Shown here piece by piece: positions 1 to 64,000 of a DNA stretch of 64,000 bases. Both the position numbers and the translations under genes were made by a program. Source of the stretch: an uncultured Desulfospira sp. Lineage in GTDB: Bacteria; Desulfobacterota; Desulfobacteria; Desulfobacterales; Desulfobacteraceae. The stretch spans positions 4,064,001 through 4,128,000 of the forward strand of contig OY760175.1 of assembly GCA_963663165.1 (NCBI GenBank), in the 5' to 3' direction. The notes beneath the pieces are model-generated. The model was not told the DNA's origin, did not search any database, and was given only the letters and a program-made list of their open reading frames with translations. The number at the start of each line of letters is the position of its first letter. The first letter of the stretch is position 1.

Positions 1-1905
<1,905 letters not shown>

Positions 1906-2077
1906 TCAAGTCATACAATATATGGCTTGAATTGTAAAGATACGGATAATAAATCGGATTCAGTAAATATTTAACCCTTTTCAAGGCTTGTTTATTTTTT
2001 CTATCCTGTGCTATACTCGCTCTTCATGAGTTAAAATTATTTACCAAATAAAAACAAATAGTTATAAAGGAGAATCC

Positions 2078-2692
2078 ATGGGATTTCTATCTTCTTCCCA
2101 TTCCATCAGCCGATACCATATAGAGGGTGAATTTGAAGACCAGGTCATGGAAACCATCAGAAACGGCCTGCTTAAAAACGCCATGCCGCCCATTGAAAGA
2201 GAACAGGAGGAAATTTCAGCGGGATGGGTTCCTTTTGAAAGCCCCTATGTTCCTGATTTTGAAAAATTTTCTTTTACTTTTGGTACGGTTTTTGTCTTTT
2301 CCCTAAGAATTGATAAAAAATCCATCCCCGCCAAACTGGTGCAAAAACATATGGCCATTGAAGTTGAAAAGAAAAAAGAAAAAACCGGCCGGGATTTTAT
2401 TTCAAAAAATGAAAAAGCTGAGATAAAAGAAATGATCACGGATATGCTGTTAACACAGATGCCGTCCATCCCCAATGTCTATGATGTGGTCTGGAACTAT
2501 GAAGAAAAAAATCTGATGCTGTTCACCACCCAGAAGGCCGTCAATGAATTTTTTGAAACCATTTTTCTAAAATCATTTAATCTTAAGGCCATCCGGATTT
2601 TTCCCTATACCCTGGTGGAAAAAAAATCCACATTCACCGCCCCGGAAAAAGACAGAATTCTGACCCTTTCCCCATTAAGTTTAAAGAGGTAA
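2078..2692 (+). CDS. rdgC: recombination-associated RdgC-like protein (N-terminal-half type)
   Basis: SAGWVPF...FSLRIDKKSIPAKLV...EKAEIKE pattern resembles RdgC; AAAGGAGA RBS. Confidence 0.7.
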   Translation: MGFLSSSHSISRYHIEGEFEDQVMETIRNGLLKNAMPPIEREQEEISAGWVPFESPYVPDFEKFSFTFGTVFVFSLRIDKKSIPAKLVQKHMAIEVEKKKEKTGRDFISKNEKAEIKEMITDMLLTQMPSIPNVYDVVWNYEEKNLMLFTTQKAVNEFFETIFLKSFNLKAIRIFPYTLVEKKSTFTAPEKDRILTLSPLSLKR

Positions 2693-2695
2693 CCC

Positions 2696-3241
2696 ATGCT
2701 TGATATTGCAACCGCATACAATAAATACAAATTCCTTGGCAATGAATTTTTAACCTGGATCTGGTACCTGATCGAAACGGACCAGGACATTTCAAAGCTG
2801 GCCGGATTGAATAAGGCGGTCCGCCTTGAGATCGGAAACAGCATCGTCCTTGAAAATTCCCTGGGGGACAAATCAAAGGAGAAAATCACTATTAAAGGCG
2901 ACCAGGCCGGTCTTGAAGAGGGAACCACAGCCTTAAAAAAAGGGGCCGTGGTTACGGAAATCAACCTTGCCTGCCGGCTCGATCAAAGACAGGATGATGA
3001 GGAAACCTATAAATTTACCATTAAAGGGGAAAGCTTTAACCTGACCAGCTTAAAGCTTCCGCCAACAGGAAAAGGCGAGACAAAAGATGATATAGAGGGC
3101 ATTGTCCTTGAAAAAGTCTATCTTTTATCAGAGCTTACACAGGTTATTGACACCCTGTTTTTAAAATTTATTGAGAAACGAATTTCAGATGACTGGAAAA
3201 ACCAGGAACTTCAGCAAATTAGGGACTGGATTAATTCTTAA
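2696..3241 (+). CDS. hypothetical protein, probable C-terminal-half partner of the RdgC-like protein
   Basis: FLGNEFLTWIW...EEGTTALKKG motif; 3 bp after the previous stop. Confidence 0.6.
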   Translation: MLDIATAYNKYKFLGNEFLTWIWYLIETDQDISKLAGLNKAVRLEIGNSIVLENSLGDKSKEKITIKGDQAGLEEGTTALKKGAVVTEINLACRLDQRQDDEETYKFTIKGESFNLTSLKLPPTGKGETKDDIEGIVLEKVYLLSELTQVIDTLFLKFIEKRISDDWKNQELQQIRDWINS

Positions 3242-3598
3242 CAGCAACTGAATAATAAAATGTTCAAAACAGCTCAGTTTTAAACACCGAAAAATTTTTC
3301 GGATAAAACGTTAAGGTTCTGCACTGTAATTAAACGGTTTATGAACAGGCCAAAATATGATTATTTTAAATGAATATAAATAATTAAAACTTTATTAACA
3401 TTCAAACACCCCTTATTATTATGATTATTTTTTTAAATAAATAATTATAAATAACAAACCTGAACCATTTTGATTTTCCGAATTTTGAAGATGGATTTTA
3501 AAACCCTGGTCTGCATTCATATATCCCTTGGATCAAAATCATCTTGCCGGTATGATCAATCTTTATTAAAATATAAATTATTGACCATTTTCTAACAG

Positions 3599-4111
3599 GT
3601 GCAGAGCATTTTGAACCAAACACCCCATGAAGACAGATGCAGGGCGCTTTTAACTTCCTTGAGGAAAATTATCCAGGCCATTGATATTCACTCCCGGATG
3701 CTCAATAAAAAGTTCGGCCTGACCGGTCCTCAACTCATTGTTCTCCAGGAAATCTTCAGTCACGGAGAAATTTCCATCACGCCGTTGTCCAAAAATACCA
3801 GCTTAAGCCAGGCCACGGTAACGGACATCACCAAACGCCTTGAGGTTAAAGGGCATATCTGCCGCAGGAAAAATGAAACCGACAAAAGAGCGGTCAGCCT
3901 CTCCTTAAGCGACCAGGGAAAAGAGGTGGTCAACAACCTGCCGCCCCTGCTCCAGGAAGAGTTCACTGAAAAATTTTTAACGCTTGAAAACTGGGAACAG
4001 ATGATGATCCTGGCCTCATTTGAGCGGGTGGTCACCCTGATGTCTGCAGAAGGGATTGATGCCTCTCCGGTCCTGGTTACCGGCCCCCTTCAAAAAAAGG
4101 TGCCGGTATAA
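3599..4111 (+). CDS. MarR-family transcriptional regulator
   Basis: GLTGPQLIVL...LSQATVTDITKRLE...DKRAV winged-helix signature; start uncertain. Confidence 0.9.
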   Translation: MQSILNQTPHEDRCRALLTSLRKIIQAIDIHSRMLNKKFGLTGPQLIVLQEIFSHGEISITPLSKNTSLSQATVTDITKRLEVKGHICRRKNETDKRAVSLSLSDQGKEVVNNLPPLLQEEFTEKFLTLENWEQMMILASFERVVTLMSAEGIDASPVLVTGPLQKKVPV

Positions 4112-4232
4112 TTGTGTCAAAAAATCCGACTTACGGATTCCGCATTGAATTTTACCAGGGCTGAATTATCTTCTCCAGGAAATCAGTTGTGTTTGCTTTT
4201 AAACCATACCAGTCCATTCATGGAGGATTATA

Positions 4233-5171
4233 ATGGCCAACCAATTTAAATCTGCGCTGCTCCTGACGGCAATGACCGCTCTGTTTTTAGGCATCGGATA
4301 TCTTTTAGGCGGCCAGGGGGGGATGTTTATTGCCCTGATTTTTGCCGCCGTTCTCAATATCGGGTCTTACTGGTATTCGGATAAGGTGGTGTTAAGCCGG
4401 TACAGGGCAAGACCCATAGAACGATCCGAGGCCCCCGGCCTTTACGACACCGTGGCAAAGCTTGCCGGCCAGGCCGGGCTGCCCATGCCAAAGGTCGCCA
4501 TCATTCCGGACCCGGCCCCCAATGCCTTTGCCACAGGCCGGAACCCTCAACACGCCGTTGTGGCCGTCACTCAGGGGCTGATGAATATGATGTCCCAGGA
4601 GGAGCTTGAAGGCGTCATTGCCCATGAACTCGGCCATGTCCGGAACCGGGATATCCTGGTATCCACCATTGCCGCCACCCTGGCCGGGGCCATCATGTGG
4701 ATCGCTTCTATTGCCCGGTTTTCAGCCTTTTTCGGCGGTGCCGGCGACAGGGATGAAGACGGTCTTGGAATCGTGGGGGTCCTGGTGGTTTCCATGCTGG
4801 CCCCGGTGGCGGCCATGATTGTTCAGATGGCTGTGTCCAGGTCCAGGGAATACATGGCAGACGCGGCATCCGCCAGCATCACCGGAAACCCGGGCGGCCT
4901 TGCCAGGGCCCTGGAAAAACTGGGATCATACGGCAGAACCCGGGGGCAGGTTCAGGCAAGTCCCTCCACAGCCCACATGTTTATTGTCACCCCCCTGTCC
5001 GGCCGCCGGATGGCCAGCCTGTTTTCCACCCACCCCTCCATTGAGGACCGGGTGGCCCGGCTGACAGGGTTTTCCAGACCTGGAAACCATTCACATGGAC
5101 ACGATGCCGATGCCCGAGGCCCCCAAAGCCAGGACGAACAGAGCCGGGCATTCTGGGACAGTTTGAAATAA
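4233..5171 (+). CDS. htpX: zinc metalloprotease HtpX (M48)
   Basis: PNAFATGR, AHELGH (HExxH), SRSREYMAD, STHP motifs; N-terminal TM helices. Confidence 0.95.
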   Translation: MANQFKSALLLTAMTALFLGIGYLLGGQGGMFIALIFAAVLNIGSYWYSDKVVLSRYRARPIERSEAPGLYDTVAKLAGQAGLPMPKVAIIPDPAPNAFATGRNPQHAVVAVTQGLMNMMSQEELEGVIAHELGHVRNRDILVSTIAATLAGAIMWIASIARFSAFFGGAGDRDEDGLGIVGVLVVSMLAPVAAMIVQMAVSRSREYMADAASASITGNPGGLARALEKLGSYGRTRGQVQASPSTAHMFIVTPLSGRRMASLFSTHPSIEDRVARLTGFSRPGNHSHGHDADARGPQSQDEQSRAFWDSLK

Positions 5172-5292
5172 AGGATTCAGGCCGATTCCAGCATTGTGGT
5201 CCCAATAAACAATTGACGCCTGACAGACAACCATATATTCCTAAACAATAAAGAGGCACATTATAGAAATAACGATTAGCAATCTGAATTAA

Positions 5293-6265
5293 ATGACCTT
5301 TATCGAAAAAACGAGACTGGCTGTATCAAAAGAAATATCCCCGGAGAAAAAGTCTCAACTGGGCCAATTCTTTACTCCCGAATCCATTGCCCGATTCATG
5401 GCGGATATGTTTGTTCACGGTAAAAACAGCCAATGCCGCCTGCTGGATGCCGGCGCCGGAATAGGCTCGCTTTCAACTGCCTTTCTGGAGAAATGGGCAT
5501 CCGGTAAATCCTGTTTTGAGCATGTTCAGCTGGACGCTTTTGAAGTCGATACATCCTTGATACCCGATTTAACACGGGTATTGGATTGTCTTCTTGGAGG
5601 ATCAAGAAAAATTTATTCATATTCCGACATCACCCGAAATCAATACCCCTGAATTTTACCCATCTATCCGAAATTCGCTATCAGATTTGAGCATTAATGT
5701 TTCTACCGGGCCGGTAGTGGATTTCCGGGTAAAAAAACATCTGCGTGAAATGCCTGAAGAACATACGGTTCCCCTTCTTTACCCAACACATTTCATCGAC
5801 AACGGGTGCCAATGGCCAAAACAGGGGATAAAAAAACCAAACGCTATCAAACGGAACCATCATACTGAAAAATGGCTTTATCCAAATGGTTTCTATTGTG
5901 TAGTCCGCAGATTTTCATCAAAAGAAGAAAAACGCCGTATTGTAGCCAGTATTGTTGATCCTCTGCAATTTCCCGATGCCCCTGTAATAGGATTTGAAAA
6001 TCACCTCAATGTGTTTCATAACGGTAAAAGAGGGTTGCCAAAGGCATTGGCGTTTGGCATTGCGCTATTTTTAAATTCAACCGCAGTTGATCAATATTTT
6101 AGAACGTTCAACGGCCATACGCAGGTCAATGCAACAGATCTTAAACAAATTAGATACCCGAATCGGAACACCTTGATGACCATGGGAGATTGGGCAATGG
6201 CCCAAGCTGAGCTCAACCAGGATTTGATTGATGATAAACTGGAAAAGGTATTGAATGAACCATAA
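5293..6265 (+). pseudogene. BsuBI/PstI (Eco57I-like) N6-adenine DNA methyltransferase, internally deleted and frameshifted
   Basis: Fragment 1 has GQFFTP and LDAGAGIG (motif I). Fragment 2, in another frame, has VSTGPVVDFR...FENHLN...GHTQVNATDL. No NPPY motif IV is present in either; junction near 5585-5600. Confidence 0.85.
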
Positions 6266-7136
6266 AAAGGATAACCTTTCTGCGGCGCACAAAATTCTCA
6301 TATCACTGGGCCTTCCAAGGGCTCAGCAAAATGAACGTTCCGCACTTTGCCTGCTTTCTTTGCTCAATCTTTCACCGGAAAAATCATGGCCCCAAGCTGA
6401 AAATCCATTGATGGGGATCACACCGATAATGGATTGGATCCGAGATTATTATCAAAAGAATTATGCGCCAAACACAAGGGAAACCGTCCGCCGACAAACC
6501 ATGCACCAATTTGTGGATGCCGGGATTGCACTGTATAACCCGGATGATCCGAACAGACCGGTGAACAGCCCTAAGGCTGTCTATCAAATAGAACCGGCTG
6601 CATTACATCTGCTGCAAAGTTTTGACACCAGAAAATGGCACGATAACCTGACAGATTATCTGGCTGAACGGGAGACCCTTGCCGCCCGCTATGCCCAGGA
6701 ACGAGAACAAAACCGAGTGCCTGTGCAAATTCGACCAGAAAAGAGAATTACGCTTAGCCCGGGTGAACACAGCGAACTGATCCGGGACATAATTGAAGAT
6801 TTTGCACCCCGGTTTGCACCTGGGAGTACACTGGTTTATGCCGGGGACACCGGGGACAAATGGGGTTATTTCGATGCGGCACTTCTTGACTCATTAGGCG
6901 TTGATATTGGCTCCCACGGCAAAATGCCTGATGTCATATTGAACTATGCCAAGAAAGGGTGGCTGCTGTTGGTCGAATCCGTAACAAGCCATGGGCCGGT
7001 GGATGGAAAAAGGCATTCGGAACTGTCACAGTTATTTTCCGGCGCAACGCCGGGAATCGTGTATGTGACGGCTTTTCCCAACCGCTTAGATATGACGGTC
7101 AGAGCCCTCAGGCTGAGGGCTCTGAGCGGTAATTAA
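6255..7136 (+). pseudogene. BsuBI/PstI-family type II restriction endonuclease, probably C-terminally truncated
   Basis: YAPNTRETVRRQTMHQF, LSPGEHS, HGKMPDV, ESVTSHGP, YVTAFP. The sequence then runs into the neighbour's terminator hairpin instead of the usual AWETEVW...HFNG tail. Confidence 0.8.
7100..7124 (-). terminator. hairpin after the small zinc-ribbon gene
   Basis: CAGAGCCCTCA-ggc-TGAGGGCTCTG perfect inverted repeat. Confidence 0.55.
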
Positions 7137-7333
7137 TACCCCGGGTAATTTTCAGGGACAAGGGCGTCGTTCATCTCGAACATCTGCCCCATGTGGTCCA
7201 GCTCGTAAGGCAGCCCGGCATAATCATCATGGGCGCCGTCAACCCCGACAGTATTGTCAAACCCACAAACAGAACAGATGCTTGTGCGGGGAGACAACAA
7301 CATACCGCAGTCCATGCAAAAATCCTTCGACAT
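7133..7333 (-). CDS. small zinc-ribbon protein (66 aa)
   Basis: CMDCG...CSVCG double CxxC; AAAGGAGA RBS before the ATG. Confidence 0.7.
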   Translation of the reverse strand: MSKDFCMDCGMLLSPRTSICSVCGFDNTVGVDGAHDDYAGLPYELDHMGQMFEMNDALVPENYPGY

Positions 7334-7443
7334 TGTTTTCTCCTTTACAATAATGTTGTGGTTTGGATGGGATTTGCACAGCTTTAAACGTCAAATCCCT
7401 ATAGCGTGTTACCTTCAGTAAGGTAACCTCATCCACTTTGATG

Positions 7444-8028
7444 TCAAGATTGAAATTCTTCCACAGGCTTTCCTTTTTCAATGGCCAAGTTAAGATCTTC
7501 CAGGTGTTTATTATAAAGGTCTAGAATATATTCGAGCTTGCAAAAGAACTCATCATCTTCCCCGATAAGCTGCCTTGCTTTGTCCAGCAGAAGGCCGGCC
7601 GTTTCACAGAAACCCTCCATTTCCTCGAACAGTCTTTTTCGGTTTTCATGCTTTTGCTTTTCCTGGGCAATTACAGGCCGCAGCTGCCGGATGGAAAATT
7701 CCACCAACACATCCCGCGGCAGTTCGTACTCCCTTGCAAAGGCGTCCAGCCGGCTCAATGAGTTCTTGCTTAAAACAAATGTTTTTTGTTTGCGCTGGTT
7801 TTTTTGAGGCTGGTATTTCCTGGCTTTGCCGGCAATCTGGTCCAGGGTCTGTTTATCTTCCACGAGATGGTCGAAGATGGATTTTTGTTTAATCCCAAGC
7901 TGGTTCGCAACGGTGCTGAGCAGATTAATGGTGGTTCTGGGAAGGGTAAATGTTGCTCGAACCGACTGCATTCCTTTAAGGGCATCTAAGGACAGGTTGG
8001 TGTTATTTGATTTCGATTCGTTCATCAT
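7444..8028 (-). CDS. hypothetical protein with two ribbon-helix-helix-like repeats and a coiled-coil tail
   Basis: SVRATFTLPRTTINLL...GIKQKSIFD and KQKTFVLSKNSLSRL...LPRDVLVE; AGGAG RBS. Confidence 0.65.
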   Translation of the reverse strand: MMNESKSNNTNLSLDALKGMQSVRATFTLPRTTINLLSTVANQLGIKQKSIFDHLVEDKQTLDQIAGKARKYQPQKNQRKQKTFVLSKNSLSRLDAFAREYELPRDVLVEFSIRQLRPVIAQEKQKHENRKRLFEEMEGFCETAGLLLDKARQLIGEDDEFFCKLEYILDLYNKHLEDLNLAIEKGKPVEEFQS

Positions 8029-8049
8029 TTTATATCTCCTTTTTTGAAG

Positions 8050-8135
8050 AAAGTAACCCTATCATATTACTTTGTCAATAATTATAAAAATAATAATGAA
8101 AATTATATTGACATGTTATTTTTTATATCTATTTT
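8050..8135. promoter_or_regulatory. back-to-back sigma70-type promoters
   Basis: Minus strand: TTGACA(8078-8073)-N17-TACTTT. Plus strand: TTGACA(8108-8113)-N16-TATTTT. AT-rich spacer between them. Confidence 0.55.
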
Positions 8136-8199
8136 AATTCCAAGTTCAACACAGGGCCGGAAAAAACCGGCCATAACCCATAACAAAGGAGTAGGAACT

Positions 8200-8646
8200 A
8201 TGTTTACAAGAATGAGCGAGATCGACAAAATGTTCGGGGCCATGGATCTGCTCCGAACCAAAATGGATCAGATTTTCAACGATTATGACAGACCCTGGGC
8301 CGCTGGTCCGGCCTTTGCACCGGCTTCAAACTCACCCCGTACCAACCTGTTTGAAAAGGGGGATACCTTTGAAGTCCAGGCCGAAGTCCCCGGAATTTCC
8401 AAAGAGGACCTGAACATTAAAATCCAGGGAAATTACCTTGAAATCAGCGGCAAACGGACCGTAAAACCGCCTGAAAATTACAAGGTCCACCGGAACGAAA
8501 GAGCTGCCAGTACGTTTTCCCGCAGCTTTACCCTGCCCGAGGAGGTTGACGCGGACAAGGTAGAGGCCCAGCTCAAAGACGGGATCCTTTATTTGACGCT
8601 GCCCAAATCGGAAACCGCCAAACCCAGACAGATCACCATTCATTAA
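8200..8646 (+). CDS. Hsp20/alpha-crystallin small heat-shock protein
   Basis: AEVPGISKEDL...FSRSFTLP...LKDGILYLTLPK; start moved to ATG 8200 after AAAGGAG. Confidence 0.93.
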   Translation: MFTRMSEIDKMFGAMDLLRTKMDQIFNDYDRPWAAGPAFAPASNSPRTNLFEKGDTFEVQAEVPGISKEDLNIKIQGNYLEISGKRTVKPPENYKVHRNERAASTFSRSFTLPEEVDADKVEAQLKDGILYLTLPKSETAKPRQITIH

Positions 8647-8677
8647 TGGAACCATAAAAGCAATTCAGGAGGTTATC

Positions 8678-9064
8678 ATGAATAACGGTAAAGATATGAC
8701 CCAAAAAGAAAACAACCCCATTGAGAAAACCCGGGCCTTAAGATCGGTGGTCCCATGGGTGGACATCTACGAAAACGAGGACGAAATCCTGGTTCATGCC
8801 GATATGCCGGGGGTAACCAAAGAGGAAATCTCAGTGAATATCGACAATGGAACCCTGTCTATTTCCGGTGTCAGACGGTTTGAGCATAAAGGGGCGTCCA
8901 AATGGAAGGAATTTGATGACGTTGAGTATACCAGAAAATTTTCCATTCCCCAGACCATTGATGTGGAACAGGTTAAAGCCGAGTTGAAAGACGGTGTTCT
9001 CAAACTTCACCTGCCCAAATCCGAGGCAGCCAAACCCAAAATGATTGAGATCAAAGCGGCATAA
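8678..9064 (+). CDS. Hsp20/alpha-crystallin small heat-shock protein
   Basis: VDIYE...ADMPGV...LKDGVLKLHLPK; AGGAGG RBS. Confidence 0.93.
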   Translation: MNNGKDMTQKENNPIEKTRALRSVVPWVDIYENEDEILVHADMPGVTKEEISVNIDNGTLSISGVRRFEHKGASKWKEFDDVEYTRKFSIPQTIDVEQVKAELKDGVLKLHLPKSEAAKPKMIEIKAA

Positions 9065-9176
9065 CCGTTTAAGGCAAGACACCGTCTCCTCTCATGAAAG
9101 GATGGCCGGGGCACATGAAATACCGTTAGCCCCGGCCATCCATGAACAAAACTTAAAACCGCAAAGGAGGCAGATT

Positions 9177-9728
9177 ATGGATATCAAAAAATTAGCCCCA
9201 TGGAATTGGTTTAAAAAAGAAGATAACGGCAGCGGCCATGCTGTTCCGGTAAAACCCGGCAAGAATGAGCAATTTTATGCGCTCAGCCCCTTTCACAGCG
9301 AGGTAGACCGCCTGTTTGATGAATTTTTTGACGGGTTCGGGTTATCCCCCTTAGGGTCAGGACTCCGGATGCCTGAAGGGATGGCCGGCGGCATGTTAAA
9401 GCCAAAGCTTGATCTAAGTGCCGCTGACAAAGAATACACGGTTTCCGTGGAGGTTCCGGGCGTCAGTGAAAAAGATGTAAGCCTGGAACTGACCAGGGAC
9501 ACCCTGACAATCCGTGGGGAAAAGAAACAGGAAAAAGAAGAAAAAAACAACAGCTTTTACCGGCTTGAACGCGCTTACGGATCTTTTCAGCGCATTCTGT
9601 CGTTGCCCGAAGACGCGGACAAGGACCATATCAAAGCCAATTTTAAAAACGGGGTCCTGAAAATTGCCATCCCCAGAGTGAAAGCGGCTGGCCGGCAGGC
9701 TAAACAAATTGAAATCAAAGCGGCATGA
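9177..9728 (+). CDS. Hsp20/alpha-crystallin small heat-shock protein
   Basis: MDIKKLAPWNWF...ERAYGSFQRILSLP...FKNGVLKI; AAGGAGG RBS before ATG 9177. Confidence 0.93.
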   Translation: MDIKKLAPWNWFKKEDNGSGHAVPVKPGKNEQFYALSPFHSEVDRLFDEFFDGFGLSPLGSGLRMPEGMAGGMLKPKLDLSAADKEYTVSVEVPGVSEKDVSLELTRDTLTIRGEKKQEKEEKNNSFYRLERAYGSFQRILSLPEDADKDHIKANFKNGVLKIAIPRVKAAGRQAKQIEIKAA

Positions 9729-9740
9729 GAATAAGGCATT

Positions 9741-9819
9741 TAGGCTGAAGACTGAAGGCTGAAGAATATTGCCCTCAAATATTGGGCCTTCAGCCTCTAC
9801 CCCTTCAGCCTAACAGCCT
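9741..9819. repeat. period-7 tandem-repeat hairpin (GGCTGAA / TTCAGCC)
   Basis: aggctgaagactgaaggctgaag ... cttcagcctctaccccttcagcctaacagcct, between convergent genes. Confidence 0.7.
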
Positions 9820-9850
9820 GTTAAAATGAGTAACTTTTGCTTCAAATACA

Positions 9851-11266
9851 CTACATGTCCTCGAGTTCCCTGCCTTTGGTCTCCTTAACAAACACAAACA
9901 CAAAAAAGATGGAAAAGGTCGCAAACACCGCATAGATGCCGTAAGCGATACTCAACCCCATGCTCTCTGTAATGGGCGGAAAGGTCGTGGACACCAGGAA
10001 ATTGGCGATCCATTGCATGCTGGCCGCAAGAGACAGGGCCGCGGCCCTGATTTTGTTGGGAAACATCTCCCCAAGCAGCACCCAGACCACCGGTCCCCAG
10101 GAACAGCCAAAGGAAAACACATACAGATTGGCCGCCACCAGGGCCATAATCCCTGCCATGCCCGAAAGCACGGGCTGACCGGTTTCAGGGCTGATCTGGG
10201 CGGTGCCGAAAATTACGGCCATGGTGGTCAGGGTGATGGCCATGCCGATGGACCCGATTAACAGCAGGGGTTTTCGGCCCCACCGGTCCACATACCGGAT
10301 GGCGATCAGGGTGGTAACAATATTGACAACCCCGGTAATAACGGCGATCTGAAGGGCATGGGATTCGGTAAACCCCACGGCCCGCCAGAGGGTTGTCCCA
10401 TAGTAAAAGATAACATTGATGCCCACCAGTTGCTGGAGCATGGACAGGATCATGCCGGTCCAGACAATGGGCAGCAGGCCGAAGCCACCCAGCAGGTCGG
10501 AAAATCTGGGCTTATGTTCCGTCCCCATGGTGGCCTTAATTTCTGCGACTTTCTGTTGGGCACCCCGGCCCATCACCTTTTCTAAAACAGCTGCGGCCAG
10601 GGCATCCTTGCCTTTGGCCACCAGGTACCGGGGCGATTCGGGAATCACAAAAGAGAACAGCCCGTAAATTACCGCGGCCGGTGCTTCCGACCAGAACATC
10701 CACTGCCAGCCTTTAAACCCGAGCCACCCTGTTCCTTCAGCAGACCCGCCCGCAGAACTGGCAATACCAAAATCCGAAAGCAGGGCAATAAAAATCCCCA
10801 CCACAATGGCCAGCTGCTGCAGCGAGGCCAGGCGGCCGCGCAGATGGGCCGGAGAAACCTCGGCAATATAAGCCGGCGCAATCACACTGGCAGCCCCCAC
10901 ACCGATTCCCCCCAGGATCCGCCAGAAGATAAAATCCAAAAGTCCCACCGGAAACCCGGACCCCAGGGCACTGATGAAAAAAAGGACCGCGGCAATGGTC
11001 ATGGTCCGGATCCGGCCGATGCGGTCGGCTATGGGGCCTGCGGCCAGGGCACCGGCAGCCGATCCGAGCAGGGCCAGGGATACGGCAAGACCGATCTGAA
11101 GAGACGTGGCCTTGAAAACATTTTGTACCGCAACCACGGCGCCGCTGATCACGGCGGTGTCAAATCCGAATAAAAAGCCGCCAAGGGCGGCGGCTGACGC
11201 AATCAGGATAACGAAACCGGTCCCTGGCGAAGGGGGCCGGGCTTCTCCTGCATCTGATAAAGTCAT
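9851..11266 (-). CDS. sugar porter family MFS transporter (GlcP-like glucose/H+ symporter)
   Basis: GGFLFGFDTAVISG, ADRIGR, PESPRYL, QQLVGINVIFYY, ETKGRELE; 12-TM pattern. Confidence 0.93.
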   Translation of the reverse strand: MTLSDAGEARPPSPGTGFVILIASAAALGGFLFGFDTAVISGAVVAVQNVFKATSLQIGLAVSLALLGSAAGALAAGPIADRIGRIRTMTIAAVLFFISALGSGFPVGLLDFIFWRILGGIGVGAASVIAPAYIAEVSPAHLRGRLASLQQLAIVVGIFIALLSDFGIASSAGGSAEGTGWLGFKGWQWMFWSEAPAAVIYGLFSFVIPESPRYLVAKGKDALAAAVLEKVMGRGAQQKVAEIKATMGTEHKPRFSDLLGGFGLLPIVWTGMILSMLQQLVGINVIFYYGTTLWRAVGFTESHALQIAVITGVVNIVTTLIAIRYVDRWGRKPLLLIGSIGMAITLTTMAVIFGTAQISPETGQPVLSGMAGIMALVAANLYVFSFGCSWGPVVWVLLGEMFPNKIRAAALSLAASMQWIANFLVSTTFPPITESMGLSIAYGIYAVFATFSIFFVFVFVKETKGRELEDM

Positions 11267-11373
11267 GGTGTTTCCTTTCTTTGCAAGCGCTTAGCCGTTA
11301 GCTGTCTGCCGCCAGCGAATCGCTGATTTTTCCATTATTAATGATATTCATATGGGGCTGTCTTAAGGCGGAG

Positions 11374-12366
11374 TTATAAGGTCTCCATTGTTTCAAAGCC
11401 GTACCAGGCAGCGCCGCGAAGGGCTGCCACGGGGTCCAGAATCACGTGAACGGGCATGTTGGAACAAAGGGAAAAAAACCGGCCCTTATCGGCCACAGCC
11501 CCTAAAAAATCGGCCCGTTTCAACCGGTCCAGAATCCGGGGCGGAATGCCGCCCCCAAGATAGATCCCGCCCGTGGGAAGCAATGTCACGGCCATGTTGC
11601 TGGTAACGGTTCCCAAGGCCTTGACAAACATGTCAAGGGTGGCTTCACAGATATCGGCCTTGCCTTCAAGGGCGGTCCGGACAATCACCGGGGTCCGGTC
11701 CGAAACCCTGGCCAGCTCATTTTTAAGCCATTCCGGCTCAGGGTGAATGCCTTTTTCCAGGAAAAATTCATAAATATTGGGCAGCTGGCTGCCGGAACAG
11801 ACCCGTTCAAAACTGACATGGCCATACCGGCGGCCTAAAAATTCCATCAACTCGGTTTCCTGGGGATCACGGGGAGAAAAAGCCGTGTGCCCGCCCTCGC
11901 TGGCGCAGGCCCGGTACCGCTGCCCGGTCCATACCAGAAACGCAATCCCCAAACCCGTTCCCGGAGCAATAACCGCCCGGTTTCCCTTTGGATCGGCAGT
12001 CCCCTGGTTCAGGGTGAACAGATCATCCCCCTGCAAATGGGGAACAGAAACGGCAATGGCCTTTAAATCGTTGATCAGACTCACCTTTGGAATATCACAG
12101 ACAGTTTGAATTTCCCTGGCGCTGATCACCCAGGGAAGGTTGGTGATCTGGGCCCGGTTATCTTTGACCGGGCCGGCAACACCAAAACAGGCGGCATGGG
12201 GTTTGGCTCCGGTTTCTCGAAGAAACTCTGTAACAATGGTTTCCAGAGAATTGTATCCGGCGCTTTCATACCGGGTATGGTGGCGCCCTTTACCGGCAAC
12301 ACCGTCTTTTTCCGAATAGAGCGCCAGCACCGTTTTGGTGCCGCCGATATCGCCTGCCAGAATCAT
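11374..12366 (-). CDS. glk: glucokinase
   Basis: ILAGDIGGTKT, LINDL, PGTGLG, SEGGH, GGIYLGGGI. Confidence 0.93.
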   Translation of the reverse strand: MILAGDIGGTKTVLALYSEKDGVAGKGRHHTRYESAGYNSLETIVTEFLRETGAKPHAACFGVAGPVKDNRAQITNLPWVISAREIQTVCDIPKVSLINDLKAIAVSVPHLQGDDLFTLNQGTADPKGNRAVIAPGTGLGIAFLVWTGQRYRACASEGGHTAFSPRDPQETELMEFLGRRYGHVSFERVCSGSQLPNIYEFFLEKGIHPEPEWLKNELARVSDRTPVIVRTALEGKADICEATLDMFVKALGTVTSNMAVTLLPTGGIYLGGGIPPRILDRLKRADFLGAVADKGRFFSLCSNMPVHVILDPVAALRGAAWYGFETMETL

Positions 12367-12490
12367 TTGCCATTCTCCATAATTAAGGGGCTTTATTAGG
12401 AAGATTTTACCATCCCGGATGCCGTACCATTGAATTTTTACCAGCCGGGCAGGCCTAAAGCAAGGGGATTTTCACCTGTGGTTTGCAAAA

Positions 12491-12805
12491 TTGGCCCGTA
12501 TACCCCATGATAGTACAATGTTGGCCTGGGTATTGATGCCGGATCATGCCCACTGGCTTATTCAACTTGGGGAGAAAAAGACCCTTGACCAAATTATGAA
12601 TCCAATTAAACCATCAAGTGCCCGAATGGCCAATCTCACTCTAAAAAGGGACGGACCTCTCTGGCAGGCAGGTTACCACGACCATGCCCTAAGAAAAGAT
12701 GAAGACTTGCGCAATTTGGCAAGATATCTTGTTTCAAATCCTTTACGGGCAGGGATTACCCGACATATCCTTGATTATCCGTTTTGGAATGCGGTTTGGG
12801 TTTGA
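12491..12805 (+). pseudogene. REP-associated tyrosine (HUH/Y1) transposase, N-terminally truncated
   Basis: AWVLMPDHAHWL (HUH), WQAGYHDHALR, ARYLVSNPLRAG; only about 104 aa. Confidence 0.8.
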
Positions 12806-12816
12806 AAAATATTTCC

Positions 12817-12841
12817 ATCGCGGGCATGGCCCGCTCCAACA
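12817..12841 (-). repeat. REP-like palindrome
   Basis: Minus strand TGTTGGAGCGGGCCATGCCCGCGAT has a GCGGGC/GCCCGC stem and resembles GT(A/G)G-type gammaproteobacterial REPs; 11 bp after the RAYT stop. Confidence 0.7.
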
Positions 12842-12974
12842 TTGCCCCGTGATAAAAAAACTGCTGTTTTTTCCCCTTAAAATTAGATAGAGAAAAGAAA
12901 TCGGGTTGTAAGGACGGGCCTTTATCCGGACCCCACAACAAAAACAAAGGGCAAAGGGCTTTCCAGCAAAAAAT

Positions 12975-14417
12975 ATGGCGCTTGATTACCATACCTTAAA
13001 GGCGTTAAGAAAAAACCATCCGGCATGGAAGCTGCTGGCCGCCGACCATGGCCCGCTGATTGTCTCTTTTCTTCACAAGGCCTTTATTATGCCCAATCAC
13101 CGGAGCATGAGCCGGGTGGATCTGTCCTCGGCCCTGGAAGACTTTTTGTTTGTCCTGCGGGAAACCGAAGGGAAGGATGCCTTTCCCAAAACCGCCGAAG
13201 CCTACTTAGATGACTGGGCCGCAGATGATAAAGGGTGGCTCAGAAAATTTTATCCCCCGGGTTCCGATGAGGTCCATTATGATCTCATGCCCTGGGTGGA
13301 AAAGGCGGTCACCTGGCTTGAAAGTCTGGTTTCCCGGACCTTTATCGGAACGGAATCCCGGCTCATGACCATTTTCGAACTGCTCGGCCAGATGGTCAGG
13401 GGCACCCAGGCGGATACAAAAGAAATCATCAAAAGCCTTGAAAAGCAAAAGGCGGATATTGAAGCCAAACTTGAACAGGTAAAACAGGGACGCCTGGATC
13501 TCCTGGATGACACCGCCCTCAGGGACCGGTTTCTCCAGGTCAACAAAACCGCCCGGGAGCTGTTGAGTGATTTCAGGGAGGTGGAGTACAATTTCAGGGA
13601 CTTAGACCAGAAAATCCGGGAACGGATCACCCTGTGGGAAGGCAGCAAAGGGGACCTGCTTGAGGATTTTTTCGGGGAACGGGACATGATCGCCGATTCC
13701 GACCAGGGCAAAAGCTTTACCGCCTTCTGGGACCTGCTCATGTCCCCGGCCCGGCAGGAAGAGCTGACCGAGCTGCTGTCCCGGGTGTTTGAGCTTGAAG
13801 CGGTCCAGTCCCTGTCCCCGGACCCGCGCTTAAAGCGAATCCATTACGACTGGCTCTCTGCCGGGGAACATACCCAGCGGACCGTGGCCAAGCTTTCCGG
13901 GCAGCTTCGCCGGTATCTCGATGACCAGGCCTTCCTGGAAAACAAGCGGATCATGCAGGTGATCCAGTCCATTGAGGCCCGGGGCGTAAAAATTAAGGAA
14001 GATCCGCCAGGCAATGATTTCATGGCAATTGATGAATCCGTCCCCGGGATTTCCCTTCCCATGGAGCGGCCCCTGTATACCTTCCCCATCAAGCCCGTTA
14101 TCCGGGAAACCGTTTCCTTAGGAGACGGCTCCGATATCCCTTCTGATATCCTCTATTCAGGGGTGTTTGTAGACCGGCTTAAATTAAAACGGCAAATCCG
14201 GGCTGTCCTTCAGGAAAGGGATCAGGCAAGCCTTGGGGATATCCTTGAGGGTTACCCGTTGGAAGAGGGCCTGGCCGAGCTGGTGGCCTATCTGAGCATT
14301 GCCGGGGAGGATGAAAAGGCGGTCTTTGACGATAATGAAACCCAGCAGGCCTTCTGGACCGACGACTGGGGGGTCACCCGGCGGGCACAATTTTGCAAGG
14401 TAATTTTTAACCGGTAG
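12975..14417 (+). CDS. jetA: Wadjet JetA (DUF3375, kleisin/MksF-like)
   Basis: HPAWKLLAAD, GWLRKFY, GTESRL, SDQGKSF; first gene of a jetABC operon. Confidence 0.9.
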   Translation: MALDYHTLKALRKNHPAWKLLAADHGPLIVSFLHKAFIMPNHRSMSRVDLSSALEDFLFVLRETEGKDAFPKTAEAYLDDWAADDKGWLRKFYPPGSDEVHYDLMPWVEKAVTWLESLVSRTFIGTESRLMTIFELLGQMVRGTQADTKEIIKSLEKQKADIEAKLEQVKQGRLDLLDDTALRDRFLQVNKTARELLSDFREVEYNFRDLDQKIRERITLWEGSKGDLLEDFFGERDMIADSDQGKSFTAFWDLLMSPARQEELTELLSRVFELEAVQSLSPDPRLKRIHYDWLSAGEHTQRTVAKLSGQLRRYLDDQAFLENKRIMQVIQSIEARGVKIKEDPPGNDFMAIDESVPGISLPMERPLYTFPIKPVIRETVSLGDGSDIPSDILYSGVFVDRLKLKRQIRAVLQERDQASLGDILEGYPLEEGLAELVAYLSIAGEDEKAVFDDNETQQAFWTDDWGVTRRAQFCKVIFNR

Positions 14418-14423
14418 GAATAT

Positions 14424-15023
14424 ATGGAAGAGATCAATCCTTACCCTGTCAATATCAGCAAACCCCTCATTGCCCTGATGAAGGGGGTGGTGTTCCGGGA
14501 AACGGACGAGGCCTTGTGGCAGGACCTGGAAGACGGACAGATGGCCCTGCGGGAGTATGTCCGGGTGCTGGGCCTAGAGCTTGTGCTGGACGAATCCGAA
14601 GGGTATGCCTGGCTGAAAACCCTGGAGCCTGAAGAAGGGCAGGAGCCGCTGCCAAAGCTTGTGGGCAGACGAAAGCTGTCTTACCCCGTAAGCCTGATCA
14701 TTGCCCTGCTGCGCAAAAAACTGGCGGAAAACGATGCTGCCGGAGAAGATCCCAGGTTGATTCTTTCCGTGGATGAGATCACGGACATGGTCCGGATCTT
14801 TTTTCCTTCAGGCAGCAATGAGGCAAGGTTTCTGGACCGCATTGAAGCCCACTTGAATAAAATTGCAGAACTCGGGTTTATCCGCCGCCTTAAAGGCCAC
14901 AAGGACAAAATCGAGGTGGTCCGCATCATCAAAGCCTTTGTGGACGCCCAGTGGCTCCATGAGTTTGATGAAAGGCTAAAAGAATATCAGGAAAAAGACG
15001 GTTTAAAAGAGGACATTTCATGA
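14424..15023 (+). CDS. jetB: Wadjet JetB (DUF4194, MksE-like)
   Basis: LGLELVLDESEGYAWL, RRKLSYPVSL, IIKAFVDAQWL. Confidence 0.9.
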   Translation: MEEINPYPVNISKPLIALMKGVVFRETDEALWQDLEDGQMALREYVRVLGLELVLDESEGYAWLKTLEPEEGQEPLPKLVGRRKLSYPVSLIIALLRKKLAENDAAGEDPRLILSVDEITDMVRIFFPSGSNEARFLDRIEAHLNKIAELGFIRRLKGHKDKIEVVRIIKAFVDAQWLHEFDERLKEYQEKDGLKEDIS

Positions 15024-18000
15024 AACCGGACCAGATGGAACAAGGACTGCTGGAGTTTGTTCAAAGCGATGATCTGGCCGGGTTCCGCCTGGACGCCCTG
15101 GAGGTGTATAACTGGGGCACCTTCCATAAAAAGGTCTGGCGGTTGGACCTTAACGGCAAAAACGGCCTGCTCACCGGCGATATCGGATCGGGGAAATCCA
15201 CCCTGGTGGATGCGGTGACCACCCTGCTGGTCCCGGCCCAGCGGATTGCCTACAACAAGGCGGCCGGCGCGGATACCAGAGAGCGCAGCCTGCGCTCCTA
15301 TGTCCAGGGGTATTACAAGTCCGAGCGAAGCGACATGGGACATGCTTCAAAATCCGTGGCCCTAAGGGACCACAACAGTTTTTCCGTAATCCTGGGGGTA
15401 TTTAAAAACCAGGGGTTTGTTCAGGAGATAACCTTAGCCCAGGTGTTCTGGACAAAGGAGATAAAGGGCCAGCCCGACCGGTTTTATATCGTGGCGGACA
15501 AACGGCTGTCCATCACCGGGGATTTCAGTGATTTCGGGCCGGATATCAGCCGGTTGAAAAAACGGTTGAAAGACCAGGCCCAGGTATCCGTCTTTGAGGC
15601 CTTTCCCAAATACGGGGCCGCTTTCAGGCGCAGGTTCGGCATTGAAAACGAGCAGGCCCTGGCCTTATTTCACCAGACGGTTTCCATGAAATCTGTGGGC
15701 AATCTAACGGATTTTGTCCGGCAGCACATGCTCGAACCCTTTGACACGGCCCCCCGCATTGAGGCCCTGATCCACCACTTTGACGACCTGAACCGGGCCC
15801 ATGAGGCCGTGTTAAAGGCCAAGCACCAGATTGAACGGCTCACCCCCCTGGTCAAGGACTGCCAGACCCATCAGGACGTACTGAATGAGCAGGGGCTGCT
15901 GCGGGAGTGCCGGCAGGCCTTAGCCCCCTTCTTTGCCACCCATAAATGGGGGCTGTTCCAAAAGCGCTTGAAGCACCTGGCCCAGGAGCAGGAACGCCTG
16001 GAAACAAAAATTGAGGCCCTGGACCAGAACCTCCGGGAAGGCTTGGGGGAACGGGACGGATTAAAGCAGGCCATAGCCGAAAACGGGGGCGACCGGCTTG
16101 AACGGATCCGGGCCGATCTGGACCGCCTGAATTTAGAAAAAAAAGATAAAAAAGAGCGGGCCCACCGGTATGACGCCCTGGCCCGGGATCTTTCCCTGAC
16201 CCCGGTGGAAACCCCGGACGATTTTCACGGCAATGCCCAAGCGATAAAAAAGGCCCGAACAGACCTGGAACAAAAAGAGGCGGATTTAAGAAATGAGCGG
16301 ACCGATACTGAGGTTGAGTTCAGGAAGCTGAAATCCGCCCATCAGGAACTTGAGACAGAACTCAAGTCCCTGTCTGGCCGAAAGAGCAATATCCATGTTA
16401 AGCAGATTGAGATCCGAAAGCGCCTTTGCGCCCACCTGGGCGTGGCCGAAAAACAGCTGCCCTTTGCCGGAGAGCTGATCCGGGTCAGAGAAGATCAAGG
16501 CGACTGGGAAGGGGCGGCTGAACGGCTCCTTCACAATTTCGGCCTCTCTTTGCTGGTAACAGACACCCTTTACAAGGAAGTGGCGGCATGGGTGGATGCC
16601 ACGGCGCTTAACGGCCGGCTGGTTTATTATCTGGTCCGGACAGACATCAAAGATGCGGAGATTCACCTTCACCCCGACTCCCTTTTAAACAAACTGGACC
16701 TTCACCATAAATCTGATTTTTATCAGTGGGTGGAACGCGAACTTGCCCGGCGGTTTAACTATGCCTGCTGTGAAGGTATGGAACAGTTTCGCAAAGAGCC
16801 CATGGCCGTTACCCGGGCAGGCCAGATCAAAACCGGCGGCATCCGCCATGAAAAAGATGACCGCAAAGACATAAAAGACCGGTCCCAGTATATCCTGGGC
16901 TGGACCAATGAGGCCAAGATCCGGACCTTAAAACAGCAGTGCCGGGTTCTGGAAACACAGATGCAGGAGGCTGCCGGTAAAATCACGGCCCTGGACACCC
17001 GGCACAACACCATAAGGGAACACTTGTCCAACCTGATCCGGCTTGGCGAGTACCGCTCTTTTTCCGACCTGGACTGGCAGTCGGTTTCCGTGACCATTTC
17101 CCGGCTGGAGCAGGAGAAAACAGAACTTGAAGCCGCCTCCAATATCCTTTCGGCCCTGAACCGGCAGCTGGAGGCCCTGGAAAAAAGAATCAAAGAAACG
17201 GAACAGGAACAAAGAGATGTCCGGGATCAGCTGTCCAGAAACCGGGAAAAACAGGACCAGGCCCGTTCAGGAAAAAAAATCTGCGAATCGGATATGAAGC
17301 CTGCCCAGGATATGGATACTGACAAACGGCAGTTCTTGTTCAAAGAGCTGGACACCCTGCGCCATAAGGAGTTCGGTTCCCATGTTCTCACGGTTGAATC
17401 CTGCGCCAACCGGGAAAAAGAGTTGCGCGATCTTATCCAGGGGCAGATTGACAGCCTGGACAAACGGATCCGCCGGCTGGAAGAGCGGATCATCAAAACC
17501 ATGAACGGGTTTCGCCGGGACTTTCCCTCTGAAACCATGGAAATAGACGATGCCGTGGCCTCAGGCCCTGAGTATGCGGCCATGCTCGATCAACTGACCT
17601 GCGACAACCTGCCCCGGTTCGAGTCCCGGTTCAAGGAACTGCTCAACGAAAACACCATCCGGGAGGTGGCCAATTTCCAGTCCCAGCTGTCCCGGGAACG
17701 GGAAACCATCAAAGAACGGATTGACCGGATCAACCAGTCCCTGTCCGATATTGAATATAACCCGGGCCGGTATATCCTGCTCGAAGCCCAGCTCAACCCG
17801 GATGTGGATATCAGGGATTTCCAGCAGCAGCTCAAGGCCTGCACCGAAGGGGCCTTAACCGGTTCGGACGAAGATCATTACTCTGAAGGCAAGTTCCTCC
17901 AGGTCCGGACCCTGATCCAGCGGTTTAAAGGCAGAGACGGCACCAGCGAATTGGACCGGCGCTGGACCCGAAAGGTCACCGATGTCCGCAACTGGTTCGT

Positions 18001-18412
18001 GTTTGCGGCCTCGGAACGCTGGTGCGAAGACCAGACCGAATATGAACATTATGCCGATTCCGGCGGAAAATCCGGGGGACAAAAAGAAAAACTGGCCTAT
18101 ACCGTGCTGGCGGCCAGCCTGGCCTACCAGTTCGGCCTGGAATGGCACAATGTCCGCTCCCGGACCTTCCGGTTTGTGGCCATTGACGAAGCCTTTGGCC
18201 GGGGATCCGACGATTCCACCCGGTACAGCCTGGAATTGTTCAAAAAGCTGAACCTTCAGCTGCTCATCGTCACACCGTTACAGAAAATCCACATCATTGA
18301 GCCCTATGTGGCCAGCGTGGGCCTGGTCTACAGCCGGGACGGACAGACCGCAAGACTGCGGAACATGAGCGTGGAGGAATATCGGGAATCCAAAGAGCAA
18401 AACAGCCCATAA
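15020..18412 (+). CDS. jetC: Wadjet JetC SMC-like ATPase
   Basis: YNWGTF, Walker A GDIGSGKST, long coiled coils, signature KSGGQ, Walker B IDEAF; 4-bp ATGA overlap with jetB. Confidence 0.93.
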   Translation: MKPDQMEQGLLEFVQSDDLAGFRLDALEVYNWGTFHKKVWRLDLNGKNGLLTGDIGSGKSTLVDAVTTLLVPAQRIAYNKAAGADTRERSLRSYVQGYYKSERSDMGHASKSVALRDHNSFSVILGVFKNQGFVQEITLAQVFWTKEIKGQPDRFYIVADKRLSITGDFSDFGPDISRLKKRLKDQAQVSVFEAFPKYGAAFRRRFGIENEQALALFHQTVSMKSVGNLTDFVRQHMLEPFDTAPRIEALIHHFDDLNRAHEAVLKAKHQIERLTPLVKDCQTHQDVLNEQGLLRECRQALAPFFATHKWGLFQKRLKHLAQEQERLETKIEALDQNLREGLGERDGLKQAIAENGGDRLERIRADLDRLNLEKKDKKERAHRYDALARDLSLTPVETPDDFHGNAQAIKKARTDLEQKEADLRNERTDTEVEFRKLKSAHQELETELKSLSGRKSNIHVKQIEIRKRLCAHLGVAEKQLPFAGELIRVREDQGDWEGAAERLLHNFGLSLLVTDTLYKEVAAWVDATALNGRLVYYLVRTDIKDAEIHLHPDSLLNKLDLHHKSDFYQWVERELARRFNYACCEGMEQFRKEPMAVTRAGQIKTGGIRHEKDDRKDIKDRSQYILGWTNEAKIRTLKQQCRVLETQMQEAAGKITALDTRHNTIREHLSNLIRLGEYRSFSDLDWQSVSVTISRLEQEKTELEAASNILSALNRQLEALEKRIKETEQEQRDVRDQLSRNREKQDQARSGKKICESDMKPAQDMDTDKRQFLFKELDTLRHKEFGSHVLTVESCANREKELRDLIQGQIDSLDKRIRRLEERIIKTMNGFRRDFPSETMEIDDAVASGPEYAAMLDQLTCDNLPRFESRFKELLNENTIREVANFQSQLSRERETIKERIDRINQSLSDIEYNPGRYILLEAQLNPDVDIRDFQQQLKACTEGALTGSDEDHYSEGKFLQVRTLIQRFKGRDGTSELDRRWTRKVTDVRNWFVFAASERWCEDQTEYEHYADSGGKSGGQKEKLAYTVLAASLAYQFGLEWHNVRSRTFRFVAIDEAFGRGSDDSTRYSLELFKKLNLQLLIVTPLQKIHIIEPYVASVGLVYSRDGQTARLRNMSVEEYRESKEQNSP

Positions 18413-18493
18413 CGCTATAGAATTTCCCGAAAAACAGCCTGGAATCTATAACCGATACCCCCCCCGGGGGGCCTTACACCCCGGCGGTGGTAT

Positions 18494-19000
18494 TTAGTAT
18501 ATATTCAGCTCTTTTAAAATATCTAAAACCCCCGAACCCACCATTTTCTTTCGCAAGAACTCGCCAATGGTCGGCTGCACCGGGCGGACCATGAGCGTCA
18601 TGCCGGCCTCGTTAGGGGTTCTGGCCCCCTTTTTGCAATTACAGGTTTTACAGGCAGCCACACAGTTTTCAAAACCGGTATCCCCATTCCGGGACCGGGG
18701 AATGATGTGATCAATGGTCAAGGCCCTTGTTTTAGTCCCACAGTACGCACACCGGCCATTTTCACGGACAATCAGATTCTGTTTTGAAAACGGAACCTTG
18801 CCCCTGAAAATAATCCGTATCAGCTTTACCAGGGCAACCACCGACGGGATTCGAAGGACCTGATTTTGACCATACCGCACCACCTTGTCAGACGCTTTAA
18901 CCACCCGTACTTTTTGAGCCAGCATGAGCTTAATCGCACGTTTCCAGGAAATGGTGTTGAGATACGAAAAATCTGCGTTAAGCACAATACATCCGTCCAT
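18494..19000 (-). CDS. HNH endonuclease
   Basis: VLNAD N-terminus, CAYCG, TIDHIIPRS, ENCVAACKTCNCKKG; GGGAGG RBS. Confidence 0.9.
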   Translation of the reverse strand: MDGCIVLNADFSYLNTISWKRAIKLMLAQKVRVVKASDKVVRYGQNQVLRIPSVVALVKLIRIIFRGKVPFSKQNLIVRENGRCAYCGTKTRALTIDHIIPRSRNGDTGFENCVAACKTCNCKKGARTPNEAGMTLMVRPVQPTIGEFLRKKMVGSGVLDILKELNIY

Positions 19001-19175
19001 CGCACAACCTCCCTTCTAGTTTGCATATCAAAGTAATACACAGGTTAATTGTTTAGCGCTCTGCTCGTGGAAAAAAGTGGGCCAAATGTATATAATTTTG
19101 ATACATTTGACAAGCTGAAGGTGAAGTCAATACAAAACATGAGCCCGGACGAACAAAAAGAGAAGAAAAACCGTC

Positions 19176-20375
19176 ATGAAACCCTGGACCCGGAACAGTG
19201 ATATCAAGCAAAAACTTACCCAAAAATGGAACAAAGGGACGTTCCTTGCAATGGCTGCCGACACCAGCGCCTTTGAACCCTTGCGGATTCCATTGAAACG
19301 GCCCAATGCCGGGGAGCTGAGTTCGGAATTTGAGGCGGCCCGGGACTGGGTGGCGCATCTGGTCCGCCATGAGGCCGGGGAGAAGACCGCCGGGTTTTCC
19401 ATTGAGTGGCAGGAGATGAACCACCGGGTCCTGGGCAAAAATAAAATTCCCAGGGCCGTGGTGTTCCATACCCTTGAGGATATTGTTGCTTATCTTGGGA
19501 AAAAGGAAGAGTCCCGGCGGTTTAAAGCCTTATTCCATGAGATCACGGGCCGGTTTCCCGAACTTTACGCCCCCCTGTTGAAAAATCCCCTGCTGGTTCT
19601 TGACCACGAACCGGTATGGGACCAGCTGCTGGCGGTGGTCTCCTGGATAAAAGCCCACCCGGCGCCAGGCATCTATCTTCGGCAGCTGGAGATCCCCGGG
19701 ATCGACACCAAATTCATGGAAACCCACCGGGACATCTTAACCCGGCTGCTGACCGCCGTGCTAGAGGCCGAAACCGTTAATCCCGATGCCAAAGGAAAGA
19801 ATGCCTTTGAATGCCGGTTTGGATTCCGCCCCAAGCCGGCCCGGATCCGTTTTCGCATCCTTGATCCGGCCCTGTCCATCATGGGGCTGACCGACCTTGA
19901 GGTGCCCGAAGAGCAGTTCCGGGACCTTGGCGTAAAACCGGACACCCTGTTTGTGGTGGAGAACGAAATCACCGGCCTTTCCTTTCCTTCCTTTCCAAAG
20001 GCAATGGTAATCATCGGCCTGGGATACGGGCTGTCCCCTTTGGCCCATATCCCCTGGATAAAAGAGCTGCCCATCTGGTACTGGGGAGACCTGGACACCC
20101 ACGGGTTTGCCATGCTGGACCAGATCCGGCATTATTTCCCCGAGACCCGCTCCTTTCTCATGGATGAGACCACCCTGCTGTCCCATAAGGCGTTCTGGGG
20201 AACTGAGCCTTCACCGGCAAGCCGGGATCTGCCGTTGTTAACGGATGATGAGGCAGCCGTTTATCAGGCCCTGCGTGAGAATACCCACGCTCAAAACCTT
20301 AGGCTGGAGCAGGAACGCATCTCATATTCCCTTGTGCTTGATTTTATCCGGAAAATTGAACCGGGCAGGACTTGA
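19176..20375 (+). CDS. jetD: Wadjet JetD Toprim nuclease (DUF3322 + DUF2220)
   Basis: YLRQLEIPGIDTKF, VVENE, YWGDLDTHGF (DxD), RLEQERI. Confidence 0.92.
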   Translation: MKPWTRNSDIKQKLTQKWNKGTFLAMAADTSAFEPLRIPLKRPNAGELSSEFEAARDWVAHLVRHEAGEKTAGFSIEWQEMNHRVLGKNKIPRAVVFHTLEDIVAYLGKKEESRRFKALFHEITGRFPELYAPLLKNPLLVLDHEPVWDQLLAVVSWIKAHPAPGIYLRQLEIPGIDTKFMETHRDILTRLLTAVLEAETVNPDAKGKNAFECRFGFRPKPARIRFRILDPALSIMGLTDLEVPEEQFRDLGVKPDTLFVVENEITGLSFPSFPKAMVIIGLGYGLSPLAHIPWIKELPIWYWGDLDTHGFAMLDQIRHYFPETRSFLMDETTLLSHKAFWGTEPSPASRDLPLLTDDEAAVYQALRENTHAQNLRLEQERISYSLVLDFIRKIEPGRT

Positions 20376-20396
20376 GTCTGACTGGCCCCCATATTC

Positions 20397-21647
20397 TCAT
20401 GGCGTTGCCTTCCAAAGGCTGGATATGGGCACGGCGTACAAATCCTTCCCAAATCCCACCACAGCATCGCCGTCATAGAGGACCACGCCTGCGGCAAAGC
20501 GCGTCTGAACCGCGTTCTGAAGTTTTCGCAATCCTTTGAAATCATTCAGGGTCACCGTGGATGAGGCCTTTACTTCAACTGCCGCCAGTCTGCCGACAGA
20601 TTCCAGGATAATATCCACTTCGACTTTATCCTTGTCACGGAAATGGCTGAAGGCAATCGTTTCCTCCTGCCAGCTGGCCTGCCGCCTCAACTCCTGATAA
20701 ACAAATGTTTCCAAAAGGCTCCCATAAGCCGTGCGATCCTTCCACAACGCATCTGCGGAAAGCCCCAGTAGCGTGCAGGCAAGGCCGGTGTCTCCCATAT
20801 GCAGCTTGGGGGTTTTGACCAAACGCTTCATCCGGTTATGATGCCAGGGTGGCAGTTCTTCAAGCAAAAATATTCGTGACAGCAGCGTCATATACTCCCG
20901 GATGGTGGGCCGGCTCACTTGGAAAGGGGCGGCGATTTCAGATACGTTCATCAGGCCGGCGGTCTGCCCGGCGGCCAGTGTCAACAGCCGGGGCAGCGCA
21001 TCCATGGCGCTGACCCGCGCCAGATCCAGGATATCGCGCTGAATCAAGGTTTCAACATAATCCCGGTACCATGCCATCCGCCGCCCCGCCTTAGCCCGGG
21101 CCAGAGCAGCCGGATACCCCCCTGCCGCTATACACTCCGCCATTGCCGTCCCCAGGCGCTGTCCCGATTTCCCTGATTTAAAGCCGGTTTTAAACAACAT
21201 CGACAAAAAATCCGGTTTTTGCCCGGCAAGTTCTGCCTGGGACAATGGGTGCAACCGCAAAATTTCCATTCGGCCGGCCAGCGAATCTGCAAGTTTCGGC
21301 ACCAGGAGTACGTTGGCCGATCCTGTCAAAATAAACCGGCCCGGTTCCCGCCGTGTATCCACGGCCGCTTTCAGGGAAGTAAACATTTCCGGTACCCGTT
21401 GTACCTCATCCAGTACGGCCCGGCGCGGCAGGTCGTTCACATAACCCACCGGGTCGGCCTGGGCCGCCGCCCGCTGCACATCATCGTCAAAGGTAAAATA
21501 GGCAAATCCGACCTCATCTCCCACCCATCTGGCCAGGGTTGTCTTGCCGCACTGCCGGGGCCCGTGGATCAGGACCACCGGAGAATCTTCCAGTGCCTCA
21601 AGAACGCGCAAACGAATATAACGGGGGTATAAAGAGCCTTCTTTCAT
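20397..21647 (-). CDS. AAA_14 ATPase with DUF4143 / PD-(D/E)xK-like C-terminus
   Basis: GPRQCGKTT, LDEVQ, LTGS, SLAGR, PKLHMGDTG, EVDII...VEVK. Confidence 0.9.
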   Translation of the reverse strand: MKEGSLYPRYIRLRVLEALEDSPVVLIHGPRQCGKTTLARWVGDEVGFAYFTFDDDVQRAAAQADPVGYVNDLPRRAVLDEVQRVPEMFTSLKAAVDTRREPGRFILTGSANVLLVPKLADSLAGRMEILRLHPLSQAELAGQKPDFLSMLFKTGFKSGKSGQRLGTAMAECIAAGGYPAALARAKAGRRMAWYRDYVETLIQRDILDLARVSAMDALPRLLTLAAGQTAGLMNVSEIAAPFQVSRPTIREYMTLLSRIFLLEELPPWHHNRMKRLVKTPKLHMGDTGLACTLLGLSADALWKDRTAYGSLLETFVYQELRRQASWQEETIAFSHFRDKDKVEVDIILESVGRLAAVEVKASSTVTLNDFKGLRKLQNAVQTRFAAGVVLYDGDAVVGFGKDLYAVPISSLWKATP

Positions 21648-21671
21648 GGCGGCTATTTGTAAACCAAGCTA

Positions 21672-21729
21672 CGTCTAATTGCAAGTTTTATTTCGTCTGA
21701 TTGAAAGTTTTTGTTCGTCTGATTGAAAA
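21672..21729. repeat. three direct repeats at 22-bp period upstream of the AAA-DUF4143 gene
   Basis: CGTCTAATTGCAAG (21672), CGTCTGATTGAAAG (21694), CGTCTGATTGAAAA (21716). Confidence 0.8.
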
Positions 21730-21853
21730 TATCCGTCCCATTTGAAAAGAGATTGGGTTAATCTTCTTTCCCCCTGTGGGTGTTAAATCCCGGTATCCGG
21801 CAGTTTTTTACGGTATCACAGACCGCCCGGCAAAGATGCCGGACAAACCATGG

Positions 21854-22480
21854 CTAGGCTATCTTCTGGGAATCTTTACCACTGAAAAAACCTTTGATTT
21901 TTGTGAAAAGCGCTTTAATTCCCCGCCAGATTTTGGGCAGCAGCCAGACCATCAGGCAGACAAGTCCGGTCAACAGGATTAAAAACAATATGGGGTAATG
22001 CAGGGCGGCAAAGATCCCGCCGATCACGGCCACATCCTCAACAAAGGAGGCGGCCCAGTTGGTAAAGGGTTCGGGGGAGGCATTGATCAGTATCCGGGTT
22101 CCGGATTTGGTCAGATGACTGCCGGCGGCAAGGCCGCCGCCGATAATGCCGGCGGCAAGGGCAAGGGCCGGGCTCACATCGCCCACGGCGCCGGCGGCAA
22201 TCATCACGCCGGCAGGGATGCGGATAAAGGTGTGAAGGGTATCCCACCCCGTATCCACACCAGGGGTTTTGTCTGCAAAGAACTCGACACAGTACATGAA
22301 TCCGGATGCCCAGAGTACCACGGGTTCGGTCAACATCTCAAGCCCCGGGGGCAGGACAATGTTGCCGGTGGCCCCCAGAATGCCCAGCACAAATACGGTG
22401 GCATACAGGTTGATGCCGCTGGCCCATGCCGCACCCATGCTCAACGATATGGTCTTTATAATCTGATCAAAGGATTCCAT
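21854..22480 (-). CDS. DUF4126 membrane protein
   Basis: WASGINLYA, EFFADKTPGVDTGWD, SPEPFTN; GAAAGGAGG RBS before ATG 22480. Confidence 0.85.
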   Translation of the reverse strand: MESFDQIIKTISLSMGAAWASGINLYATVFVLGILGATGNIVLPPGLEMLTEPVVLWASGFMYCVEFFADKTPGVDTGWDTLHTFIRIPAGVMIAAGAVGDVSPALALAAGIIGGGLAAGSHLTKSGTRILINASPEPFTNWAASFVEDVAVIGGIFAALHYPILFLILLTGLVCLMVWLLPKIWRGIKALFTKIKGFFSGKDSQKIA

Positions 22481-22656
22481 TGGAAACCTCCTTTCGTTGC
22501 AATGACGGTTTCCCATTCAAACGGCCCGGTTTTTCGCAAGGCAGCTGCTCCAGGGTTTTTGTTTAATATACGCCCTTGGGCTGTTTTTAAAAAGCCCCTT
22601 GGACAAAATTTGGGGCCACCCCATTCCGCCAGCCTAGGGTTTGATGGCGGCGGAAT

Positions 22657-22738
22657 GGAAACCGGAGACGGGAGACCGCAGACCGGATTTGCGATTTCCC
22701 CGAGGGTTTCGCTTCCGGTCTGCGGTTTCCGGTTTCCC
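22657..22738. repeat. period-7 tandem-repeat hairpin (GGAGACC / GGTTTCC)
   Basis: ggaaaccggagacgggagaccgcagaccgga ... tccggtctgcggtttccggtttccc. Confidence 0.65.
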
Positions 22739-22853
22739 GCATCTATTCCTGAACTTGGTCAAAATCAGGCTTTTTTTGAAGGTCGGTTTGTGTTAAGTTT
22801 TTAGAGTTCCTCTTAAGCCAAGACAGAATAACCCGTCCGCTACCAAGGAGTCT

Positions 22854-25800
22854 GTGATGCGTGTTTCGTATATAACCGCCATTTCGGTTTGTATCTTGTT
22901 CTGTTTCACTTCTGAAGGGGCCTGCAAGCCGCCCGCCCGGGAGCCTGTTCCGGCCGGCGTCATTGAGCCGAAAACAGATGCCGAATCCGGCAGAACCCGT
23001 TTTTTGCAAAAAACCCTCACCCAGGCGGAACGCCAGTGGCTTAAAGCCCATCCCAGATTAAAGGTCGGTGTTGTCAAGGACCGGCCGCCCTTTGAATTTG
23101 CCGATGCCCTGGGCATGGTTCACGGCATGGTTCCCGACTATCTTCAGCTGATCGCCGACCGCCTTCAGGTTTCTTTTGTAATGGTTGCCAAAAAGGGGGA
23201 CCGCCCTGTTTCGTGGGGCGAAGTTTTAGCGGCGGTCCAAAACAGGAAGATAGATTTTTATCCGATTATGATTCAAAGCCCCGTCCTGTCCGAATATCTG
23301 GATTTTACCCCGCCCTATATCCATTACCCATGGGTCCTGATCGCCCGGAACAATCGTGGAAAAACCCAAAAAATCGAGGATTTTTACGGTAAAAAAATTG
23401 CTGCGGTGGACGCATTTCTACTCAGGGAAAAACTGGCCGCCCATCATCCCCAGCTGGATATGATCCCCATTAATGACCCCCTGGCCGGCCTGACAGCGGT
23501 GGCCAATGGACACATAGATGCTTTTGTTGTCAATGCGGCCGTTGGGGCCTACCTGATCCGGCAGCACGGGTTCAAACAACTGGAACTTACCGGGTTAACC
23601 GGGGACCATGACGCATCCCTCCGGATGGGGGTCCGGAACGATCTGCCGTTGCTGACCGCCATATTGGCCAAGGCCATCAGGTCCCTGACCCCGGAGGAAC
23701 ATGCCGCCACCCACAATCAATGGATTTCCGTTGACTTTGAAAAGGGGGTTGACTGGCAGGGGTTTTTCAAAATCGCTGCCCTCCCGGCGATGGCAGCTTT
23801 GGGCATCATCATCCTGATCACCCTGGCCAACCGGCGGCTCAAGGAAAGCGAATCCCACACCCGGCATTTGCTGGAGTCGGTGGGCGGAGGGGTTCTTTTT
23901 GTGGACACCAAAGGGATCTTTAGTTTTATCAATAACAACGCCCTTTCCATGCTTGGTTACACCAAAGAAGAGGTATTGGGGCAGCATATTGATGCCCTGA
24001 TTCATCATACCCAGCAGAACGGCGACCTGTGCACCAAAGAGAACTGCCGGTTATACCCGGCCTATGCCGGCCGGGAAATCGTCCGGGTGCCACAGGATAT
24101 TTTCTGGAAAAAGGATGAAACGGCCTTGCCGGTTTCCTATCTTGCCAATCCCGTATACCGGCATGGCAGACCCATAGGGGCCGTTATAACCTTCATGGAC
24201 ATTACCCGGAGGCTCAATGCCGATAAACAGATTCAACGGGGCAGGGAACGGCTTGATTTTTCTCTGGAAACCGCCAATGCCTTTAGCTGGGAATATGATT
24301 TCAGGAAAGATGCCATGACCTACAGGGCCTCGTCCTTTTTTATACGGAACGGCTATTCAGAAAACGAGATCCCCGGAAATCATGGGCAATATCTGGCCAT
24401 TATCCATCCGGATGACCGGGACCTGTTCACCAGCGCCTCCGAGCAATACCACCAGAGCAGCGAGGCGGTGTTCAGCGTTGATCACCGCATTAAAAGCAAA
24501 ACATCGGGCTGGGTCTGGCTGCATTCCGTGGGCCGGGCCATAGAATGGGATGACCAGGGACAGATAGTTGCAACCTCAGGCCTGACCCAGGATATCACGG
24601 AACAGAAAAACCTCATTGAACAGCTTCAGCAGGCCGGGGAACGGCTCAATTTTGCCCTCAAAGCTGCCAACTCCATCTACTGGGAACATGATCTGGTAAC
24701 GGATGACCTTTCTTATTCCTCTGACGATATGCTCGCCCGGCATGGGTATACAAAAGAAAATACCCCCCGGACCATGGCGCAGTTCCATGACCTGGTCCAT
24801 CCAGAGGATCTGGCAGCAGCCGTCCAGCAGACTCAGCTGCATTATGAAGGAAAAATTCCCTCATTCGGATATGATTACCGGATCAAGACCCCTGACGGCA
24901 AATGGGTCTGGTTTAATTCAAGCGGCCGGATTATTGAGCGGGATGACCAGGGGCAGCCCATTAAAAGGGGCGGCATAACCCTCGATATCACGGAACGGAT
25001 GAAGCTTCTCCAAGAGGTCCGGCAGTTCCAGGAACGGCTCCGGATCATATCCGACTACACCTATGACTGGCAGTCCTGGCTGGATATCCAAGACGGCATG
25101 GTCTGGATGAACAAGGCCGTTGAACGGATCACCGGGTATACGGTTCAGGAGTGCATGGAAATGGAGGACTATCCCCGGCCCCTGTTTGACGAGGAAAATT
25201 TCAAACTTTACCAAAAGCATACGTCACTGGCCCTCCAGGGGCAGGGACGGCAGGAGGCTGTCCTGCGCCTGACCCGCAAGGACGGTCAGAAGATATGGAT
25301 CCAGTCCTCATGGGAGCCTATTTTTGATGGAACCGGCCAGGTTACCGGGCTTGTCGGGGCGACCAAAGACATCTCAGAGCGGAAAAAGGCCGAATCAAAG
25401 CTGAGGCTGATGTCCAAGGTATTTGCCGAAGCGGCCGACCCCATTCAGATCCTGGATCTTGACCACAACATCATGGACTTTAATGAAGCAACGGTCACTG
25501 CCTATGGATATGAACGGCAGGAACTTTTAGGCCAGAAGGCCTGGCTTATGGTTCCCCAAGAGTTGGACGACCGGGGCAAAGTATTGTTTCAACGCTGCCT
25601 TAACGGTGAAATTGTCCAGGATGTGGAATGGCTCAGAAAGAAAAAAAACGGGTCGGTGATTCCGATTCTGATCACCCTTTCCCTGTTGAAAGACGATGAG
25701 GGCGCCCCCGTTGGAATGGCCGTCATTACCAAAGATATCAGCGCCCTGAAACAGGCGGAACAGGAACTCAAAGATCATCAGGATCATCTGGAAGACCTGG

Positions 25801-28073
25801 TTGAAGAACGGACTGCTGAACTTGCCGAAGCCATGCGGGTGGCTGAAGAGGCCACCCAGGCCAAAAGCGATTTTCTGGCCAATATGAGCCATGAAATCAG
25901 AACCCCGTTGAATGCCGTTATCGGGTTTGCCCACCTGGCCCTTCAAACCCGGCTGGACGACACCCAGTTTGACTATATCCGGAAAATCCAGAACAGCTCA
26001 AGGGCCCTTTTGGGCGTTATCAACGATATTCTTGATTTCAGCAAAATCGAGGCCGGCAAACTGGCCATGGAAACCATTGAGTTCGGCCTGGAAGAGGTTC
26101 TTGAAACCGTTGTCAATCTGATCGGGATCAAGGCCCAGGAAAAAGGGATAGAGGTGATTTTCAACATCGACCCAAACCTTCCCCGGCAGCTCATGGGCGA
26201 TCCCTTAAGGCTTGGCCAGATTCTGACCAACCTGACCAACAATGCGGTCAAATTTACTGAAACAGGGGAAATCATCATTGGCTGCGCCATTCAAAACCGG
26301 CTTGAAGATGAAATCGAACTGGAGTTTTTTGTTCAGGACAGCGGCATCGGCCTGACCCAGGAACAGCAGGATAAGCTGTTTGAGGCCTTTACCCAGGCCG
26401 ATTCCTCCACCACCCGAAAATACGGCGGCACAGGCTTGGGCCTTTTTATCAGCAAGTGCCTGGTGGAAATGATGCACGGCCGGATCTGGGTGAAAAGCAA
26501 ACCGGGCAAAGGGGCGGCTTTCTTTTTTACCGTGCGCCTGCAGATGGCCAAATCCCAGCCGGCCCGCATGGTGGAACCCGACGAACAGTTTGGCCGGAGC
26601 AAGGTCCTGGTGGTGGACGATAACCCCATCTGCCGTACGGTGCTGGCCAAAATGCTGGAATCCATGTCCTTTAAGGTCTCCCAGGCGCCCGGAGCCGAGG
26701 AAGGCCTGGCCGAACTGGAAGCAGCCGCGAAAGAAGCCCCCTTTGACCTGGTCCTCATGGACTGGAAAATGCCCGGCATGGACGGGCTCCATGCATCCAG
26801 AAAGATTAAAAGTTCTTTAGGGATCAAGGTGCCGTCTATTGTCATGGTATCGGCCTATGCCAGGGAAGACCTGATGCAGGAGGCCGACAACATGGCCCTG
26901 GACGGGTATCTGATCAAACCAGTGTCCCCGTCTTTGCTGCTGGATACCATCATGGTGGCCCTGGGCAAAAAGAGCGCTTCGTCTGCCCGTCAGCATCGGG
27001 GCGGGGGACTGCCCGGTGTGGCGGCCATCAAGGGGGCAAGGCTTCTGGTGGCCGAGGACAATGAAATCAACCAGCAGGTGGCCCGGGGAATTCTGGAAAA
27101 CAACGGGTTCAGGGTGGACATGGCAAACAACGGCCGACTGGCCATAGAAGCACTTCAAACCCAGGCATACGATGCCGTCCTCATGGACATTCATATGCCT
27201 GAAATGGACGGGTACACGGCCAGCCGGGAGATCCGGAAAGATGAAAAATTCAAAGACCTGCCCATCATTGCCATGACCGCCAATGCCATGGCCGGCGACC
27301 GGGAAAAAGCATTGGACGCCGGGATGAACGACCATGTGGCCAAGCCCATTGACGTGACCCAGCTGCTCAGCGTGCTGGGCAAATGGGTTAAAAAAACAGA
27401 CGGTAACGGCCCGGACGAAACCCTTCAGACAAGGGATAAGCGTAAAACTCCAGCCAATGCTCTGGGGCCGTTGCCAGGCATCAATACCGGCGACGGGCTG
27501 GACCGCTTGGGCGGCGACCTTGACCTGTATCTGTCACTTTTGTGCAAATTTGTTGAAAACCAGGCCGGATCAGGCGAACAGATCCAAAACGCCTTGGACG
27601 GCCAGGACCTGGAAACCGCCCGAAGGCTTGTCCACACGGCCAAAGGTGTGGCCGGCAACATGGGGGCTGAAGCCCTTTTTAAATCGGCATCCCTTTTGGA
27701 CAACGCGTTGAGACAAGAAGACATCCCCAAAGCCAGGAACCTGATGCCGGATTTCAACCATGCGTTAACACTGGTGATCCAGGGGATCGAAACCTGTCTG
27801 TCAAACCAGAGGCCAAAAGAACCGGAAGATACGGAAAGCAAGGCTTCGCCGGAAACCATCAAACAGCTGCTGTCTGGCTTAAAACAACTGATTGATGACG
27901 ATGACACCGATGCCGGCACCCTGGTCAAACAGCTGTCCGGGGCACTTCCGAGCGAAGGGGGGAAAAGGTTGCTGCACCGGTTGTCCAAAAAAATCAGCGG
28001 CTACGATTTTGAAGGGGCAAAAGAGGCCCTGGCCGAGCTTTGCCGGGAATTAAAAATCAATCTGGAGGAATAA
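22854..28073 (+). CDS. hybrid sensor histidine kinase (periplasmic binding domain, several PAS, HisKA/HATPase, 2 REC, HPt)
   Basis: [14 protein letters not shown]-box, [15 protein letters not shown] and VLMDIHMP receivers, [12 protein letters not shown]t, repeated HPDD/DITE PAS motifs. Confidence 0.93.
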
Positions 28074-28079
28074 GAAAGA

Positions 28080-28165
28080 AGACCGGAGGAAGGGAGAAGG
28101 GAGACCGGATGTCGCGTACGCCCGTATGTGGCATCCGGTTTTCGGTCTCCTTTCTTCCGGTCTCC
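28080..28165. repeat. period-7-like repeat hairpin between convergent genes
   Basis: agaccggaggaagggagaagggagaccggatg ... catccggttttcggtctcctttcttccggtctcc. Confidence 0.6.
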
Positions 28166-28170
28166 CTTAT

Positions 28171-30246
28171 TCATCCCTCCGTGGCATGAACGCGGGACAA
28201 AAACGCCCCTACGGTCTTTCGCAGCACTTCCCCCTGGGAGGAAAGATTCCGTGCCGCATCGCCGATATTGTTGGAGGCGGCTTCAGAACGCTCCGCCGTT
28301 TCCTGGAGGCGTTGAATCTGAGTGGAGACATTCTGGGTCTGGGCCGCGGCCTGCTCAACATTACTGGCGATTTCGGATGTGGTGGCCCGCTGCTGTTCCA
28401 TGGCCTGGGCAATGAGCGCAGAAATGGCCTGGACCTGTTCTATGGTGGTGGAGACCTCGTTGATGGCCCCCACCGAGGCTTTGGTTGACGCCTGAATCAC
28501 GTCGATTTGCTCGGAAATCTTTTCAGTGGCCTGGGCGGTCTGGTGGGCAAGGCCCTTGACCTCGGCGGCCACAACGGCAAACCCTTTTCCGGCCTCACCG
28601 GCCCGTGCGGATTCAACGGTTGCGTTCAGGGCAAGGATATTGGTCTGGGCCGCGATTTCCTGAATCATGGCCACCAGTTTTGAAATCTGCCCCACATGGT
28701 CTTCTAAGATACGGATCTTTTCAGATGTGTTGGTGGCATCCTTGACCGCTTTGGTGGTTGATTCGGTGGCCTCGGCGACCTGGGATGCGATGTGGGCTAT
28801 GGATTCGGACATCTTTTCAGAGGCCCCGGCAACAGTGGTGACATTGCTGGACGTGGCCTCAGCGGAAACCGACACGGCAGAGGACTGCTGTTTGGTGTGC
28901 TGTGCAATGCTCTGCATTTCCGATGAGGTCTGCTGCATGGCCTTGTCGGCGCTGCCCAACCCGTCAAAAACCGACGCCATGGACTGTTCGAATTCCAGGA
29001 TATACTGCTCCCTTTCATTGTGCGCCTTTTCCTGTTTTTGGCGAAGCTGTTCAGCGGCAAAAAGGGCTTCGCGCATGTCGGAAAAACTGTCTTCAAGGGC
29101 AGACAGTTCAATAATTTTGGTGGCAGGCCTTCCGGACTGGCTGAAATCGCCGTTCCGGATTTTTTTGGCATCGTCGGCCAGATGCTTGACCCGCTTGGCC
29201 AGGCGCTGGCTAAAGTACATCATCAAAGGGACAAAAACCACCAGGCTGGCCAGAATAATAAAGAAAATTTTCTGCTGCATGTCTCTGTAAATACGGGTAA
29301 AATCTGATTTTGGAGCCGCAATCCCACTTTTAAAGCCAGGGCCGTCGTGGAGCAGTTCCCGGCCTGCCGAATAAAAATCGTCTTTTTTGGAAGCATCAAA
29401 CAGGGATTTCACTGCCTCGGACGGGACCTTGGCCGCATCGCTTAACAGCGGCACCTCTTTAAAGGTTTCGGGCAGGGCCAGAATCCGATTTTTGCTGTCA
29501 TAGATAAACACCACACTGTTTTCAGATAATTTCTGTTCAGATACATATTGGCTTAAACCGGAAAGGGTTACGTCCACCCCAACCACACCGGTTTTGTCCA
29601 TTAAGGTATGAGATGCGGTAATCCCGGGCTGCTGAAGGGAATTAAACATATACACATCGGACAACGCCGCCCCGCTGCCCGATGTGGCCGCCTCATACCA
29701 GGGGCGCTTTCGTGGATCATACCCCGGCGCGGGCTCGGTGTGGGCCTTGAGCAGATTCTTTTGATCATCCAGGAATGACCAGCTTTGGGTCCGGCTGCCC
29801 CGGGGCTCGCTATAGATGGTCCGGACAATCCAGGCGGCATTTTGAGGGGCCTGATGTTTATCTAACACCGCGGCATGGCCCCTTGTGGCGATAATCTGAT
29901 AAAAACTGCCGTCGTCATGTCCGATGTATATGGAATATATAGACGGGTATTCCGCCAGGGCCTTGAAAATCTGATGCCGGACAGGAGCATCCAGTCCCCC
30001 GTCCCGGGGTTTTTCAATTAACTGGTGGTGGGCAATCATCCCGGACAGTTTCAGGGGGACATCAATGAGGTTATTCACCTGGGTCTGGATTTTGGAGGCG
30101 GTTGTACCGAAAATGTTGTGGGCAACTTCATCGGCTGCTTTCTTACCGATCAGCCACTGGGCAATTAAAATGGTGCCGGACAGCAGTCCGATAATCACCA
30201 GACTACTTACGATTAAAGCGGTTCTGAATTGAAAGCGCATAATCAT
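28171..30246 (-). CDS. methyl-accepting chemotaxis protein with Cache and HAMP domains
   Basis: YDPRKRPWY Cache motif; [30 protein letters not shown] signalling hairpin. Confidence 0.93.
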
Positions 30247-30465
30247 CCTGTTTTTTTATTTGATTGTCATTAATTGAGAGAAATTGCGATATAGTATATC
30301 GTTAAAGGCCGGTTTAGAAAAGTCTCTTTTGCATTTTTCTACATGAACTGCTTTAAAGTGGATGAAACTAACGGCCCACAGCCTGAAAGTGATTGGCTGG
30401 CAGTTTTTGAACTGTGCCAGCCGGCTAACAGCTAATGGCTAATGGCCAAAAAAAGGAACACGAGA

Positions 30466-31935
30466 ATGCTCAAAAAAGAATTGAAAATTTATTTTATGGT
30501 GCTTGGACTAGTCCTTCTTTGCACCATACCCCCCTATGCCCGGGAACTGCCGGTGACCGGGTCCATGGACACCCGGGTGGGAAAGCTTGCCTTTGAAGAA
30601 GGGTACCCTTCAGCCCAAACTGTTGAAACGCTTTATGATGAGCTGGGCTTCCAGCGGGCGGTCCAGGCCTATCTGTGGGCCGTTCCCCTGGTGGGATTTG
30701 CCCGGTGGCAGGAACAGCACGAACAGGTATTCGGTGCCAGAGACGGGGATGTGGTCTATTATGTCAGTTACAAGGACAAGCTTGGCCTGCTGACATCCAA
30801 TGCCACCACCCCTTATATCATCGGCATGGCCAACCTTGCCCGGTCCGGCCCCCTGGTCATTGACTTTCCTGCCGGTGACACCTCCGGCGGCATCATGGAT
30901 TTCTGGCAGCGGCCCATTGCGGACATGGGACTGGCCGGCCCGGACAAGGGGGCCGGGGCCCGGTATCTGATTCTCGGCCCGGGCCAGTCGGTCAAGGATA
31001 CAAACGGATATACGGTCATCCAATCTTCCATGAACAATATCTTTCACGCCTTCAGGGTCATTTCAACAGACCCGGATGAGGCCGAAAAGCTGCGCCGGGG
31101 GTATCAGGTCTACCCTTACAGCACCAGGGACACCCCGAGACCCACAAAAATTGTAACCCCGGACGGCAGACACTGGGAAGGGTGGCATCCCGGCGGCCTG
31201 GAGTACTGGAAACTGGTCGCCAAAATGGTGAACCAGGAACCGGTTCATGACCGGGACCGCATCATGGTGGCCACCTTAAAGCCTTTAGGGATTGAAAAGG
31301 GAACGCCATTTAATCCTGATGACCGCCAGACAAAGATTCTTGAAGAGGCAACCCTGGTCGGCGAGTCCATGGCCCGGTGCTTAAGTTATGCCAAGCGGCA
31401 GAAAGAGGCCGGAATCTGGCCTGGCACCCATTGGAAAAACGCCGTTCTTCTGGAGGCTGACCAGGAAACCGACAATTACACGGCACTGGACGAACGGACC
31501 GCCTGGTTCTACGAGGCCGTGACCCTGACCGCCGGCATGACCAGCAAAACCCCGGGAAAGGGCCAGGCCTATATCGGTGTTCAGAAAAGCCGTGACGGCC
31601 AATGGCTCAAAGGGGAACATGCCTATACCCTCCATGTCCCGGCCAATGCGCCGGTAGAGCAGTTCTGGGCCATGACCCTTTATGACACCCAAACCCGCTG
31701 CTTTATTGAAAATGAGTACGAGATTGCCGGCCTTGATTCCCGGTCCGATCTGATCAAAAACCAGGACGGGTCCGTGGACCTGTACTTTGGCCCCAAGGCC
31801 CCTGAAGGAAAAGAGAAAAACTGGATCCCCACGGTCCCGGGAAAGGGATGGTTTGGCTACTTCCGGTTTTATGCGCCCACCAGGGCATATTTTGACAGAT
31901 CCTGGCAGCTGCCGGATATTGTAAAACAACATTGA
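30466..31935 (+). CDS. exported DUF1254/DUF1214 protein
   Basis: Signal peptide; RAVQAYLWAVP, TSNATTPY, FWAMTLYD, NWIPT...RFYAP. Confidence 0.85.
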   Translation: MLKKELKIYFMVLGLVLLCTIPPYARELPVTGSMDTRVGKLAFEEGYPSAQTVETLYDELGFQRAVQAYLWAVPLVGFARWQEQHEQVFGARDGDVVYYVSYKDKLGLLTSNATTPYIIGMANLARSGPLVIDFPAGDTSGGIMDFWQRPIADMGLAGPDKGAGARYLILGPGQSVKDTNGYTVIQSSMNNIFHAFRVISTDPDEAEKLRRGYQVYPYSTRDTPRPTKIVTPDGRHWEGWHPGGLEYWKLVAKMVNQEPVHDRDRIMVATLKPLGIEKGTPFNPDDRQTKILEEATLVGESMARCLSYAKRQKEAGIWPGTHWKNAVLLEADQETDNYTALDERTAWFYEAVTLTAGMTSKTPGKGQAYIGVQKSRDGQWLKGEHAYTLHVPANAPVEQFWAMTLYDTQTRCFIENEYEIAGLDSRSDLIKNQDGSVDLYFGPKAPEGKEKNWIPTVPGKGWFGYFRFYAPTRAYFDRSWQLPDIVKQH

Positions 31936-31961
31936 TACAGACAAACCGCACAGGAGAAATC

Positions 31962-33317
31962 ATGAAAAAAACACTGGCAGCCGTTCTGTTGTTTGCAGGG
32001 CTTTGCCTGGCTGGCACAGCAATGGCGGCAACAAATGCAGCGGATGTAACCACCATTGCCAAAGAGGCTTTTATTTACGCCTATCCCATGCTGTACAACT
32101 ACAAAACCATGGCCGAACAGACCCAGGAATCGTTTTCATCAGCCTATATCGGGGGCTTTGGCCGTTTCAGGCATTATTCCAAAACCTATACCCCCGATGA
32201 TACGGATATTGTGACCCCCAACAATGACACCCCCTATTCATGGGCCTGGCTTGATTTAAGAAGGGAGCCGTGGGTTTTAAAAGTTCCCGCACTGCCCAAA
32301 GACCGGTACAATGTGTTCCAGTGGTTTGATCTGTATACCCACAACTTTGCCTATGTGGGGGTCCGCGCCACCGGTTATGAGGCCGGCACCTACCTTTTTG
32401 CAGGACCCCACTGGGAAGGAACGGTGCCGGAAGGGATCACCAAAGTCTTCCGGTCTGAGAGCGATATCATCGGCACCCTGACCCGGACCGGCACCAACGG
32501 GCCGGTCAGAGAACTGCAACAGCAGTACGGGCTTTTGCCCTTGAGCGAGTTTGCCGGCGGACGCCCGCCAATGCCTGCGCCGGCTGTCCACTGGCCGGTC
32601 TGGAATGAAAAAACGGCCTTGTCCGCCAATTTTATTTCCTATCTTAACTTTCTGCTGGGGTTTACCAGGCCCCATGAATCGGAAAAAGTGCTGCTTTCCC
32701 GCTTTGGGGCCATCGGCATCGGCCCGAACCGCCCCTTTAACCCGGCCGCCCTGTCCGAAGACACCCGCAACGCCATTGAAGAGGGGGTAAAACTAGGCTT
32801 AAAAAAGCTTGAGGAAGAGGCTGCCAAACTCAAAGGGTCTTCCGGGCTTTTCGGAACCAGGGAATTTTTAAAAAATGATTACACCAAAAGGGCTTTGGGG
32901 GCCATGGTCGGCATTTACGGCAATTCCCTGGAAGAGGCCTACTATGCCTCGCCAACCAGAGACAACAACGGCAATCCACTGGACGGCAACCACCAATATG
33001 AACTTCGGTTTGAAAAGGGGAACCTGCCCCCGGTCAAGCTTTTCTGGTCTTTTACCATGTACCGGCTTCCCGAACGGCTCCTGGCGGCCAATGAAATCAA
33101 CCGGTACTCCATCGGAGACCGAACCGATGGCCTTATAACAGCCAAAGACGGCTCATTGACCATCTATATTCAATCCACCCCGCCGGATGGCGACAAAAAG
33201 GCCAACTGGCTTCCTTCGCCAAAGGGGCCCTTTTCTATCATCGGCCGGTTTTACGGCCCGGACCCGTCCCTCATCGACGGCACGTATAAGATGCCGGTAC
33301 CCCGGCTTATCAAATAA
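31962..33317 (+). CDS. exported DUF1254/DUF1214 protein
   Basis: Signal peptide MKKTLAAVLL; TPNNDTPYSWAWLDL, FWSFTMY, NWLPSP...RFYGP. Confidence 0.87.
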   Translation: MKKTLAAVLLFAGLCLAGTAMAATNAADVTTIAKEAFIYAYPMLYNYKTMAEQTQESFSSAYIGGFGRFRHYSKTYTPDDTDIVTPNNDTPYSWAWLDLRREPWVLKVPALPKDRYNVFQWFDLYTHNFAYVGVRATGYEAGTYLFAGPHWEGTVPEGITKVFRSESDIIGTLTRTGTNGPVRELQQQYGLLPLSEFAGGRPPMPAPAVHWPVWNEKTALSANFISYLNFLLGFTRPHESEKVLLSRFGAIGIGPNRPFNPAALSEDTRNAIEEGVKLGLKKLEEEAAKLKGSSGLFGTREFLKNDYTKRALGAMVGIYGNSLEEAYYASPTRDNNGNPLDGNHQYELRFEKGNLPPVKLFWSFTMYRLPERLLAANEINRYSIGDRTDGLITAKDGSLTIYIQSTPPDGDKKANWLPSPKGPFSIIGRFYGPDPSLIDGTYKMPVPRLIK

Positions 33318-33425
33318 CGGTCATACCCTTAATGAAACTGAAGATGCCGGCAACGGCAGGCTATAAATTGGGCACCACAGGTGCTTCGCCCTCTTGTCTC
33401 TTGTTTCTTGTCTCCAGTTTCTTAT

Positions 33426-33460
33426 AAAAAACGCCCCGGACAGCCGCAGCCGCCCGGGGC
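33426..33460. terminator. probable intrinsic terminator between convergent genes
   Basis: A-run followed by the imperfect stem GCCCCGG...CCGGGGC. Confidence 0.55.
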
Positions 33461-33482
33461 TCTTAGTTATGTCACGGCCTGA

Positions 33483-35870
33483 TTACTGAAGCAGGGTTGT
33501 GATGTTTTCAGTGGATGCATTGGCCTGGGCAAGGGCATAGGAACTGGTCTGCGCCAGGAGTGACAGTTTAGCATAAGTGGCCGTTTCCTCGGCAAAGTCC
33601 ACATCTCTCAAAGTCGATTCAGAGGCCTGGACATTGGTCTTGGTTACGGTCATGTTTGAAATGGAAGAGGAAAGCTGGTTCTGTACCGACCCCAGAGAAC
33701 TCCGGGTGGCGTCCAGATCTGCCAGGGCAGCCTCTGCAATCTCAATGGCAATGGTGGCATCCGCCTGGGTCAGAACGCTCAGGTCCGCCAGGGTCAGGCT
33801 CTCCTGGCCGGAAATGGTGACGCTTCCCTCGTCGGTATCAATGACCAGCTCCGAACCGGCGGCAATGACACTTTTAGCCTCCAGGGTCATATCATCGGAC
33901 AAGGTAACATTATTTGAGAGGGTAACATCCTCTGTAATTTCAGAACCGGCGGTGATGGTAAAGTCAGATCCGCCGTTGATGTTGACCACCATATCCTGCT
34001 GTACCGTGGTTCCGCTCTCCAGTACGGTTCCCTTTGCCAGGGTGGTCCCGGCGGCAAGGTCCATATCCTCAGACAGGGTGGTCTGGGTAACATTAACCGT
34101 GCCCTCAATGGCCGAATCCTCCGCCAGTGTCGAAGCCGACATGATGGTTGAGCCCACTGCCACGTCCATATCTTCCGTGGTAATGAGGTTGGCGTTGAGT
34201 GTGGTGGTGTCCCCAAGGGTGGAACCGGCTGTCAGGGTTGATCCGGTAAAAATGGTTGACCCGTCCTCAAGGGTCATCTCTTCAGCCATGGTAACGTCAT
34301 CACTGATGGTGAAGTCCGCCCCGAGTTCCGTACCGGCGGCCAGAATGGAACCGGTGGCAATGGTGGTGTCATCGGACAGGGTCATGTCCGAGGTGACAAT
34401 CAGATCATTGGACAAGGAGACATCGGCCGTCAGGGTGCTTCCGGCGTCATAGGACTGAGAACCGCTTGTAAAGCTGACCGTGAGTACGGTGCCGGCACCA
34501 AGGGTTGTTCCGGAATTAAGGGTTGAACCGGCCGTAACCGTCATCTCCTCATCCAGGGCTGTGGCGGCCTTGCCGACTTCAATGTCCCCTGTAATGGTCG
34601 TTCCTTCGGACAGTACGGAACCGCTTTTCAAAATAGAGCCGGCCGCAAGCTCATAATCGCCCTCTGTGTCGGTTATCTTATCAACCGTGGCCGTCCCCCC
34701 AAGAACCGTGTCCGCCGTTAGAACCGTATCCGTGACCAGGGTGGATTCGTCGGCCACTGTGGTGGTGTCGGCGGTGATCATCTTGGCATTCAAGACGATT
34801 TTGTCCTCTGTCCCCCCCGAGGTGGTGGTGCTGATGTTAAAGCTGCTGGAACCTTCCTGGGTCAGGGTGATATACCCGATGGTGGACAGATCTTCAGCTG
34901 ACTGGTCACCAAAAACGTCACCGGTGTCGCCGGTAACATAAATGGCCCGGCCGTCTTCCGAGGTGAGGGTCAGGGTGCCATTGTCTTCAATGGCGGCAGA
35001 CACGCCGGTTTCCGTGGTCTTGTCATTGATGGCCGTGACCAGGGCCGCATCGGAATCGTTGTCTTCCACGTTGATGGCGCCGATGACCACACCGTTAATG
35101 GAAAAGTCGGATCCGGTGCTCCCTTCCTGAATGGCTTCTTCGGTGGTGCTTTCCACCACGGCCGTGGCGCTGATGCCGGTCAGATAGGTCACGGAGTTGA
35201 TCTCGTCGGCCAGGGCGCCCATACCGTTTTCGGCATCGTTGTTTTGCAAAATTTCAATGGTTTCCAGTTCCACTTCCTCCCCGTCAATGGCCGAGGTAAT
35301 GGTCAGGGCCACGACACCACCTTCTTCGTCGTCCAGCTCCAGGGTAGCTGTTGAAATGTGGCCGGTCTGGGTGGACTCACAAGAGCCGACGCTGATGGTA
35401 GCGGTATCGTCGGAAGTGGAGCCGGTCTGAATGGTCTTATTGGTAAAGGCACCGTTCAGGAGCTGCTGCCCGTTGTAGGACGTGGTTTTGGCAATGGTAT
35501 CCAGTTCCTCCAGCAGCTTATCGATATCCTCCTGGATGGCAGAGCGGGTATCGGTTGTCTGGGTGTCGGAAGCCGCCTGGATGGCCTTTGTCTTAATGGT
35601 ATTCACAATGCTGATAGACTCTTCCAAGGCACCGTCGGCTGTCTGGACGATAGAAACGCCGTCATTGGCGTTCTGGATGCCCTGCCCGAGTCCCAGATAC
35701 TGGGACTTGAGAGAGTCGGCAATGGTCATACCGGATGCATCATCGGCTGCCCTGTTGATTCTCAGACCCGTGGACAGCCTTTCAAGAGATGAAGACATCG
35801 CGGTATCGTTGCTGAGCATGTTCCGATGGGCGGTCAGTGCGGCTACATTGGTGTTAATACTTAATGACAT
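33483..35870 (-). CDS. fliC: flagellin with a large repetitive central domain (~795 aa)
   Basis: MSLSINTNVAAL...LSTGLRINRAADDASG N-terminus; RSSLGSVQNQL...SESTLRDVDFAEE...AQAN C-terminus; GGAGG RBS. Confidence 0.95.
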   Translation of the reverse strand: MSLSINTNVAALTAHRNMLSNDTAMSSSLERLSTGLRINRAADDASGMTIADSLKSQYLGLGQGIQNANDGVSIVQTADGALEESISIVNTIKTKAIQAASDTQTTDTRSAIQEDIDKLLEELDTIAKTTSYNGQQLLNGAFTNKTIQTGSTSDDTATISVGSCESTQTGHISTATLELDDEEGGVVALTITSAIDGEEVELETIEILQNNDAENGMGALADEINSVTYLTGISATAVVESTTEEAIQEGSTGSDFSINGVVIGAINVEDNDSDAALVTAINDKTTETGVSAAIEDNGTLTLTSEDGRAIYVTGDTGDVFGDQSAEDLSTIGYITLTQEGSSSFNISTTTSGGTEDKIVLNAKMITADTTTVADESTLVTDTVLTADTVLGGTATVDKITDTEGDYELAAGSILKSGSVLSEGTTITGDIEVGKAATALDEEMTVTAGSTLNSGTTLGAGTVLTVSFTSGSQSYDAGSTLTADVSLSNDLIVTSDMTLSDDTTIATGSILAAGTELGADFTISDDVTMAEEMTLEDGSTIFTGSTLTAGSTLGDTTTLNANLITTEDMDVAVGSTIMSASTLAEDSAIEGTVNVTQTTLSEDMDLAAGTTLAKGTVLESGTTVQQDMVVNINGGSDFTITAGSEITEDVTLSNNVTLSDDMTLEAKSVIAAGSELVIDTDEGSVTISGQESLTLADLSVLTQADATIAIEIAEAALADLDATRSSLGSVQNQLSSSISNMTVTKTNVQASESTLRDVDFAEETATYAKLSLLAQTSSYALAQANASTENITTLLQ

Positions 35871-36007
35871 GTGTTTCCTCCTTGATAAAGTTAAGGGTGG
35901 CGGCATCAGTGCCTGCTCACCTTGTGGCACACCGGGTATACATGGTGTGCGCCTGGGCTTGGTTTCGGCGGGGGCCAGCCGCCCGGATCAATCCGCTGTT
36001 AGCTTTC

Positions 36008-36035
36008 GTATCGCAAGAAAACTAGTGGACCTTTA
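36008..36035 (-). promoter_or_regulatory. putative sigma28 (FliA) promoter
   Basis: TAAAG-N15-TGCGATAC on the minus strand, about 140 bp upstream of the flagellin start; imperfect match to TAAA-N15-GCCGATAA. Confidence 0.5.
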
Positions 36036-36267
36036 GGAGTTAAAACGCGCCGTTATCCCTCCCACAGAAAAAGTCTCAACAGATTGGTTTTTGAATGTTA
36101 TTTAACGAAACTGACGAGGGTTAAGTTTTTCTAGAAAACAATCAAGTGAGATTTATCGTCAAAATAATTTTTGGTTTTTTCAAGAAATCAACATAGGGCT
36201 TGGCCGGGAGCCGGTGTTTGGACGCAGACGGGTGGCTTTGTGAGCTGAGGCTCCTCTATCGAGCCGT

Positions 36268-37206
36268 TCAAACACCAAAACCAGCGGCACGGATTTGTGG
36301 CTTCTGCCTGAAACTGTTGGGAAAATGGGTATAATGGAGTTCCAAAGCCTCCCAGGGGGTTTTTTGCTTTAATGCCCCTAAAGGAAACCGGGTGTTGTAC
36401 CGGGAAATGTATTTTTTAAACTCGTCATTGGAAGACCAGGGCAGTTCCCATCCCGTTGTTTTTCCTTTGGCCCTAAGGCCGGCAAGAGACTGGGCAAGTT
36501 TGCTGACAGCCTTGGGATACGGGATGTCCATATGAAACGCAGAAAGCCTGAATGACCGGCACAGATGTTCAACGGCAAAGGTGTGTTGCTGAGCATCAGC
36601 ATTCTCCAATGTCAGGTCAATGGGGTCTGTGTAAATGATCCCCAATACCCTTAACGGAAGGGACTGAACCTGCTGTGACAAAAAATCGGTTACAGAGTCT
36701 GAAAAACCGGCATGAAAGGTTTTAAAGGTGCAGTCCAGAAGGGTATGAAAAAGAACAGGCTCTCCTTTTTCAAAAAAAGAGGGCAGTTGAAAGCAGTTAT
36801 AGCAAAGATAGGACCCGGCGTAATCAGACAGGTCTACCGGGACAGCATGCTTCAGGGAGGGCAGCCGGGAAATGGCATACCGTTTCAGGCACCGGTTCAG
36901 GCTGGCCCTTGAGCAGTTAATATCCAGAAAAGACTGGGCCATGCGGTGCAAATCATCAAGCCCTGCCCGTGTGGACAGGCGGCACAGGACAATCTTGATT
37001 TCTTCCATGGGGGCCAGGGCGGTGGTGACTTTTTTGGGGGCATGAGACCGGTCAAATACTTCGGTACGGTTCCGCCACCTTCTGATGGTGGTTTTGCTTA
37101 CCCCGGTCATTTCTGCCAGAGCGGCGGTACTCAGGTTGGGATTGCTCTGGATAAAAGCCCGCTGGGCCGGTGTGGTGGTCGCGTTTTTATGGAGATGTAT
37201 TTTCAT
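36268..37206 (-). CDS. IS481-family transposase-derived protein with degenerate DDE triad
   Basis: MKIHLHKNATTTPAQR...GVSKTTIRRWR HTH, SRASLNRCLKRYAISRLP, YNTRFPLGALKQKTP. The catalytic HID and NGxVER motifs appear replaced. Confidence 0.75.
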   Translation of the reverse strand: MKIHLHKNATTTPAQRAFIQSNPNLSTAALAEMTGVSKTTIRRWRNRTEVFDRSHAPKKVTTALAPMEEIKIVLCRLSTRAGLDDLHRMAQSFLDINCSRASLNRCLKRYAISRLPSLKHAVPVDLSDYAGSYLCYNCFQLPSFFEKGEPVLFHTLLDCTFKTFHAGFSDSVTDFLSQQVQSLPLRVLGIIYTDPIDLTLENADAQQHTFAVEHLCRSFRLSAFHMDIPYPKAVSKLAQSLAGLRAKGKTTGWELPWSSNDEFKKYISRYNTRFPLGALKQKTPWEALELHYTHFPNSFRQKPQIRAAGFGV

Positions 37207-37611
37207 TGTGTCACCTGATGTCTCTTTTTGTTTCCCGGCCTTTGGCATTTCCTTCAAATAAAAAAATCACCAAAACACCGCTTTCCTGTCATTATCAGGG
37301 CACAAACCATACCTAAGATTAAAACATAATAATTTCAGTTTGTTACAATCCACACTTTTGCTATGGAGTAATTTATATTATCCTATAGAGTAAGTTTTGG
37401 TTAAGTTACCCCATAGGGTAAAAATAGGGTAAAATTACAGCGGTAAACAAATTAGCGCGGGTTTTTGCAACGTTGTCCGTTATTCTATATTGAGGGGAAT
37501 CCAGAACGGCCACGGACCGTCCGAATTCCCGCGCAATGATCTGCTTAAAACAACTATTATGTTTTAATACAGACGGTTAGTTGAGTGCTTTATGCAAACA
37601 AGGAGGTAAAA

Positions 37612-38028
37612 ATGGAATGCAAGGACGCATTAAAGGCCATGGGGGCCTGGATGGACAACGAACTTTCCAAAGAAGAATCCACTGTTCTAAAACAGCATAT
37701 TTCCCAATGCGCGGAATGTGCTGCTGAAGCAGAAAATTTACAGGAACTGATAGCCGCCTTAAACCGGATTTGCCCTGAAGATCCTCCCCATGGGCTGATG
37801 GAAAAAACCCTTTACCGGTATGAGCAGGCCATAACACCCCGGGCAAAAGAGACATGGCAGGGACAAACCGGATGGATCAGAAAAATAGGGCTTGCGGCCG
37901 GAAGCATGGCCGGCTTGTGGGCCGGGTCTATGCTGGGAATGCGGCTGGTGTCTGCCCAGACGTTCTCTCCCCTGGACCTTATGGCAGCCCTTTGTTTTTC
38001 AGGAGGTCTGGCATCATTATGGGCATAG
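37612..38028 (+). CDS. zf-HC2 anti-sigma factor
   Basis: MECKD...HISQCAEC (HxxxCxxC) plus a C-terminal TM segment; AGGAGG RBS. Confidence 0.85.
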   Translation: MECKDALKAMGAWMDNELSKEESTVLKQHISQCAECAAEAENLQELIAALNRICPEDPPHGLMEKTLYRYEQAITPRAKETWQGQTGWIRKIGLAAGSMAGLWAGSMLGMRLVSAQTFSPLDLMAALCFSGGLASLWA

Positions 38029-38507
38029 CACCGTTGAAAAAAGGACTCTGGTTCCTGCTGGCCTTCTCCGTTGCCCTGAATATCGGGTTCATTATCACGG
38101 TAACGACCCACAAAAGCCCCGGTCCCATGGGATTTCCGAAAAAAGCCCCGCTGCCGCCGTTCTTGCCCGGGATCCCGGCTTTAGAACAGATGGGCCTGCC
38201 CCATGATGTCAGAACAAAAGCAACTGAGGCCATCCACCGGCTGGTAGACGCCCATGGCCAAATGATGTCCCAGATCTGGCTTAAAGAGGATAAACTGCTG
38301 GAGTTAATTGGCCGGCCAGGCCCCCTGGATAAAAACAGCCTTGAAACAAACAGCCGTGAAATCGTTCAGATTCTGGATCGGAACATCCGTGATAAAGCGG
38401 AATATTTTATCGAAATCAGAAACCTGATCGGGCCTGAAAAAAGTGAATATTTTTTTTCCAAAGTGCGTGAACAGTTTAAACAGGGCATGATGAGAGAAAG
38501 GCATTAA
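38019..38507 (+). CDS. periplasmic Spy/CpxP-like (heavy-metal sensor type) protein
   Basis: LAFSVALNIGF membrane anchor followed by a helical domain; lies between the anti-sigma and the ECF sigma. Confidence 0.7.
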   Translation: MGIAPLKKGLWFLLAFSVALNIGFIITVTTHKSPGPMGFPKKAPLPPFLPGIPALEQMGLPHDVRTKATEAIHRLVDAHGQMMSQIWLKEDKLLELIGRPGPLDKNSLETNSREIVQILDRNIRDKAEYFIEIRNLIGPEKSEYFFSKVREQFKQGMMRERH

Positions 38508-38509
38508 GC

Positions 38510-39055
38510 TTGGATCTTTCCCGCTCCTATAAACAAAAAACCGACGTTGACCTGATCAGCCGCATCCATAAGGGGGATAAAAAGGCCTTTAAAGAAATTC
38601 TGGTCCGGTACCAGAGCGGGGTATACGGATTTGCCTTTTCCCTTTTAAGCGACCCCCATGAAGCCGAGGACATTTCCCAGGAAGTTTTTTTAAGGCTTTA
38701 CCGAAAGGCCCGGTCCTACCGGGCCTACACCTCCCTGCGCACCTATCTGTTCCATATCACCCGAAACCTGTGCATTGACCATTTGCGCAAAAAACGCCCG
38801 GAAACCATGCCTGACCCGCCTGAGCCAATCTGTGCCCGGACCCCTTACAGCCATCTGTGTGACTCGGAACTCAGAAGAAAGATTGACGGGTTGATCTCAA
38901 GCCTGCCCGAAAACCAGGGAACGGCCATCTACCTTCGCCATGTCCAGGGAATGAACTACCAGGAAATTGCCCAGACCTTAGGAGTGACCGTCCGGGCTGT
39001 TGAATCCCTTCTCAGCCGGGCCAGGCGAACTTTTCGCAGTCGGTTCAGGTCTTAG
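38510..39055 (+). CDS. ECF RNA polymerase sigma factor
   Basis: AEDISQEVFL, TYLFHITRNLCIDHLRK, YQEIAQTLG...VESLLSRAR. Confidence 0.92.
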   Translation: MDLSRSYKQKTDVDLISRIHKGDKKAFKEILVRYQSGVYGFAFSLLSDPHEAEDISQEVFLRLYRKARSYRAYTSLRTYLFHITRNLCIDHLRKKRPETMPDPPEPICARTPYSHLCDSELRRKIDGLISSLPENQGTAIYLRHVQGMNYQEIAQTLGVTVRAVESLLSRARRTFRSRFRS

Positions 39056-39229
39056 AAGCACAACCCTTTCTAACATACTGTTTTCGAAACATATATTAAT
39101 CAAATTTTCTTTCCCGGCGCAAATGAATTTCGCTAAATGTGAACTAAATGACATCATTTTTATAGAAGGTTTTTCCCAATTTAACCGTTATTTTATATAG
39201 AAAAGCCGGATGCGATAGCGGTTTTGTTT

Positions 39230-39279
39230 TTTTTGCAAGGACACTCATGGCTGATTTTTGCAAGGACACTCATGGCTGA
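39230..39279 (+). repeat. perfect 25-bp tandem duplication spanning the RBS and start codon
   Basis: TTTTTGCAAGGACACTCATGGCTGA x2. Confidence 0.9.
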
Positions 39280-40345
39280 CAGGAAATTAGAAGACATAGC
39301 GGTAATCGGGGCCAACCACGGGCTTTCAACGGTGTTGAAACAGGTGGGGCAGGTCGCCCGGCTGGACACCTCTGTTCTGCTGTTAGGGGAAACCGGCGTC
39401 GGCAAAGGCCTGATAGCCGCCCTGATTCACAACATGTCTTTGAGGATCCAAGGCCCTTTTATCACCGTTAACTGCGGCGCCATCCCGGATACCCTCCTGG
39501 ACAGTGAGCTTTTCGGCCATGAAAAAGGCGCCTTTACCGGTGCCGTTTTAAAAAAACAGGGCCGGTTTGAACGGGCCAATAATGGAACCCTGTTCCTGGA
39601 TGAAATCGCGGAACTGCCCCTTTCCGCCCAGGTCCGGCTGCTCAATGTCCTTCAAAACCGGGAAATTGAACGTGTGGGCGGCAGTTCTTTTGTTTCCCTG
39701 AATATACGGGTCATTTCCGCCACCAACAAAGACCTGGAATCCATGGTGGGTTCGGGCAGGTTTAGAAAAGATCTCTGGTTTCGCCTCAATGTGTTTCCCA
39801 TTCAAATTCCGCCCTTGCGCCACCGAAAAGAGGATATCCCGGATCTGACCAGCCATTTTATCCGGAAGACCGCAGAAAAACTGAAACTGGACCCCATCCC
39901 CCGGATCGGCCAGAATGCCCTTGAACAGCTAATGGCTTACCACTGGCCGGGAAATGTCCGGGAACTTGAAAACATGGTGGAACGGGCCATGATCTGCTGC
40001 AAATGGGGCCAGCTGGACTTTACCGGCATCCTGCCCCAGTTCGTCCCAATTCCGGGGACCCCGGTGGATGACGAGTCTATGGCCTTTTACAACCGGATTG
40101 CCGCCGTGCATGACATTTCCCAGGTGGTGGCTGTCGGCGCCGGACCTGAAAAATCCTTTCTGAGCCTGAACCAGGTAAACCGGATCCATATTTCCAATGC
40201 CCTTGCCTCAGCCAAAGGAAAAATAAACGGACCGGGAGGCGCGGCCCAGCTTCTGCAAATCCACCCCAACACCCTTCGAAAACGGATGGACCGGCTCGGC
40301 ATTCAGTACGGAAAAAAACGGGCCCGGTCCATGAGCCGGTCCTGA
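39272..40345 (+). CDS. sigma54-dependent activator (AAA+ and Fis HTH) lacking an N-terminal sensory domain
   Basis: [47 protein letters not shown]. Confidence 0.9.
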
Positions 40346-40410
40346 TAATCCCCCCTTTTACAAGGTCTTCCAAAAAAAATCAGGTGTGGGATTAAAGTTA
40401 ATCAATAAAA

Positions 40411-40797
40411 TGGGCTTGGGATATGGGACTTGGGGATTGCAGCGTCCGTGGCCTCCCCAAGTCCCAAGCCGGTAGTTAGCATGGCCCCGTTTGATTTACC
40501 CCTCACAAACAACATGTTATATGGACAATGGTGGGCAACGCTTTAAAAAAATTCTCGCAAAGGCGCAACGGCGCAAAGCTTAACTTCCCTTGGGCAAATA
40601 GTATTCTTTGCGCCTTAGCGCCTTTGCGTGAGAATATAAAAAAAGAGGGCGAAGCCCTCAATTTTAGGATGACAGAGTAAGGAGAAAAGCATTCCATACA
40701 TTGAGAACCTCTTGCTACCCCACATCCCAAGTCTCAACAATATACATTATATTCCCTACCATCAAAATCAACATCGCCTGCCGGCAGGTTACATGCC
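40411..40797. repeat. composite intergenic repeat: GGGACTT-heptamer element interrupted by an octamer (GCGCAAAG) hairpin
   Basis: 40411-40470 and 40721-40797 match the two halves of the element at 44600-44745. The insert includes the inverted repeat 40551-40635 (attctcgcaaaggcgcaacggcgcaaag / ctttgcgccttagcgcctttgcgtgagaat). Confidence 0.7.
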
Positions 40798-40807
40798 CCT
40801 GTCGTCC

Positions 40808-42358
40808 TTAGGCCGGTACCTTGACCGACGGAAATCGTGACCGGTCCGTGTGGGGATAAAACTTGGCCCCGGAAAACATGTTCATGAATTCCTGGTTCAC
40901 ATTCAGCTCAATATAGGTGATGGACTGCCGGATCTCCATGATCCGGTCAAAGGCTTCGGCCTCTTTCAGCAGACGGATTGCCCCGCCTAAAGATGAATTG
41001 CCCAGGACTTCAAAGGCGGACCGGTCAATATCGGGCAGCATGCCGATGCCGATGGCTGATTCCGGATCGATAAAAGAGCCGAATGTTCCGGCCACGTAGA
41101 ATTTTGCCAGATCTTCGAATTCCAGGCCGGCCGTGTTCCGGACGATCACCTCAAGAATGGTGTACATGGCGGCCTTGGAGGATGTCAGGGAATTTAAGTC
41201 CACCTGGCTTAGGGCAATGGGGCTGCCCGTGCCGGAATCTTCGGCATCCACCAAAATATAAGAGGCAATCCCGTCGATCTCCTTGAGCCGGTCTTTGCAG
41301 CCTGTTGGATCAAATTTCCCCCGGATATCAATCATCCCCCCCGTGAAAAAAGCCGCAGCCAGATCAATCATGCCCGAACCGCAGATGCCCACCGGGGGTT
41401 TTTCTTCAATGGTATGGATTTTAAGGCCGCCGCTCTCCGGATCAAAGGCTACCCGGTCAATGACGCCGGGCCCGGCAGTCATGCCCATCCGGGACACCCC
41501 GCCCTCCAGGGCCGGGCCGGCCGCGCCGGCACAAGCCATGAGCCAGTCTTTGCTGCCCACCACAATTTCCGCGTTGGTGCCCACATCCACCATAATACAG
41601 GGGGCGTCCTTTTTATCCAGGTCAGCATATAAAATCCCGGCCAGCAGATCCCCGCCAAAATAAGAGCCGATATTGGGAAACAAAAAGGCCAGGCCGTCCG
41701 GGTGGATATCCAGGCCCAGATTTGCGGCCCGGAAGGTATCCGGGATATTGACACAGGGGATATACGGCTCCCGGATGATTTCAAAGGCCTCAATGCCCAA
41801 AAACAGATGGGTCATGGCCGTGTTTCCGGCACCGGCCACCAGGAAAATATCGGTCTGCTCCACGCCGTGATCCTTGCACAGGGCACAAAGATGGAAATTG
41901 ACCGCCTGGATCACCAGATTCCGGAGATCGGCCAGCCCCCCTTCCCGGTGGGAGTGGTGAATTCTGGCCAGGACATCCGGCCCGATGGCGGCCTGGGGAT
42001 TGTCAAGCCCCACCTGGCCCAGTTCCTGTCCGGTTTCCAGGTCCAGCAGGGAGATCACGATCCGGGTGGTGCCGATATCAATGGCCGCCCCTAACACAGG
42101 GGTTTGCTTTTCGGGATCCAGCAGGTCCACCAGGCGCCAGGAGCGGCGGTCCCGGAACAGTACGGCCCTGGCCTTAAATCCCCATGCCCGCAGCCTTGAG
42201 GGCAGATTGGTCAGCACATGCCACGGGATTTTGACCTGGGAGGCCCCCAGTTCCTTTTTCAAGGCCTGTTCCAGCCTTAAATCATCGGCAACATTATTGC
42301 CCAGCACGGGTTTTTCTATTTCAATATGACGGATATATCCGTTTGATAGCGCTGTCAT
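40808..42358 (-). CDS. ASKHA-domain RACo-like corrinoid activation protein (no N-terminal 2Fe-2S domain)
   Basis: AIDIGTT, YFGGDL, VDVGTNAEI, AAGPALEG, GICGSG, AGTFG, GNSSL. Confidence 0.88.
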   Translation of the reverse strand: MTALSNGYIRHIEIEKPVLGNNVADDLRLEQALKKELGASQVKIPWHVLTNLPSRLRAWGFKARAVLFRDRRSWRLVDLLDPEKQTPVLGAAIDIGTTRIVISLLDLETGQELGQVGLDNPQAAIGPDVLARIHHSHREGGLADLRNLVIQAVNFHLCALCKDHGVEQTDIFLVAGAGNTAMTHLFLGIEAFEIIREPYIPCVNIPDTFRAANLGLDIHPDGLAFLFPNIGSYFGGDLLAGILYADLDKKDAPCIMVDVGTNAEIVVGSKDWLMACAGAAGPALEGGVSRMGMTAGPGVIDRVAFDPESGGLKIHTIEEKPPVGICGSGMIDLAAAFFTGGMIDIRGKFDPTGCKDRLKEIDGIASYILVDAEDSGTGSPIALSQVDLNSLTSSKAAMYTILEVIVRNTAGLEFEDLAKFYVAGTFGSFIDPESAIGIGMLPDIDRSAFEVLGNSSLGGAIRLLKEAEAFDRIMEIRQSITYIELNVNQEFMNMFSGAKFYPHTDRSRFPSVKVPA

Positions 42359-42359
42359 T

Positions 42360-44312
42360 TTAGCTTCCTGCATCCTGTTTTTTGAGCCGTTCCAGTCTGG
42401 CCTTTACCTTGGGGAAATAATTGAGTTCTGTATGGGGAAGGAACAAGGCCCCCATGTAATGGTCCATGTACGAGGAAATGGTGGCCAGTTCGAAATTGGT
42501 CATCATGCCCACCACATCCAGCACATCTTGGCGCAGGGAGTTGGTCAGGGCATTGATCTTACAGCCTAAAAGCGACCCGTTGCCCAGATAGGTGACCTTT
42601 TCAGCTTCAAGCTCCGGCAGCAGCCCGATGGTAATGGCGCTTTCAAGGTCCACATAAGAGCCGAACCCGCCGGCCAGGATGATCCGTTCCACATCCTTTA
42701 TGGTCAGCCCGATTTCCTCGAGCAGGGTCAGGGCTGCTGAATACATGGCCCCCTTGGCCCGGATCAGGTTGTCCAGATCCGGCTCGGTAATGGTGATATC
42801 CTTGTCGATCTGGGTGTTTTCCCTGTACACCAGGACATACTCCCAGATATCATCGGTCTTCCGGATCCGGCCGGTTTTGGCCTTCTGGTTGAATTTTCCC
42901 CTGGAATCAATCAGTCCGGTTTCTAAAAGTTTTGCCGCAAGGGTGATCAGGCCGGACCCGCAGATGCCCTTTGCTTTTTTGCCCCCAATGGTGATGAGCA
43001 TGGGCTCAAAGGTGTCCGGGTTGATGGCCACATCTTCAATGGCCCCTTTGACGGCCCGCATGCCATGGGTAATTCCCCCTCCCTCAAAGGCCGGGCCCGC
43101 GGATGCTGCCGTACAGACCAGCCAGTCTTTATGGCCGATAACGATCTCTGCATTGGTCCCGATGTCCATATAAAGGGTTAGCTCTTCGGACCGGTATACC
43201 CCTGCGGCCATGACCCCGGCAATGATGTCGCCGCCCACATAGGAGGAGACCCCCGGGTAGACCAGGGCAATGGTATGCTCTTCAAGCTCCATGCCCACCT
43301 GGGCCGCATTAAAAGGCGGATAGACAATGGATGCCGGTACATAGGGGTCCTTACGGATATAGGTGGGATTGATCTTGAGCAGCAACTGGGTCATGGTGGA
43401 GTTGCCGGCAAGGGTGATGGTGGACACTTCCCCCCGGTCAATGCCTGCGGTTTCAATGATCCGGTTGATGATGATGTTGATGGTCTCTATGACCTTTTTA
43501 TGCAGGATTTCCAGGCCGTCCCCTTTTTCTGTAAAAATAATCCGGGTAATCACGTCTTCGCCATAGGAAATCTGGCTGTTAAACTCCCCGTGCCGGGCCA
43601 GGACCTCTCCGGTGTGGACATTGAGCAGTTCGCCATAAACCGTTGTGGTGCCGATATCCACGGCAATGGCAAAATTCCGGTCGGTGGTATCAAAAGGTTC
43701 AATGTTGACGATCCGGTTTTTCCCGTCTTTCCTCACCGGCCGGACAATGGTGGCCGTAATCTTGAAATCCCCCTGCCGGATCACATCGGGCACTTTCCGG
43801 ATCAGGTTGATGTTCATGGTCAGCCGGTGCTCGTCATGGTTCAGGCGCAGGTCATTGATGATCCTTGCCACATCGGCCTGGTTGTCACCGGCCGCCGCGG
43901 GTGAAAGCGCCAGATAAATTTTCTCCACGGGCGGGATAAACAGGCCATGGTCCTTAAGTTCGTTCAGGTCCACGTGCATGGCCCGGGCCGTATGCCGTTT
44001 GACCGGTTCCAGGTTCAGGCGGCTGGTTTCTATCTGGGATTCCACCGGAATTCGTACCGTGAGATCCGAGGTCACCTTGGACAGGCAGGCCAAACGGTAC
44101 CCTTTTTCCTGATCTTCTGCTGAAAGGTGTTCGGAAATACCGCCTGCCACTGATCCCTGCTCAATAAGAACCCTACACTTGCCGCAAACACCGGACCCCC
44201 CGCAAGAGGCATTGATATGAACACCGGCCTCCATGGCGGCCCGGATCAGGCTATCGTTTTCTTCAACCTGGACCGACGTATTCTGTGGCAAAAAATTTAC
44301 CGTATATGTCAT
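42360..44312 (-). CDS. RACo/AcsV-type ASKHA protein with an N-terminal 2Fe-2S ferredoxin
   Basis: SCGGSGVCGKC...RLAC; DIGTTT, YVGGDI, DIGTNAE, SAGPAFEG, GICGSG. Confidence 0.9.
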   Translation of the reverse strand: MTYTVNFLPQNTSVQVEENDSLIRAAMEAGVHINASCGGSGVCGKCRVLIEQGSVAGGISEHLSAEDQEKGYRLACLSKVTSDLTVRIPVESQIETSRLNLEPVKRHTARAMHVDLNELKDHGLFIPPVEKIYLALSPAAAGDNQADVARIINDLRLNHDEHRLTMNINLIRKVPDVIRQGDFKITATIVRPVRKDGKNRIVNIEPFDTTDRNFAIAVDIGTTTVYGELLNVHTGEVLARHGEFNSQISYGEDVITRIIFTEKGDGLEILHKKVIETINIIINRIIETAGIDRGEVSTITLAGNSTMTQLLLKINPTYIRKDPYVPASIVYPPFNAAQVGMELEEHTIALVYPGVSSYVGGDIIAGVMAAGVYRSEELTLYMDIGTNAEIVIGHKDWLVCTAASAGPAFEGGGITHGMRAVKGAIEDVAINPDTFEPMLITIGGKKAKGICGSGLITLAAKLLETGLIDSRGKFNQKAKTGRIRKTDDIWEYVLVYRENTQIDKDITITEPDLDNLIRAKGAMYSAALTLLEEIGLTIKDVERIILAGGFGSYVDLESAITIGLLPELEAEKVTYLGNGSLLGCKINALTNSLRQDVLDVVGMMTNFELATISSYMDHYMGALFLPHTELNYFPKVKARLERLKKQDAGS

Positions 44313-44599
44313 AAGATCATCCTTTCCGGATAAACCGCTGTATTGATAAAGCCGCAGCCCCTGCGACTTTGTTCGGATATAAAAGTCGTGGAATTATAAA
44401 CGCTGTGCCGGTGTTTGCCAAGTGTTGTTTTTTTTAGCAAATTTTTCACATTTCACAGCAAATTTTTCACATCTTGAATCATTGAACCGGTCTTTTGTTT
44501 CCGGCCCCTATTCTCCGGGTTCCATTTTTTAACAGGGTCATCGCATGTAAAAAACAGCAATTTATACCGGAATTGAAAATAAGGATAATCTCCAAAAAA

Positions 44600-44745
44600 T
44601 TGGACTTGGGACTTGGGATATGGGACCTGGGGATTGCGGCATCCACGGCCTCCCCAAGTCCCATATCCCATATCCCAAGTCTCAACAATATACATTATAA
44701 TCCTTATCACCCAAATTGGCATCACCGGCGGGCAAGCTTACATGC
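44600..44745. repeat. GGGACTT/GGGATAT heptamer hairpin element
   Basis: tggacttgggacttgggatatgggacctgggga...tccccaagtcccatatcccatatcccaagtctcaacaatatacattat. Confidence 0.75.
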
Positions 44746-44975
44746 GATCACCCTGCATTTTTTAATTTCCAGCATTGAATTTTTAACGAATTTGTGAATA
44801 TTATTGCGGGTTAACATTAAAACTTGCCGATTGAACGACAGGATTTAATTAATAGCGCCATACGCTAAGGGGCGGAAGACCGGGTTGCGCTGATGATCCG
44901 GCTGTCCACTGCCCATAACAAATATTGAAAGTAGATACAGGATGTTAATTAAACTTTCATTTAAAAGGAGCCAGG

Positions 44976-46409
44976 ATGAAATCGCTTGATCAATCCAAAT
45001 TAACAGAAATCGTCGGGGAAAAGAACATCAAGACAGACCCTTCGGATTTGTACATATACGGGTCCGATGCCTCTGTCCACCATGGTGCCCCATGGGTGAT
45101 CGTCCGGCCTGAAAACACCTCCCAGGTCCAGAAAATCATGGCATACGCCAATGAAAACAAAATTCCTGTCATTGCCCGGGGCGGCGGCTCAGGCATGTGC
45201 GGCCAGACCGTGCCGGTCCAGGGGGGAATCACCCTGGACATGAAGGGGATGAACCGGATTCTTGAAATCAATATGCCCGATGTATACTGCCGGGTGGAGC
45301 CGGGGGTCGTGGATGATGACCTGAACCTTGCCTTAAAACCCTACGGGGTGTTTTACCCGCCCACGCCGGCATCCTCCCGGATTGCCACCATTGGCGGCGA
45401 AATCGGAAACAATGCCAGCGGGGTGAGATCCGTCAAATACGGGGCCACCCGGGACGCGGTCCTGGGGATGAAAGTGGTCCTGCCCACAGGCAAACTGGTC
45501 ACGTTGGGGGCCCACACAAGGGTGGAGGCTTCCGGATACCAGCTTCACAAACTCATGGTGGGTGCGGAAGGCACCTTAGGGGTTGTGGTGGAAGCCACCT
45601 TAAGCTTTGTTCCCATCCCGGAATTCCGGTGCATGGGGGTGGCCAACTTTGACAGCCTGACCCATGCCGGGCAAGCCGTGGGCGGGATCATGTCTTCAGG
45701 GGCCAATCCCTCCATGCTGGAACTGGTGGATTCCGTGGCCATCAAGGCCGTCAACAAAACCATGGACTTAGGCTTAAAGGAAGTGGCCGCATCCCTGATT
45801 TTTGAGGCCGACGGCATGGTCAGGGAAGCCGTGGACTATGAAATCCAAAAAATTAAAAAGGTCTGCGAACAGCACCAGGGCAAAGACATCTGGTCCAGCT
45901 ACGATGCCAAAGAACGGGCCAAAATCTTCCTGGGCCGCAAAAAACTGTTCCCGGCCCTGTCCAAATATGACGATGCCCTGTCTTCCACCTCCCTTGCCGA
46001 CGACATGGCCGTGCCCTATTCCAGAATGGCGGATATGGCCGCTAAAATCCATGAGGTGGCCAAAAAGAATAACATTATCATGACCGCATACGGCCATTGC
46101 GGCTCAGGCTGCATGCACACCAAAATCCTGATGGATACCAAACGAAAAGACCAGTGGGCATCGGCCCGCAAGGCCATCACGGAAATCTATGATTTTGTCC
46201 GCTCGGTTAACGGGACCACTTCCGCGGAACACGGCATCGGCCTGTCCAAGGCAGAATCTTTCAAGGTTGAGAAAGCCGATTCCATTGAGATGCTGTCCGC
46301 CATCAAGGCTGCCCTGGACCCCAACAACATCCTCAACCCGGGCAAACTCATGCAGGCCCCGGACAACTGGGTGACTGCCGCCAACCTCAGATACGCTGTG
46401 AACAGTTAG
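44976..46409 (+). CDS. FAD-binding GlcD/Dld-type 2-hydroxyacid (probably D-lactate) dehydrogenase
   Basis: ARGGGSG, ATIGGEI, GAEGTLGVV, GHCGSG, SAEHGIG, DPNNILNPGK; next to larA. Confidence 0.88.
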   Translation: MKSLDQSKLTEIVGEKNIKTDPSDLYIYGSDASVHHGAPWVIVRPENTSQVQKIMAYANENKIPVIARGGGSGMCGQTVPVQGGITLDMKGMNRILEINMPDVYCRVEPGVVDDDLNLALKPYGVFYPPTPASSRIATIGGEIGNNASGVRSVKYGATRDAVLGMKVVLPTGKLVTLGAHTRVEASGYQLHKLMVGAEGTLGVVVEATLSFVPIPEFRCMGVANFDSLTHAGQAVGGIMSSGANPSMLELVDSVAIKAVNKTMDLGLKEVAASLIFEADGMVREAVDYEIQKIKKVCEQHQGKDIWSSYDAKERAKIFLGRKKLFPALSKYDDALSSTSLADDMAVPYSRMADMAAKIHEVAKKNNIIMTAYGHCGSGCMHTKILMDTKRKDQWASARKAITEIYDFVRSVNGTTSAEHGIGLSKAESFKVEKADSIEMLSAIKAALDPNNILNPGKLMQAPDNWVTAANLRYAVNS

Positions 46410-46441
46410 CGCCTAGCCGCGCTATAATAAAGGGATACACT

Positions 46442-47383
46442 ATGGAAACAAAAAATTTTGAGCATTTAGCAAAATGGGAAAGCACTCTGGCCAGCTGCAT
46501 CAGATGCGGATACTGCTATGAACACTGCCCCATGTTTAAATATACCCGATGGGAATCCGATGCCCCGAGGGCCAAAATCATCACGGCTTTCGGCCTGCTG
46601 TCAGGCAACCTTGAACTGACCCCGGCATCAGCACAGAAGCTGTTTAACTGTTTTTACTGCAAGCGGTGTGAAGCGGCCTGCTCCTCCGGGGTAAAGCTGA
46701 CGGAAATCTTCACCGATGCCAGAAAAGACCTCTGCGCCATGGGCATGACAGGGCCGGGCACCACGTCCGTGACCCAGATGAACTGTGCCCAGTGCCTGCT
46801 CTGTGTCAGGGCCTGTCCCCATGAAGCCCGGACCCATACGGAAACAGGGATTGTCGTGGACCCGGTCAAATGCCAGTCCTGCGGCATCTGTGTGGAAGTC
46901 TGTCCGGCAGAGGCCGCGGTTATTGAAAATACCTTCGGCACTTCCCGTGATGAACTTTCCGACAAGGCCTGCGAATTCTTAAATTCCAGTGAAGCCGCCA
47001 GAACTATTGTATATGCCTGCAACTGGTCTTATTACCCTGATCTTCAGTCCTCACAGCTGCCGGAATCCGAAACAAAGGATAAAACCTATGAAATCCTGGT
47101 GAACATGTGCGGGGGCCGGCTGTATGCCAAATCACTTATTGAGCCCTTCCTTAACGGGGCATGGGGGATTTTGGTGGCCTGCTGTCCGGACGGGGAATGT
47201 GCCCATGACGGGAACGTCAAGGCCAAAAAATTGGTGGAAAAAACCAAAAAGACCCTGGAACTTATAGACATTAATCCCGAACGGATTCACCTGGTCCAGA
47301 TACCGGCAGGGGACAAGGACCTGTTCCAGGCGGAGATTGATACGTTCACCAATACCATAAACCAGATGGGCCCCATTCGTTAA
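46442..47383 (+). CDS. multi-[4Fe-4S] protein fused to an MvhD/FlpD-like domain
   Basis: Four ferredoxin-type Cys motifs (CIRCGYC, CFYCKRC, CAQCLLC, CQSCGIC), then ACNWSY...MCGGR...CCPDGECAHDGN...INPERI. Confidence 0.85.
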   Translation: METKNFEHLAKWESTLASCIRCGYCYEHCPMFKYTRWESDAPRAKIITAFGLLSGNLELTPASAQKLFNCFYCKRCEAACSSGVKLTEIFTDARKDLCAMGMTGPGTTSVTQMNCAQCLLCVRACPHEARTHTETGIVVDPVKCQSCGICVEVCPAEAAVIENTFGTSRDELSDKACEFLNSSEAARTIVYACNWSYYPDLQSSQLPESETKDKTYEILVNMCGGRLYAKSLIEPFLNGAWGILVACCPDGECAHDGNVKAKKLVEKTKKTLELIDINPERIHLVQIPAGDKDLFQAEIDTFTNTINQMGPIR

Positions 47384-47500
47384 AAGGATGAGGGATGAAG
47401 GCTGAAGGATGAAAATGCGGAACCCTTCAGCCTCAACGCCCAGCAGCGGTAGTAAACAATAACTCTTATGAAAAGAGCGGTAAACCGCGAAGGATTAACC

Positions 47501-48751
47501 ATGAAAGTAGACGTCCCTTATGGAAAAGACGGCGCCATGAGCGCTGTTCTTTCCGATGAAATATCCGTCCAGTTTCTTGAAGCCAATGACGTTCAGATCA
47601 AGGATGAAGACGAAACCATTAAGCATTCCATTCTCAACCCGGTCAATTCCAAGGGATTTGATGAATTTCTAAAAGATGCCGGAAAAGTGCTGATCATTGT
47701 CAATGACGCCACCCGGCCCACCCCCACGGCCAGGGTCTTAGATGTCATTTTTGAAGATTTAAGCCGGACCGATTACAACTTTATCATTGCCACCGGGGCC
47801 CATCGCGGCCCCAGTGAAGAAGAGTATGTTCAGATCTTCGGCAAATATTATGACAGGGTAAAGGACCGTATCATTGTCCATGACGCCAAGGTGGACGAGG
47901 ACATGGTTTTCCTGGGCAACTCCTCCAACGGAACCCCCATGCACGTGAACAAGGCCGGGGTTGAGGCAGACAAGATCATTATCATCTCATCCGTGGAGCC
48001 CCACTACTTTGCCGGGTACACCGGCGGCCGGAAATCCTTTTTGCCGGGCATTGCCGGCTACAAAACCATTGAAACCAACCATAAGCTGGCCCTGGTGCCC
48101 GAAGCCTGCGCCTTGGCCCTTGAGGGGAACCCGGTCCACGAAGACATGGTGGACGCCATTAAAACCGTCAAACAGGAAATCTTCTCCATTATGACGGTGC
48201 TGGACAAACACCACAAAATCTATGCCACCTGCTCAGGCCATATCAACGATTCGTTTTACGCCGCCATTGACCGGGCCAACGAAGTCTTCTGCGCGCCGTT
48301 AAAGGAAAAGACCGACATCGTGGTGTCCGTGGTTAAATTCCCCCAGGATATTGATCTGTACCAGGCCCAGAAAGGGATTGACAACGCCAAGCTGGCCCTC
48401 AAGGAAGACGGCATCATGATCCTGGTGGCCAAGTGCCGCTGCGGCATCGGCGGCAAAGCCTTTGCCGATCTTCTGGGTTCCTGTGATACGCCTAAGGCCG
48501 CCTTGGATAAAATTGAGCAGGGATATGTCCTGGGGTATCACAAGGCCGCCAAAATGGCTGAAATCGGCCTGTGGGCCCAGATGTGGGGTGTCACGGATGT
48601 GGAACCCGATGTCATTTCAAAGCTGTTTATCACCCCGTTTAAAGACCTTCAGACCGCCATTGACAAGGCCCTGGAAGAAAAGGGGAACCAGGCATCGGTT
48701 CTCTTTCTTATGGACGGGGGCCTGACGGTTCCCATGGTGCAGCAAGGATAA
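47501..48751 (+). CDS. larA: nickel-pincer-dependent lactate racemase
   Basis: VNDATRPTP, ATGAHR, VHDA, EPHYFAGYTGGRKS, DLYQAQK. Confidence 0.88.
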   Translation: MKVDVPYGKDGAMSAVLSDEISVQFLEANDVQIKDEDETIKHSILNPVNSKGFDEFLKDAGKVLIIVNDATRPTPTARVLDVIFEDLSRTDYNFIIATGAHRGPSEEEYVQIFGKYYDRVKDRIIVHDAKVDEDMVFLGNSSNGTPMHVNKAGVEADKIIIISSVEPHYFAGYTGGRKSFLPGIAGYKTIETNHKLALVPEACALALEGNPVHEDMVDAIKTVKQEIFSIMTVLDKHHKIYATCSGHINDSFYAAIDRANEVFCAPLKEKTDIVVSVVKFPQDIDLYQAQKGIDNAKLALKEDGIMILVAKCRCGIGGKAFADLLGSCDTPKAALDKIEQGYVLGYHKAAKMAEIGLWAQMWGVTDVEPDVISKLFITPFKDLQTAIDKALEEKGNQASVLFLMDGGLTVPMVQQG

Positions 48752-49050
48752 CACACCAACAACGCATCACCTTAGGCAGCAAGTTGGATAAGTGGTGCCA
48801 CCTGCTGCCTTTAAGTTGGTAATTTCCGGCTGCGGCCGTCGGCAAAAGCCTTAACCGCTTTCCCGCAGCCGGTATTCCAACGGGTTTTTTTAAAAGATTT
48901 CCGTGCGGATCACCCGGCCGTTCCATCCGGTTCACCCCTTGGTTCTTTTTCACCAGATCCAGCCTTATTGAAAATCCAATCCGCTTATGTTCAGCCCGCG
49001 CTGAGACAGGAAAAGCCCCAGCGCCCAGACATCAGGAGCATGGATTTAAA

Positions 49051-52000
49051 ATGGCGCATTCCCCCCTTAAGGCCCCTGTTTTCCCGGTAAAACTCACCCG
49101 CCCGGAATTACAGGCTGTTTATCCCAGAACCCGGCTGTTCGACCTCATGTCCGCCACCATCGGCCAGTCCGCTATCTGGATCTGCGGGCCGGCCGGCAGC
49201 GGGAAAACAACCCTGGCCAACAGTTTTATCGACTCTCTTGACCTGCCCTGCCTGTGGTACAACGTAAATGAACAGGATAAAGACATCGCTTCATTTTTTT
49301 ATCATATGGGCAAATTTGCAGAACAGATCAACCCGGAAAAGCAGCACACACTTCCCTTCCTGACCCAGGAATTTTTTCCCGGCATTGCATCCTTTACAAC
49401 CCGTTTTTTTGAATTATTTTCCGCTATCCTGCCGTCCCGGCATGTCATTGTTCTGGATAATTATCAGGATGTGGGAGAAGAGACCCAGCTCCATGACGTG
49501 GTGTGCGGCGCCATCAGCTGTCTTCAAAAAAAGATCTCGTTTTTTATTTTAAGCCGCAAGGAGCCCCCCGGTGTGCTGGCCAGGGAGCGGGCCAGGTGCA
49601 GCATACAGGTCTTGGGCTGGCATCACCTTCAGCTTGACCGGCAGGAAACCTTCGGGGTTATCCAGTGCATTTCAGACCAGGCCTTTGATGAGCAAACCGT
49701 TACCGATATCCATGCCAAGACCGGCGGGTGGGTCTCGGGCCTGCTGCTCTTACTGAAGAGTGGGGAGTTTGACCATATCGAGCCGGGCATGCTGACCCAA
49801 AAAACGCCTGAAGTGATTTTCGATTATCTTAAAAATATCGTGTTCCAACGCCTTGATAAAGCCCACCAGGCCCTTCTTCTGACATTGTGCCACCTTCCGG
49901 TGGTTTCCCTGGATGCCGCCGTGGTGCTTTGCGGTAAAAATAGCCCTAAGGCACTGGAGATGCTGAACAGGGAGAACCGCTTTGTTTACCGGGTATCCGG
50001 AACCGGTGTGGGGTATGACTTTCATCCCCTGTTTCGCGAGTTCCTCCAGAAGCGCGCCGCACAGTTCTTTTCCCGGTCGGATCTTTCCGCCATCCTGTCG
50101 AAAAGTGCGGATATTATAAACCAGGAAGGACACCCCACCGCGGCGGTGGGGTTATATATCCAGGCCCATAATTTTGCCCGGGCCATTGAGTTGATTTTGA
50201 ACAATGCCCTGATACTTTCCATCCAGGGACGGGTGGCAACCCTGCTCTACTGGATCCATTCCCTGCCCTCCCATATAGTTGAGTCCACCCCCTGGCTGCT
50301 TTTCTGGAAAGGAATCTGCATCATCCCCGAGTCCCCTGAAAGGGCCAAGCCCCTGTTTCAGAAGGCTTTGAGCCTGTTTGAACGGGCCGATGACCAGGCT
50401 GGATGTCTCATGGCCCTGGCCGGCATCATGGATTCCATCAGCCTCCAGTTCAGCCGGTTCCAGGAACTTGACCCTTGCATTGACCTGTGCGCCGAGTTTG
50501 AAAAAAAATTCGGCGACATGGGCATACCGGAAATCCACCTGAAACTGACCAGTTCTGTTCTCAATGCCCTGGTATTGCGCCGGCCCGATTCCCAGGAACT
50601 TAAAAAATGGGAAACCAGAGGATGGGATATCCTGCAAACCGTAAAAAATGTAAACCAGACCGTGTCTATCTTTTCCCCCCTGATCATTCTGAACATCCTC
50701 AAAGGTGAGCTTCAAACCTCGGGCCATCTCCTGGAAATGTTCAGCGAGGTTTCTCATAAAAAAACCGCGCCCTTTTCCTACCTGATTCTTCAGAATCTGA
50801 AAATCTTCCATTCATGGCTGAACAGTGACTTTGAAGCCGGGAAAAAGGCGGCCCAAACAGGCATGGCCGTGGAAAAAGAGACCGGTATTCCCCTTGTATT
50901 CTTAGGCCTCAGGGTCCATGGTGCCGCATCCGCCATGGGGTCTGGCAATCTTGCCAAAGCCCGGCAGCTCCTGGATGAAATCCCCCGGTTTCTGGGTCAC
51001 CAGGGCATATGGATGCAGGGCCTGTACCACATCATATCCTCTTGGTATCACTCCCTGACAGGGGATACGGCCGCATTTGGATTTCATGCATCCCAGGGGT
51101 TTAAAAAATCGTTTTTGTCCGGAAATCCCGTTGCCCGGTCAGCCGCCCATTTAATGATAGCCCGCTTTTTTTCTCTGACCGGAAAATTCAAGGCTGCCGA
51201 TATTCACCTGGAAAAATGTATTCAGATTGCTGAAAAGCTGGGCCTTTCCCAGGACAAGTTCATGGCCCTGCTGACCCGGGCAAGCCTATATCTATGCCAG
51301 AACCGGATGGACCAGGCCCATAAGGTTTTGGCCGAGGCCCTTAAGCTTGGCCGGCAGAAAAACTTTCGATACGGCTTTTTCTGGGATCCAAAGGAAATCG
51401 CCGGCCTTTGCGCACAGGCCCTTAAGCAGAACATGGAAACCCCGTATGTCCGGGACCTGATCGTCTTTCATCACCTCATGCCGGAAAGCCTGCCCCTGGA
51501 CGTCCCGGAATGGCCGTGGCCCGTAACCCTCTCGTCCTTGGGCGGATTTGCCATGAAGATCAATGGAGATAAGGCTGCCCTGAAAGGCAAGGCCAAAAAA
51601 CAGCCCCTGCTGCTGATCAAATACCTGATGGCAAAGGGCGGCCAAAAGGTCCCGGAATATGATATCCAGGATGCGCTCTGGCCGGACAGCGACGGGGACG
51701 CGGCCCAGAATGCCTACACCACAACCCTTCACCGGGCCCGGAAACTTCTGCAACACAAGGCCGCCCTCATTCATACCCATGGCCGGCTTTCCTTTAATAA
51801 ACAAATGGTCTGGACGGATACAGAGCTTTTTGAGCGCTGCTGCCATGAGATTGAAAATGATTTAAAAAATCTGGCCCCCCTCCCCAAAGGAGACGCTTCC
51901 AATTTGCTGCATTCACTGGACCGGTTGTTTTCCCTTTACCAGGGCTCTTTCCTGGCGGGCGATCAGAACCTCTGGGCCCTTTCAACGGCCCAACAGCTGA

Positions 52001-52260
52001 AATTCAGATATGTTCACATCCTGGAAAGGGCCGGCCAGGAATACTATGAGGGGGCCATCCACTGCTTTCGCCGGGGGCTTTATGCGGAACCCCTGGCAGA
52101 AGCCTTTTACCGGAACCTGATCCATCTTTATTTGAAAATGGACCGGCCGGTGGATGCCTCAAGAATCTACAAACAGTACGAGGAACGGTTTAGAATTGAG
52201 TTGGGGGAGGTTTCGTCCAAGGCCATGATGTCCCTGAAAAACGCCATTGCTAAAAAATAA
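49051..52260 (+). CDS. MalT-like STAND ATPase regulator with C-terminal OmpR-type HTH / BTAD (SARP) domain
   Basis: GPAGSGKTT, VLDNYQ, TGGW, FHPLFREF, TPR-like middle region, LWPDSDGDAA...TTLHRARK. Confidence 0.85.
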   Translation: MAHSPLKAPVFPVKLTRPELQAVYPRTRLFDLMSATIGQSAIWICGPAGSGKTTLANSFIDSLDLPCLWYNVNEQDKDIASFFYHMGKFAEQINPEKQHTLPFLTQEFFPGIASFTTRFFELFSAILPSRHVIVLDNYQDVGEETQLHDVVCGAISCLQKKISFFILSRKEPPGVLARERARCSIQVLGWHHLQLDRQETFGVIQCISDQAFDEQTVTDIHAKTGGWVSGLLLLLKSGEFDHIEPGMLTQKTPEVIFDYLKNIVFQRLDKAHQALLLTLCHLPVVSLDAAVVLCGKNSPKALEMLNRENRFVYRVSGTGVGYDFHPLFREFLQKRAAQFFSRSDLSAILSKSADIINQEGHPTAAVGLYIQAHNFARAIELILNNALILSIQGRVATLLYWIHSLPSHIVESTPWLLFWKGICIIPESPERAKPLFQKALSLFERADDQAGCLMALAGIMDSISLQFSRFQELDPCIDLCAEFEKKFGDMGIPEIHLKLTSSVLNALVLRRPDSQELKKWETRGWDILQTVKNVNQTVSIFSPLIILNILKGELQTSGHLLEMFSEVSHKKTAPFSYLILQNLKIFHSWLNSDFEAGKKAAQTGMAVEKETGIPLVFLGLRVHGAASAMGSGNLAKARQLLDEIPRFLGHQGIWMQGLYHIISSWYHSLTGDTAAFGFHASQGFKKSFLSGNPVARSAAHLMIARFFSLTGKFKAADIHLEKCIQIAEKLGLSQDKFMALLTRASLYLCQNRMDQAHKVLAEALKLGRQKNFRYGFFWDPKEIAGLCAQALKQNMETPYVRDLIVFHHLMPESLPLDVPEWPWPVTLSSLGGFAMKINGDKAALKGKAKKQPLLLIKYLMAKGGQKVPEYDIQDALWPDSDGDAAQNAYTTTLHRARKLLQHKAALIHTHGRLSFNKQMVWTDTELFERCCHEIENDLKNLAPLPKGDASNLLHSLDRLFSLYQGSFLAGDQNLWALSTAQQLKFRYVHILERAGQEYYEGAIHCFRRGLYAEPLAEAFYRNLIHLYLKMDRPVDASRIYKQYEERFRIELGEVSSKAMMSLKNAIAKK

Positions 52261-52288
52261 GCAGGGTGTGGGGAGACACACCCTGCTT
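52259..52288 (+). terminator. hairpin after the regulator
   Basis: AAGCAGGGTGTG...CACACCCTGCTT. Confidence 0.6.
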
Positions 52289-52396
52289 GTAAATACCGGC
52301 CATTTCATTTTGGAGGTGCCCTGGGAAAACCAAAAGCAATGATCCTGCCGGCATCAACCAACCAATTTAAGGGCCTGGCCTGTTAACCCCAAGCCA

Positions 52397-52780
52397 TCAG
52401 GGCACTAAGGCCAGCACATCCTTGGCCAGCCACCCCCCGGGGTGGTTCTGATCAGCCGGGAGTACTTTCTGGATATGATTTCCGGCTTCATATCTTTCAT
52501 AAAGCAGAAAACAGCCGTCGGCCAGGGGCCGGATATATTTCCCGGAAACCAGCAACGGCATGGTATTGGGAAGGTTGTTTTTGAGCAGATCGCCCTTTTT
52601 AGAAAATTCCATATAGGTACCATCACTGTTCTGAATGTACTTGTGCCCGGTGGCAATATCAAAATAGAAGCAAGCGGTGGCCTGTTTGACCGTTTCCCGG
52701 CACTCCTCCTGGCCTGCCCATGAACTGAACACCGGCATAAAAATCAATAACGCAATGATAATCCTGAATGCGTTTGCCAT
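52397..52780 (-). CDS. hypothetical exported protein
   Basis: Signal peptide MANAFRIIIALLIFMPVFSSWA; AAGGAG RBS. Confidence 0.7.
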   Translation of the reverse strand: MANAFRIIIALLIFMPVFSSWAGQEECRETVKQATACFYFDIATGHKYIQNSDGTYMEFSKKGDLLKNNLPNTMPLLVSGKYIRPLADGCFLLYERYEAGNHIQKVLPADQNHPGGWLAKDVLALVP

Positions 52781-53244
52781 GATTCATCTCCTTTTTTTTG
52801 CGGCTGTCCGATTTCCATTGGGAGCCTGTCTCTCGCAATGCCGGAAAGCCTTTGGTGATAATGCTTTTTAAATTTCAAATAGCCTTGGCTATGAATTTAA
52901 TGATCAGCCTTTTTTGATCCGCTTTCCGGTGGCCGATCATGTGATGAATAGGTGATGAAATGAATCCGTACCTGTGATTTATTTTTTTGGCTGCACGTCC
53001 CTTATTAAAACAGACAACCTTACAGATAGGTTACAAAATTAAAAAAAATAAGCCGGGGGGGCGGCCAGGTACAAAACGATCGGGCCATAAAGCTTGTGCC
53101 TACAGCAGGATGGGGGGAATTTGTCTTGATGCTGGCAGAAGAAATCTGCCAAGCCGTGTTAAAAAAATAATGAGGGGGGCTTAAGATAGCAGCAGTATTT
53201 TAGAGAGGCAGAAATTGCCCCCCCCGCATCAGGGTAAACAAATA

Positions 53245-54231
53245 TTAGGAGCTGGCCGGGGCCATTTCCTGAAATCCAACGTTAAAAGCAGCGGCTTCCT
53301 GTCCGTCAGCGCTCTTTCCACGAATGGGTACCGGTGGTGCAGACAGATCGCCATCAGCCGCAACCTCGCCGATTTCGGTGATAATATGGTCGATATGGGA
53401 GAGGCTCACCAGATCGTGGGAGTGCGTGGTCATGGCAAAGTCCGTGGCACCGATCTGGGCCTCTTTTTTTGCCTGAAAAATTTTCTGCTCAGCAGCACTT
53501 CTAATGGAATAATTCAGGGTATTGGCAAAAAGGTGAACCTTTACATTGTGATGCCGGCAAAGGCTGACGGTGCCAGCGGTCCCCACGGGGGCCACTATTT
53601 TCCCGTCTTTGGTAATGGTCATTGCCCCGAGAAACATTTTGGTGGCGCCTTCAATGTGGTGGCTGAGGTTGTGGGCCGGGGTGACAATGTAGTCAATGCC
53701 GGCATCGCTGAGGGCCTGAACCGACTGCCGGGTCCGTTCTGACAGATCCAGAATAATGACCTTGAAATTCCGGTTCAGCTTTTCCTTGGCCTGGATCAGG
53801 GTGTTGATTACTACCGTACTGGCTGAGTGGACAATGATGACGTCCCTGTTTTTCACGTAGGCCAGCCCGTTTTCTGTTACCTGCCCGGTGTTTCTCTTAA
53901 TCTGGGCTACCCGGTCTTTGAGGAGCCGGATGGTGACCTGTTTAACCGTTGCCATATCCATTTCCGGTTTGATTTCACGCTCCATATCCTCCTCGAAATA
54001 TTTCAGAAGGCGCATTAGCGGAATAATGGAAGGCTGGCACTCTGTAATGGTTTTTGCCAGATCTTTATACAATGCATCAAATTGGTCCCGGCGGCATTTG
54101 AGCAGCCGGATGGATTCAATAAAGGAGTCCAGACACAGGACAGTCATTCTGGCAATGCCCAGGACATCACCCAGTTCACGGATCAGTTTATACATGTTGG
54201 CTTGACTTTTGGTATTCATAAGCACATCCAT
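53245..54231 (-). CDS. eIF-2B alpha/beta/delta (IF-2B) family protein
   Basis: QPSIIPL, IIVHSAS, FLGAMTI...IVAPVGT, DLVSLSHIDHIITEIG. Confidence 0.8.
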   Translation of the reverse strand: MDVLMNTKSQANMYKLIRELGDVLGIARMTVLCLDSFIESIRLLKCRRDQFDALYKDLAKTITECQPSIIPLMRLLKYFEEDMEREIKPEMDMATVKQVTIRLLKDRVAQIKRNTGQVTENGLAYVKNRDVIIVHSASTVVINTLIQAKEKLNRNFKVIILDLSERTRQSVQALSDAGIDYIVTPAHNLSHHIEGATKMFLGAMTITKDGKIVAPVGTAGTVSLCRHHNVKVHLFANTLNYSIRSAAEQKIFQAKKEAQIGATDFAMTTHSHDLVSLSHIDHIITEIGEVAADGDLSAPPVPIRGKSADGQEAAAFNVGFQEMAPASS

Positions 54232-55520
54232 AAAAATAAAGTTAACAGTAAAGAGCTAATAACAAGACTAATAAACGTAACGGCCACGCCGACCTTCATG
54301 AACTCTAAAAAACTGATGTTCACGTTGGCCTGCTTGGCAATTCCGACAGAGACAATATTGGCAGACGCCCCGATCATGGTCAGGTTTCCGCCGAAACAGG
54401 CCCCGAGACTCAGTGCCCACCACAGAATATTGTGGGGGATCGGGGTTGTTTCAAGCATCAGCTTCACTATGGGGATCATGGTGATGGTAAAGGGGATATT
54501 GTCCAGAAAACCGGACACAATACCCGATACCCATAATACGGTCAGCACCATGACATAAGGGTTGTCGCCGATGCGTAAAAAGACTTTGTGGGCCACCCAT
54601 TCAATCACGCCTTTATGTTCCAGTACACCGACCAGGATAAACAGTCCGGCAAAGAACAGCAGCGTGGACCATTCCACCTCCTCGAGCATCTGTTCCACAT
54701 CTGCGCCGGAAAGCACAAACAGGACCATGGCCATGAATACGGCCACAACGCCCGGGGACATCTTGGTAATGGTCTGGGTCACAAAGAGCAGAATGGCAAT
54801 GCCCAGGCAGGCAAGGCCTTTGATCATCATTTTTTTGTCAATCTTGGTGTTGACAAATTCGGTTCTGATTTTTTCCAGCAGCAGCTGGATGTTGAACAAT
54901 TTAACCAGGCTGGTATCAATGGGTTTGAATTTTTCCCGGTTGGTAAACCACAGGTAGAATAACGCCGCCACAAAGGTCACCACAACCGGTCCGGTCAGGT
55001 AGATCATGAACTGGTTGAAGGTGAGCCCCACCTTTGACCCGATAATAATGTTGGGAGGGTCCCCGATCAGGGTGGCGGTCCCCCCGATATTAGAAATCAC
55101 CGCCTGGCTGATCACATAAATTTTGGGGTCCAGCCCCATGCCTTTTGCCAGCTCAATAATGATGGGGATGATGATGAGTACCGTGGTGACGTTATCCAGA
55201 AAGGCTGATAAAACAGCCGTCACAATGGAAAACAGCACGAGAATTTTTAAGGGATTTCCCCCGGTAAGCCCAGCGATTTTCACGGAGAGCAATGAAAATA
55301 CACCCGACCGTCTGAGAATCGCCACAATAGACATCATGCCCAGCAACAGCATAATGGTTTCAAAATCAATCATGGCGGTTGCCTCATGTTCTCCCACAAC
55401 GTGGAGAATCAGCAGAACCATGACACCTAGCAGCGCCGCTACGGCCTTATTGACCAGTTCAAAGGTGATGGCGGCATATACTGCCAGAAACACAAGAATT
55501 GGAATTAAAGCGCCTTCCAT
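54216..55520 (-). CDS. ArsB/NhaD (IT superfamily) ion transporter
   Basis: SAFLDNVTT, SNIGGTATLIGDPPNI, GFLDNIP, GGNLTMIGASANI. Confidence 0.9.
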   Translation of the reverse strand: MEGALIPILVFLAVYAAITFELVNKAVAALLGVMVLLILHVVGEHEATAMIDFETIMLLLGMMSIVAILRRSGVFSLLSVKIAGLTGGNPLKILVLFSIVTAVLSAFLDNVTTVLIIIPIIIELAKGMGLDPKIYVISQAVISNIGGTATLIGDPPNIIIGSKVGLTFNQFMIYLTGPVVVTFVAALFYLWFTNREKFKPIDTSLVKLFNIQLLLEKIRTEFVNTKIDKKMMIKGLACLGIAILLFVTQTITKMSPGVVAVFMAMVLFVLSGADVEQMLEEVEWSTLLFFAGLFILVGVLEHKGVIEWVAHKVFLRIGDNPYVMVLTVLWVSGIVSGFLDNIPFTITMIPIVKLMLETTPIPHNILWWALSLGACFGGNLTMIGASANIVSVGIAKQANVNISFLEFMKVGVAVTFISLVISSLLLTLFLWMCL

Positions 55521-56001
55521 AATTTAAATTACATCCTTTTCCAAATGTCCGGATGGTCTTGCGCTTTAAGCCCGTACGTGTTGCGTTCCTTAAACCCAGT
55601 GGAATTTAAGGAGACGTAATGCTTCTGCTTCGAGTAATTTTCAGGGATGGCCCCGATTGCTCAAAGAGAACCCGTGATACAGCAATTAATGAGATAAGCT
55701 AAACAGCTATCGCTCTAATTAACAAGCACACAAATCCAGGACAAGTTCCTCATTTAATGCCTTCTCGGTCCTTTTACAATCGGCGTAGGTCGGTTGATCC
55801 GGGAGGGAGAGACTTCCAAATATTTCAAATATTTCCAAACTTTCTTACCGAGTGCGATTATTAGCACTGGTTAAAAAAAAAAACAATATTTTATTTGATT
55901 TTCAACCGTAAAAAATCATATTTCGTATGGGTAATGTGTTGTTTTCATGATTAATCGCCGCATTTTCCAGGGAATTGAATAACCGCAATTTTTTTGTATT
56001 T

Positions 56002-56655
56002 TTACGAAAAAATCTGTTCAAGGGCGGCTTTGAGCCCCCGGCAGTCCGGCAGAACCCGGGTTCCCTTTGGAAAATCCACTTCTCCCTGGATCCCGATAAA
56101 ATAGAGCCCGGTCCGGCTGGCCGCATCTTGATCCGTAAGGGCGTCTCCAATAAACAGGCATTGTGCCGGTGCCAGGCGGTATTCAGCCAGAAGCCTCTGG
56201 ATATGGGCCGGTTTCCTGACCGGGGAGCCCAGGATTTCCGTAAAACAGGCACTCATTTTTCTTTGTTCAAGGACATATTTCAGCTCCGGTTCCGGGGTGC
56301 CTGAAATCAGAAAAACCGGAACTTTGCCTGAGTATTCGGCTAAGAATGGCCTGGCCCCTTTTATCCAGGGGGCGTCGATGACTTTTTGGACCACCAGATC
56401 GGAATACCGGGCCGCCCATTGCTTAACCTGGCTTTCGGTCAGGGGGGTGCCGATAATGGTTTCATGGGCGTACCGGATTTTATCCACCCGGCTGATTCCG
56501 CCGTGGAGCTGGTGATGCTGCACCACCTGATCGATAATTTCATCAGGAAAATCTTTGAACAGGATCTCAAATGCCCGGGTTTTGATCCGGGTAGAATCTG
56601 CCAGGACCCCGTCAAAATCAAAGAAAAGGGCTTTAAGGCGTTGAGGTGAGTTCAT
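56002..56655 (-). CDS. HAD-family hydrolase
   Basis: FDFDGVLADS, ISGT, K, IGDALTD; start could instead be 56700. Confidence 0.88.
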   Translation of the reverse strand: MNSPQRLKALFFDFDGVLADSTRIKTRAFEILFKDFPDEIIDQVVQHHQLHGGISRVDKIRYAHETIIGTPLTESQVKQWAARYSDLVVQKVIDAPWIKGARPFLAEYSGKVPVFLISGTPEPELKYVLEQRKMSACFTEILGSPVRKPAHIQRLLAEYRLAPAQCLFIGDALTDQDAASRTGLYFIGIQGEVDFPKGTRVLPDCRGLKAALEQIFS

Positions 56656-56818
56656 AATGGCCTTTTTATGGAAATAAAGCGTTGGATTGGTATATGTCAC
56701 GCCCTATTGAACCCTTTATCAAAAAATAATGCAAACAATTCAAATATTTTTCATTGTTCTTCCGGTCTTGTGTGTTATATTTTCAATTTAAATTAAAAAA
56801 TACAAATAGGACTTTCCA

Positions 56819-57061
56819 ATGTGTTTGGCCGTACCCTCAAAAATAATCGAAATTAACGACAAAGTGGCCAAGGTAGACGTGGACGGCGTGATTCGGGAGA
56901 CCAGTCTCATGCTTTTGGACGACGCCAAGATCGGGGACTATGTGATCGTTCATGCCGGATTTGCCATATCCAAGGTGGATGAACAGGCCGCCCTTCAGAC
57001 CCTGGAAGACATGCGAAACATCCTGGCCTGGGAGGATTCCGCAGGTTCCAGGGAAAACTGA
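56819..57061 (+). CDS. hypC: hydrogenase assembly chaperone HypC
   Basis: MCLAVP...GDYVIVHAGFAI. Confidence 0.96.
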   Translation: MCLAVPSKIIEINDKVAKVDVDGVIRETSLMLLDDAKIGDYVIVHAGFAISKVDEQAALQTLEDMRNILAWEDSAGSREN

Positions 57062-57089
57062 TCCGTATCCGGGGGCCAAAGCCGCTGCC

Positions 57090-59432
57090 ATGGACATAGC
57101 CGCTGAAAAAATACAGATCAGCGGCGTGGTCCAGGGGGTGGGATTCCGTCCCTTTTTATACGGCCTTGCCCAAACCCATGGCCTTGCCGGCCAGGTGACC
57201 AACACGGGCCAGGGGGTGGAAACCCTGGTGGAAGGCCCTTTGCCGGCCATTGAAAACTTCATCCGGGACATTACTGAAAAAAAACCCCTCCTGGCCCGGA
57301 TTGACCAGATCTCCCATGAGACGGCCCGCCCTGCCGGGTTTGACAGATACACCATTATCAAAAGTAAGGATGGCCAGACCCGAACCACACTGATTTCCCC
57401 GGATGTCTGTACCTGTGCCGACTGTCTTGCCGAGATGAAAGACCCCGCAGACCGGCGGTTTGAATATCCTTTCATCAACTGTACCAACTGCGGCCCGCGC
57501 TTTACCATTATCCGGGACATCCCTTATGACCGACCCATGACCTCCATGCACCGGTTTGTCCTGTGCGATGACTGCCGAAAAGAGTATGAAAACCCCATGG
57601 ACAGAAGGTTCCATGCCCAGCCCAATGCCTGTCCGGTCTGCGGCCCCCGGGTGTTTTTAACGGACCATCAGGGGCGGGAAATTCCGGTTTCAACGAATGT
57701 GGACCAGACCACCCCTTCCGGGGCCATCATTGCCAGGGCAGGGGAACTCCTTGGCCAGGGCCATATTTTGGGGATCAAGGGGCTGGGCGGATTTCACCTG
57801 GCCGTGGATGCCGCCAACCACCGGGCCGTCAACGCCTTGCGGGAAAAAAAGAACCGCCCCCATAAACCCTTTGCCCTGATGGCCCGGTCTGTGGCGGATC
57901 TGTCCGCCCATGTCCACATCTCTGCAAAAGAAAAATCGCTCATAGAATCGTTTCACCGGCCCATTGTGCTGCTGGACAAAAAAGACCGCCTGGAAAAAGA
58001 GGGTCTGTCCTCTGCCCTGGCGCCCCTTAACACCTGCCTTGGGGTCATGCTGGCCTATACCCCGCTACATTTCCTGCTCCTGGACAAAGGGCCTGCCATC
58101 CTGGTCATGACCTCGGGGAACCGGTCCGGGGAGCCTTTGTCCATTGACAATGACGATGCCCTGGACGCTTTTTCCCATATAGCCGATTATTTTCTGCTCC
58201 ATGACCGGGACATCTATTTCAGGGCTGATGATTCCATTGTCCGGGTTCAGGCCGGACAGCCAAGGTTCCTTAGGCGATCCAGGGGATATGCCCCTTTGCC
58301 GGTGGCATTTGGCAGCCCTGAAGACGCTGAGCGAAAGCTGCCTTCAATTATGGGGTGCGGGGCGGGACTGAAAAATACGGTCTGCCTGACCCGGGGAACA
58401 TCGGCCTTTTTAAGCCAGCACATCGGGGACCTGGAAAACCAGAAGGTCACCGATTATTATTGTCAAACCATTGATCATTTAAAAAAGATTATGGATATTG
58501 AACCGGTTCTCATGGCCCATGACATGCACCCGGGGTATTTTTCCACCGAGTATGCCAGGCAGGCCGCCGCGCAGGGGGTAAGGCTTGAGCCGGTTCAGCA
58601 CCACCACGCCCATGCCGTTTCCTGCATGGCTGAAAACCATTTGAACGGCGAGGTTATTGCCCTTACCCTGGACGGAACCGGGTACGGCAGTGACGGTCAT
58701 ATCTGGGGCGGGGAAATCCTGGTCTGCACCCGGAAAGAATTTTGCCGGAAGGCCCACCTGTCCTATATTCAAATGCCCGGCGGGGATGCCGCGGTGCGTC
58801 AGCCCTGGCGCATGGCCGCTTCGGTCCTGTTTCAGGCCTTTGGGCGGCCGTTTCTGGACCTGGACCTTGAGGTTATTAAGGACACGGACCCCAAAAATCT
58901 GGAGTTCATCTGCCGGATGATGGAAAAACAGGTGAATTCCCCGTTGACCTCCAGCGCCGGCCGGCTGTTTGATGCGGTCTCCTCCCTGATGGGGATCCGC
59001 CACGCCGTCACCCATGAGGGCCAGGCCGCCATGGAGCTGGAAGCGGTGGCGTCCGGGGCCAAGGAGACCATCTCTTACGAATATGCCCTGGAGCCGGCCG
59101 GCAATGGCATTGAAATCAACCTGCTGTCCTGTATCCGGCAGATTGTCCAAGACCTGGTCCAGGGCAGGCCCAAAGCCGATATCAGTGCCGGATTCCATGA
59201 AACCCTGGTTCAGGCCTTTACGGCAGCCGCCTGCAGGATCAGCCGTGACACCGGTCTTGACCGGGTGGTGCTGTCCGGCGGGGTGTTCAACAACACCCTG
59301 ATCCTGACCCGGACCCAAAGACTTCTTGAAGAAAACGGACTGACGGTTTATACCCATACCAGGGTGCCCTGCGGGGACGGGGGAATCTGCCTGGGCCAGG
59401 TGGCAGCGGCGATGGAAAGGATAAAAGGATGA
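57090..59432 (+). CDS. hypF: carbamoyltransferase HypF
   Basis: GVVQGVGFRP, CTNCGPRF, RFHAQPNACPVCGP, KGLGGFHL, QHHHAH, DGGICLGQ. Confidence 0.96.
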   Translation: MDIAAEKIQISGVVQGVGFRPFLYGLAQTHGLAGQVTNTGQGVETLVEGPLPAIENFIRDITEKKPLLARIDQISHETARPAGFDRYTIIKSKDGQTRTTLISPDVCTCADCLAEMKDPADRRFEYPFINCTNCGPRFTIIRDIPYDRPMTSMHRFVLCDDCRKEYENPMDRRFHAQPNACPVCGPRVFLTDHQGREIPVSTNVDQTTPSGAIIARAGELLGQGHILGIKGLGGFHLAVDAANHRAVNALREKKNRPHKPFALMARSVADLSAHVHISAKEKSLIESFHRPIVLLDKKDRLEKEGLSSALAPLNTCLGVMLAYTPLHFLLLDKGPAILVMTSGNRSGEPLSIDNDDALDAFSHIADYFLLHDRDIYFRADDSIVRVQAGQPRFLRRSRGYAPLPVAFGSPEDAERKLPSIMGCGAGLKNTVCLTRGTSAFLSQHIGDLENQKVTDYYCQTIDHLKKIMDIEPVLMAHDMHPGYFSTEYARQAAAQGVRLEPVQHHHAHAVSCMAENHLNGEVIALTLDGTGYGSDGHIWGGEILVCTRKEFCRKAHLSYIQMPGGDAAVRQPWRMAASVLFQAFGRPFLDLDLEVIKDTDPKNLEFICRMMEKQVNSPLTSSAGRLFDAVSSLMGIRHAVTHEGQAAMELEAVASGAKETISYEYALEPAGNGIEINLLSCIRQIVQDLVQGRPKADISAGFHETLVQAFTAAACRISRDTGLDRVVLSGGVFNNTLILTRTQRLLEENGLTVYTHTRVPCGDGGICLGQVAAAMERIKG

Positions 59433-59461
59433 AAAGGGCCAAATAGCTTAAGGAGCTTGCG

Positions 59462-60547
59462 TTGGGATTAAAGTATATTGAAGAGTACCGGGACGGGGAA
59501 CTGGCCAGGGGGTTGATCCGGGCCATCAATGAGGAAAGCACCAGAAGTTTGCGGCTCATGGAGGTGTGCGGCACCCATACCATGTCCATTTTCCGGCATG
59601 GCATCCGAAGTGTCCTGCCAACCGGCATTACCCTCTTGTCCGGCCCGGGATGCCCGGTCTGTGTGACCGCCCAGAAAGACATTGACGCCTTTGTGGCCTT
59701 TTCAAGAAAAGAAAACCTGATTGTAACCACTTTCGGGGATCTGATGCGGGTGCCGGGCTCCGGGTCCACCCTGGCCAAGGAAAACGCATCCGGGGCGGAC
59801 GTCAGGATGGTCTATTCCATATTTGACGCGGTTGCGATTGCCAAAACCAATCCGGATAAAGAGGTGGTGTTCTGTGCGGTTGGGTTTGAAACCACCATCC
59901 CCACCATTGCCGCCGGCATCCTCGGGGCCATGGATCAGGGGGTAAAGAACTTTTCCATCTATTCGGCCAATAAGCTGACCCCGCCGGCCCTGGCCGCGCT
60001 CATGGAAACCGACGGGGTGAACATTGACGGGTTTATTCTGCCCGGCCATGTTTCGGTGATCACCGGGACAACCGCCTATCGGCCTGTATTTGAAAAATAC
60101 AACATCCCCTCGGTCATTGCCGGATTTGAGCCCGTGGATATCTTAAAGGCTGTCCACATGCTGGTCCGCCAGAATGAAACCGGCACGCCGGCCCTGGAAA
60201 ATGCCTATGCCCGGGCCGTGGCCGAAGACGGGAATGCCAAGGCCAGAACCATCATGAACCAGGTGTTTGAGGTCTGTGACGCCTCCTGGCGGGGAATCGG
60301 CCATATCCCCCAAAGCGGCATGACACTCAAACCGGAATTTAACGCCTTTAATGCCGCCCTGAAATTTGATATGGACCTGCCCGACGTTCCCGAACCCAAA
60401 GGGTGTGCCTGCGGTGACATCCTCATGGGATTGAAAACGCCTGAGGCCTGCGCCCTGTACAAAAAAGCGTGTACGCCCATGCATCCGGTGGGGCCGTGTA
60501 TGGTGTCCAGTGAGGGGGCATGTGCGGCATATTACAAATACAGCTAG
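59462..60547 (+). CDS. hypD: hydrogenase formation protein HypD
   Basis: MEVCGTHT, GPGCPVC, GFETT, PGHVS, GPCMVSSEGAC. Confidence 0.96.
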   Translation: MGLKYIEEYRDGELARGLIRAINEESTRSLRLMEVCGTHTMSIFRHGIRSVLPTGITLLSGPGCPVCVTAQKDIDAFVAFSRKENLIVTTFGDLMRVPGSGSTLAKENASGADVRMVYSIFDAVAIAKTNPDKEVVFCAVGFETTIPTIAAGILGAMDQGVKNFSIYSANKLTPPALAALMETDGVNIDGFILPGHVSVITGTTAYRPVFEKYNIPSVIAGFEPVDILKAVHMLVRQNETGTPALENAYARAVAEDGNAKARTIMNQVFEVCDASWRGIGHIPQSGMTLKPEFNAFNAALKFDMDLPDVPEPKGCACGDILMGLKTPEACALYKKACTPMHPVGPCMVSSEGACAAYYKYS

Positions 60548-60673
60548 TGTTTGAACGAAAAGTCACCCATCTGCTGCGTTGCAGAAAAAATGGCAATCCT
60601 CACAACCTTAGAGGTTGCTCCGGTTGCCATTTTTTCTGCGCCTTGCATCTGGGCAACTTTTCGCCCAAACACT
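60546..60673. mobile_element. ~128-bp palindromic MITE-like element
   Basis: Terminal inverted repeat AGTGTTTG..CGAAAAGT..CCCA / TGGG..ACTTTTCG..CAAACACT; inner stem GCAGAAAAAATGGCAA / TTGCCATTTTTTCTGC. Confidence 0.7.
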
Positions 60674-60758
60674 GGGCTTCACTAAAACACTAACCATTAA
60701 CGTTCAGCTGTGAGGAAGGGGGCTAACGGCTAATGGCTAATAGCTTTAAGGAAATAAA

Positions 60759-61781
60759 ATGACTGATGATAAAATATTGCTGGACCATGGGTCCGGGGGA
60801 AAGGTGTCCCATGCCATGTTTTCGGATTTGATCCTGCCGTTGTTTGACAACCCGGAACTGGCAAAGCAGGATGACGGGGCTGTCCTGGATGTCATCAAAG
60901 ACTTTGGCCCGGGGCGGCTGGCCTTTTCCACGGACACCTATGTGGTGGACCCCATTTTCTTTCCCGGCGGGGACATCGGGGACCTGGCCGTTAACGGAAC
61001 CGTCAATGACGTGGCCATGTGCGGGGCAGTCCCCCTTTACATCAGTACCGGCCTTATCATTGAAGAAGGGTTTTCCCGGAAAGACCTGGCCGCGGTTCTT
61101 AAAAGCATGGCCCGGGCCGCCCAAAAGGCCGGTGTTAAAATTGTGACCGGGGACACCAAGGTGGTTCCCCGGGGCAAGGCCGATAAAATTTTTATCAATA
61201 CCGCCGGAATCGGGGTGATCCCGGACGGTGTGGATGTGTCCGGGGATCAGGCCCGGCCCGGAGACCGGGTCATTGTTTCCGGGACCATTGCCGATCACGG
61301 CATCACCATATTGTCCACCCGGGAAGGGCTGGCCTTTGATTCGGATATCACATCCGATTCCGCACCGTTGAACAAAATGGCCCAGGCCCTGATCCAGTCA
61401 GAGTGTGACGTCCATGTCCTGCGGGACCCTACCCGGGGCGGCTTGGGGACCACCCTTAATGAAATTGCCGCACAATCCGGCGTGGGAATCCTGCTCAAGG
61501 AATCTGCCCTGCCGGTCAAGGGCGCGGTCCGGGGAATCTGCGAACTTTTGGGGTTTGATCCCCTTTATATTGCCAATGAAGGCAAGCTCATCGCCATTGT
61601 GCCGGAAAAAGACGCCCAGACCGCCCTTAAGATTATCCAAAAGGACGAATTCGGGGCGGATGCCGCCATTGTCGGCGAAGTGACGGACCAGGATCCGGGC
61701 CGGGTTATTCTGGAAACCGGGATCGGGGGCCGGCGGGTGGTGGACATGCTCACCGGAGAGCAGCTGCCCCGGATCTGCTGA
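60759..61781 (+). CDS. hypE: hydrogenase expression/formation protein HypE
   Basis: HGSGG, NGTVND, TGDTKVV, RDPTRGG, ANEGK, C-terminal PRIC. Confidence 0.96.
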   Translation: MTDDKILLDHGSGGKVSHAMFSDLILPLFDNPELAKQDDGAVLDVIKDFGPGRLAFSTDTYVVDPIFFPGGDIGDLAVNGTVNDVAMCGAVPLYISTGLIIEEGFSRKDLAAVLKSMARAAQKAGVKIVTGDTKVVPRGKADKIFINTAGIGVIPDGVDVSGDQARPGDRVIVSGTIADHGITILSTREGLAFDSDITSDSAPLNKMAQALIQSECDVHVLRDPTRGGLGTTLNEIAAQSGVGILLKESALPVKGAVRGICELLGFDPLYIANEGKLIAIVPEKDAQTALKIIQKDEFGADAAIVGEVTDQDPGRVILETGIGGRRVVDMLTGEQLPRIC

Positions 61782-61801
61782 TAAAAGGAGAACCCTGTAA
61801 T

Positions 61802-62149
61802 ATGAAAATTGAATCCTACGCCTTTGGCTCCATGGCCATTGACGGCCGGGTTTACCGGTCCGATCTGATGATCATGCCCGATGGCCGGGTTATGGACAAC
61901 TGGTGGCGAAAGACCAGCCATCTGCTGATCAGGGACGATATTGCCTCCCTGATTCAGGCCGCCCCCAAAGTGATCATTGCCGGAACCGGGGCCAACGGCC
62001 TCATGGCCATTGACCCGGCCTTATCCAGAGACCTGGCCAAAAGCCGGATTGAACTTGCGGCCCTGCCCTCTGAAAAAGCCGCAGCCCTGTTCAATGAGAC
62101 CTGGCAGCCCGACGGCTCTGTAGGGGCCTGCTTTCATCTGACGTGCTGA
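61802..62149 (+). CDS. Mth938-like (DUF498) protein
   Basis: IESYAFGSMAIDG...IAGTGANG...FHLTC. Confidence 0.85.
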   Translation: MKIESYAFGSMAIDGRVYRSDLMIMPDGRVMDNWWRKTSHLLIRDDIASLIQAAPKVIIAGTGANGLMAIDPALSRDLAKSRIELAALPSEKAAALFNETWQPDGSVGACFHLTC

Positions 62150-62229
62150 ATAATTGGATATGGGGCCTGGGGACTTGGGATATTCGGAAAGGGTAACCGA
62201 AAAGCAACCCAGTGCCACACGCCGGAAAG

Positions 62230-62919
62230 TTATTTTTTTATTCTACTTATTCCGAATAAACCTAGCAACCCTGAGGACAGAAGCAAAAGCGCTGACGGCA
62301 CCGGGACCGGATAATATTCAAAGGATGAAATGTTTGCCGAAATCGATATATACCAAATCATATCAGACATGGAAGGATCATAAAATGTTAATCCCATATA
62401 TCCCGAAAAATTGGAGTAATCAAGGGTGTCGGGGATAATGCCGTCATCTGAAAACGCGTTTCCACCGGCATCGCCAAAAGATAGTAACGCACTTTGTCTG
62501 TAAAGATAACATCCGTTTACATCATCGCCCGTCATTGATTCGGCAGGGAGGCTTATTCTATACCAGTCGGCATATGTGCTGTGGTTATCATAAAGGGTAA
62601 TAAGGCTTTCCCCGGTGCCGGCAGCAGAGTAATAATCCCCGATTGTAATTGTGAGTGAAGTTATGGCATCAACATAGCTCGCTTTGCCCGGATCATCCGG
62701 ATACCAATCTACTGATGTTGATTCAACTGTATACTCAAGATGGTACAGGTCTCTTGTAGAAAAGGTTCCTGACAATTCAGTAGGAACATAATCAAGGTAC
62801 CCTTCAATAATAAATTTAACTGGGGTAGCTTCAACATAAACAGTCGTATTGCAAATAAGAATTGCTGAACAGATGAATAAAAATTTCAGTTTGTTTTTTA
62901 ATAAAGCAATGAATATCAT
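62230..62919 (-). CDS. exported protein with PEP-CTERM/VPLPA-type sorting signal
   Basis: Signal peptide; C-terminal PVPVPSALLLLSSGLLGLFGISRIKK; AT-richer than its neighbours. Confidence 0.8.
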   Translation of the reverse strand: MIFIALLKNKLKFLFICSAILICNTTVYVEATPVKFIIEGYLDYVPTELSGTFSTRDLYHLEYTVESTSVDWYPDDPGKASYVDAITSLTITIGDYYSAAGTGESLITLYDNHSTYADWYRISLPAESMTGDDVNGCYLYRQSALLSFGDAGGNAFSDDGIIPDTLDYSNFSGYMGLTFYDPSMSDMIWYISISANISSFEYYPVPVPSALLLLSSGLLGLFGISRIKK

Positions 62920-63268
62920 TTGCTCACCTCATTATATTTATTGGGGTCTCATTGGATATGAATTCTCTTATCTAAGAAATAATATTTTTTATTGACAAAT
63001 AGAAAATCCTTATTTTATTAAGTTTTTATTATAACATCCTAAAAAATATTTCAAATAGAAAGTCAGTGCTGACGCATGAATAAAAAAAGGTTGGCTTTAG
63101 TCGATCTAACCACTCCCTTTGGGGGGAGATCCAGCCTTTTTTAATTCAAAAAGGCAGTCCTTCAGACACTGACTATGGCCGAAACGAAAGACGGTCCTTC
63201 GGTCCGAACATAGCGTTCCCACCTCTCTGCTTGGGAGAGTGTTTTCGATTACCCGTCCGTCGTTGCCG

Positions 63269-64000
63269 TCATACTAATCGGAGTTGAAAGGGAGTGGACA
63301 GACGATCTTCCAGCCACATGTAATCCAGCCACGGGCCGGACATGGTATCCCGGACTAAACGAATCAGGCCCCGTGCGCCGGTATCTTCAATAATCCTGGC
63401 AAGCCGCTGCGAGTATCTGGCCAAAACGTTAAACATATGGCCCAGGCGCATCAAGGCATGATACCCTTTCATGACGTTCCAATCATACGAAAAACAGTGC
63501 TCGTACTCATATCCATGATGTTTCTCAACGAGAATACCGGTTTCAATACACCAACGGGAACGGGCGGCTATGTTGCATCGTTCGTGAAGATTAAATCTGT
63601 CCAAAGGTTCGCTGGACAACCACACATGACGACTATTTTTCTTTTCCGGTTGACCGCTTTCCCGGCTAACCTCTTTCCAGCTCTCTTTGCATTCAACAAC
63701 GTGCAGGATTTGACTTTTCTTGCCGTTCGGACCAAACCGGTAGTCAATGGCGTTGATCCACCGAAAAACCTGTTTCCTATTGCCCCATGTGTGTTGGTGG
63801 CAGTTTTCTGTATCGAGTGCGGCAAGCGTTTCAAATTCATTCATTACGCTGGGTAGAGCGTCATCTTTCAGTACAATCATGAACTGCCATTTGTTTGTTC
63901 GGCAAATTTCTGCCACGGGGCCATTGGCATAAAGCCCATCCAAAAGCACCATAATTTTTAGGGCGGGAAATGCCGCCTTCAGGCAAGAGGCTAACCGGTA
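63269..64000 (-). mobile_element. DDE transposase (IS4-superfamily-like), 3' part; runs off the right edge
   Basis: LLDGLYA (second D) and ARSRWCIE (R-W-x-I-E) motifs; the IS end probably lies near 63060. Confidence 0.8.

Follow-up and report, generated by a model that had tools for sequence, protein, structure and literature searches.

The window, a stretch of 64,000 nucleotides from the genome of an uncultured Desulfospira sp. (G000), carries on its reverse strand a gene for a 312-amino-acid protein, here called X (P0001), which is followed after 397 bp by a co-oriented gene for a flagellin of 795 amino acids. An earlier reading of the letters alone (the sequence-only reading) had described an unbroken frame of about 312 codons and a flagellin gene about 400 bp downstream, and both descriptions hold. 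The features of the locus are as follows.

37612..40345, (+): divergent genes for an anti-sigma factor, a small membrane protein, an ECF sigma factor and a sigma54-type activator; possible rival binders.
36268..37206, (-): gene for X, a catalytically dead IS481-derived protein; unbroken ORF of 312 codons; pLDDT of the model 88.
36862..37206, (-): X residues 1-115, N-terminal arm and two helix-turn-helix (HTH) modules; column identity 0.79 and 0.71; dN/dS 0.13.
36469..36816, (-): X residues 131-246, core of RNase H/integrase type that retains its fold without the catalytic set; dN/dS 0.32.
36135..36154, (-): distal box, 119 bp before the -35 element begins; best site in the genome by a matrix trained without G000 and G001.
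36071..36090, (+): proximal box, in the opposite orientation to the distal box and 55 bp before the -35 element; second-best site by the same matrix.
36009..36035, (-): sigma28 (FliA)-type promoter of the flagellin gene, TAAAG-N17-CGATA, by consensus match only.
33483..35870, (-): flagellin of a second (accessory) hook-filament set, 795 amino acids; PF00669, PF00700.

Judged by profile comparison, X is a derivative of an IS481 (ISKpn27-type) transposase. Its profile aligned end to end with that of 14 DDE-intact relatives over 312 columns (hhalign; probability 100, E 3.7e-57), which bears out the complete IS481 layout described from the letters. X shares length, domain order and integrase core with active IS481 enzymes (ISKpn27-type; NF033577; L048-L129, L198-L270), together with the HxNAxTTP arm, the two HTH modules and the YN...TP tail. 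The NCBIfam IS481 model NF033577 matched residues 23-160 with 67 bits, under its cut-off of 224, and a Pfam search of X returned HTH families only and no rve domain. Residues 1-115 are the most conserved part and probably the DNA-binding region; they are 46-49% identical to four active transposases, and the core is 16-20% identical to active cores. The best matches of the structural model were IstA and retroviral integrases (IstA 8b4h, E 3e-8), and it superimposed on integrase cores with Z about 9 and an rmsd of about 3 Å over 120-140 residues. A homodimer prediction scored 0.00 and carries no weight either way. One family member, P0097 (462 amino acids), has about 146 additional N-terminal residues.

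The active site was compared in an alignment of 74 of the 94 homologues, the other 20 being short or near-duplicate. The D1 column is Asn137 in X and acidic in none of the 74; the NGxxE (NGxVER) motif is likewise present in 0/74, Glu at any single column around the E position occurs in at most 18/74, and residues 234-241 of X contain no Glu. The loss of D1 and E proposed earlier is thus confirmed. The alignments divide on the suggestion that a YTD motif may preserve D2: four pairwise global alignments set Asp194, which is kept in 60/74 homologues, on D2, whereas MAFFT and hhalign set Thr193 there and Asp194 opposite the following Asn, which makes the D2 of X ambiguous in these alignments. DDE chemistry depends on a two-metal site that needs its acidic set, and with D1 and E gone this site cannot form. 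Excerpts of PMC10045372 give terminal inverted repeats with TGT...ACA as the end signature of IS481. A TGT-anchored terminal repeat is absent from both strands of 35901-37600, as had been noted, and the C-terminal PG.D peptide, which the right repeat encodes in active elements, was found in 0/74 homologues. X also differs from active IS481 in being single-copy (in a genome of 6.74 Mb), in its fixed neighbourhood and in forming a long-stemmed clade of its own.

The 94 homologues share 35-88% identity, those with names coming from Desulfospira, Desulfobacter, Desulfobacula and Desulforapulum, and their source annotation is HTH protein or transposase only; the 74 aligned ones measure 304-353 amino acids. 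The X profile matched 29 of the 161 genomes of the family and, elsewhere in the class, none of 316 genomes of other families, and 77 of the 106 flagellated genomes of the family are without X. One match was found in 25/29 genomes, one genome has a split copy and three have two distant paralogues; split genome copies are those of G137 and G101 (C76), and short metagenome copies are L196 and L197. Among 95 of 435 pairs (Nei-Gojobori; dS under 1.5, the remaining 340 having a dS of 1.5 or more or being saturated, and the two split genome copies being excluded), dN/dS was below 1 in every case, with a range of 0.16-0.58 and a median of 0.23; by part it was 0.13 for residues 1-115 and 0.32 for the core. 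The family has therefore been under purifying selection after its catalytic loss, most strongly on the DNA-binding half. With the triad lost, a single copy and dN/dS below 1 in 95/95 pairs, the pattern of domestication recognised by the sequence-only reading is upheld.

In a careful 35-row tree the members of the X family form a single clade (100/100) with a long stem, in which flagellin-linked X is nested (100/100) and X linked to EF-hand genes lies outside. A quick-search tree of 95 rows agrees, and neither tree resolves the sister group of X among active elements; any order of events within the family would be a reading of this topology. DDE-intact relatives occur in 4 of 301 genomes of the phylum, as partial matches without usable ends, and none was found in the present genome. 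Other DDE-defective proteins among the distant matches group within active elements and hence represent losses separate from that of X. Full-length DDE-defective IS481 proteins outside the X family are P0115, P0125, P0147, P0127, P0113, P0138, P0158, P0165 and P0204. These are possibly separate domestications, and P0115, P0125, P0147 and P0127 cluster together in the 95-row tree.

All profile matches in family genomes together give 32 X loci, at which the next gene is a flagellin gene (21 loci), an EF-hand gene (7), a convergent flgL (2) or another gene (2). The expectation of a single copy in synteny with flagellin therefore holds for the copy number and for 21/32 loci, and fails at the 11/32 with another neighbour. 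X lies 258-623 bp from the flagellin gene across the 21 loci. This arrangement would fit regulation of flagellin by X; the link is not universal across loci. Outlying X genes precede the gene for an EF-hand protein (for example L030:1977-2627, and in G006, G072, G101, G117, G150 and G155), with a two-component pair next in G107 and G101; several of these spacers share a conserved GAAAGNAGGTGATGYNTATG motif. A flagellar-type promoter before X was found in none of 30 of the 31 loci searched, the remaining one (G072) having a sigma54-like match. A sigma70/terminator scan found no terminator between X and the flagellin gene, counts being near chance.

The flagellin belongs to a second set of hook and filament genes. 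In G002, G089, G096, G155 and G181, X and the flagellin gene end a cluster of fliD, flgD, flgE, flgN, flgK, flgL and fliC. The present genome has two sets of these genes and a single flhA, fliF and fliA, and we infer that the second set supplies exposed parts for one basal body. The accessory set is split here: fliC accompanies X at 4.10 Mb, and the other genes of the set are found 1.58 Mb away, at 5.67 Mb. Accessory-type fliD occurs in 21/161 genomes, all with an X of the fliC clade; G022 is the sole fliC-clade genome without it, and 12 genomes of genus g3 yielded no other fliD. The variable region of the flagellin contains beta-helix-like repeats (LbH/hexapeptide families, below cut-off), and its relatives measure 790-1440 amino acids, one (G120) reaching 2011. 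The 5' leader of the flagellin gene (35871-36000, reverse strand) contains several conserved ACGGA/GGA motifs in small hairpins, which we take to be the pattern expected of CsrA-type control; the folding of the leader as a whole is not above that of shuffled sequences (z -0.14). Between the flagellin gene and a gene for a large sensor kinase, window positions 28171-33317 hold a chemoreceptor-like gene and two DUF1254/DUF1214 genes; G001 is without this block, and no box precedes these genes.

Upstream of the accessory flagellin promoters we found a conserved box, AARTMTCA-NNN-GATTRGTT. The sequence-only reading had placed the promoter at 36008-36035, and a promoter that matches the sigma28-type consensus does lie at 36009-36035; the same type of pattern precedes the flagellin ATG by 162-200 bp in 20/20 spacers. 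A box at -115 to -119 from the -35 element occurs in 21/21 X-linked flagellin promoters, a count that is not independent because the matrix was trained on 20 of them; a second, inverted box at -54/-55 is found in 9/21 and a single box in 12/21. Two further promoters were outside the training. At a threshold of 11 bits or more, 19 of 20 accessory fliD promoters have a box, 15 of them at -106 to -108 or -44/-45, and paired fliD boxes are 62-63 bp apart. The flgD promoters of fliC-clade genomes have one 61-63 bp before the GG of a GGYAY-N5-TTG element in 19/21 (two duplicate fliD rows were dropped from the fliD/flgD comparison). This element resembles the Geobacter sigma54 consensus TTGGCACGGTTTTTGCT, as it appears in the excerpted text of PMC2725144, and differs from it at the -12 C, where it has G or A. 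With a matrix trained without G000 and G001, the flagellar promoters of the present genome rank 1-4, 11, 14 and 20 in 6.74 Mb, the fliD and flgD boxes lying 1.58 Mb from X.

The box follows X across genomes. Flagellar genes of 24 of the 132 X-lacking genomes have no box (0/29 flagellin and 0/24 fliD genes, together 0/53), nor does main-set fliD in fliC-clade genomes (0/10), against a background of 0.9% of 800 upstream windows. Other flagellins of fliC-clade genomes match in 5/16; three of the five (G000, G001, G089) have the box in the corresponding position upstream of the second flagellin in the main-set tandem, and a like-sized tandem flagellin of X-lacking G086 has none. The box-plus-promoter pattern occurs in 21/161 genomes, all X-bearing, and in 0/132 others; the paired-box pattern occurs in 8/161, all X-bearing and each match at an accessory fliC or fliD promoter, with 0 for its reversed control and 0/132 in X-lacking genomes. 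All these box and promoter counts overstate independence because the genomes are kin. G022 has lost accessory fliC and fliD but still has X, together with a flgD box of 24.7 bits some 47 kb from it, and G001 has lost about 140 bp of the spacer with the box retained. A second target suggested earlier, 37380-37450, holds no box, and none precedes X in the present genome. In outlying lineages a box was seen at 0/8 flagellins and 1/7 fliD promoters, and downstream of X at one (G072) of the seven EF-hand-linked loci. The proposal that flagellin is the target is hence supported by the box at its promoter and was too narrow, since it had missed the box itself as well as the fliD and flgD promoters.

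The box resembles the ends of active IS481 elements. The ends of active relatives read TGT-NNN-RTCCCG-NNN-GATYR (56 distinct; for this set no end pair came from 14 of the 81 active loci, and L067 was unused), and those of a second active subgroup TGTT-TGGTCCCGGRDGATTGGTT (37 distinct). The box aligns with the inner part of these ISKpn27-type terminal repeats, minus the terminal TGT, in the same register and with the same right half-site; its left half-site is shifted by C-to-T and G-to-A changes. Matrices built from the ends only placed the box at a median rank of about 4 and 7 of some 630 windows, and column-shuffled matrices with any register allowed did as well in 4/300 and 0/500 trials. 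The end-only matrices put the box first in only 1/20 and 3/20 spacers and genome-wide rank the seven flagellar boxes 1,441 to 418,857 of 13.5 million windows, which indicates that the match has drifted. By these matrices, then, the likeness is genuine, with drift chiefly affecting the left half-site. Scored in turn with the box matrix, the left end of DDE-intact L202 reaches 13.7 bits.

In 8/10 outlying loci the ATG of X is preceded, at 34-49 bp and on the strand expected of a left end, by a box closer to the element ends (RTCYCA-NNN-GATTG), which is the best of about 870 windows in 6/8 under an end-only matrix. In the complete genome G082 the strict end-like pattern occurs twice, before X and before fliD; G150 has it once, before X, G107 has one match elsewhere, and G006 and G117 have none. 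TGT precedes 0/8 of the boxes upstream of X and, among flagellin-promoter boxes, only two, in the related genomes G155 and G181. G082 (L035) also has a strongly end-like 20-mer (24.1 bits, end-only matrix), located 406 bp before X and close to a divergent gene that looks like a regulator.

Taken together, these sequence comparisons favour, at a probability of about 0.7, the reading that X is a domesticated transposase which binds end-derived boxes and regulates the accessory hook-filament set. The two HTH modules of X would read the box as the ancestral enzyme read the element end. Two facing boxes 62-64 bp apart, or six helical turns, could be held together by X in the manner of a paired-end complex, with the dead core serving as a scaffold; we infer such bridging from the facing orientation and the six-turn spacing, and the 12/21 flagellin promoters with one box show that it is not required. 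The sign of control is suggested by general promoter geometry: the boxes lie wholly upstream of the promoters, are helically phased and never overlap them, so that activation or architectural help is modestly favoured over occlusion or repression. The proximal box is 45 or 54 bp, one helical turn apart, before the sigma28 -35 element and 62 bp before the sigma54-like GG; at the latter, flgD promoter, X could not replace an AAA+ activator and would only assist or block one. The box just before the start of X in outlying lineages suggests that autoregulation came first and that flagellar promoters were recruited later.

A serious alternative, which we nevertheless consider unlikely, is that the box serves a different flagellar regulator, one that came with the accessory set, X adjoining flagellin by linkage and having been domesticated for a different job or only regulating itself. 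X and the accessory set are co-inherited almost perfectly and never apart in a way that would tell the two readings from each other, so any unlinked factor distributed alike would produce this pattern too. The ECF sigma factor and sigma54-type activator that flank X in several genomes, the only two neighbours tested as alternative binders, are obvious candidates, and the flgD promoter is of a type that needs an AAA+ activator according to the excerpted text of PMC2725144. Yet the genes at 37612..40345 accompany X in some genomes only, an ECF sigma orthologue was found in none of the 4 box-bearing g3 genomes tested, and the activator has no clear orthologue there, its best matches being at paralogue level (50-55%, vs 66% for the linked copy). 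The mapped accessory clusters share no other regulator, and main-set promoters are without the box. A host factor would be expected neither to use a site that matches the end of X's ancestor nor to have one before X in lineages without the accessory set.

Quite improbable, in our view, is a role of X in immunity or inhibition, in which it would occupy the ends of IS481 elements that invade the cell, the boxes being relics of old miniature insertions that play no part in transcription. The close identity of the DNA-binding half to active enzymes would fit, facing boxes do resemble a tiny element, and in G155 and G181 one box has TGT where the terminus would be. Relics would drift, however, and the boxes keep their spacing within 1-3 bp at three different promoters, with no conservation of the DNA between paired boxes; the box has itself diverged from present-day ends, and the DDE-intact relatives to be warded off occur in very few genomes of the phylum and not in the present one. 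Residual recombinase activity that inverts or excises the DNA between paired boxes, as in Hin-like flagellar phase variation, has very little to commend it: the inverted box pairs, the integrase fold and the conserved Asp194 are set against a D1 that is never acidic, a missing E motif, boxes without a TGT cleavage end and the single-box promoters, and because the promoter lies outside the box pair, inversion would not flip it. Least credible of all is an ordinary decaying IS481 copy still open by chance, for although the annotation and a few split copies would allow it, the size and even length of the family, its single long-stemmed clade, the lack of element ends and above all the dN/dS values contradict decay. 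We likewise found neither multiple copies with inverted repeats nor an intact DDE set nor a lack of orthologues and synteny.

Compared with known systems, X is neither an active IS481 transposase nor a TldR, and it parallels TldR in its target. TldR proteins are nuclease-dead, TnpB-derived repressors with flagellin-associated clades among them (PMC10705468, in the sections retrieved). By the same sections, X is like TldR in being transposon-derived and having a dead nuclease beside flagellin, in host cells with alternative exposed flagellar parts for one basal body. TldR goes back to a RuvC nuclease guided by RNA, works with a guide RNA and represses a target by occupying it (PMC10705468, same sections), whereas X has a DDE transposase origin and an integrase-type fold and is expected to recognise the DNA itself, at boxes upstream of its own gene set. 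Window positions 33000-41000 gave no Rfam match near gathering score.

The conversion of a transposase into a transcription factor with end-derived sites is a standard idea for eukaryotes. FAR1 and FHY3 are reportedly transcription factors derived from MULEs, and SETMAR with Hsmar1 ends is said to be another such case. The AtMu1 transposase acts as an activator, according to the available part of bioRxiv 10.64898/2026.08.24.746577. X resembles such eukaryotic factors, so far as that part describes them, in its selected DNA-binding region and in end-derived sites used as regulatory elements; they differ in transposase superfamily and chromatin setting, and X is unfused, bacterial and has sites phased with sigma28- and sigma54-type promoters. 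As described in excerpts of PMC8987985, Hin and Ner/SfsB are also mobile-element proteins recruited to host regulation, Hin at flagellin, but unlike X the former is an active serine recombinase and the latter was already a regulator; these excerpts name no DDE transposase turned regulator, and the review contains 'IS481' 0 times. Within open-licence PMC and bioRxiv, subscription journals being outside this scope, we found no description of an IS481-derived regulator or of the X family, nor of a whole DDE transposase with its own operator set in bacteria; TnpB-derived TldR was found there.

A fuller reading would be the joint domestication of a bacterial DDE transposase with its terminal repeat, as transcription factor and operator that now activate a whole exchangeable hook-filament-cap set. 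As it also includes the single basal body, the bridging of two boxes and the same distance from sigma28 and sigma54 promoters, we hold it tentatively and at rather less than even odds. If it were true, X would be a core flagellar regulator in the 12 g3 genomes. Both halves, protein and candidate operator, are visible with intermediate states, namely the box before the gene itself and the more end-like fliD box of G082, which makes the evolutionary path directly testable with one protein and a 100-bp fragment. The findings also suggest that sulfate reducers possess a second, regulated set of exposed flagellar parts, in parallel to TldR-driven flagellar remodelling.

Just 3' of the X stop codon (about window 36220-36280) lies a sequence of ~55 bp that recurs elsewhere in the genome with 85-90% identity, at about 5,291,200, 3,655,900 and 3,213,100 of G000:C1 and other places, and is probably a small repeat element.
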